A stretch of 64,000 bases of DNA from Zygnema circumcarinatum SAG 698-1b (taxonomy: Eukaryota > Plantae > Zygnematophyceae): the NCBI GenBank assembly GCA_037447605.1, contig CM074817.1:2232001-2296000 (forward strand), read 5' to 3'. The position numbers and the translations under genes were made by a program. Below are positions 1-64,000 of this stretch, one piece after another. How positions within the stretch are numbered: position 1 is the first letter of the stretch; the number at the start of each line of letters is the position of its first letter. Under the pieces are notes generated by a model. The model ran no database searches and was not told where the DNA came from. It saw nothing but the letters and a program-made list of their open reading frames with translations.

Positions 1-148
1 GAACCAGATTATCTCTCGTCCTCACTCTTCCCCTCTCTTCCACTCCTTCCTCTCCCACTCTTCCTCTCCCTCTCCCCCCACTCTCCCTCTCCTTCCGTCT
101 CCCTCTCCCTCTCCCTTCTCTCATAAGCTGTATGGCTGAGAGGTTCAG

Positions 149-3100
149 GGGACAACCTATTCTGAGGAAGTACTCGATATGATCAATCGAGAAGCCGAGG
201 GAGGCGATAACTTGGAGGGCTTCCTACTCTGCCATTCCATCGCAGGAGGAACCGGTTCAGGTTAGTTAATCTTCAAAGTTCCCCTAATGACCTTGTTTTC
301 TTAACTATTTAGAATGTCCACGGTTTCTAGGAGGACTTTGCCGCAACAACAGGCATTCATTATCACATGAGAGGCTTTATGTTATTATTGTTATCATCTT
401 TTTACCTTTCATCCATTTTGCTTATTAGGCAACTTGTGGCCTATACTCATGATGTGTGCAGGCATGGGCTCGTACCTCTTGGAGGCGCTAAGTGATCATT
501 ATAGCAAGAAAGTCGTTCAGACATATAGCGTTTTTCCAAACCAACGTGAACCCGACGTAGTGGTGCAACCCTACAATTCAATTCTCACATTGAAGCGACT
601 CATAAACAATGCGGATAGTGTCGTTGTGCTCGACAATACAGCCCTTAATCGGTTGGCAGTTCGTCAACTCCCAAACACCACCACTCCCACCATCTCACAA
701 ACAAACTCCCTTGTAGCAACCGTTATGGCTGCGAGTACATCAACTCTGCGCTATCCGGGCTACATGAATAACGACCTTGTGGGCATGATCACGACGCTTG
801 TACCGGTCCCGAAATGCCATTTTCTTATGACAGGATATACGCCTTTGACACTTGAATTGCAGGTGCAACCTCCCAACACCCCTCTCTTTCTCTCTCTCTC
901 TCTCTCTCTCGCTCTCTCTCGCTCTATCCCTTTTTTCTCCCGATAATCTCTCAATCAAAGCATACTTCATACGATGTTTGTTTCACGCTCGGGTCCCTTT
1001 CGAGGCCCTGTTGTATGTCTCTCACTTCCAAATTTTCCCTCTCGCCCCCTTCCTAAAATTTCCTCTCCCCTCCCACCCTTCAAAGCTCCTTCTCTTGCGC
1101 CTCTCTCCTCTGTTGAGGCGCTCATTCCTTTCTCTGTCACGTGAAGCTGAACAACTAGTAGCAGAGAGTGGAAAGTACTGCCTTAGATTCCCAATGATAG
1201 CGCCGGCCTACATGGATATTGAGAAAGAGGGAGTTAGAGAGAGGAAAGAGAGGGCGAAGGATAGTTATTTGGGAATGCATTCAGTTGTGTCTATATGCAT
1301 GCACATGCAGACATATCCATATAATACATACATCCGCAGATATATACAGACATGTATGCATACATACACGCATACATTCACATTTAATTCCATGCATGTA
1401 CTTATACATATGCTTATTCTATGGTGCGATATGGTGTGTCCGATGGGTGTCTGCTGTACAGGAAAGCACAGTGCGCAAAACCACTGTAGCGGATGTTATG
1501 CGTCGGCTTCTGAAGGTGGCTCTCACCTCCCCTACTGTTCCATAATCAAACTAAGCACTGAAATTTTTGTGAACGGATTGTATGGCTGTTTCGTTGCAGC
1601 TTGCTGCTGTGGAACGATTTTGAATTTTGCAATCCTGAACAAACGACAACAATTTTTTTTTCATAGAAAAGGTTTTGATTAATTATGGGCCGTATGGTGG
1701 GAGGGAGGCAGCCCGAGAACATGATGGTGTCATCTTATGCGAAACAGCAAGATCTGAGCCGTGCGAAGTATATCTCCGCCTTGAATATTATCCTTGGTGA
1801 TGTGGATCCTACACAGGTAAACAAATTTTCTACTGTTTAGGAAATATCTCCTTAGGGAGGAGGGTAAGGCCATGCTATAAATTTCATTCTGCACTTGGAG
1901 TAATGGTCAGAGCGGAGGAGGATACGGAGGGAGATGGAGTGGGCAGTAAATGGTAATGCATCATTATTCACAGAGATATCTATCTTAGTTGCCTTCATTT
2001 TGTATTGAACATTGCATTGCACACAAAACATACACAGAGACAGAATCAGAGTCGATGGCTTCTGAGATGCAGAGTGTGGAACAGATGCTCCGCGATTTCT
2101 TGGGTTTTGAACTTGAAAGTTACTGCGATTCCAGGATTTCTCGCGTTCTAGGACTTCAGGGAATTTGAGCCAAAATAATCTTTACATATTCAATGGTTTC
2201 AAAATGGGTAGATGTTTGCATGTACGCTATGCAGAATAGAGAGCTGAAGTCATGCCCTCCGCATGCAGGTGCATATCGGGCTGCAGCGAGTCAGAGAGTT
2301 ACAGCTGGCAAACTTTATCGAATGGGCCCCAGCGAGCATTCATGTAAGTCAGAGACTCTCCTTTCCAAGGCAGGCGGTGTGGTAGGAAGGGAAGGAAGAG
2401 AGAGAGGGAGCGGGAGAGGCAGGGGGAAGGGATGGAGCAGGGGAAGGGGGTGAGGAAGGAGAGGGGGAAAGGAGGGAGAGGCAGGGGGAAGGGATGTAGC
2501 AGGGGAAGGGGGTGAGGAAGGAGAGGGGGAAGAAAGGGAGAGGCAGGGGGAAGGGATGGAGCAGGTGAAGGGGGTGAGGAAGGAGAGGGGGAAGAGAGGG
2601 AGAGGGAGGAGGACGAGGTTTGGGGAGGGTGAAGGGGAGGGGAAGGGAGGGGTAGGCTGGAGGCCGAGGAAGAGCGCTGTGTGCATGAGAGTGGATGGGG
2701 AAGAGTGAAGACAAATTTTAGTTGATTTCTCGATAGCTTAAGGGAAGTGTGTGCGGCTGCTGCTGACAGGTGGCGCTTTCTCGCAAGTCGCCATATGTGA
2801 AGTCAGCCAATCGGGTACCTCCATGCCCACATTCCTAAACCTTGGCTTGAAAAATGAAGACTAGTGAGACTTTCAGCACTTCTGTGGCTCTTATATACCT
2901 CTCTATCTTTCTCTCTCTCTCTTTCTCTTTCTCTCGCTCTCTCTCTCTGTCTGTCTCTCTCACAATCTCTCTCTACCTCAGAAAACCCTAAGGATCTCGA
3001 AATTCTGAAGCCCCAGTACTCCACAAACCCTACTCCCCTAAAAGCTGAAAAAACACAGACCCTGAATCCTAAATTCAAATCCTGGAAGCTGAGCGTGGAT

Positions 3101-3861
3101 GGCAGGTGAGTGGTTTGATGCTGGCGAGCAATACGAGCATTCGGCACCTGTTCACAAAATGCCTCAGTCAGTACGATAAGCTGCGCAACAGGAACGCCTT
3201 CCTCGACCAGTACACCAAATATGCTCCTTTTGAGGTGAGAAAAAGGGAGAGGGAGCGAGAGAGGAAGAGAGAGAGCAACTTTGCATAGAACATATTAGGA
3301 GGAGGGGCTAGGGTGGTTTTTCTGTGGGGAAACCACTCTCCTCTCTGTCTCGACCCTCTTCTCTCGCCCTCCTAAACCCTCTGCAGAATCTAACTCCTTC
3401 CTCTCTCCCTTTTCTCCCTTTCCTGTCAAGCCATTGTCCTCACATTTCTCTGTCCTGGGAGGTTTCAGGTGGACTTTGCAGAATTCGACGATGCGAGGGA
3501 GCAGGTGCAGAGCCTGGCGGATGAATACGAGTTGTGCGAGTCTCCAGACTACAGCAATTGGGGCATTGACGTGAGTTGACTCTCGCTTTCTCTCTCTCTT
3601 TCCTTCTCTTTCGCTCTCTCTCTCTCGCTAATTCCCTGTGTCCCTTCCTCTCCTTTTCCCGATGATGAAGCTGACACTCTGCGACACCCTTTCTACTTCC
3701 TAATTTTCTAGTTTTCTAGGTTTCTACTCTCTAGTTTTTTAGTTTCTAATTTGAACGCTGGAAGCTCTCTCTCCTTTGTGCAGGATCCAAGGCCGCCCGT
3801 TGGTTCCAACCCCATGCTCTCCTGGGGGGGGGCTCGGGGACACGAAGGCGACGGCCATTAG
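149..3861 (+). CDS. TUBG: Gamma-tubulin, 5'-partial (earlier exons lie upstream of the window); divergent sequence
   Basis: Exons 149-260, 462-862, 1462-1515, 1712-1816, 2269-2343, 2770-2814, 3106-3234, 3469-3570, 3784-3861 (TAG) join in frame at GT-AG sites. Motifs [56 protein letters not shown] and CESPDY are gamma-tubulin signatures. Confidence 0.95.
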
Positions 3862-4564
3862 AAGAGAACAGGGATACATAGAGCAGCCATGGAGTGATGC
3901 CACCCACAGTGGCCGAGCTTATATATGTACATATAATTTTTGCTAGCTTTTGTTACAGTTCGCTGCAGTTCCACTCCAACGTGAACTTCGCAATTCGACA
4001 AGTTAGGTACTACAGAGGTTTTAGTTGCGCTCTGTTCCAGTTACCGGTCATCAGCATCGCATTGATAACAGTACGTAGTGCTCTCCAGCTTAGACTGCCC
4101 GCAAGGCTGTGTTAGGAGGCAGATGCAGAGGATCAAACTTTTACCATAGTCTAGCCAACCAATGTTTCCACGATTTCATATATAACCGTGCAATACTTCA
4201 CAGCTTATCTGCTTATGGTGACGACTAATCATGTCCATGAAGGTGATGGGGACGGTAATGATGGTGATTTGGCTGGTGATGATGATGGCGGCCTTTAACC
4301 CTTCCCATAAAGGGTCGACGCAAAACAAGCTCATGGGCAAACACTAAAACTCACTATACCGCGTGTATTGTACAGCAGGCAGGAAATCGCCCAGCATCTC
4401 CGTTATGTACTGGAGCTGCTGCCTCTTACAAAACCCTAAAACCGCTAAGAGGGGGCTCAGGGCCGGCAAGCCCTGCCATTATAGGCCAACAGAGGTGATA
4501 TTGGACCCCGGTTTGCCCTCCTTGGTCCAACGCATTCATACGCTCTATGCAGCTCTATGTGTTT

Positions 4565-6567
4565 TCAGGCCGATTCATAGCGTGACGCGACATCCTTCCA
4601 GTTCACCACCTTCCAGATGCTCTTCAGATATTCGGGGCGGACATTTTTGTACTGCAGAGAAGAGCACCACAGATAAGGAACACTCTTTCATCACGGCCCT
4701 GCTCTGAGGATATAAGAACGAGGGAACAAGTACTGCACAACAGACTCAATATTCTTCTGAAAAATCCACGTTTAACTTAATACAGGGGATTTCGCTGAAA
4801 TGCTTGAAAGAAATACCTGCAGGTAGTAAGCATGCTCCCACACATCCACTCCCAGAAGAGGGATCAGCCCCGTGCTGCTGAGGGGATCCTGCGCGAGTTA
4901 ATGCAACAGATGTTGAGAGAAAAGAGGGTGAGAGAGAGATTGTGAGTGCACATGTATGTCTGTGTTTTGTGAGAAAGGGAGTTGTGCTGTGCGCGAGTTT
5001 GTGAGTGGGAGAGAGAGAGAGAGCGAGAAAGAGAGAGAGCCAGTGATGAACAATACCTGATTGGGCGTGGTCTGAATCACCACTCGCTTGAGCTCCTTGT
5101 TGAGGCCCAACCACTGCAAAACACAAATGTTCGAACACTGCTCACCGTCAGCAGCATTTTCATTCGGCAGATTCAAGACTTCCCAGTGACCATTACTGAG
5201 AAGGAACGGGAGAGGAGATGATTAGCCATGCAGAATTTTTCTGCCCGAGTGATTGGCCAGCTACCCAAACACTTAACTTCCGGACAAATTGTACGGGAAA
5301 AAGACTCGAAAAGAGACTCTGTGGTTGGTCCATTCTAGAGACAGTACGCAAAATAGAGTCCCGCCCTAATGCTGCCATATGTGCAGAAGCAACATTTTCA
5401 GGAAGGCCAATAGTCATTACCACCCAGCCTGAGCCTTGAACACCTGCTCCTGCTGCGCTGAATTTCTTCACAAAGTTATCAAGTGACCCAAACTCTTCAT
5501 CGATTGCTGTAGCAAGAGGCCCTGATGGCGGTTCCCCTCCTCCAGCCTGACTTCCATACAAGAGAAAACGAAAAAAAATCAGAGGCATGAATCTGGTTTG
5601 GGAAAGCAGCAAGTAGACGAAGAAAGATTTGTAGGCGAAGTAAATAATAGATCGAGTGCTCCAGAAAAAAGGATCAGGTGCGAAATAATCAAAACGTGCC
5701 CGTACGTCGCATCTAAACAAATACTTCCAAGAAAATGCATACAAGAAATTGCGTTACACTCAATTCTCAAGTTCGAAAATCATAATCTTTTGCCAAATGC
5801 CAAGCATTATACTAAGGTGTAAAGAGATATAATACCGTTGGAGGTGCCAAGTTATTCCAAAAGATTGAATGATTGATGTGGCCTGCAATAGACCATCCAC
5901 ACAAGATCAGCAGGTCCCAGTATGGCCATTCCAAAAAGAGATAAATAAACAGCACTCCAGTAGTCCAGAATTAAAAATAGAAAAATCTGATAAAGAACTT
6001 CCTTCATATTCTTACTCTTTCTTAAGCACCTTCGCTTATTCAATGGATTAACCAATCTTAGATTAGTATCAACAGCTTTTGAGAAAAAGAACAACCAAGT
6101 GAATGCAAGACATCAGCTTGAAAAGCCTGCTTTGAAAATATGCATCTTAAAAAACACACCACTTCTGACATAATACACATACACAGAGCACGCTACAACA
6201 TCACTCCACCTCCATACAAAAGCTTAGAACAAACAAATGTTGAATCTTGAAACAGAATCAGATGCCTACCTCCGCCATTGAACTTCAGCAAACCCTGCAG
6301 CGCAATTTGTTTCTGCAAATCTTTCTTGTGCAGCGCCTCTTCAAACTCCTCCGAAGCCTTGTTGAATCCTGTCACGTAGGCCTGATGGTGCTTGGAATGA
6401 TGCAGCTCCATTATTTCCGCGCTTATGATGGGCTCCAAGGCATTGTAGTCGTATGGAAGCTCAGGCAGGCTGTAAGTGTATACAGACCTCGAGCTCGAGC
6501 TGAGAGAATTTCTCGGGAAGCACTCCTGCAGCCTCCCAGAAGCGGCCCTTGCAGCCTGGCGCAGCAT
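4565..6567 (-). CDS. MSD1: Mitochondrial Mn superoxide dismutase, 6 exons
   Basis: Exons 6567-6270, 5882-5836, 5546-5421, 5113-5057, 4888-4817, 4651-4565. Motifs [62 protein letters not shown]. Arg/Ser-rich N-terminal presequence. Confidence 0.97.
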
Positions 6568-7362
6568 TGCAGCAAAATATCGTATTCACTTGATGATGTT
6601 TCTCCTCCTTTTGGCGTAAAATATCCTTCCAAGAGAAGGAAAACTGCTCCTCATGCAAAGCAATCAAAGTAAGGAGAAAGGGAGCGGGGAACCCTGAAAG
6701 CGATGGCGGGATCAACCGACGGAGTCTACTATGGTGGAGTCGCAAGGTAGATCCGCGTCGGGAATGAAAACTTCCGGGTTCCGAGGATGCAAATCTAGAT
6801 CAACTTTTTAAAAGCAGAATCCACCAACGAATCACATGTCGTCACGTGTACAAACTGTCAACGTGGCTGACTTCCATTGGAAGGCAATCAAATCGAAGCT
6901 CACAAGGGTGTGTTCATATTGAACTGTGGTGTGAGTATGGCAGACCACGTTTCGCCTTCCTATTGGAGAATGGCTGCAAAAGCCGTGGCAAATCGCAACT
7001 GGTTCTGTGCCAGTTTCCTTGTAGAACTGTGACGATTACTCGCTGCTGCATGAAGCGACGGAAAACGACAAAGCTCAATATAAAAAGCTTACGTACATTG
7101 CACCTGGTCAGGAAAAAATAATGCAGAAACCACGAGGAATCCCCCGCTGCAGTGCCGTGATCGCACATTGGTTCCTAGATGTGGATTTTTAACATTGGTT
7201 TTTCAAACACATGCGTTCAACATCATCATGTGGGCATCAACCTAATGCCCTCAAATTTCCATGGCCATGGAAATGAACACCACGAAAAACCCAAGAGGAA
7301 CCGTCCACAACTGACCCAAAGACCGTTTGAACAAAGCCATGAGCGCAACTTGCTCCTAGCCC

Positions 7363-7378
7363 CAACAACAACAACAAT

Positions 7379-7410
<32 letters not shown>
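7363..7410. repeat. (CAA)16 microsatellite, one unit TAA, next to a 7-bp stem-loop at 7411-7432
   Basis: Read directly; TGCGGCT (7411-7417) and AGCCGCA (7426-7432) are reverse complements. Confidence 0.9.
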
Positions 7411-7413
<3 letters not shown>

Positions 7414-7867
7414 GGCTCTAGAAGAAGCCGCAAAGGGCACACCCATGTGGGTCACGTCACCTCCCATGGCGCTGGAGGGCCAGCGGTACGGGCACCACTC
7501 AACTCTGCGCGCCGAAGGGGAGTGAGAACGAGGAGGCCGAGAGATACGTTTTCAGTTCAAAAATTTAGTTCAAAAAATGCCGCGCGGTTAGATCAGAGGG
7601 GGAGAGGGGAGGAGAGAGGAGAGGAGAAGTGGAGAGGAGAGGTTCCACATGGAAGATGTATGAGAGGGAAATGCGCAGCTCCTCTCTCTCGCACTCCCTT
7701 CCTCCTGCGTGCCCTCTCTCCCTCCCTCCCACCTCCTCTACTGTCACATCCCTTCTCGCTCGCTAATTTCTTCGTCCCTTTTCCCCTCCCTTTCTCGACC
7801 TAACCTTCTCCGTTCCATTCCCTCTCTCTCTCTCCCTCCTTCCCTCTCTTTTTCTCCTTCTCTATCC

Positions 7868-7916
<49 letters not shown>

Positions 7917-8067
7917 CCTCCCACTTTCACTCCCTCCACCCTCCAAATGGCTCTCCTGCAGAGCGAGCTCTCAAGTCCGGCGCTTCGCCGTCTCTGAGAG
8001 CTCCTCCCCCTGCTCTTTTTTCTCTCTCTTCGAGGAATCCACGTGGCAGTCTCCTATTGGCCGCAAC

Positions 8068-12932
<4,865 letters not shown>

Positions 12933-13326
12933 GCTGTATTAGTTTACCATTTTAGGGTTGTCAGTAATTGTACATCCTCTCTGTTTCTTTTTCAATTGCA
13001 AAATTGCACTATGAGAACAATTTTGATGACGGAATAAAGTGTCAGGAAATGGATGGGTCTCATCGTTGAGTTTGGCCTGAGTGTGGCTTTCACGTGCTCT
13101 TGAATCTGCAAACTGAACACTGCGCTGAACTGAGCATCAAGAGTACTGCAACGGATCAAACGTTAAGCGAGTGCTTCGTGCAGAATGCCTTTTCGCAAAG
13201 CAACTGAAGGACACGAAAAATCAAAGGGAACAATCATGTCATGAGCCATACCAATGCTGTACGGAAAAGCGGTTTCAAGCTGACAATTTATCTTTCTACC
13301 CAGTGAATGCCTCATCTTTCTACAGC

Positions 13327-14592
13327 TTAATGGCCCTGGTTTAACCTCTCAAATGCTTTTCGCTGCCTTGCAACATGAGGCCAGGCGACTTGAAACTCCA
13401 AGATGGCCCAAACAAGATTCCAAAATGAGAATTCTGGCCATAGAACTTGGCAGAAATACAGGTATGCATGCGAACTCTGCCAGAGCAAAAAATTGCTGAG
13501 CCTTGTTTCTCCTGAGGTTCTAATGAGAAGATCTACGGAAGGACAGTTGGATGTATACAAGTGCTTCTCTATAGAAGCGGAAGAAATCGATTCTAGCAAA
13601 AGCTTGGAGCTTGTTGGATGACAGGAGCTCCTCGAATGCCGAGCGCTCGAGTCAGAAGCCATCTCTTCTGAAGTGGTCTGCTGATGTTCTTTGCTGGTAA
13701 CTGGCCTGGAAAAATTTCCTAGCAATGGAACTATGTATTCAGAAAGGCCGTCTATATCTTCCTGTAATAATCTTGCACCACTAGAGCTTTCTCTTGATAG
13801 ATACTCCTCAGACGATGAATCATGGCTACAAGAACCTTCAGCAGATCCTGACATTCTCCACCGAGAATTGCTCTCCTCTGCCTCCGTGACCGGATCATAA
13901 TTGAAAGAAGAGCGAGAAGAGGTTGATGATCTAGCTCCCTCCCTACGTCCTGCAGAACTTTCAAGAGCTGAACAGGTTTTTTCTTGAGATGCCAATCGTG
14001 TAGCCAGCGCCTGATCAATGGCTGAATCTCTGACCTGAGTAATGGCATGCACCATCTCCTCTCGAGAAGTGTATGGAGCGCAGACATTCAACACAGCGCC
14101 GCGGTTTTGCTTCGTCATTGCCACGACATGTTCAGCAGATCGTTGAACCGATGGAGGCAACATTGATAGGTCCCCTACTAGGCGAACTTGCAACCCTAGC
14201 TGCTCGGCAAGACTGTGCTTCTCAGCTAACTCTTCCAATTTGCTCTGCAGAAGACTCATCAGCGCATTCACCTCCTCTTCTTCCCTCTTGAAGTTATCAA
14301 TACTGAAAGCATACACGGACAACACTTTCACACCTAGCTCATGGCACATCTCCAGAATCTCCAAGAGCCGATCGTATCCATGGATGTGCCCGCTCTTGCG
14401 ATCCAGCTTCGCTCTGTCTGCAAAGCGGCGGTTTCCGTCCATAATGATGGCGACATGGCCGGGTAACGGGCCTGCAGAGAGCATCCAAAACACGAGACGC
14501 TTCAGCAGCGCGCGGAGACGCACGAGCACGACCGAGACAAAGGTTGCCGGGGCCGGGCGCGGGGCCGCGCTGGGCGAAGCACCGGCAGCCAT
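13327..14592 (-). CDS. CPT: cis-prenyltransferase (dehydrodolichyl diphosphate synthase catalytic-subunit type), single exon, 421 aa
   Basis: ORF 13327..14622, first true ATG at 14592. Motifs HVAIIMDGNRRFA, GH..GY, VYAFSIDNFKR, LNVCAPYTSREE and DLLIRTSGETRLSNFLLWQ. No C-terminal RxG motif, consistent with the heteromeric (NgBR/LEW1-dependent) class. Confidence 0.95.
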   Translation of the reverse strand: MAAGASPSAAPRPAPATFVSVVLVRLRALLKRLVFWMLSAGPLPGHVAIIMDGNRRFADRAKLDRKSGHIHGYDRLLEILEMCHELGVKVLSVYAFSIDNFKREEEEVNALMSLLQSKLEELAEKHSLAEQLGLQVRLVGDLSMLPPSVQRSAEHVVAMTKQNRGAVLNVCAPYTSREEMVHAITQVRDSAIDQALATRLASQEKTCSALESSAGRREGARSSTSSRSSFNYDPVTEAEESNSRWRMSGSAEGSCSHDSSSEEYLSRESSSGARLLQEDIDGLSEYIVPLLGNFSRPVTSKEHQQTTSEEMASDSSARHSRSSCHPTSSKLLLESISSASIEKHLYTSNCPSVDLLIRTSGETRLSNFLLWQSSHAYLYFCQVLWPEFSFWNLVWAILEFQVAWPHVARQRKAFERLNQGH

Positions 14593-15521
14593 GGCTAGGG
14601 AGCACTCGCAACTTCGTCTCAAAAGGACCTCCTGTCCGGGGCTGGCCCCGATCTATGTGCTTCGATTTACGTGCTCTGTTTTGTTCCGCCGCAGTTACAA
14701 CTGGGAAATTTATGCGCTAGATGTTTTTAGCGAATCAAATTTCAGAGAAATATTCAGCCGTCCAATTCTCTGCAGTCAAAATAGTAAAAACGGGAAACCG
14801 GACGGTTACGGTTACAAGGAGCCTTTCTCAATGTAAAATACTGACGCATCTTTCAATGATGATCCGCCACGTGTACACAATGTCTTACGTGGCACGACCC
14901 CATTGGAAGATGCTCCGAAAGTCGAAAAGCCCTTAGGGGCCGTACGATTTTGTACGACATATGTACGGACATAATACGGACAAGTTTACCAAGGTCCAAG
15001 GGGATCTTCCAAGGCGGCAGCCAGTGAGAAGCTGCCACGTGTTCAATTTTGACGATGTGGCATGCTCTTATTGGTGCAAAATGTCAAAGTTATTAAAGCA
15101 CCCTTGCAAGGTGCAACTGCAGGATTTGGGAGGGGATGAGGGCATGAGGTGAAATTTTGGTGAGAGAGGGGTGAGACAGGAGAGAGGGAGAGTTGTTTGG
15201 GAGGGGATAGGGGAGGAGAGGGTAAGAGAGGGGCTCTTCTTGCACTGTGTGTCGCTGGAAGGAGGAGGAGAAGGAAGGTCATGTGGAGGATGATGGCCGA
15301 AATGTGCAGGAGGGCATGATTTTCTGGTGCAGTCGGGGAACGCAGGTTCTGGGGAGGAAGAATGTCGAATTGAAAGGGGATCCCCAGAGTTCTGCGTACC
15401 GGCTGCACCAGCCATAGATTGCATGTGAAGCTTCATTCTGAGCTTCGTCTTTAGCATCAGCAGGGCGGAAGAAAATTCCTTGCTGAGGGGCAGGCAGGCA
15501 GGCAGGAACGAGCCCGCAGCG

Positions 15522-18307
15522 ATGGTTGCAGCGTGCAAAGAGATGGCAGTCTACTGCTTTGATGTGCTGCTCGCACATTATACCGGCGAAGATGCTCCAA
15601 CGCCGTCCTTTGAGGGAGGATACTAGTAAATTTCCAACTGCGATTCACTCTTTAAGTGTCCAATTCACTGCTATGTTTAGAAATTGTTGTTGTAATCTGT
15701 TGGTGTAATCTAACAGCAATTTTTTATTATGAAGGTTCTGAGTTCTGAAAAAATCCTGGTTTCAGTTCCATTTCCCTGCAGTTTGGTCGTGATTCTGTAT
15801 GAGTTGTGCATTGTCTCATGCAGCGTCAAGGTCCTTGTTCAGATCATGCTTTCCATATGCATCTTTGAACGACAATTCTGACTGCTTTATCGTCCTGCGT
15901 AGGTGCGACCTTCACTACATTTCTGAATGCGTTGCAAATTGCGAAAGTCTAGTAGACCAAATAGCGTATGAATGTCAAGAATGCTGCGCCTCTGGACTCT
16001 ATGTTTGCTACATCACCAATTCGGCTCTTCTGTATCCTGATGGCCCTGCTTTTGCAGGATTATCTGATTTCCTGTTTAGTGCAATACTGCACTCATAATC
16101 CGGTTCGGAATGTTAAGTGATAGAACACCAGAAAATTCCATACTGAGTTACAGATATGTTTTCGTGTTGTAATCTTGCAAGTGCACGATGCATAAGATAG
16201 GTAATTCTGCGACTTGTCTGCATCGCAAGTATATGTCCAGCGCAATGCACCACACAAGATGTCATGATTTCCTGAATGTGATGTTGTATTAAATTCACAA
16301 ACCTGTCATCTGTTACTTTTTGTTGAAGCGATTACACTAATCATTCTTCAGCAAAATTCTCATTCGGCAATTGCCCCTCTCCTGCTTGAAACTACTTGTC
16401 TTGATGACTTGGCAGCTGCCAGCGGAAGCTCTAATCTAACAAAGGCAACAAGGTGATAGAAACGTTTCGTGAAAGCAATAGAAGTGTGTATCATCCGCGA
16501 AGCTTTTGCAAATAGCAAGGTCTATAAAGAGCTGTCTGTGGAGTTGACAATGGAAGCATCTGCTCGACTGGCGAACTGTTTCTTTCTCATGAAGTGAGGA
16601 ACGATGACTACATGTCTGGCTTCTGTTGTTTAATCTGGATGTGTATGGTGGAGGATAATTGGCAGTTGCCGTGCTTGACGGTGTAGACTAGATTGCAGAA
16701 ACATAAGCACTTGGACGTTCGTGAGAGTATGTCTGTCTTTCTTGTTGGTGTAGTTTTGCGCAAGACTTATGTCGTTTTGTCTCTGGCCCTCCTCTGTCCA
16801 GTCCTCTGTTTGTGACATGGAAAAAAGCCCATAATGGCTGTGAGCCGCGTCTCCGTGGGTGCATTGGAACATTGGAAGCTCGCTGTGTTGTATCAGGGTT
16901 CAAAGACTACGCTCTTACAAGGTGCGGCAAACGTTTTCGTTCTCCTCGAAGGAAAAAGAGGGAAAATATTTTGTGCCAAGATTCTATTTGTTTTTCATCT
17001 TTTGTTAGTTGCCTCCTCGTAATCTTTACATAACTTGCCTGATATGGCACGTGGCATCATTATTGGATCAATAATGATCAATTGGATTATCGTGGATTGG
17101 TAATTCAAAGAAGTTTTTTTTGTGCAATGACGACTGCTGTCTCCAAAGCCGGAATAGGGAACATGAGCATATCGTATTGGGTAGCTTGTGCATTGTACAA
17201 CTAGTTATCTATTTCCTGAATCCTTTTGGATAGGCTACTTCAACTTATAGTGCGTGTAATTTGCATGATGACAGTGCCCTTCGAGATCGGCGCTTTTCCC
17301 CGATTCAAGCAAAGGAGATTCCGTTCTTGGAAGTGACCGTCTCCTTATTGACGAACTATGAGGTAGCTGGAAGCTACCTGGACTGGGAGGTAAGTTTTCG
17401 GATGATCAGTTTTAATGCAGATTGAAATGACAAGAATAATCATAAGTACTAATATCTTTTGTCTGGATTTTTCGTGAATGAAAGGATGTGACTTGAAGTG
17501 AGGCACACGGATACAGCTATGGAAGCATTTAGTCTATCTCACAGGATTGTAAGCTGTGTACGCATGTACCTTGGATAAATTTTGTGTGATAAGCAATTTC
17601 CCGGTGTGTTCGTTTCAACAGGTTGGAAAACATGGAATGATTTTGGAATTTTCGGATCCTGCACACACTGGACGGCGGAGCGCAACGTATTTGCCAGAGG
17701 TGGCAGAGCAGGAGGGTAAGGGGGGAACAGACTGAGGAGAGGAGAGCGACATGAGGGTCATACTAAAGGTGCGACTAAAGTAGTCCAAGGGGTGAAGGCG
17801 ACTAGCAATACACGACTGCATGAGGAGCCACAAGCAGACAGTTGCAGCCTTAGGCTGCAGGCATTAACTCTAGTTTGTTATCTTCTTTGCAAAGGATGAG
17901 CAAAGCTCTTTATGGTTTCAATAACCTGAAAAGGTCGCTCAGGAAGCTGAGCATTGTGAGTTGACGGTACTTCATATGTCAGCCTGGGTTTATCTTAATT
18001 GTAATCGGACAGCAGGATATGACGGAATAGCTCTTAACTCTCCTCCTTCTCTCTCCTCCCCCCCTGCTTGTTTCTTTCCTTACCTGTAGTTCTATCTGTG
18101 GGCTGGCGAACAGGATGGACGAAGCTGGAAGCAGTCGATTCCCTTGTGCGCAAGTCTGGTTATAACGGGCCCATAACAGAGGCACTCCGCCAAAAGCTGC
18201 GAATTACTCGCTACCAGAGCTCCCTCTTCACTCTCCCCTTCCCGGATTATGTGGACTATGTGCAGCGCACCCGGGGATACACTCCTACTGCCGTTCTTAG
18301 GAGCTGA
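15522..18307 (+). CDS. AMMECR1: AMMECR1-domain protein, 5 exons
   Basis: Exons 15522-15625, 16802-16921, 17275-17389, 17622-17715, 18114-18307. Motifs PLFVTW, LRGCIGT, YALTSALRDRRF.PI, DWEVGKHG, SATYLPEVA, RYQS. Confidence 0.94.
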
Positions 18308-19370
18308 CTAGAGGAGCAGGAGGAGGAGCAACAAGCAAGGAATTGCTGCATTCTTCCTTCCTCCTTGTTCTTGCGCCTGAGGAAAAGCAATGGGAAGCCG
18401 CGCCTTCGGAAGAGAGCATCTTCAAGCGGCATTCTACTATCAGATCCCGAAGTGTGAATGCATTCTGTATCGAATGAGCACCACTACTTCACTTGTATGC
18501 TGTCCTGCAGGCCTGTTACTTTCATTCTGCAAGCTCGTGCGGCTCGTTCTGAAGTGGGGGAGCACCACTTTAGTCAACCTGACTCTATGGCTAAGGCTCC
18601 TTAGTGAAGCATTAGTATATCTCTGGGCGTTTTTTGTGAATATGAAGCTCGTGTAGCATCACGAGGAAGGCTTTTCTGGTATTCCTCAATTTGGTAGAGA
18701 CTTTGCCTTGTAGAGCGGAGGCCATACTGCTTGGGTGCACGCATGCTGTGCATGCAAAGCCATCCATGGGCTTCTCATGTATGGGGACGCATGAGTGCCA
18801 TGGTTTTCGTCATAAGACAGTCCACTGAAGTATGATTCGCATTTCACTTCGAAGGGCCACCTGATTGGGTTGTGGGGGGGCGAGGGGGATTGGGAGGAGG
18901 AGGTGGGGGGGGTGGGTGGTGTAGGGTAGGGGAGGGCAGGGTTAGGATGATTAGGGTTTGTACCGGGTTAGAGTTTAGAATGAGCAACGTCTTTTGCTCT
19001 AGACAGAGGTTTGGCATAGAGGCTTTCGCCTTGACCTTGGCCTAAACCTGACTTCGGGAGCTGACTTAACGGAAAGTAGGCATCCAGGATTCATGACTCA
19101 GAAGGGGGGGTGGTGTGTCGGGGCTTCATTGTTCTGTGGAGAGGTTTTGGAAAATGAAACCGCTGACGATGGTGGCGTCTGCCGCCTGTGTGCTGTGATT
19201 GTTCCTTTATGGGCCGTTTTCCGCAATTTTCTGTAATGTAATATTGGGATGTACGTATGTTTTTTTCTTAATGGACACTTGTCTCCGCGTGAATAAGATT
19301 TTGTTTATGGATTTTTTTTTCCGATCACTGTATGTTTTTATGTATGGGATACTTAAGACCAGCGGAAAAT

Positions 19371-19474
19371 GGCATTGATCTCACGATGGCGAAGCCATCA
19401 AATGTACATGGACAAAAGCAGCATGGGGAACCACGAGGAACTGGTCACAAAGGACCTAAGCACGAAAGAAAAAG
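19371..19474 (+). repeat. ~105-bp dispersed repeat, copy 1 (SINE-like, A-rich 3' end)
   Basis: Core GCCATCAAATGTACATGGACAAAAGCAGCATGGGGAACCACGAGGAACTGG is shared with copies at 38587, 38878 and 47596. Confidence 0.85.
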
Positions 19475-19989
19475 CGAGGAGCTTCTACGAGTGCAATCCT
19501 ATGCAAGCGATGCAGCTCTGTTTTGGTTAATGGAGCTTCAAAGCCTCAATCGAGTTTCGTCAGCCCCCTCACATGCATATGCGCATACACACCATAGGAC
19601 ATATCATCAAATATTTCTAAACACATTTAATAAAAAAGTTACATGTATTGATGTGAATACGTTTGTGCTTGGCCTTTTTGCACTGCAAGGTGTGCAAACT
19701 TCTCACATGTAGAAATTGAAGACAACTGTTTAACTACCTTCTCCCTGATGTCTGCTGACGCTATAAAACCACAACTACAGAATCTGTACAGCCTGAAAAA
19801 AATGAATAACCTTCAAACTACCTCACATCTTTTCCACCCTCTGCGGAATAAATGTTACCGCGGTGAAACCAATGCTGCTCCCGTGGATATTAATAGCCCT
19901 AATTCGCCACACCCAAAGATTGACATACTAAACCTCTGCATGCGCCCAGAAACCCTACAAATCTTGAGAACTGCACCCCACACAATCCA

Positions 19990-20253
19990 GAAACCCTCAA
20001 CTAGACCCCAAAACCCTAAACCCTTCACCTTCATCCTAACTTCTAACCCCTGATCCGTAAAGCATTCACCCTAAACCTAAGCTGTAAACCCTGAACCCTA
20101 ACCCTGAAAGTATAAATCCTAAACCGTAACCGCTAGACCCTGACCCTTGATCCAGAATTTGTAGCCCCTGAACCCTTCACTCCCCTAACCCCTGAATCCT
20201 AAACCGTAACATCTAAACTCTAAACTCTGAACCCTACAACTGAACCCTAAACT
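19990..20253. repeat. Degenerate telomere-like (AAACCCT/GAACCCT)n tract directly 3' of the MFS2 stop codon
   Basis: Repeated AAACCCTA, GAACCCT and AACCCTG variants. Similar tracts occur at about 8720-8815, 22380-22530, 23040-23220, 23730-23890, 25590-26135, 45240-45270, 46575-46670 and 51070-51280. Confidence 0.8.
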
Positions 20254-23200
20254 CTACCTCGGCGAGTCCTCTCCCTCCCCCTTCCTTCCCTGCTTGCTGT
20301 ACAGCCGCTCATAGAGACCCCTCGTTCTCCAAGAGAGTGCCAATGTAGCGAAAACGCTCACCCCACACATGACAGCCATAATAAGGAAAGTTAACCTAAA
20401 GCATTTAGCTCCATAGCACGTCCTCCCTCCCTGAGGGAGAGACATCGGAAGACCCGTGGGAGAAGCAGCAGCTCCCTCTCCCACCACTCCCTCCATCTCT
20501 CCCTCCACCTGCATGTCGTACAGATAGCCCGCTATATTGTTGAATATGCACGATCCGAGGGGGTTGGCAATGGTGAAGCAGTTGTATATCATTCCGAAGT
20601 GGGTGAGTCCGAAAAGTTCGGAGAGGGAGGCGGTGAACATGCTGAAGATGACGCCATAGGAGAGGCCGATGATGAGAGAGCCGCCGTACATGGAGCCGGG
20701 CAGAGCAAAGGCGAAACAAAGGTGGCCCACAACCATGAGGCCCTGCGCCCACGCGATGAGGAGGGGACGGGGCTGCTGCCGGTGCCTGCAGGAGGGAGGG
20801 AGGGAGGGAGGGAGAGAGGGAGGGAGGGAGGGGAAGTGGGGAGGTGAGACGGGCAGAGGGGGGAGGAGTGGGGGAGAAGAGGGGGAGAAGAGGGGGCGAA
20901 GGGGGGGAGGGGGAGAGGAGGGGGGGGGGTGTGTGGGGGAAAGCGATGGAGGGGGGTGGGATGAGAGTGGGAGGGAGAGGGAGACGGGGGGTGAAAGTGG
21001 GGGGTGAGAGAGTGAGGGGGGAAGGGGAAGGGCGAGAAAGAGGGGGAGAGGGAGGGAGACAAAGAGACGGAAAGAATTGGTGGGAGGGAGAGAGGGGCGA
21101 ATGGGAGTGGGTAAGACAGAGGGGGCGCGCAGGGAAGGAGAGAGGAAGGGGGAGAGAAAAGAGAGAAAGAAAGGAAAGAAAAGAGCGAGAGAGAGAGAGA
21201 GAAAAAACTCTGTTAAGGATTCTCATAAAAAACTGGTCCAGACTATCCAAAAAAGAGCAAAAAACTGGGGAAAAACTGAATTTCAAAACCAGTACTGCGT
21301 GATTTGAAAAGCGGAATCCGTACCGCACAAGATACTCGGAGTAGAACCCTCCCCCCACTCGCCCCAAACAGTTCCAAATGCTGACGAGAGAAACCGGAAA
21401 CTTTACGTCATCATAGCCCTGAGCTTGTCCTATCTGCGCCAAATTATTAATGGCAGTAAGGCCGGTCCCCGCACCACATAACATCGCAAAAAAAGCCAAC
21501 CAAAAATTAATCGATTGTAGGGCTTCAAAAAGAGTAAAACCCTCGGTTGTAGGGTTTTTCAAACTACTCGAAATTTTCAATTTGAGTCGAGATTTTTCTT
21601 GGATTTCTTCGTCTTTTCCTCCGTGGTCTGTCCATTCAACAGACGAAGTGTGTTTTTTGATTTCGACCAATGGGGTCGAGTCGTCGTATACCCCATTTTC
21701 TGAATCGGACAAATTTTCGGGTTCCAAGTCATCAAATATTGGAGTTTCAACGTGTCTTTTCTTCATTTCTGCTTTTCTGTCTCTCTCCTCCTCCCTCTCC
21801 CTCTCCCTCTCCCTCTCCCCTCCCTCTCCCTCCCTTTCCAGAAGCTCCCTCTGCTCCCACCTTTCTTCGTCCGACCCTCCGTTTCCATGTGCAGTTCCGG
21901 TCCAAATCCGTATCGGAATTACGGATAGTAATGACAATATGAATACAATTCCGAAAACCACGAGTAGGCTTGTAGATTTCTGAACGGGGGTAATTGCTCC
22001 GATAATTGTATTTACAAGCAAAAAGCCGACGAGGACCAAAAGAACCATAAAAAAAAAATGGAAATTTTGTTTTTCCTCTTCGTCCATTCGTGCAGTACGC
22101 GGCCCCGGAGCTGTAAGAGGCAACATAGAACAGGCTCCATTCAGTTGGGAGGGGGAGGGAGGGAGAGACGAGGGAGAGGGAAGAGAGAGGGAGGGAGGGA
22201 GGGGGGAAGAGAGGAGGGTAAGGGGAGCGAGGGGAGGGTAGGGGCTAGGAAGAGGGGACGAGGAAGGGGGGGANNNNNNNNNNGGGAGAAGGGGTGAGAG
22301 AGGGTTGTGGGGGAGAAGGGGAGGAGATGGAGGAGAGGTGTGAGAGAGGGTGTAGGGTTAGAGGTGTAAGATGTGGGGCTTAGGGTTTAAGATTTTCTAG
22401 AAAATCTAGGTTTTAGGGTTTAAGGTGTAAGGTTTAAGGTTTAGGATTCGTGTTTAAAGTGGGAGCTTAAGATTTATTGGTTAAAGGTATAGGGTTTAAT
22501 GTTTAGGGTTCAGGGTTTGGTTTAGGGTGCTGCAGGTTGAGTTGGGGAGATAACAGTTTTGGAAGTTTGGAATCTGCCATAGGGGTATGAGGGCTAAATA
22601 GGGTACGCAAATTTAAGGTTTTTTTTATTTTCCCCCCCTCCCTTTTTTTTTCAAGCGCACTCACCTCCCAGAGAGGAGGCTGCAAAAAGAACTGCTTGGA
22701 GACAATGAGCCAGAGAGAGCCGTAGCCAATGAGATGCTGCCACGTGTCCACCACACAAACAGAAAATTCGAAATTGAGTTCGTGTCTTGAAACTGAAGTC
22801 TCTCACTCACTCATGCTCTCGCTTTCCCTTTTTTTTTTGTCTTTGTATTGTAAAATTTCGGAAGTAATTTGGTTTCACGGTTTTAACGTTTTACGGCGTT
22901 TCTTTCAATCTGCAGGTTTCAATATAGTGCGGATTCATGAATTAAGGGTATTAAGCTTGAGGTTGTCTCACGAGTTGAAGGATTTAGAGAATTGGGGTTG
23001 GATTTGCCAGCAAGGTTTTAGCTTATTATGCCTTTTCCACTTTAGGGCCCAAGGGTTCAACATTCAGGGTTAAGAGTTCAATATTAAGGAATCAAGATTC
23101 AGATTTAGATCAGAATTTAGCCTTCAGCCTTCAGCGATGAGCCTTCAGGCTTCAGAGTTGAGGGTTGCGAGTCGAGTGAGGCCCGGGGGTTCAGGGTTCA

Positions 23201-24219
23201 GGCTTCAGAATTTAGGGTTCAGCGCTGAGCGCGGAGGGTTGAGGGTTCGAACCTGCGCCGCCCCAATGGCGAGCGAGGCGGAGGGCGGGAGGAGGGGGAA
23301 GAGCGCGCCCGCGAGGAGGCCCGCGTTGGTGCCCACGTCCTTCGCGGAACTCACGGCCGCCATCTCGCGCTGCCCGTACCCCAACTGCGCCTGCAGGCAC
23401 GGACGCTCCATGGACCGCAGTTCTACGGACTGTTCAACGGACCGTTCGAAGGATCGTTCAACGGACTGTTCAACGGACTGTTGAACGGATCGTTCGACGG
23501 ACTGTTCAATTGATCGTTCAAACGGATCGTTCAACGGACTGTTTGACAGATTGTTCAATCGACTGATCAATGGACTGCTCGGCTGATGGAATGTGTGCAT
23601 CAATCGAGGTTTAATTGATGCGGTTATTTGAATTGCAAGACATTTGGACTTTGGGTTTGGAGGGTGAGATCGGCAGGGAGGAGGAGGGGCTTTGATTATC
23701 AACTCGAACCTGCAACACTCCCTGAAATTTAAACCCTGACCTTAGAAACTTGAACCCTTAATCGTAAGTCCTGAACCTAGTTCCTGGACCACGAACCCTC
23801 CCCTAAAGCCTAACCCTGAGCCCTGCATCCACATTCTTGATCCTGAAGCGTAAGCCCTGAATTCAAAAACCCTAAACCCTGAACCCTAACCAGACCTTGA
23901 TTGCGGGCGAGTAGATGGCGAAGGAATAGGAAAGCCCCGTGCTTGCCAGGAGCCACATTGCAGCCGCCATGGCCAGCCACCTCCCGCTCTCTTGAGAGGA
24001 GGAAGAGTGGGAGGGTCGCAGAAGGGAGGAGAGAGATCCAGAGAGGAGGGAGGGGAAAGAGGGAATTGAGGGGAGGGAGGCGAGGGAGGAGAAGGAAGGT
24101 AGAGAGAAGAGGCCATGGCGGCGGGCGCGCTTGCCCAGAGGTACAGCTAGGGCTTCCTTCCTCTTGAATATACGGGAGACGAAAGAGAGGATGGAGGGAG
24201 GGAGGGGGATCGCAGCCAT
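20254..24219 (-). CDS. Nodulin-like / NFD4-like MFS transporter, copy 2; one internal exon missing from the assembly
   Basis: Exons 24219-23896, 23390-23253, 22736-22665, [exon 4 not found; N-gap at 22274-22283], 22110-21324, 20785-20254. Intron positions and phases match copy 1, and exon 2 is 138 nt in both. Confidence 0.88.
23426..23570. repeat. 12-bp minisatellite (CGGACTGTTCAA / CGGATCGTTCAA), about 12 units, in MFS2 intron 1
   Basis: Units can be read at 23426, 23438, 23450, 23462, 23474, 23486, 23498, 23510, 23523, 23535, 23547 and 23559. Confidence 0.9.
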
Positions 24220-24504
24220 GGCGGCTCGATCAGTGGGAGAGAGAGAGAGGGAGTAGGAGAGGAAGAGGGAGTGATAGAGAGAGAGGGGGACTTCTGTACG
24301 GAAAGGACGGTGGGCCGTTTGGCGGTTGACTTGCTACACTTTTTGGGCGGAACCGTCGGAGGCGGCCAGATTTGTCGTTTTCTGAAAGTGGAAATATCGG
24401 TATATCGCCAACGTATCGGATAGGACCGTCAAAACGTGCCGGTGCCGGCTGCCGCCGCTTGCGCCGTTAGGCCAGGGCCGTACTTTCGCCGGCCAATGCC
24501 GCTA

Positions 24505-24990
24505 CAGTAGGGGGTCCTCATATTTACCGCCCTGAGGAGTGCGTCCCCAAGAAATTCGCCCCGATTTTGCCGAAACCACCTTTTTGTACGGTAACTTTAT
24601 GTTAGCCGTACTATTCGTACTGTCCGTACTGCTCGTACTAGCTGTACTAGCCGTTACGGGCTTACGCAAAGTTCACCTTATCTCCCCAAACGTGCCGCCG
24701 TAAGAGGCGCTCGCTCTTCTCCCCTTCTTTTTCGATTCGATACGATACGGTATGATACGGTACGATACGAAACGCCCCGATACGGCACTATCCGTACTAG
24801 CCGTACGAGCTGTAGTAGCCGTTACAGTACGATACGGTACGATATGGTACGGTACGATACGTACGGTCCAACATGAACTCTAACATAATACCGCCCGTCT
24901 ATTGGTAACACGAACCTTATATATGCAAAATCAATATTTTCGCCTCATATTGGCCAAAACCAGGGTGGAAAATATGAGGACCCCCTACTG
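24505..24990. mobile_element. Non-autonomous MITE, Tc1/mariner type (486 bp, 30-bp TIRs, TA target duplication)
   Basis: Left TIR CAGTAGGGGGTCCTCATATTTACCGCCCTG (24505-24534) matches the reverse complement of 24961-24990 at 28/30. Flanked by TA at 24503-04 and 24991-92. The interior is homologous, in reverse orientation, to 35367-35935. Confidence 0.92.
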
Positions 24991-25839
24991 TACCGCACAT
25001 AGATACAGTAGAGCAAAGTCATGGTTTCGAATTCCAATCGTCGAGTGAAGCCAAAGCCGGCAACAATCTGCCGGCCATATCCGATACGCCGGCGATACGA
25101 CGATATGTGTTTATAATACCATCTGGCCACCCGCCGCCCAAGCCCTCGCCGTATGGCCTCTCCGCCATTACAGGCCGACGGGTGGTCGGCGGCTTCTGAT
25201 TGGCTGGAAATCGGACACCAGAATCTGGTGGTGTCGAGTCACGCCGCCTCCGTCGTAAGGGCCCTGTCCTTTACGAGAGACGCGAGACACGTGGCCGTGT
25301 GAAGTGGTATCGAGATATTATCTCTTTGTATCAATTCGATATATTACAGAATTGATTCGAATCGAGGTATTACCGAGCTATATTGAGTGATGCCATCGAA
25401 CTGGATCTAACGGAAATATATCGAGTATAGTAGTATCGCGATATTACCGATTGAATCGATCGAGATATACCGTATTCTAATTTTCAAGGAGGGATACGAT
25501 AAAAAAGAGTCTGGTCCAGTCCAATCCCCGGCCAGCTTCGCACGTGTTGTTTCCGTCCCCTACTAAAGCCCCTTGCAGGTCCGCTATTTCTAGGGTTTAA
25601 CTTTTTTTTTTTTTTTTGGCAAGGATTCGACTCGTGCCAGGATTCAGGGTTCAGCTGATAGGGGGTTTTAGTAGTGGTAAGGGTTAAGAGCCTGATAGAA
25701 AGTGCCAGAGTTTAGGTTTCAGAAACGTATGTCTCAGGGCCCAGGATTCAAGGTTCACAAGTTTTAGGGTTTGAGTAGCAAGATTTAGGGTTTAGGGCTC
25801 AAGGAAGGGGCTCAGGTCTTGCTAGGGTTCAGGGCCACC

Positions 25840-28800
25840 ATGGACGGCCAGGAGGAGCGGAAGGGGCGGAAGCAGCTGCCACCGCATTTGGAGCTGCAGA
25901 GGACACGTGTCATCCTCACCAGCGAAGCTGCAAACCATGTAAGCCGCGTTCAGGGTTCAGGTTTAGGGCTCAGGGTTTAGGGTTCAGGGTTTAGGTGGCT
26001 CAGGATTCGGGATCAAGCATTTGGGCTTTACGGTTTCGGGTTAAGGCGTCGGAGTTCAGACTTTCGGATTTAGAGTGTGTGGGCCAGGGGTTAGGATTTA
26101 AGGGTTAGGGTTTAGGGTTCACTGTTTAGGGTTCGGATGTTTTCTATTTCCCCCCTCCCCCCCACCCCTGCCCTGCTTATGTAGGGACCAAACAGCTTAT
26201 CTACACCCCCGGCAAGCGCATGCAACTGGGGTTTTCAGGGTTTTTAGGGTTTTTAGGCTACTTCAATGTATGCCTGAGATATGTGTGACTTTTATCCTAT
26301 GTTGGATTATGAGTGAGATACCCTGCTCCCTTTCCCCCCCCTCCCCTTTCCTTTTCTCCTTCAAAATTCTGCAGACTTCCACAATGCAATACTCCGGCGC
26401 GTATGCGGCGTCGGAGGTGGACTCCGGCGGACGGGCGGCAGCCTTCAGGGAGGGCTTCCGTACGGAGATAAAGTCGCTGACGGAGGAGACGCTGGAGGTG
26501 GACCTCGTGGGGGTGGATCCAGCCATCGCCAACGCGCTCAGGAGGATTCTCATTGCTGAGGTGGGGGGAGGGAGGGAGGGAAGGAGGGAGGGAAGGCGGG
26601 AGGGAGAGAGGGAGGGAGGGATGGAGAGGGGGTAGGAGGGGGAGGGGGAGAGGGAGGGGCAGGCGGAGGGAGACGGGAAGTGGGGACGAAGATGGGGGGG
26701 GGGAGGGGGAGGCGGGAAAGCACAAGGCTGTTGGAGTGGGAGAATCTGGGTGATAGAATACGTGAGTTGAGTGGCTGCTGAACACTGTGAGAGGAAATAT
26801 GACGTATTGGCAACTACTACTATTAGATTCAGGAAGCTCTTCTTGAACCCCCCTCTCTCTCTCACTCTCTCACTTTATCTCCCTCTCTCTCCCTCTCTCT
26901 CTCCCTCTCTCTCGTTGGTCTTCAGGTGCCCACCATGGCCATCGAGAAAGTTTTTTTCGCAGACAACACCTCCTTAGTGCAGGACGAGGTCCTGGCACAT
27001 CGCCTCGGCCTTGTTCCGCTAAAGATCGACCCGAGACTGTTTCAGTTCCGAGGAGGTGAGTCGAGACAGAGAATGAAACATTCAACTTCTTGTTCTGAGC
27101 ATGCAGAAAAGGACGATTGTCAATTTTTTCATTCAGGGATGGACCTTTTCTTTGGCTAAGTTGACCTCCTCGGGATTTATTCTTACTCTCACTTCCCTCT
27201 TCTCACTCGTTCGCAAACATCTAAAGCCTCCATGCTCTTCAAAACCAAAAAAGTCCTTAGAACCCCTGCACTGCAATGTTTTCCGAAGCGCTGAACCCTG
27301 AGGGCTGAGTGTGGGCGGCAGAGGGCGAATCCGCACTGGAGGACAACACAGTGGTGTTCCGCTTGAAGGTCAAATGTCGGCGGCAAGGGAAGGACAAGGT
27401 GGTGGGATCTAGAGGTAAGGAGAAGGAATCTGCGAGCTCCCTCTCTCTCTCTCACACCCACACACACATCTCTCCCCCCTTCCCTCCTCCCCCCCTCCCT
27501 CCCCCTCCCTCCCTCCCACCCTCCCTCCCTCCCTCCCTCCCTTCCTCCCTCTTTGACTGTCTCCCTCCTTCCCTGCCTTCCTCCCTCCCTCCCTCCCGCC
27601 CTCCCTGCCTGCTTACCTACCTGAGTTCGTTCCCTCTCCCCCACCTTCCTCCCCCGAATTTCGCCTCCCTCATTATCTTTTAGGAGGAGAGGGCGAAATG
27701 GGGGACCTACAAGGTCGAGAATTCACAATGAATGAACTGTTTGATTGTCTGTTGAAGGTTCTCGCCATGTTCTGAGAGATTTTGGGGGGTGCGGCAAAAG
27801 CCCGCAGTGCTGTCAGGAGATTTGGAGTGGCTTCCAGAAGGCAGCAATTGGCCGCCCGACAGTGAAAAGAAGTTTACGGGATTTTCAAAGCCACAACATG
27901 AAGTGGTGAATTTTCAGGGCAGCCTCCCAAGGGCGACATATGGCGACATTGTGCTCGCAAAAATGCGGCCCGGCCAGGTAGCAGCCCTGTCCAAGAAGCG
28001 AAAGCGCCTTTGTTCAAAATGCAAGGGTTGGGGTTCACTCTAGGAATAAGGTCACCTGGTTTCCTCTCCAAATTTCTCTCGTTCGCACGTGCGCGGAGGC
28101 TCTCCGCCTTCCCCCCCTCCTCTGTCTCTTCTTCTCCGTTTTTCTCCCTCCCCACTCTCCTCCAACATTCTCAGTCATGCTCTCCTCTCTCCCTCTCCCC
28201 CCCCACCGCTCTCTCTCCCTCTCCTTTTCTGTGTGCGCGTGTTTGCACAAGTGCATCTCTCACACTCTCTAGCCGAATGGGTTCCACTTTTTTGCAGGCA
28301 ATAGAGTTGGAAGCGCATGCGGTGAAAGGAGAAGGAAGGACTCACGCCAAGTGGTCGCCAGTCGCGACTGCGTCATATCGCATGCTGCCTGAGGTCAGCA
28401 TGCGCGCCACTTGTACCCTGAACCCTAAACTCCTGGTCTCTCTGGGGTTTGAGTGGTCTTAGGGTTTAAGACCCTCTCAGTGTTCTGAGAGTGTGGGGTG
28501 AACAATCAGGTAACAGAAGGGTTCTGGGATAGGGCACGGTATGGTCAGGAGACTCTATTTTTTAAGGTGGGTGACGAATTTAAAGTAGGTTGGGAAGGAG
28601 GCTGTCAATTGGTCGGCCAGTTGGTCAGTCAGTCGGTTGATTTCATGGTTTGGGCTCGTCTTTCAGGTCGTGTTTCTGAAACCAATGGGGGGAGACCTCG
28701 CCGACGCCGTGGTCAAGAAATGTCCGGTCGGTGTTTTCGACATTGAAGACATCGGAAACGGTCAGTTGCTGTCTCTGTCAAAGGGTTCAGTGAAACTCTA

Positions 28801-29363
28801 AAGAACCCTACAGCGACTCCAAATATTCCATGAGGACAAATCCTCCATGGACCATTCCGCATCTTCTATTTTAGTTGAGCTACACCAGAACGTTTTGCTT
28901 TAACAGCCTCTCTCCATTGGTGTCCGAAAACTGCGTGACTTAGAAAAACTGATCATCTATGTTGTGTACGGACAGGAAAGAGGCGCGCACGTGCCGCTCA
29001 TCCACGAAAGTGTACTTTGTGTCGAGAATGTGTGCGGGAAGATGGGTGGGACGAGTACATCCAACTTCGACGGGTGAAAGACCACTTCATATGTAAGGCA
29101 ACACATTGGATGCAGCGGGGCTCTCTCTCACTCTCTCTCTCTCTCTCTCACACACACATATACGGAATTCATATGCATACATGATCCATTTCATGCCCAT
29201 ATAGTTGATATGGATGCCTCTACCTGCTTCTAAGCTTGTGTCCTCGTGCCATGCAGTTACCATCGAGTCTACCGGGGCACTTCCACCCGATGTTTTGTTC
29301 ACCGAGGCAGTGCAGATCTTGCAAAACAAGGCAAATCAAATAGCTTCAGAACTAGCTAATTGA
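25840..29363 (+). CDS. RPAC1: RNA polymerase I/III shared subunit AC40, 9 exons
   Basis: Exons 25840-25938, 26375-26560, 26926-27055, 27322-27414, 27808-27977, 28298-28393, 28667-28760, 28976-29092, 29257-29363. Motifs [82 protein letters not shown]. Confidence 0.96.
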
Positions 29364-29366
29364 GAC

Positions 29367-29368
<2 letters not shown>

Positions 29369-29459
<91 letters not shown>
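29369..29459. repeat. (CT)n microsatellite in the RPAC1 3' region
   Basis: About 90 bp of pure CT starting 6 nt after the stop codon. Confidence 0.95.
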
Positions 29460-29462
<3 letters not shown>

Positions 29463-30310
29463 TTTTTGGATGCCCTTCTATATAATGTAAGCTTTATGCT
29501 TAGGTACAATTCAGATAGGGAAGGAGTAGCCATGTAGATGCCTTGGTTAGTCGCCACTTTGGCTTGGATGTGGGAATGATATTTGTTGCTGGAAATTTCC
29601 ACATCTGCGATATGCTCTTTCAAAGTACCTCGCTCACTTCTACAGTTGGTCCTCCGGGTCCTCTGCCTCGCTCTCTCCCACTCCCACTCCGTCGCTGTCG
29701 ATCATATGGGCCTCCAGGCTTGCCACATATTCTGTCATAGTTTTTAGGGAAAGTATACACACGATTAGGCTTTACCTATAATACAGGCGATGTTAGGGTT
29801 CCGCGTTTGCTCAAAAACAATGGTGAAGGAATGTGTGTTGAAAATATGTTGCAACATTTTTTTACAGAATGCTATTCCCTGAAGTGGGTGAGATTGAGAG
29901 AAAAAACGCCTTACCACGGAACTCAGGTTTGAGCAGACACGCCTGTAAGCCAGAGCGAGTGTTGGATCAGATGAATAGACAAAAGCACGATGTATGCTTC
30001 ACAAAAATATTACATTTTGCACTTGTTAGCGTAATGTAGTTTCTTACAGTAGATAAAGTGAAGGGTTGTGGGTTGACAAAGGGAAGGGACCTTTATCTGC
30101 GACTCAAGGTCGTCGTTAGCATCCACATCTTCTGCTTCTGCAAAACAGGAAGTCGGTTTTTTTTGCTTAGTGCTCACTACAAAAATTTAATCCCGCTCCA
30201 CTGTTAACTAAAATGGTAAGAAATTACTGAATTGATTAAAACTAAAACCACCGAAATGGCTTCAGGTTAGACTTCGCTTCTCCTTTACTTATGAAAGCAT
30301 TGAAATCCCC

Positions 30311-32196
30311 TCATGCATCACAGAATATTGGATACATTTTCCGTGGAAGGCTTTTCCTTCTGAATAGCATGCACTTATTACAAACAGTATGAGAGTTTGG
30401 TATAACACCGTCTTGGTATTTTCCTGTGGAGGCGACAGATAATTCATAATGGTTAAGCCATTCTGGCAGGAACGCCTCCAGTTCTTGCACGCAGGCCTCC
30501 ACTGTCGGTTCATATTCTGCAGCTTTTGTTGGTAGTACGTGCTCAGGGGTACATCCTGTACGTGGAAGCGTGGTCATCTCAATTTTGTTTATTGCAGGCA
30601 ACTTCAACAAAAGGTCACTGGTTTGTGTGAACGAATACGCCATTTTTTTTTTTGCGATTTATTGTAGTTAAGGTTTGACTAAAGATTGCTTACCTCCAAC
30701 CTGTATTGGACTGGCGTACTCCACATTTGGAGAATCAATCTGTGACCGCACAAATTACCAGCATGCTGATTAAAAGGTCCCGTGATATTGCAAAACTGGG
30801 ACCAATTTTCTACTGAATATATAGGTCGTAGAAAGCGATAGAAAGATCGTACCGAATCCTGGTTGAAAGTGGCTGCGTCGCCTGGCTCACACCCGCAAGC
30901 TCATTTGAGTTGGTCAGTGAGCAGCAACCGCCGAAAGACTTGCAGCAATGGTGCAAAAGAACCATGAAAGCAGGGCTTACTGGTGTTCCAAGCGCTGAAG
31001 CTTGCCGAATACTGCGGAGTTTTCATTGTGGCTCGTTTCATTGTCAGGCTTCCAGCTCTATTCTGCCAATTCCCAAAATCTTGCAAACATGTTTTGCTTT
31101 CTGCTGCCAGGATCGCTCCAGAAGTCTTTGCCGCGTTCTGACATGAAGGTATCTGAAGGTTGCATCGAGGAACTCGCTGGTCCAGACCGTCTGTTGCTTC
31201 AGCAGCTATTATATCCTGCAAATTGAAACTCGCTGAGTCAGATATCGATTATCAGGAACTTAGTCCATCATTGGCAAAACGGCAGATACTGTACATTATC
31301 TTACCACTATATCTTTGAAGCACTCTGTTGCATCAGTGGATGTTGCAAATTGAATGGCAAACTTGTGTGCCTTCTGGATCATCACCAAGATTACACAAGA
31401 ACAGTACGATCAGAACAAAGGAGCGCCGACAATTTTTCTGAATATAAAAAACCCCAAAAATATGTAAAGTGCACCATCGTGTCCCAAATATATGTAAATG
31501 GTATCACTGTATCCCAAAAAATATCCAGATTACTCTTTCCAGAAAAACGTTTTCCAGCATGCTTGAGGAGAACAAGGTATCATAGGTTGTCATTGTCCGA
31601 AACCAGGATGCACTCAATAGATATGCAGGATAAGAGTTTCGATGCTTACAGATTTTGTGAAATAACTTGCCATAATGACATTCGTAGGCTCAGTGTCAGT
31701 TATAGAGCTTTCATGTGAAATTGACATTTGCGGATGAACAAACCGGACTTTAGAGACATAGTGTTCCTCCTGTAAGAAGATTGCACTCAATCAGTTGGAA
31801 CATTCCTTGTGTATATCCTCCTTAAGCAGCGCGTAACAATATCTATTATTTCAATTCTTGTACTGACATTGGCAGCTACATCGAGCCATTTTCAATTCTT
31901 CACAAGTTCACAAAGCCACATTTCCCAAAGGTCGAATCAGCGGTTCAAATTCCCAAACTCACGTAAGTTTCACCAGAAATAAGCGAAATCGTTGACATTT
32001 TGGAGTCCACTCGTTTCAGCAAAGTCAGAGTCACATGCGATCTGCTTTTCAACCACACGCCCTTCTGCGCTCGCCCTCTGAATGGCAGAAACTTCCCGGC
32101 CGCCATCCGCCACAGCTCCGGGTTAGCCGGAATGAACTGAGCCAGCAGCACTTGCCACGAGCGAGCACCATGCTGCAATCCTCCTACTGACGGCAT
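30311..32196 (-). CDS. PHS1: POOR HOMOLOGOUS SYNAPSIS 1 / REC114-like meiotic protein; 3' exon structure uncertain
   Basis: Exons 32196-31963, 31769-31650, 31373-31305 and 31215-~30981 have strong GTRAG donors and stay in frame. EEHYVSKVRFVHPQMS and HKFAIQFAT match recalled Arabidopsis PHS1 segments EEHYISKLNFTWPQMS and QKFALRFST; GVWLKSRSHVTL corresponds to GTWLSASSSTVSL. The last exon (about 30580-30311) is tentative. Confidence 0.75.
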
Positions 32197-32448
32197 GGCT
32201 GAGTGTCTCCTGCCTTCTCCTACAAGCCTTTCAAGCCCTCCCCCGAGCCAAGCCTACAGGGCGTCTGCCAATGCCACTGTCAAGAGAGTCGCCGGCGCTC
32301 CTGCAAGAGAGCTTCGTTTCCAGAAAACGGTCCTACTCCTGCAACTCTGCAGGGATCAATAGCCAATGGCGGTCCGCCACGTAGGCAGGTTATGCACATG
32401 TAAAAAGACGCAACTGTAACGGTAACTTCAACTATACGCGGTTCAGAG

Positions 32449-32980
32449 GTACCGAACAGGCTGGCACATGCGGACACGGTTACATGATATGTACGGCTTC
32501 ATGCAGTCGTGTACGGACGTTTGACAGTACAGTACTGTAGCCTATACGTTCCGTACACAATGTACAAACCGTACGACATGGTACAAACAAAGGGCAGGCA
32601 ATGAAGTGATGTGGAATTGATCTCACGATCGCGACGCCATCGGATGTGGACAAAAGTCTAATGTGGAACCACGAGGAGCTCGTCACAATCCACAAAGGAC
32701 AAGTGGGCAGGCGTCATCATGTACGGTAAGTGCACGAAAACCTCCAATAGGCTGCTGTCACGTGGAGTGTCAACGTCAATCGTCAATGTCGTCCGTACCG
32801 TATGCTTGACTGAAAATTTAAAACCCGAAACGAGTACTTTGCATGCTTTGCAATAGCACTGCTACATGGTACTTCCGTAAAATGACTTGCATACTGATTT
32901 TTGTTGACGCTCTAGGGTAGTGACCGTACGGAACTATACGGTCTGTCAACTTCCATTTGGCTTTTTTGGGAATACAGTAC
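32449..32980. promoter_or_regulatory. GTAC-rich region in the divergent PHS1/phytocyanin intergenic space (candidate SBP/SPL sites)
   Basis: 15 GTAC counted by eye, 9 of them within 32449-32584. Confidence 0.4.
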
Positions 32981-33169
32981 AATTGACGGGGCCCGCCAGC
33001 CGCGGCGGTAAGAAAGGAACGAGGCGGGCGGCCGCAAGGGGGGGAGGGACACACACACAAGCAGACGAGAGAGAGTGAGAGGGATAGGAGAGAGAAAGAG
33101 AGTAAAGGAGACAGAGAGAAAGGAAAGGCGCTGCTGAGGTTTAGGGTTGAGGGCCAGGAGCACAAAGTC

Positions 33170-34211
33170 ATGGCCGCCCTGGCGAGCGTGTTGGCGCTGG
33201 CGCTGGCGCTGCTGGCGGCGGCCGCGGGCGTGCAGAGCCGGTACGTGATCGTGGGCGATCCGACGGCGGAGTCGCCGTGGACGCACATCGGCGTGAACTA
33301 CACGCAGTGGACGACCGACAACCCTCTCTATGTGGGCGACATTGCAGGTCAGCGCCGGGCCGCCGCGTTTACTATGGCTGGCGGGCGGGAAAGCTTGCAG
33401 TAACCGGGCTGCGGGCCCTTGGGAGAGAGGGGTGAGTGCTGACGAGGGAGGGGGAGGGGCTGGGAGGGAGCAGTGTTCCAGTACAAGGCGCACTACCACA
33501 TGGTGGGGCAGCTCCCCGACTTGACCGCGTTTGAGACCTGCTCATACCAGGACGTGAACTTCATCGCCAACGAAACGGCGGGCGTGGGGGCGGGCTTCCG
33601 CCTGGAGGTCACGGCGGAGCCTAAGTACCTTGGCTGCATGATCTTGGGCCATTGCGAGGCGGGCCAGAAGGTCTGCCTCCGCTCCGCCTGCCCCTTCCCA
33701 GCGAGCAGCGCGCTGCCCTCCTTTATTGCCTCTCTCTGTCGGTAGTGGCCGCAAAACAGCGGCAGCTGTCTGCCTCCTTCGGCCTTTCTACAAGGCATTT
33801 TGGCCATTGCTGAGGTTGAGTCTGTGACTTCCTCTGCAGGTGATTATCAACGGCAGTCTTGGCCCTCTGCCCAACAGCCTCATCCCCCCTCCGGCGGCGC
33901 CCTCTCCTCCTCTCCCACCCTCTCCCCCTCTCTACGCCATCCCGCCCCTCACTCTCGTCTTCGCCCCCCTCGAGCCTCTGGACATTGCGCCCCCCTCCCC
34001 CGCCCCCGCCCCCGCCCCTTTCCCTTCCCCCGTCCCCTCTCCTCCCGCTGCGACCTCTCCGCCCCCTCCCGGGGGCGCCACCGCCACGGCGACCGCTCCG
34101 CCGCCGTCCATGCTCCCTCCCAGCAGCGCGCCGGCCCTCTCCCTCTCCCTCTCCTTTTCCCTGGCGGTCCTGCTGCCGACTCTGGCTGCGGCCGCCCTCC
34201 CTTATTTGTGA
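33170..34211 (+). CDS. Phytocyanin (stellacyanin-type blue copper protein) with signal peptide, Pro-rich AGP-like linker and probable GPI signal
   Basis: Exons 33170-33347, 33474-33670, 33840-34211. W..(G)VNY.QW and LYVGD..VFQY...H.V motifs; C-terminal loop C-MILG-H-C-EAG-Q-K (Cys, His and axial Gln); hydrophobic N- and C-termini. Confidence 0.9.
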
Positions 34212-35366
34212 TGTGGCGGAGGGGGCTCAAGCAGGATACGTATGAATGAATGACTGGTGGTTTCTTTTGAGTAGAGAGGACTGCATCGTGATGCCGTGAC
34301 ACTTCAATCTTGAAGTGACTAGTGGAGAACAACGGCCGCGGCTTTAGTGCACTGGAACGGAGAGAGCTACTATGTATGCATCCTGTGAGGCAGGCAACCT
34401 TTTGTTGCTTGCTTGTTCCATTCTTTGACCAAAAATAAGAAGCATTACTGTGCATGCACATGCAGTTTGTTCCTTCTACTGTTGTCTGTTGTGCTGAGGG
34501 GAAGCACCGTGTTTAGACTTAGGAGATCGTAATGGGAATTAGAATATACTCAAGTAGATTCCGTACGCTTCTGCCACTTCTTGACAAAAAATTGCTTGAA
34601 GATAAAGTCGTGAGGGGAAAATTGTTCTCTAAGGCAAGGAGTTCCCAAAACGTAACATTAATTTTTATTCCTTCAGCAATCATATTGACGTCGCCCTTAG
34701 TGAGCTGAGCCGTACCCTTGTTGTCCCTTGTTGTGCACTCTGCTCTGTGATTTCCATATGTCAAAACCTTTAGCATGTTGGATCATCTCTGATGTTGTAA
34801 AACTTGATGCCTACCTTGAGTGGAAGGTTCGATAAATATTCGTCTCTGATTTCTATGTCGCTGTTGATTTGATTTCTTCAGTCTATATCTATGCTACTAC
34901 TTCGCTATTCGGAGTAGTGAGCTGCCAATATATCTTCGTATGGACTGCTTTGGGACTACAGTACATACATGCTTGAACGAAGTTGCAACAACAAGAAGTT
35001 GGCAAGCGTTCTCCACATTTCTCCATTAAACTGGTCTCCTGCCGTCGTTAAAGTTATTCTAGCGCCATTGGGCTACCTTTTTTTTTGCCATTCATTCTCT
35101 CAAGTGACCTTTGTTAGAGCCTGTTTTCCACTTCTTCTGGATCATCTACCTTCTTGTTATGTGCCCCTATATGGAAGTGTCGTCTTGATCACCATACCTT
35201 GTTGTACCGCCTGCTTCATGAGGCGGCAGTGTCCTCCTCTAGGAGAATCCTGATGGTCCTTTGTGGACCATCCCTGTGTAGCGGTTGCTACACTACCCAC
35301 CATTGTGCTCCGCGCACACCGTGCCGACCATGCGGCCATACAGTACCATACGGTCGCTGTACTGTA

Positions 35367-38230
35367 CAGTAGGACCCCGTCATATTTTCCACCTACATTT
35401 GGCAAAAATCGGGCGAAAATATTGTATTTGGCAAATATAAGGTCCGTGTTACCAATAGGCGAGCGGAATTATGTTAGAGTTCATGTATGTCCGTACGTAT
35501 CGTATCGTATCATATCGTATCGTTTGCTGTCATATCGCACCGCATCGTACCGTATCGTATCGTGGCAAACCGCACACAGTACATGAAGCACGCCTTAGCG
35601 TTTACTGAGGCAGCAAACCAAAAAGTTTCGAGCCCGTAACGGCTACTACAGCTCGTACGGCCAGTACGGATAGTACTGTATCGGGGCGTATCGTATCGTA
35701 TCGAAGCCGAAGAAGAAGTGGAGAAGAGCGAGCGCCTCTTACGGCGGCAAGTGCGGGGAGAATAGGCGAGTTTTGCCGCTTTTGCGTAAGCCCGTGACGG
35801 CTAGTACAGCTAGTACGGTTAGTACGGTTAGTACGGTTAGTACGAATAGTACGAACAGTACGGCTAACACAAGTTACCGTACAAAAAGGTGGTTTCGGCA
35901 AAATCGGGGCGAATTTCTTGGGGACGCACTTTTGATGGTTGTAGCACAAGATAAGTGGGGTTAAACAAAGACTGCTGAGCTAGCTGCAGGTGCTGTACGG
36001 CCACTCGCGTGTCCGTGCTGAAACTGACGTAGGGTTGGGGTGGTGCTGTGGGTCTGCCTGCAGCATAGAGCCAGGATCCGGGGGATTCAGAGGTACGCGC
36101 AGCGGAAGACGTAGGGATTCTGAAGACGTTCCNNNNNNNNNNGAGAATGCTTGGCTGGCCACTGCCCCAAAGCCTGTCTGACTCCAGTCAGCGTCAATAA
36201 TGGTGGGAAGGTTGGGGTCGAATTGATGCAGGCAAGGAGCCTGAAGGAGGGCACTCTTGAGCGCGTGGAAGGCCAAATCCTGCGCTCGGCTCCATTCGTA
36301 TTGGACTCCGTGCTTCTCCAAGGCATGTAGGGGACGTGCGATAAGGGCATAGCCCTTGATGAACCGGCGATAGAATGAGGTGAGCCCCAAGAAAGTCTTG
36401 AGCTGAGTGAGGGTCCGTGGAATCGGCATAAGGGCAATCGCTTCAATCCTTATCGAGCGTGGTTTTAGGCTACTCATGCCGAGGCGGTGCCCGAGATGGA
36501 GTGACTCCTGCTCACTCTGGATCTTGGTGCATCTTCAGGATGGCGCACTTGATGAGCTTGTTAGGACTGGTGATGTGTTGCAGGCTGGGAGGCCCAGCCC
36601 GCCTGTGATCGAACATTATCCATGGAAGGCCTTGCAGAAGGCATGAGAGCGAGACCTTGCCAGGCGCTGTGAGTCTGACTGGAATCTCTGAGCCTTGGAA
36701 TGGAGCACTGCCCACTCAAGCTGTGCTGCTGCCGAAGCCCTGCCCCTGCACTGATTGCCTGCTGGATGGGGTCTGCCAGAAGGACTCCTGCATGCCAAGT
36801 GCGAATGATTGGCTTACTCAGGGGAGATGCTGCAGAGTTGAGGTCCACATTGGTAATGTGTAGGGATTTGACTTTGTTATTGCATTCAGTTTCTGTAGTC
36901 CCTACATAGTGAGTGTGCTCATCAAGCTTCGGGGGCACAACGGCCGGCTGGGCCCACGTCTTCTCCAGGCTTCTATCAATCCCGGCACTTTACGTCTCTC
37001 GCCGACTGTCGCTCCACACTGCCGCTGCGCGCGAAGCGTGAGTCAGGGGTCATCACGGAGGCGCATCCCCTGCATCTCGATGTGGTGCCCCAATCAAGTG
37101 AGTCCCGCTGATGTTGAGTGAATGTTGCTGCCAAATGATGGTGGATTTTGGCGGCAGCATCTGCGAGGAGTTGAGAATGCTTGATCGGGTCTTGAGAGCT
37201 ACTGAGGCTGCAATCGGACCCCCTCTCACTTCAGTCACCCTCATCACGTGGCTCATGGGAGTGGGCGCAAGGCATCATCGGTGGCATCTTCCGTTTGGCC
37301 AGCGAGCTGCACTCGCAGGAGCACTGAGGGGGAGTCTGCTATCGGCATCAGAATTGCCGATCCATAAGAAGACGGGAGCTGCCGACCGAATGAGACATGG
37401 TGGACCTTGAGGAGACCTGCCGCTCGTGCCGCGGCCGGGCAAGGCGGAGGTGCGAGGGACTCAGGATTATGGGGGCAGGAGAATCGCCCGAGGAGAGGTG
37501 GAGGCCAAGACAGCAATCATCTGCCTCAACGCTGGTGACTCACCCTAGCCCAGCAGGCACAGAATAGTGTCCAGTGGCGCCACTGACCGCATTCACGTGG
37601 GTCCACCCCGCCAGACCGATGACCACCTGGGCGCTGCCAATCCTTCATGCAAGGCTCCCTTCAACTCCCACATATCGGGGGATGGGCTCAAGTGTCTTGT
37701 CCAACTTAACCCCTGCCGCCTTCATCACAGGCTTGGACAGAACTGTGCGCATAGCCCCCGTGTCGATCATGGCTTTGCTGGGATGACCGTTGAGCCATAC
37801 ATTGACAATGATTCGCACGTTGGGTGTGGGGATCAGAGGGAGGATCTGAATCTGGCGAGGAGGATGGCGGGGAGAGCGAACTGGGTCCGGAGGAGGCGCC
37901 GTCGCCATGTGGTGGNNNNNNNNNNACAGTCTCCAATTGGCCAACTGCCCACTGAGAGGCCTGGCTGACTACGTGGAGCCTTCGGATAGGTCAATGAATG
38001 ATAATCGGCGGCCTTATGCGGTGTTCCCGAGTGCGCCTTGCTGGATGGTGTGCTGTTCCGTGGGCCGCCAACGCATGGCGCCGCCTTCTCTCAATCTCCG
38101 TTGGCAGCTCCTGGATTCCGTTGATCCGTGACACGGAAGAGGCATACGTCAAGTACAATTGAACGGACGCAAATCCGTCGAACGCAGCTCCGTTACGCTA
38201 CATGGTGGAAAATATGACGGGGTCCTACTG
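35367..38230. mobile_element. Second Tc1/mariner-type MITE of the 24505-24990 family, interrupted by a retrotransposon
   Basis: Perfect 27-bp TIRs CAGTAGGACCCCGTCATATTTTCCACC (35367-35393 and 38204-38230), TA on both sides. 35367-35935 is colinear with the reverse complement of MITE 1. Confidence 0.9.
35940..38202 (-). mobile_element. Degenerate Ty3/gypsy LTR retrotransposon (protease, RT and RNase H remnants) with a 4-bp TGGT target duplication
   Basis: Ends TGTAGC...GCTACA; TGGT at 35936-39 and 38203-06. Minus-strand remnants: AMIDTGA (aspartic protease), frameshifted DYRKLNAIT, HLGH...IEAI..P.P....LKTFLGLTSFYRRFIKGYA.IA.PL, IIDAD.S..G.GAV. In-frame stops are present. N-gaps at 36133-42 and 37916-25 sit where the inner LTR ends would be. 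Confidence 0.88.
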
Positions 38231-38586
38231 TACTGTACTGTACATCATCCGTACACAAGACCGTGCATCATACACGGCACCGTACACGTGTACGGTGCGC
38301 TTCCGTCAGAGGTACGGCCGTACGGTGGGCACATGGTGACCGGAGCACCGAGCACCATGGTGGGTAGTGTAGCAACCGCTACAGCCTGTGGGAGATGTGA
38401 GCCAAGGCAATGGTCCCTCTCGGACAGTTTGCTGATGGCGCGAATATATTAATTTATTAGCGTCTCTGGCATTGAATCAGTAGCTTTAGTCTCAGAACTT
38501 GTAGGTTTGGACAATGGTAAGAAAAAGCTTGTGGATTTATTGAAAGTGGATGCAGCCGTGAAAGCCATGTTGCGACAGCCGGTCAA

Positions 38587-38668
38587 GGCCATCAAATGTC
38601 ATGGACAAAAGCAGCATGGGGAACCACGAGGGACTGGTCGCAAAGGACCTAAGCACAAAAGAAAAAAA
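38587..38668 (+). repeat. Dispersed repeat, copy 2 (5'-truncated)
   Basis: GGCCATCAAATGT-CATGGACAAAAGCAGCATGGGGAACCACGAGGGACTGGTCGCAAAGGACCTAAGCACAAAAGAAAAAAA. Confidence 0.85.
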
Positions 38669-38877
38669 GTTATCAAAGTGTTTTTGTTTTCTTTACGGGA
38701 ATTACTATTTTCACACCTTTTCTGGCTAGATACACACCTTAAAAAAAAGCGCCCAATACTGTACCCTAAAACCCCTCAATGAAATCTGACCGGCGAAAAT
38801 GAGTGCGTATCTAGACAAAAAGCTGTGTAAATAGCATTTTCCTCTGTTTTGTGCCGATTTTTAATGGAAGGGGAAGT

Positions 38878-38950
38878 GGCATTGATATCGCGATGGCGAG
38901 GCCATCAAATGTACATGGACAAAATAGCATGGGGAACCACGAGGAACTGG
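38878..38950 (+). repeat. Dispersed repeat, copy 3 (3'-truncated)
   Basis: GGCATTGATATCGCGATGGCGAGGCCATCAAATGTACATGGACAAAATAGCATGGGGAACCACGAGGAACTGG. Confidence 0.85.
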
Positions 38951-39072
38951 GACTGAACTGGACTTCCTGGATGGGCCGACCGATTTTTATTTCTCGACCG
39001 CTGACCGCCGCTCTGACCGCTACAGATGGAACCGCCTGACCGGCCCTGGGTCGGCCAGAGCCCCAGCTCCAG

Positions 39073-39316
39073 TCGCCACGTGGCGATCTCCAAGTGGCTC
39101 CTCAGTCTTGGAATCTGACGTGGCGCACTCCCATTGGCTGGCTTCAAACGCAGGCGGGCAGCGGTCGGCGGCCTCTCCCACGACGGCGGGGCGGGACAGG
39201 ACGCTCTCGCTCACACGTGGCAGCGCAAGACGGCCCCGGCCGGCGGCCAAGTGGCGCCAATCGCGGCGGCCGGCCGGCGGGCGGGCGGGCGGGTGGGCGG
39301 GCCAGAGCGCCACGTG
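39073..39316. promoter_or_regulatory. G-box cluster upstream of the NDL gene
   Basis: CACGTG at 39077, 39214 and 39311; the first lies inside the perfect 14-bp palindrome TCGCCACGTGGCGA. Function is inferred from the known bZIP/bHLH consensus only. Confidence 0.4.
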
Positions 39317-39741
39317 GACAATATATGTTGGTTTGACGAGGTGTCGAACTGAACGGCGGAACATGTGACATTGGAGTGGACCCGAAGGGAAGGGAAGGGA
39401 AAGGTCTTGGTAGGGAAAGGCAGAGCTTTGGGGTGTTTTTGTGTAGGTCAAAGGAGGAAGGAGAGGGAGGGGAGGGATCGGGAGAGGGAGAGGTCGGAAG
39501 AGCGGTGGATAGCAAAGGAGGCGAGATCTGACAAGGGCTGAGGGAGGTAGGGACGAGGAAGCAGGCGAGTGGGCGGAAGGGAAGGAGGGAGGGAAGGAGG
39601 GAGGGAGGGAGGAAGGTGGAAGTGAGAGCAAGGGACGCAAGTGAAGGGAAGGGAGAGTGACAGCGGGACGCAAGGCACGAGTTTGTGCGTGAGAAGGTGA
39701 AGGAAGTACAGATTAGAGGAGGGAGGTAGGAGAGTGGTAGG

Positions 39742-42700
39742 ATGCCTCCTGCGAGGGAGTGGATGTGGGGAAAGGAAGCAGCAGCAGGAGGGGCTTCGAG
39801 TTCCGATGAGGACGACGAAAGAGCGAGTCTTGGCAGCGGAGAGAGTCGGGCCAGCCGAACCAGCAGCAGCAGCAGCTGGAGCTCCTCTGAATCTGCATCA
39901 GCATATGGCAACCGCGATGTAAATGTCATCCTTCGCTTCTGCATTCGCACTTTGCTGGCAATCTCATTAGTATAGAGAAGACAGTACGGATTTCCGGAAA
40001 CCGCCGGTGGATGAAAAGGCAGGATGTGTGCATGGATTTGGAAGGAGATGTCAGTTTCTGCAGTAGAAGTATCGGTAGCAGTGATGATTTACAATCCCAA
40101 GGAGTTGGATGGACTGTTCTTCTTCTTTTTTGCGTCGAATAGCTTGATCCAGTGCAATATGACCTAGCGGAACCTGTATGAACCTTGGACCTGAAAATAC
40201 GACAGGTCTATGGCTGCTGCTGCTCCAGTACAGGAACTCTTGCTTTGGGTATATTCTGAAGTATTGAGGCCCTGCTGGTCGCTGATCGATTTTCAGAAAC
40301 ATTTGTCGCTTGAAATGAATCGTAAATATGGCTCCTTCAGTTTCTCCAGGTCATGCAGTCAGAAAGAATCGAGTATACTCCTTTGGTTGTAGTCAGAATG
40401 CGACGTGGCTGAGGCATTGCATTGTCAATGGAGAGGTGCAGTTATGGCTGTTACAAGATAACAGCCAGATAGGTTGTCCTTTGACTTTCTGAATGATGAG
40501 TAGTTTCGTTCATTTTGAATGCAAATGATCGGATAACTGCGCTGTTCACATCTGACTCGTTTTGAAGGCATGGGATATGGAGCAGGTTGAAGTCGTGCAG
40601 ACATCATTTGGACCCGCAACAGTGACTGTATGCGGCAACCGCAGTAAAGCGAGCCTTATCACATACCACGACGTAGCACTAAACCGTAGGCTACTCTCTG
40701 CTCTCCTTATCTCATACGCTCCAGAATTCCCTGGGCATGCTTAATATTTCGTTACTGCATACATCTGCAACTTTGAGCATCGTTCGATTGTTCTTTTAGT
40801 CCAAGGCAGGGAAAACTGAGTCGACTTTAGCTTCATATCTCGATATTGAGTCGTCGAAATCGCAATGCTGTTTTCTTGCAGATGCCACATGCTTCCAAGG
40901 TCTCTTCGAGTGCGCAGAGCCTTCGTCCGTTCTGATGAGTAATTTCTGTGTCTACCACATAGATGCTCCAGGCCATGAGGTTCGTTTTTTTCCCGCGATG
41001 ACTTGGTATTACTGTTTCTATGAAGTGGAAATCTGCTTCAAAGTAGCAAGGGCGATCTGCTTAAGAGCATCCACTTCTCTGCAGAACATTGCAGTTGCTG
41101 TACAAAAGACGGCCTTTGCATCGGGGAAGGTGCCATTTCCATTTTAAGAAGCATCATGTCTTACTAGAAGCATCTTCTGTGGTCTTTCTGCTTCAGGCAA
41201 ATGCAGCAGAGATTTCTTTAGGGGAGCCAGAGCTGTCGATGGCGGATCTATCGGAGCAAGTGGCGGAGGTTATTCAACATTTCGGGTAAGGCCCTCAGCA
41301 TGTGCATGGCTGCTGCTGGTTATTGATGATGCAGAATCTTGTGAATCCATGTTTTTATCAGGCTACGCCTCTGTAGCGGTAGCAGCCATCTTAAGGTGAG
41401 AGGGGCGGAGGGTTGCAGCTTGAAGCAGGTGGTGTGTATGGGAGTAACCGCCGGCGCATATGTTCTTACTCAACTGGCGGTAAGCGATGCAGCACAAACC
41501 CTAATTTGACGCAGGACTGATCAGGAAAAGTCTGGAGGTTTGAACGGCTAGGGCTGAAATTAGGGTTGTTGTCGTAGGACAGTGGCTGGTCAGCTTCTTC
41601 CAGCTATCCATGTCAGCGAGAGCGTTGAACTCAACGCTCCGTGGAACTGTGGTTCGCATGGAAAGGCAGTTTACTCCACTGGCGCGCATCCCTTTTTCCC
41701 GCTGACCGCCGCTTTTTCGAAAATGCGCGGTTGCGCTGGTACTTGTCAGGCCGCGCATCCGACCGTCCGTGACACGTGTCACACCGCAGGATTGCGCCAC
41801 GTGTTGCCAGTGTAGTTTATTAACTGGCTCCCCAACGTCTGACAACTGTCCAGTGATTCCGTACGGCGGTCAGGACGGGACAGTGGGTCAAGGCGAGTCA
41901 AAGGCCGTCCTTTTGTCCAGGGGCTTCCCGGACACTCGGAGCCACGTTTCCCTCTAGGAGAGGCCTCCGTCGTCTGCGCCGACAAATTTTGCAGCTGGAT
42001 GTGCGGTGGTCTGTCGGCCGCCGACATTTTTCATTAATGCTGGCTGTGTCATTCTGGACTGCCGTACGATCTTTAGTACGGTATTTCAGTTTGACCGTAC
42101 GGACTTTTCACGAATTTTCGGGATGGCGATTGGACAGTTAGCTTTGGCGTCCAATACGGACGCTGCCGACCGACGACACTTTTCACGGTTTCCATGTGCA
42201 AGTGGAGCCGTTGCTATCTGTACCGACTGACAGTTTTTGTACTTCGTACGGTTTCCATGTGCAAATGGCGACGTAAAGTTCTGTTTGGACGTACGGTTTC
42301 TGGACTGTTCTTTAATGCGGATCTTTGAAAGAGAGAGATCCAATCAATGCGTGCCGTATTGCCACGTTTCGGAATCTCTTTGACTGCGTAAAGGCTCTGG
42401 CTGGCAGTTTTGTACGGACAATCATTCCGTACAAGACGGGAAACCGTACGACCAGTTTCGTACTGCGCGCCGAGCTCCGTGGGGAGGGGGTGATCCGGTG
42501 CACGTGTTGCCGTGCTGTGTCACGCAACGGTGAACTGTGTCACGCAACGGTGAACTGTGTCACGCAACTGTGAACTGAGACCATGCGCTCTATCCAAGCA
42601 GGACTCCTGGAAGAAGCGAACTTGGTTTCTGCATTGAAATGGGACACACTATGAAAGTCTCCATTCCCAAAAAACAGTTTCTGAATCTTGTTCATCCCCG

Positions 42701-44819
42701 GGATGTAGATGCAGCCGCCACTAGGGACTTGAACTTAGCTGAGGAATTTGCCTGGAAAAGTATGTGTTTTCACATGAAGCCTTGTCCTTGGAACTGATCC
42801 CCTCTTATATGTATGTATGTATGTATGTGTCTATGTGGCGCAGATTAACCACCCCTCATTGGTGGAGGGGCTCATCCTCATATCGCCGGTCGTACAAGCT
42901 GCCTCCTGGTCAGAATGGGCGCTCAGCAAGGTCAGTACTTTGGGAAATGTTCAACATTTCCACTGTCTGTCTAAGCAGCAAATTAGGTTAAACTTGCACT
43001 TGTTTCGACTTGACAGTGCACTACTGCATTGCAGACCTGTTGCTTTCTTGACCTTTCTTGCCTCCAAACGAAGACAAATCTGCTTTCAGTCACAACTTGC
43101 CTGCTTCATTTCACATCGTAAACTGTTAGTTACAACAAAACGCAGTTCTGCATGGAACGCCGCTCCAGTTCCGGCGATCAGCATGACTTGCTGATAACTG
43201 CAATTGTTTGCATATACATACAGTTTGCAAAACTGTAGTTCTTTTTGCCCTGTTCCGTTCCACTACTGCTCCTTAACGGGTAACGGAGAGCTGCCCTTTC
43301 CATGCAGTTGACAATCAACATGCTCTGCTTTTACGGAATGACGAGTTCCATCAAAGAGGGGCTGCTCGCTCGCTTCTTCTCCACCGGCCAGCACGGCTAC
43401 CAGGGCCCGGGTTCAGACTCTCTTCTTACCTTTTTCAAGGTAATTAGACCATTTATATCGATTCACTTATTTAAACCTAATTTCTTAAACAGAAACATAC
43501 ATAACATGTGTTAGAGACGCAGTTCATATTCTGAAGGAAAAGAAGAAGGGAGGGGCTCTCCTGTTCAGTAAGAATCTGTCTTCTATTTGGCTAGATTCTG
43601 CTTTTTAGTCACATTCTACTTTGGTCAACTGCTAGGTTGCCTTCTGGGCAACTGTGGTCAAAGGGCTGTTCTGTGACCTCAACATATCGAAACAGCAAAT
43701 ACATATGCTATTTTATAGATGGAACATTTTCCCTTATTTGTGGGCCCTCTGACTGACTGGGAACTCCAATTCTTTTTCAGGAGTTGGAGACTCGTGAGCC
43801 GTGGAATATCGCGAGATACATGCAGGCTTATCTTGGGTGGGTGCTACCTACTGTTTGTCTTCTAAGAGCTCACGAATTCCGGTTATTTCTCTTGTTTCTC
43901 TTGTTTCTATGTTTCCAGAGCATTGGTGTGAGTTTTTGGGACTCCCTTTTTTTGAGAATGCCTGCCTCGAAGGTGTTGGAATGTTGGGCTTTTAGTGTTT
44001 TTAGGGTTTTTAGGGTTTGGGGACAGAATTTGGATGATAATGAGTGGCTTGCTTTTTGTGGGAGGGGAATTGCAGTCGAGCTGATCTTTCGGAGAAGCTG
44101 CAAGATGTGAAGTGTCCGACTCTCATTGTGGCCGGAGAACATTCTCCGTTTCGTGAAGCGAGTTTGGAAATGTATGCACGGATGGACCCCTCCATCACCA
44201 CTTGGATTCAGGTTCGTTCCATGCTCCTGTTCCGTCCCGTTCAGTTACGTTCCCTACTCCGGTATGCCGTTCCGTGGCGCAGGGAACTGTTCAACAGGGA
44301 ACGCTCACATGGAACTGTTGGAAAATCTGTTTCCTCCGTTTCACTTCCCTTCCATTCCGTCCTCCTCTCCTTCTTCATTACCTCTTCCTCCATTCCTCCA
44401 TCTCAGACTAACTTTTCTCTCCTATTCGTGCTAAGACAAGAGCGACTAAAACACGAACTCTGCCATTATCCTAACGCCAACCCAATTGAAACATTACGCT
44501 AATGAATAAGCCACTTAGCAAGAATTATTGCGACTTATTCGCAAGCACTTTGGCCTTTGTTTTGAACGTGCAGGTGGATGCCTCAAGTTCTCTGATAACG
44601 GAGGAGCGACCCCACATGCTTCAAACTCCCATAATGAACTTCCTCTGCAAGTTGGGATACTTTCGGAGGCCCCGCTCCTGCTTGGACCTTCACTCCCACC
44701 TCACTCTCTCTCCGTCCCCATCCTTTTCTGCAGAAGACTTCTCTCCTAAGGCTTGTGGGGTAAACTTGAAGCCTATCCGAACTCGCGTGCGTAAGATGGG
44801 AGAGGACATGTTTGAGTGA
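39742..44819 (+). CDS. NDL: NDL / NDRG-family alpha/beta-hydrolase-fold protein with a Ser/acidic N-terminal extension
   Basis: Exons 39742-39918, 40568 (or 40586)-40685, 40882-40979, 41197-41285, 41419-41479, 42844-42930, 43308-43439, 43781-43836, 44076-44211, 44574-44819. Motifs [46 protein letters not shown]...ASWSEW, TEERPH, LKPIRTR. Confidence 0.92.
42515..42577. repeat. 20-bp tandem repeat x3 (CTGTGTCACGCAACGGTGAA) in an NDL intron
   Basis: Units at 42515, 42535 and 42555 (the last has one substitution). Confidence 0.9.
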
Positions 44820-45673
44820 GAGGTGGAGGAGAGAGGAGGGGGTGGGGAGGAGGGGGGGGGAGGGGGGGGGAAGGGAGAGGTCGAGCATTGAATTGGGTGC
44901 GGGGGGGAGAGAGAGAGTGAGAGAGAGGCTCGAAAGTGAGTTGGTTGGCTTGAACGAGGTGGAACAGTTTGAGAGTTTCACCTGACGCTGTGTGAAGGGG
45001 TTGGAAATAAAAAGCGTGAAATTAGTTCGTTGATTTATTCGGAGGGATGAATAAGAGAAACTGTCATCGTAATAAAGAGCCGATCTTCGTCGCCGAACTG
45101 AAGTTGATGTAAGGACGCTTTGGTGGAGATGATGTCGCAGACTGCTATGGCATGATGGCACACATGCCATGCCATGCCATACCCATGGCATGATGCCATA
45201 GCATGCATGGCATGGTAGCAGGAATTGATAGTGGCCAGGATTTAGGGTTAGGGTTAGAGTTAGGGTTCAGGGTCAGTGGACTTCAGAGTCCCTTTTTTTC
45301 TTTTTCACGCAATAAGTGTAGCTCCAGAATTGTGATCGGTCTGCAATACGTAGAATCCGCTTCGATTTTCAGGGGGTCCTAGGGAGTGCAGACAGTGCAA
45401 TAAAGGAAGAGTGGAATAAAGAGCTGACTCAATAAAGCCTGGAGCTATGTACTCCCTTTGCTTTGCTTTTTATGACTTGCTCGAGGTTTATGCTGAACCC
45501 GTCTTTTGGGATTCTTCCTTGGAGTGAGTGGTTGGGTGATTCTTCATGGGTATTGTCATGTTCTTTAATCAAAGGCATTTGTTGAGGATACTGGGTCCAG
45601 TAGGGGGCTTTCAGACTTGAGAAATTCAATATGGAATATGTTCAAAGCCTCCAGAGGGATACCCTACTACCAA

Positions 45674-45791
45674 AAGGTTTGAACTTTGAACAATTAAAGA
45701 TTGTGGCTGTTCAAATAAAAGAACTATTCAGAATTCGGTCCATTTGAACTTTAAAAAATTCCAAAAAGAAAAGGTTCAGAGTTCAAACCTT
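45674..45791. repeat. 118-bp segment bounded by 18-bp inverted repeats (possible small MITE)
   Basis: AAGGTTTGAACTTTGAAC (45674-91) matches the reverse complement of GTTCAGAGTTCAAACCTT (45774-91) at 17/18. No clear TSD. Confidence 0.55.
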
Positions 45792-45939
45792 ATTGGTGGT
45801 AGGGGGAGGAAAAATTATTGAATCAGTACTGCTTCAGAATGAGAATTTCGCCCAGGAAGGTACGGATTCTGATTCAAATTTTCACTCGACAGGTACTGTA
45901 GAGAAATGGTTTCCCCTACCGTACCGTAAATCTCGCAAC

Positions 45940-46262
45940 GCGCTATTCAACGGTCAGAAGTCCATTACAGCACAGGTGGCGTATCCAACGGTACAGGTTT
46001 CTTTAAATCTCTCAAGTGGCTATCCAACGGACAGAAATTTTCCGGTGTGTGTACGTGGCATATCCAACGGTTTGCATTGACTCAGTCTTGCATGAGGCTA
46101 TCCAACGGTTTATAATTCACTACGTATGTGCGCGTATCACATCCAGCGGTCCGTGATCCATGACGTATGTGCGCGTACCATATCCAATCCCTATGGATGT
46201 GCGTATAGACAATTCAACGGGCCGCCATCCACATTGTATGTGCGCATTACATATCCAACGGT
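45940..46262 (+). repeat. Regularly interspaced motif array: 9 units with a TATCCAACGG core, period about 38-41 bp, non-identical spacers
   Basis: CAACGG-equivalent positions at 45948, 45986, 46025, 46065, 46103, 46144, 46185, 46215 and 46256. Confidence 0.85.
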
Positions 46263-46675
46263 CATTTTCTTCAATTGCGCCCATGCCCACGTGGCACACG
46301 CGCCAGTTTTTTACGGAAAACCGGACGCACGGATTGTGGTCGGTTTTGGCCCCCTCTCGCCCTCTTTGGACCTGAACTCTCCGAACCCCAAAGCCCCCGC
46401 TGCAGGTATTGCATGCAAAACTCGGCAAACTCTAACCCTAATCTGGTAAACTTTTTCAACTTTTGAATCCTGAGCGTTAGGGCCCGAACACCCGCAGAAC
46501 TGAACTGTGATTTCAGACCTTGTACTCGCTGGTCACAAATCGCAAACAAAAAACCGCAAACCACAATCTACAAATCACAAACCTTAAACCCGAAACCCTA
46601 AACCTTAAACCCTAAATCCTGAACCCTAAACTCTAAACCCCAAACCCTACACCCTGAACGCTGAACCCTGGGAGG

Positions 46676-49301
46676 ATGGCGGCGCGGCTGAAGGAGGACT
46701 CGTGGGACGACTCGGCTCTCATTCAGGCCTTCGATTCGGCGCTCAAGAAGTATCAGGTTTGAATTTTTTTATTTTCTTAAAAAGGATGTTTTTATTCCCG
46801 GTATATTGGTTCTTATTTAAGCTTTAACGGAAGTGACATCTAGTTCGCTCCGTTAACTTTTGGTGAAACATTAGGGTGTTCAAATCGCCAGTTCAAGTTT
46901 TTGTTTTACTTTTTTGCTGCTGTTATCTTTCGCTGGAAAATCTTCCTGCTCTGTTTCCTTTTTTAATTTAGCTTATTCCCCTCTCTCGTTTTTTCCACTC
47001 TCTCTCTCTTTCTCTCCTCAACCTTTCTCTCGCTCTCTCCCACTCCACTCTTCTCTCTCTTTCTCTCTCTCTCTCTCTCCCACTCCTCTCTTCTCTCTCT
47101 CTCTTTTTCTCTCCCACTCCTCTCTCCTCTCTCTCTCTCTCTCCCACTGCTCTCTTCTCTCTCTCCCTCTTTCTTCCTTTTTTATGTATTTCGTTTGTCA
47201 GGTTGTGACTGTTGTTTTTCAGCCTGCATCGTTGCATGCATTACATACGATGATGTTCATCTTGATGTTGGCGTTGTGATCATGCAGACGATGCATCGCA
47301 GCGATCCCAAAGGGAAAGATGATCAAATGGCGGAGGAAGAGGAGGGCGGGCAATCGATGGAAGGGTGAGAGAGATATAACCAAAGCATAAAGCACGAGTT
47401 TGAAGGCTTCTGGAGGTCAAATCGTTTTTGGGGGTTTTGTTTTATGCATGTACGCGCGTGATATATAACCAAATGAACCAAATGTTTGCAGTTTTTTTTT
47501 CCTTTCCTTTTCGTTATTTCAATTGTAGAGAATCACCATGATCTTGCCATGATATGGAGAAACGACATCATAATGAGTCTCTCTGGGGAATTTATGGCAT
47601 TGATTTTACGACGGCGATGATGCCATCAAACGTACATGGACAAAATCAGCATGGGGAACCACGAGGAACTGGGCGCAATGGACCTAAGGACAAAAGAAAA
47701 AAGTAGTAGCTGAAACCTACGCATAGGTTCAACAGCGCAGCCCTAGAAGCAGCCACGAAGGTTTAATAGTCTCTCTGTTTAATGGTTTGACATGAATGTT
47801 TGAATTATAACATGGATGTGTTTGTATTGTACGGATAGGCAGGGGTCCTCTGCACGTTTTTTGTTACATAGTTCTGGGGCAAAAACATTGATGTTATATT
47901 TGGGGTTTTGACGAGTGTCAGGGCTCAGGGTCATAAAGACCCTCATTGGAGCCGAATTTTAGTTCAAATTAAGTTCGAATGACTGACAAGTCGATGAATC
48001 TTTTTGCAATGTGGTGATAAACCTCAATTCTCTAAAGTTCATCTCCCTCTTTTCTTTGCAGTGATTTTTTAAATGTTCCAAGAAGTCCTGCCGATGATGT
48101 AAAGGCAGGTGATGTTGATGAAGATGATGTTGAAGACACGGCTGCATCACCTCCGCCTTCTCGACATAAGGAGAAGAGAGCAACGTTCATGGAATCCGTT
48201 TTTGTGAAGGCTCCGGGTACTCAAGGAGGTCTTAAAGCATCTCAAAGTCAAAATAATCCCCCCATGTTACCTTCTGCATCTTCTGCTTTTGGAGCACAAC
48301 CTTTACAGCAAGAGCAGCCATGGATTTTCCCTCAGCATGGAACAGGCTCCTGGCACCCTCCGTATCCGTACTACGGCTCCAACTATAACTGGTACGGCGG
48401 TGCACATGGAACCGCCACGGCACCGTCATTCCCAACAGCAGGCCAACAGCCGCAGCAGGGAGCATATACATCTGCCGGCGAAAACCCAAACCCTAATGTT
48501 GCCGCTACTGCAGAGATCGGCTCATTTCAACCAGTCCCTAATTCCAACTCTTACCCTAACCCTAACACTAACCCTAACACTCACCCTAACACTAACCCTG
48601 ACTTCACCTCAGCCTCTGCATGGCCTTATACTGGCACAGAATGGCCGGCAGAAGGTGCTCAAGGACAGACTATGGCTCCCCCTTCAGCAGGAAACTCACA
48701 ATGGCCGTTCCATGGCTCCCGTCACGAACCACAGTTAACTGGAGCATGTTGCGGACCCCTTTACAGTTGGACACATGGCTGCCCCCATCACTCTCCTCCT
48801 CATCCTCCCCCTCCTCACCTTTCCTATCCCCATCCACATCATCATACCCATCCCCCTTATCCCCATCCCCATGCCCCTCCCCCTACCCATCCCCATAGCC
48901 ATGGCTACCCCTGTACCCTCCCATCCTTCCCAAACTATGTTCCATATCCATCTTGCTATACTCCGAGCCCTTGGCATCTACCCCCTTGCGGCAGCATGGG
49001 TCGGCTATATGCATGTCCGGGCAGTTACGGTTTTCCATACCCTGCTTGTGCGCTCCATGCGCATCATTGCGTTCCGTTTTACTGCACGCACATGTGTCCG
49101 TCCCATGTGCCTCCCTGTGGTGGCTGCGGCCATTCAGGACAGAATCCCTCCCAAGAAGGGGCGTGGGTGGGAGGGTCGAGGAATGAGGAGGCGAGGAGGG
49201 CTCCCATAGAGGCGGTAGTGGGAGAGGATGCGGAGGGGGGAGCAGGAGGGGGAGCAGGAGGGGGAGCGGGAGAGGGAGAGGGAGAGAGAGGGAGAGGGTA
49301 G
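46676..49301 (+). CDS. SMN: SMN-like protein: N-terminal Gemin2-binding motif followed by a long low-complexity Pro/His/Cys-rich region
   Basis: Exon 46676-46756 encodes DSWDDSALIQAFDSALKKYQ (SMN motif WDDxALIxAxDxA). Exons 47288-47364 and 48062-49301 continue in frame into ORF 48189..49301. No Tudor domain or YG box was recognised, so the symbol is provisional. Confidence 0.68.
47596..47703 (+). repeat. Dispersed repeat, copy 4, in SMN-like intron 2
   Basis: GGCATTGAT...GCCATCAAACGTACATGGACAAAATCAGCATGGGGAACCACGAGGAACTGGGCGCAATGGACCTAAGGACAAAAGAAAAAAG. Confidence 0.85.
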
Positions 49302-51287
49302 CCATCTCATCGTGGGTCATCAGGAGAGTGACAATGGGAGGGATAAAGAGAGAGAGTGGAATGGGAAGTGAGAGCATGGAATGAAGGGAGAAGGGAGGGA
49401 GTGGAAAGGGAGTGTGTAGTGAGAGAGCCTGAGGCCTCGTTTTTGATGTAGGGTGGACGAGGGGGTCCCTAAATTTTTCAAATAGCTTGAAGTTTTGTCT
49501 GATAACAAGTGTCCCTTTTTTTTTGGCGGGTTCGTTTCTCGCACTTGTAAGTCATAGTGAGAACAGCGGACAGGAGGAATGACTGGATGAAGTCGCGGAC
49601 CTGCACTTGTTCGGAGTGGAATTGCTCTCTGTTTAAACGCGCAGTGCACGTACGGACAGAGGGGGCAGAGAGATAGCTGACAGTTGAGGAAGAGCAGCAC
49701 CAACTGACCCAACTGGCAGTGTCAGGGACACTCACCAAAGGGTTTTTTTTTTTGACACTTAAGGTCGCCATGGCGGCCGTCTGCAAGCCTTGCGGGGGAG
49801 CAGATGCGCAGGAAGTCATGGGGGAAGTAGGGGCTCTAGGGGTGACACCTGTCAGAGCTAGGGCCTTTGGAGGAGACCTTGTAGCATAGCTATTGGGGCT
49901 TAGGCAAGCGAGTAAAAAGGGAGGATAAACACTGTGAGGACTTACCGTCAAAGTGCAGAAGTTTTCAAGCGTGCTGCCACGTGTAGTCGCAGCTTCATGG
50001 AGCATGATCCTTGGGGTTGGCGAAGAGAAGTAGAGTAGAGGGAGATGGGAAACTTACCTGTCTGTAACGGAGTGAAGTAAGCATGGGCAACTCGAGAGTT
50101 TTTCCCGTTCATTTGATGTCCTCTTTTATGTGTCGGAGGGTTTTTTTTTAAGATGTATCGAGTTGCTTGCTGAAGATGCAGAGGGATATGTACGTGGAGC
50201 ATGTGTAGGGCGTTTGAAGTTGAATGAAGGATAGAACAGAGATCACGATTGCTATACTTGCAGAAAGAAGGCATGCGCACGACATCCTTTCTTTTGTATG
50301 GGAAATGAAGGGAACTAAATTTTGAAGTTGCGGTACATTGCTTTTTGCACTCTCAAGAATCTGCAAGTGCTTGCTACTGTACAAGCCGCAAATAGAGTGA
50401 TTCCTGTTCATTGTTATGAATGTTTGCATTAGCATTAGTTACAGTTGTTGGGACAAGCTAACAACAGAGTTAAGATAATAACAGTTACAGTTACAGTTGT
50501 CCCACAGTTAACCAGAGAGAAGATGTCATTCACTGCGCTTGATATTTATCACATGGAACGTCAATCACCGGCGATACTACAATGCAGTTCTGAAGGCAGG
50601 ACGGCTTGAAGGTTTGTCAGTCCAGTTGGAATCAGTTCATTCCCACGCCCGTCAGTTCAGTTCAGTAGATTCAGCCTAGCTTAGAACTGAGCTCTGGATC
50701 TGAGTTTCCAATTCAGGAAAACTCAATTTGCAATTTCAATTCAAACACTCAAAAAAAGTCAGTCCACAAGATAAACTCTCGGATTTCTTGCCTGGGGAGA
50801 AAAGATAATCCTTTCCAGAACAAGAAACTGGCTCTTGTGTGTGGTAAGTCATCAACCCTTCAAAACCCCGTCGGTCTGAAGCAGCCACTTTTCGCCTTAG
50901 AAGCCTAGAAGCTCCCTTGCTCGCCAAACCCCACTACCGTTTCTATGTCCCTCTCCAACTATTCTAAAACTATTCGTTGCAGTTCACTGAAATATCCAGA
51001 AGAAAAGTTGATGAATCGTCCGACTCCTTGCAAGAGAAAATCTGAAAGGTCACACTTCTCGGTCCCAACCCTAAAACTCTAACTCCTTGAACCCTAAACC
51101 CTGTCCTCCACTAGCTCCTCTTCAAACTTCTACTTCTCGCTGCATGTCATCTTGTAAGGTACGACTTCTAGTCCCCACATCTGTACTGCTTATTCTACAA
51201 AGCGCTACTGTAGAACCAGGCAGCTTATCCTGAACCCTAAACCCTTCAAGAAACCCTATGAACCCTAATTCTGCAGAGCCCTCATGA

Positions 51288-51539
51288 CTATTCCCCAGCC
51301 GAGGCCACGCCCCTCTTCATTCGTTCCTTCAGTAACTTTTTTTTTGATAAAGGTTTCTTCTTTCGAGGAGGAATCACTTTTTGGGCATATGACCAAAGGA
51401 AGTAATTTCCAGCTAACAGAACCACGAGGGTTCCCATCACCACAAGCAGAACTGTAAGCGTCGGATTAAACCCCGACGGCACGTTTAGAAGCTCCTGCTC
51501 CCCAATACCCCCAAAAACCCGCCATACAGGCAGGGCCAT
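51288..51539 (-). CDS. S1FA: DNA-binding protein S1FA (83 aa as read; start codon uncertain)
   Basis: [59 protein letters not shown] matches the recalled S1FA family pattern. ATG at 51539; a short upstream coding exon cannot be excluded. Confidence 0.9.
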
Positions 51540-52919
51540 CCACAAGGAAATGAGCAAAAAAAAAAAAAACAAAAAAAAACGTGGAATTTAATACGCGAGA
51601 ACTAGTGGAAAGCTTTGGTGTTCAAGCTTTAGACGTTTTGAAGAGAGCGTTCGGGTCTGTAGGGGTCCTAGAGAAGACCCGCAAATATCCTACGCCTTGA
51701 GAATGGTTCAAGAAAGTGGGGGCGATGTGTATTTAGGGACAGCAGAGAAACTGCTATTTCTATTTTGTACTGCTATATATGTTTGAGTCATTTATGCGTC
51801 CAGTGCACGCAACGACGAATGGAAGTTTGAAGTAAAAAAACATTTATGTTGGAGATAATCGTTTGATTGCTGCTTCCATTGAGGATACCATCACTGACAG
51901 CAATAGTGAAATGAAATTTGTTCGGAAGACATGGGACTTTACGTTACAACATACATACATTCATTTTTCTTCACTATGCGCTCGTGAAAAAGAAGAGCCA
52001 AGCCCATCAGCATCATCATCCTCAGCAACGATTCTTTGTGTTGAAGAGAATGAATTTACGAAACTGAACACGTTATGCATATAGGGGGTCTCATCATGAG
52101 CCTCAAATGAACTGTCTATGTCTGAAAGGAGGAGCTCACCTCAAACCCCTCTTCCCCATTGCCCTTTCCATCCGCCATCGCTCGATTAAGTCAATCACCT
52201 TCTAGTTATGTAGTGACTAACCTCCTTCTGGCTCGTTATTGCAGTGACTAACCGCTGGCTTTGCTTGACTAATCTGCAAAAAATGTAGAAAAGAGTTTAA
52301 TATCAAAATTTTCTTTCTGATTAAGATTGTTATCATCAGAATAGGGGTTGATACAGATAAAGGGAACCAACAGCTGGCAGCTGACAGCTGGCAGCTGGCA
52401 TCGTACAATCGTGTATCGGCTGTAAATGCAAGTCAAGGGCATGCTTGTACACATCCCTTGCGATGAAATGCTTCAGCAAGAAGGCATCTGCAACGTGCAC
52501 TGCGGCAGGTTCAATAAAAGTCCGACAATCTGTCATCCAACAAGCAAATTGCACACACTGAGCATATTAAAAGAATTAGTCAAATTGACAAACATACTCA
52601 TCAAGTCCAACATTCCACGCTTCTTTCAGAAAAGACTTGGACAATTCCAGCCAATGAAAGTGAAGTTCGCTTCCAGCAGACCTTCCAAATAGCGTCCTAT
52701 CCCACGCAAAAACATGTCAGGAAGCGAAAAAAACGGGAGAAACATACATATGACGTGCTCTGATACAATATGAATATATATTCACTGAAATTCGTCGCTC
52801 CAATGCATTGACCTCCTTCCAAGCTTTGCCTTCACCTAGCAGGCCCTCCCTACCTCTCTACCTCGCAGAGCAGGTCGCTTCCCCTTCCCAGGTCGGTTCA
52901 CACGCGCGAGAAGAAATTC

Positions 52920-53170
52920 AGCCAATGAAAGCCTACCACGTCGCCAAATTCCACGAATTCAGCCAATCAGCAGCGAGGGGCCGCGTCACGCCTCGCGGGG
53001 CGGTCCCTTCCAAGGTCCAACGGAATCCAATACTTTCCAAAATTTTTCCAACCTTTCCAAATCGCCACGTGTGATCTTAAAGTACACTTGGCGCATTTCC
53101 ATTGGCCTATATTCTTGAGGTAAGCGTCAAGATTGGATATGATTGGTCCACGTGGAGTCCACGTGTCAGA
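52920..53170. promoter_or_regulatory. CCAAT and G-box cluster in the divergent S1FA/MNS1 intergenic region
   Basis: CCAAT/ATTGG at about 52923, 52963, 53101, 53133 and 53142; CACGTG at 53066, 53149 and 53160. Confidence 0.45.
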
Positions 53171-53817
53171 ATCTTTTGTTTGTACAGTTGGATTAGGGCG
53201 TCTCATCAGGAAGACGAGTTTGGAGCCCTCTACATGTTTTCTCTCAGTTACACATTTACACAACGGTGGATCCATGTACATGGAACCGCAGTTAAGAAAC
53301 GGAGAACATATTCTCCGACCAGCACTGCCATGGAAAGGCACATTCTATGCGAAGAAATACTGATCAGTAAAACAATGAACGGAAATGCGACATAGAACCG
53401 ATCCAAATATCTGATTCCCAGTCCTCCCATTCCCTTCGCTTCCTTCTCCTGTTCCTTGCATGCCAAGCAATGGCGGCACACAATGGCGTCAAATAGAACG
53501 GTCATGGCGCCTCTTCTTCAGAGCTGGAATTTTAGGGTTTCCACATTCCTCGTGGTTTCTTAAGGGGTCTGGTGGAGCGTCTAGAAACTCCTCTAAGCCT
53601 CAGATCCGGCTTCGTTTTTCCTTTCAATATTCATCCAAATTTTCGTTTACTTAGCGCTGAATGCACATTTTGGATCCCATTTAATTGATTCTTTTTCTTG
53701 AATATCTTGCTCTTCTTTCCGGTCTTTCCTTCCCTCATTATTCCTCTTTCTATCCCTCCCTCTCGCTTCACTCTCTCTCCCTCTCCCTCTCCCTCTCTCT
53801 CTCCCTTTCTGAACATC

Positions 53818-60144
<6,327 letters not shown>

Positions 60145-60627
60145 GAGAGGAGGGCAGAAACTAATTACAGGTAGGGTACTTTTTGGTGGGTTGTGTGGAA
60201 AAAAGGAGAGAGAAGGAGGTGGGAGAGGGGTAGGTAGGAAAGAGGAGAGCACATTGTATTTGGATGTGGGCAGCTGAAGAAAAGGAAAAGGAAGCAATTG
60301 TAGCAAGGCGGCTGCGTGGTAGTGAGACGGCTTCGTTTTTTTTTTTGGTGAGACCTTTTTTATTGAATGCGTACCCTCACTGAAGGTCCGTTTTTATCTA
60401 AGCAATACTAACTGCAAGCCTGGTCCCTAGGGAAATCCTCCGCACCCCCCCTCCTTCGGGGGGGAAAAGGATCAAACTTTTATTCTGTCCGTCCCTTCCT
60501 CCCAACCAATCACCCTCTCGCGAACGCCCAACCCCGTGCCGAATAACTTTCGAAACTCCTACGCCTCTCTCTCGGGCAGGCAAGGAACCTTTTTCCACTG
60601 CCCGACCTACGGAAGGGGCATATCGTT

Positions 60628-60770
60628 GTACCGTACTAAAAAAGTACACAAAATTGTTGTTGCGAAGTACAGTACTCTCTGCCGTACAATTCGTACATTG
60701 TACGAATATGCAATCAATGTGTACGATTATGAAAAAGACTGTACGAATATGTATAAATACCCGTCCGTAC
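60628..60770. promoter_or_regulatory. Very dense GTAC cluster upstream of the rubredoxin gene
   Basis: 11 GTAC in 143 bp (60628, 60633, 60644, 60667, 60672, 60684, 60693, 60700, 60721, 60741, 60767), ending about 85 bp before the ATG. Confidence 0.45.
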
Positions 60771-60853
60771 ACTGGCGGGCAGGCCCTCGTCCGGGGGGTG
60801 AAAGCGAGGGAGTGAAGCGGAGAGAGCCACGTGTCGTCCTCTCCGCTCTCCCC

Positions 60854-62410
60854 ATGGCGTCTCTCTCTCTCGTCCTCTCCGCCCCTCACACGTGCGTAGC
60901 GGCTCTCTCAGCGAGGGGGGAGTTCTCTGAGGGAAGCGGCCGACATGGCCTCTCTCTGAGGGCATCTCTTGCGAGGAGAGTGACACGTGGACAGGTATTG
61001 CGTCAGCAGAGGAGGAGAGGCGGAGCAGTGGCGTCAGCAGAGACGGAGCAGACGGAGACCGTACAGACTTCGGGGGGGATTCTGGACGCTTCCAATCCCG
61101 GTATGCCAGCTGTCAGGCTGTTTTGCAAGGGGAGGGGAGGGGATGCAGATCGGAGGGAGGGAGGGAGAGAGGTAGGGAGGGAGGGAGGGAGGGAGGGAGG
61201 GAGAGGAGGGAGGGAGGTATGGGAGAGGGGGTAGGGAGGGAAGGGAATGAAGGGAGCGGGGAGGGCGGGAGGGGAGAGGGGGACGAGGGAGGGAAGGGAA
61301 TGGAGGGATTGGAGGGGAGAGGGGGAGGACGGGGGAAGGGAATGGCGGGAGAAAGGGGAGAGGGAGAGGAGTCGGGAAAGGGAGAGGAGGTAGGGAAGGC
61401 AGAAGGGAAGGAAAGAAGGGAATGGAGGGAGGGAGGGGGGGGAGGTGGGCGGGAAGGGAATGGGGGGAGGGAGAGGGGGAAGCGGGCGGGAAAGGTATGG
61501 TTGGGGGGGAGGGAGAAGGGGAGGGAGTGCGCTGAAGAGGGCACGGCGATGTCAGAGGAATGTGGTTCTGCCTCTCGTATCCAAGGCTTTTTTCCTCCCT
61601 TCATCCCACTCTCTCACTCTCGGTCTGCTCCTCTCTTCTTCCGCTATGTCTCCTTTTCGCCTTGTCTTCCGCTCCCTTTCCTGTGCACACGGGTCCTCTC
61701 CTCTTCCTTTTCCCTCTCAGCTTCTCCCTTCCACCCCTCACTCTCTCTCTCCCTTTCTCCCTACCACTAGTTTCTAGTTTTCTGCTGTCCTTCTCTCTCT
61801 CCCTCTTTCCTCAGAGCATGCGTAGCATGTGCTTGCAGTCATTCTATTTTCATATGATCATATTCTGATACTTGCATATTCACGAATGGCAAACTTTATT
61901 GTCTTGCATTGTTTATCTCCTCTTTGGTTTCGTCTTGGTCATTTTGGCTGCTAATGGTAGTCTTCCGCTGAAGTTGTGCAAACTTCAAATGAGTTAATTT
62001 GGATTCTAGCTGGTGATGAGGAATTTTGGTTTGTAGCGTTTCCTCAGAAGATGGAGTCTGATGAAGTCTCACTTTGGAAGGAGGAAAAAAAAAAAATTCA
62101 ATACTGCAAATGTAATTCCAGCTTGTCTTCAGATCCGTTCAACAGAGCTTGCCATTCAGAGCATGGAACTTTTGCATAAGTCGTGACGTCACGCAGTCAT
62201 TCAACTGCTGCCCCATCTAACCCTTATTTCTTCTCATCGCCACTTCATTTCGGATTTCTTTCCGCCTTAACACCCCACTTTTTTGCACCTCTAATTTATC
62301 TCTCTCTCTATCTCTCTCTCTCGCTATCTCTGTCCCCCCCTTCGCTCTCCTCCTCTCTCTCGCCCGTCCCCTCCCTCCCCCCTCTTTCTCTCGCCCTTCC
62401 CCCCTCTCTC

Positions 62411-62442
<32 letters not shown>

Positions 62443-63200
62443 GCTCTCTCTCTCTCTCCCTCTCTCCTTGCATTTTCCGTGTGCAGATCTAGTGGAGAAG
62501 TTTGTCGTCCTGGACACAGGGAAGTGGGAGTGTCGGTCCTGCGGTTACGTGTACAACCAAACGGAGGGCGATCCGACCTACCCCGTGGCGGCTGGTGAGT
62601 GGTCCAGGGGGCGGGGTTTAGGGTTCAGGGCTGAAGGGTTTTAGGGTTAAGAGCATAGACACAATCTCAACGATACATGCGTCAACCTTTCCGAACCTCA
62701 CACTTACCATTTGGATATCTTTTCAAATAAATTTTTAATTTTGAAGTGGAACCTTAAGCATTGTGATTTGGGCGTTTGAGGGTTTTTAGATATTTGAAAT
62801 GGCTGACCTGATTTTGTGGTTCAGATTAGTTGGTGGTTAGGATCTAAGAAATACAAAAAACCAGAATTTTCTATGTTTTGTTGTTGTTTAGTGAACTTAT
62901 CATTGAAAAAAAGACCTTTTTTTTTCCCAAAAAATACATGGTTCTCAAGTCTGTCTGTATACATGTGGTGGGGGTGCAGGGACGGACTTCAAAACTTTGC
63001 CCGAGGATTGGCGCTGCCCGACTTGTGGGGCAGCCCAAACTTTGTTCCAAAGCAAAAGCCGCGAAGTGGCCGGGTTCGCGCAGAATCAGAGTTACGGTTT
63101 GGGCGGAAACTCGCTCACGGCGGGGCAGAAAAGCATTCTCATATATGGCTCGCTGCTCTTCTTTTTTGCCCTCTTCCTTTCGGGGTATTTCCTGGACTGA
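60854..63200 (+). CDS. RBD1: Thylakoid rubredoxin with transit peptide and C-terminal TM helix
   Basis: Exons 60854-61100, 62487-62594, 62980-63200. WECRSCGYVY and LPEDWRCPTCGA give two CxxC motifs; AGFAQNQSYGLGGNSLTAGQK..LIYGSLLFFFALFLSGYFL. Confidence 0.94.
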
Positions 63201-63297
63201 GCTGAGCTGAGCTGAGGAAAACAAGCATGTTGTTCTATGTGTGACATAGAGAGAGAGAGGAAGTGAGAGAGACAGAGAGAGTGAAAGAGAAAGAGAG

Positions 63298-63375
<78 letters not shown>

Positions 63376-64000
63376 GGGCTGAGAAAATAGGGTTCTACCG
63401 TTTTTTTTTTTCGATTTCCATTAAAATATATGGAAACGGTAAGCGGTAGATACATCATCTGGGTTTTTTTGGGCTTCCACTTTGTTTGTACTCCTTTGGC
63501 GGATACGCGGTAATGTATGGGGGGGCAGTTTTGAAGTATTTATCGAATCGCAGATAGAGGGGCGATGTGGTCGCTTGGAAATGTGGGCTACTGATTAAAA
63601 CCCACAAAAAAATTTACCGGGGGCAACTTGATCTTTCGTTGGAAATTTAGTTTTTTTTTTTGTTTTTTTTTGGAAATTAAGTGCAAGGGTGACGGCGGCA
63701 CATGCAGCGAGTGTTGGCATGAATGTTGGCTTTCTGCGAAATCAAATATCGTTCCTTGACGAATGTGCTGGTGGGTGGCTTCACAGAGGAGACCTTCCAT
63801 TGATTTGTGTGAGAGAGAGAGAGAGTGTTCGAGAGAGAGAAAAGATACGAGGCTCTTCCTCCATCTCCCACACCTCTCCATCCATTTCATCTTCGCACTC
63901 TCTCCCCTCCTTTCCACCACTCCCCCCCCCCCTCTCCTTCCTATCCCGCTCCCCTCCACCGGTCCTCTCTCTCCCTCTTTCCCTCTTCTCCGTGTCCTAT

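Follow-up and report, generated by a model that had tools for sequence, protein, structure and literature searches.

The window, which is the whole stretch of 64 kb of DNA that was analysed, contains an array of short, regularly spaced repeats in the ~1.9-kb intergenic gap between the 3' end of an NDL (Ndr-family) gene and the 5' end of an SMN-like gene (Table 1). Relative to the SMN-like ATG at 46676, the array occupies the interval 414-750 bp upstream; a preliminary description of the DNA had placed it at ~415 bp, and the measured distance is 414 bp. The exons of the NDL and SMN-like genes were searched one by one. SMN-like exon 1, which is 27 codons long, matches Pfam PF20636 (E = 1.9e-8; 34.1 bits, cut-off 22.2) and the Gemin2-binding helix of human SMN in the solved structure 2LEH_B (E = 0.003). 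No Tudor exon was seen in the gene, which spans 46676-49301 on the plus strand. Exon 3 (from 48062) is long and rich in P, H, N and C; it gave no Pfam match, no word-search match and no ESM Atlas neighbour, and only two marginal, unrelated matches among 1.84 billion representatives. On these predicted exons, the downstream gene is a candidate for a Tudor-less, fission-yeast-like SMN in a streptophyte alga. Whether plants have an SMN orthologue was called uncertain in a 2026 paper (PMC13596061), and the gene bears on this open question for the plant lineage. A neighbouring cis-prenyltransferase (CPT) gene finds its best matches in a Logan contig (65%) and Mesotaenium (52%), followed by ferns, gymnosperms and Klebsormidium.

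Table 1. The repeat array and its flanking features, in coordinates of the window.
Feature	Coordinates	Strand	Description	Pfam
NDL gene, last coding exon	44574..44819	+	upstream gene, Ndr family	
Whole array	45927..46309	+	decayed ~40-bp minisatellite; 9 clear units and 1 degenerate (probable) unit	
Left half, units 1-5	45927..46108	+	two alternating unit types; flanks strongly diverged	
Core 1	45944..45953	+	TATTCAACGG; one change (C>T)	
Core 2	45982..45991	+	TATCCAACGG; GTGGCG directly before	
Core 3	46021..46030	+	TATCCAACGG; GTGGC directly before	
Core 4	46061..46070	+	TATCCAACGG; after ACGTGGCA (G-box/ABRE-like half site)	
Core 5	46099..46108	+	TATCCAACGG; GAGGC directly before	
Right half, units 6-9	46109..46262	+	GTATGTGCGCGTA...core type; 71-bp higher-order period	
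Core 6	46140..46149	+	CATCCAGCGG; AACGG lost	
Core 7	46181..46190	+	TATCCAATCC; shortened by ~11-nt deletion	
Core 8	46211..46220	+	AATTCAACGG; one change	
Core 9	46252..46261	+	TATCCAACGG; TCCAACGGTCA at 46254	
Unit 10, degenerate (probable)	46287..46309	+	CCACGTGGC (perfect G-box), then decayed core	
Telomere-like run	46579..46669	+	(AAACCCT)13, telo-box run; ends 6 nt before the SMN-like ATG	
SMN-like gene, exon 1	46676..46756	+	downstream gene; Gemin2-binding helix (candidate)	PF20636

Several other repeats and motifs lie in the window. A TTAGGG/TTAGAG run occupies 45229-45273 in the NDL 3' region in inverted orientation, and together with the (AAACCCT)13 run it provides arms that are 86-100% complementary and lie ~1.3 kb apart on the two sides of the array. 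Telomere-like sequence is frequent in the window, with further runs at 20012, 25948 and 48536. The NDL 3' region further contains nested palindromes on ATGGCATGATGCCAT with a 19-bp period (45143-45220). An 18-nt inverted repeat at 45662-45804, which is 94% complementary around an 82-nt loop, resembles a MITE or a miRNA hairpin, and an Rfam search with it returned only sub-threshold matches to miRNA families. The surrounding segment, 45600-45926, differs from the array in being AT-richer and poor in CpG (observed/expected 0.5). Downstream, the segment 52900-53200 is promoter-like, with several CCAAT boxes, two or three CACGTG/CCACGTC boxes and one GTCCAACGG. A 50-N assembly gap at ~22270-22290 sits beside GA-rich low-complexity sequence and just upstream of an ORF at 20405-22126.

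Two further tandem repeats contain AACGG. The first, GTTCAACGGACT x13 at 23420-23577, is a 12-bp tandem repeat with a 36-bp higher-order unit; degenerate telomere-like AACCCTR repeats (23715-23890) lie within 150 bp of it. It is probably located in the first intron of a minus-strand Nodulin-like/NFD4 gene, the first exon of which is at ~23872-24219. The second, a 20-bp repeat of CTGTGTCACGCAACGGTGAA x3.2 with 97% matches and an AACGG core, is located in an NDL intron at 42515-42577.

The array consists of nine motif copies at intervals of 38, 39, 40, 38, 41, 41, 30 and 41 bp, a series that was read from the sequence in the preliminary description and was borne out by a motif search. Exact copies of ATCCAACGG begin at 45983, 46022, 46062, 46100 and 46253 and copies with one mismatch begin in register at 45945, 46141 and 46212, all on the plus strand, and the deletion variant TATCCAATCC in unit 7 completes the nine-unit series. 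Elsewhere in the 64 kb, neither strand has an exact ATCCAACGG. The nine cores are all TATCCAACGG-like and share one orientation, that of the downstream gene. Three other details of the earlier reading hold in the sequence: units 2-5 have the form G(T/A)GGC(N)TATCCAACGG, the spacers after units 1-4 are 22, 24, 24 and 23 nt long, and units 6-9 change to a GTATGTGCGCGTA-type form. The AACGG core is present seven times in 350 bp against 0.55 occurrences expected (Poisson P = 1.8e-6 per 350-bp window).

The spacers had been described as largely unrelated, which was not borne out. A seed-and-extend repeat search found units 1, 3 and 5 to be alike at a spacing of 77-78 bp (82% and 64% over 33 nt) and units 2, 4 and 6 to be alike at a spacing of 79 bp, and the block of units 6 and 7 is 70% identical to the block of units 8 and 9 over 71 nt. 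When the inter-core segments were aligned globally and compared with shuffles, several pairs reached z = 4.5-7.5, with a mean of ~2 at lags 1 and 2, and an alignment of the units retains leftover similarity along the entire unit. Since alternate spacers are related, the 22-24-nt 'spacers' are the diverged remainder of a ~40-bp unit and not independent sequences. The array is a decayed minisatellite of ~40-bp units: it is composed of head-to-tail units of common descent, with periods of 38-41, 71 and 77-79 bp. The divergence among the units is too great for Tandem Repeats Finder (TRF), which did not report the array even at a score of 30. A deletion of ~11 nt, which also removed the end of the core, accounts for the shortness of unit 7. 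A tenth, degenerate unit, which resembles unit 4 over 46289-46309 (71%), probably extends the array to ~46309.

The presence of ACGTGGCA in unit 4 and CCACGTGGC in unit 10 suggests that the ancestral unit probably carried a G-box-like sequence beside TATCCAACGG. The ancestor would have been a ~40-bp unit of roughly the form GTATGTGC-ACGTGGC-(N)-TATCCAACGG-T followed by ~15 nt. This unit was duplicated head to tail, and later rounds of duplication involved dimers of ~79 bp and one of 71 bp. The copies have since drifted near to randomness, sparing the 10-nt core TATCCAACGG and, in units 2-5, the G(T/A)GGC block.

The core is a sequence match to two known proliferation-linked promoter motifs, the MSA element and the histone nonamer. 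Three-repeat Myb (MYB3R) factors target the MSA consensus, (T/C)C(T/C)AACGG(T/C)(T/C)A, and G2/M-specific transcription both requires this element and can be conferred by it alone (PMC5405339). MSA sites are present in several copies near the transcription start, in variable number and orientation, and AtSCL28, for example, has three forward copies at -34, -73 and -101 (PMC10905365). In the array, YCYAACGG is matched exactly by five units, units 1 and 8 carry TTCAACGG, and across both strands of the 64 kb only TCCAACGGTCA in unit 9 fits all 11 nt of the MSA consensus. In the promoters of replication-dependent histone genes of plants, the nonamer CATCCAACG acts positively and is linked to proliferation (PMC3603003), and the array core contains the nonamer as (C)ATCCAACG. 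The block conserved in units 2-5 is 15-16 nt long, includes GTGGC and exceeds one MSA site, suggesting that a different or a further factor may take part.

Conservation is unevenly distributed along the unit. In a MAFFT alignment of the units, mean pairwise identity is 0.83 in the ten core columns and ~0.40 elsewhere. Column permutation gave p = 1e-4 for a contrast of this size in any 10-column window, and the contrast was reached in none of 12,000 uniform-rate neutral simulations on a neighbour-joining tree of the units (3000 at each of four rate scales). This alignment was anchored on the core, which lowers the apparent identity of the flanks, and the contrast was therefore retested on ungapped lag-2 alignments that had been found independently; the retest is free of core anchoring but small. 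In the left half of the array (units 1-5), 1 of 20 core columns is variable, compared to 24 of 42 flank columns (Fisher p = 6.5e-5). The core of the left units is thus conserved in excess of its flanks, the constraint being read from nine paralogous units of a single array. In the right half (units 6-9), mismatches affect 3 of 17 core and 18 of 54 flank positions (p = 0.36), and no excess core conservation was found. Changed core positions number 1 of 50 on the left against 7 of 40 on the right (p = 0.02), with the core intact in units 2-5 and 9 and altered by one change in units 1 and 8. Uniform decay across the unit, the outcome named in the preliminary description as telling against a preserved core, was not found in units 1-5 but was found in units 6-9.

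A comparison within the window is provided by the GTTCAACGGACT repeat at 23420-23577, which decays uniformly: identity is 0.67 in its AACGG columns and 0.77 in the others, and AACGG is kept in only 6 of its 13 units. The cores of the array occupy all three reading frames, which argues that the repeat is not coding. The CpG observed/expected ratio is 1.2-1.27 in the array and 1.81 in the control repeat, and because it is also high in this neutral control it does not discriminate between readings.

These comparisons bear most directly on the possibility that the array is a neutral minisatellite with no regulatory role, in which the core was kept by chance or by a mechanism intrinsic to the repeat and the MSA match is coincidental. 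A recombination- or slippage-prone 'core' has been proposed for Jeffreys-type minisatellites. The window is rich in tandem repeats (130 TRF rows), and both of the other AACGG-bearing repeats are in introns, suggesting that such repeats also arise with no sign of constraint. The uniform decay of the right half of the array is as expected of a neutral repeat, and most metagenome arrays of ATCCAACGG, among the matches listed, are plain tandem repeats. However, the contrast in the left half was never reached in the 12,000 neutral simulations and persisted in the ungapped alignments, the control repeat in the same window lacks a core contrast, and unequal crossing-over or conversion homogenises whole units and not a 10-nt block. 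A neutral minisatellite is rather unlikely, although it is the likeliest of the alternatives.

The array is more readily interpreted as a cluster of predicted Myb-type sites that arose by tandem duplication and that would tie transcription of the SMN-like gene to proliferation or the cell cycle; the probability of this reading is put at roughly 0.55. A short, co-oriented, non-coding motif upstream of a gene would most simply be kept through binding of a sequence-specific protein. Five to seven usable predicted Myb-type sites would couple SMN-like transcription to cell proliferation or the cell cycle, and their number would give additive strength and redundancy. The core is lost or weakened in units 6-8, which are nearest the gene, and redundancy of the copies would explain the decay of these promoter-proximal units. 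The preliminary description had ranked first an old minisatellite that preserved nothing but a Myb/MSA-type site. This fits units 1-5, where the core is far better conserved than the flanks and matches the MSA consensus, and does not extend to units 6-9. The same description had called the enhancer 'phased', which the core positions do not support: their resultant length is 0.19 for a 10.5-bp helix and 0.35 for a 10.17-bp helix. The cores do not lie on one face of the DNA, nor are they spaced in helical multiples, and the ~40-bp spacing is explained by inheritance from the ancestral repeat unit with no requirement for helical phase.

To our knowledge, SMN is not a mitotic gene, and we know of no SMN or snRNP-assembly gene that is a MYB3R target. 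If the cores are real Myb sites, the array records how a promoter gained a multi-site enhancer by tandem duplication and kept only the sites, and it would place the MSA/nonamer motif at work in a streptophyte alga beyond the classical mitotic gene set.

Analogous arrangements were sought in metagenome contigs, where at least 120 loci have three copies of ATCCAACGG at distances of 12-42 nt. Plain tandem repeats make up most of the matches listed, often with a period that is a multiple of 3, and a few loci resemble eukaryotic promoters with diverged spacers. One of these loci (L037:4468-4660, plus strand), on a 46-kb contig of 35% GC, has periods of 40, 40, 56 and 51 bp followed by CCACGTG. At two others (L096 and L075), a TATA-like box is preceded by ATCCAACGG and CAYAACGG, which alternate every ~20 bp, and a further locus (L017) has a hexamer and nonamer composite, CCACGTCA+ATCCAACGG, three times. 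None of the metagenome loci among the matches listed is orthologous to the array locus by blastn or tblastn, and the ORFs adjoining the L037 and L075 arrays gave no Pfam match. It may tentatively be suggested that 'binding-site minisatellites' are a general promoter architecture in this alga, in which ATCCAACGG arrays of varied unit length arise by local duplication at many unrelated genes and the motif alone is selected while the spacers drift. Should this be true, the proliferation-linked regulon would extend far beyond the mitotic MSA regulon of land plants.

A transposon could also have placed the sites, either as subterminal transposase-binding repeats of the Ac/Ds kind or as a site-carrying mobile element that seeds arrays near genes. 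The Ac transposase recognizes the hexamer AAACGG, and Ac/Ds elements carry subterminal AAACGG repeats. CAACGG in the array is similar to this hexamer, and the MITE-like hairpin at 45662-45804 lies ~120 bp upstream. However, the array is not flanked by terminal inverted repeats and has no partner array in opposite orientation in the window, where two near-matches on the minus strand, at 55269 and 55341, stand alone. The 64 kb contains no second copy of the array, and Ac-type termini occur at chance level only. A transposon origin is thus unlikely, and the transposon subterminal or iteron-like sites put forward at the outset gain no support from the window.

A cluster of sites for a factor other than MYB3R is quite unlikely. 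The candidates would be a TATCCA-binding single-repeat Myb, a nonamer-binding factor, or a module of G-box (ACGTGGC) and Myb site bound by a bZIP/bHLH-Myb pair. The conserved block does start with TATCCA and reach G(T/A)GGC in units 2-5, units 4 and 10 bear ACGTGGC or CCACGTGGC, and the composite at metagenome locus L017 joins CCACGTCA to ATCCAACGG. For the G-box, however, the ACGT core is kept in 2 of 10 units, whereas AACGG is kept in seven.

A CRISPR-like repeat-spacer template for 22-24-nt small RNAs, also suggested at the outset, is very improbable: the likeness is one of superficial layout, with short repeats and 22-24-nt intervening segments, and is contradicted by the mutual homology of alternate spacers, a conserved repeat that is just 10-16 nt long and degenerate, an array RNA that folds no more stably than shuffles (z = +1.27), the lack of an Rfam family in the array, spacer searches that gave only chance 11-15-mers in the window and no exact match in IMG/VR (2.9 million viral contigs), and a eukaryotic host genome. 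A scan for bacterial-type promoters and terminators was empty and is of no relevance.

As a cluster of predicted Myb-type sites, the array is closest in motif to MSA promoters such as those of CYCB1, KNOLLE, NACK1 and SCL28, with which it shares the YCYAACGG(YYA) core and several copies upstream of the gene. In MSA promoters the sites act additively (PMC5405339, PMC10905365). These promoters have ~2-5 sites at irregular spacing and in mixed orientation and drive mitotic genes, whereas the array has 9-10 co-oriented units at a regular ~40 bp with a tandem-repeat ancestry, and the gene downstream of it is SMN-like. The histone nonamer (NON) is found once or twice beside a hexamer, an octamer or CCGTC, whereas the array has no octamer and its gene is not a histone gene. 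In Brassica, MITEs with E2F sites are mobile elements that carry the sites of a cell-cycle factor (PMC5950925), and through them copies of that factor's motif have come to lie beside many genes in a single genome. Unlike these elements, the array has no TIR, no TSD and no second copy in the window, and its amplification was local and in tandem.

CRISPR arrays share with the array a conserved short sequence that alternates with variable segments of similar length. They have near-identical repeats of at least 21 nt and unrelated spacers, whereas the array has a degenerate block of 10-16 nt and spacers that are homologous at lag 2; unlike CRISPR, it is also accompanied by no cas genes or predicted RNA structure and lies in a eukaryotic genome. 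In its manner of origin the array resembles promoter clusters in which sites have been multiplied by tandem duplication and in which copy number can tune output. Such clusters are known from yeast promoters and from the promoter VNTRs of human INS and MAOA. The repeats in these promoters are usually young and nearly identical, whereas the units of the array have diverged almost wholly except for the site, suggesting constraint on the site.
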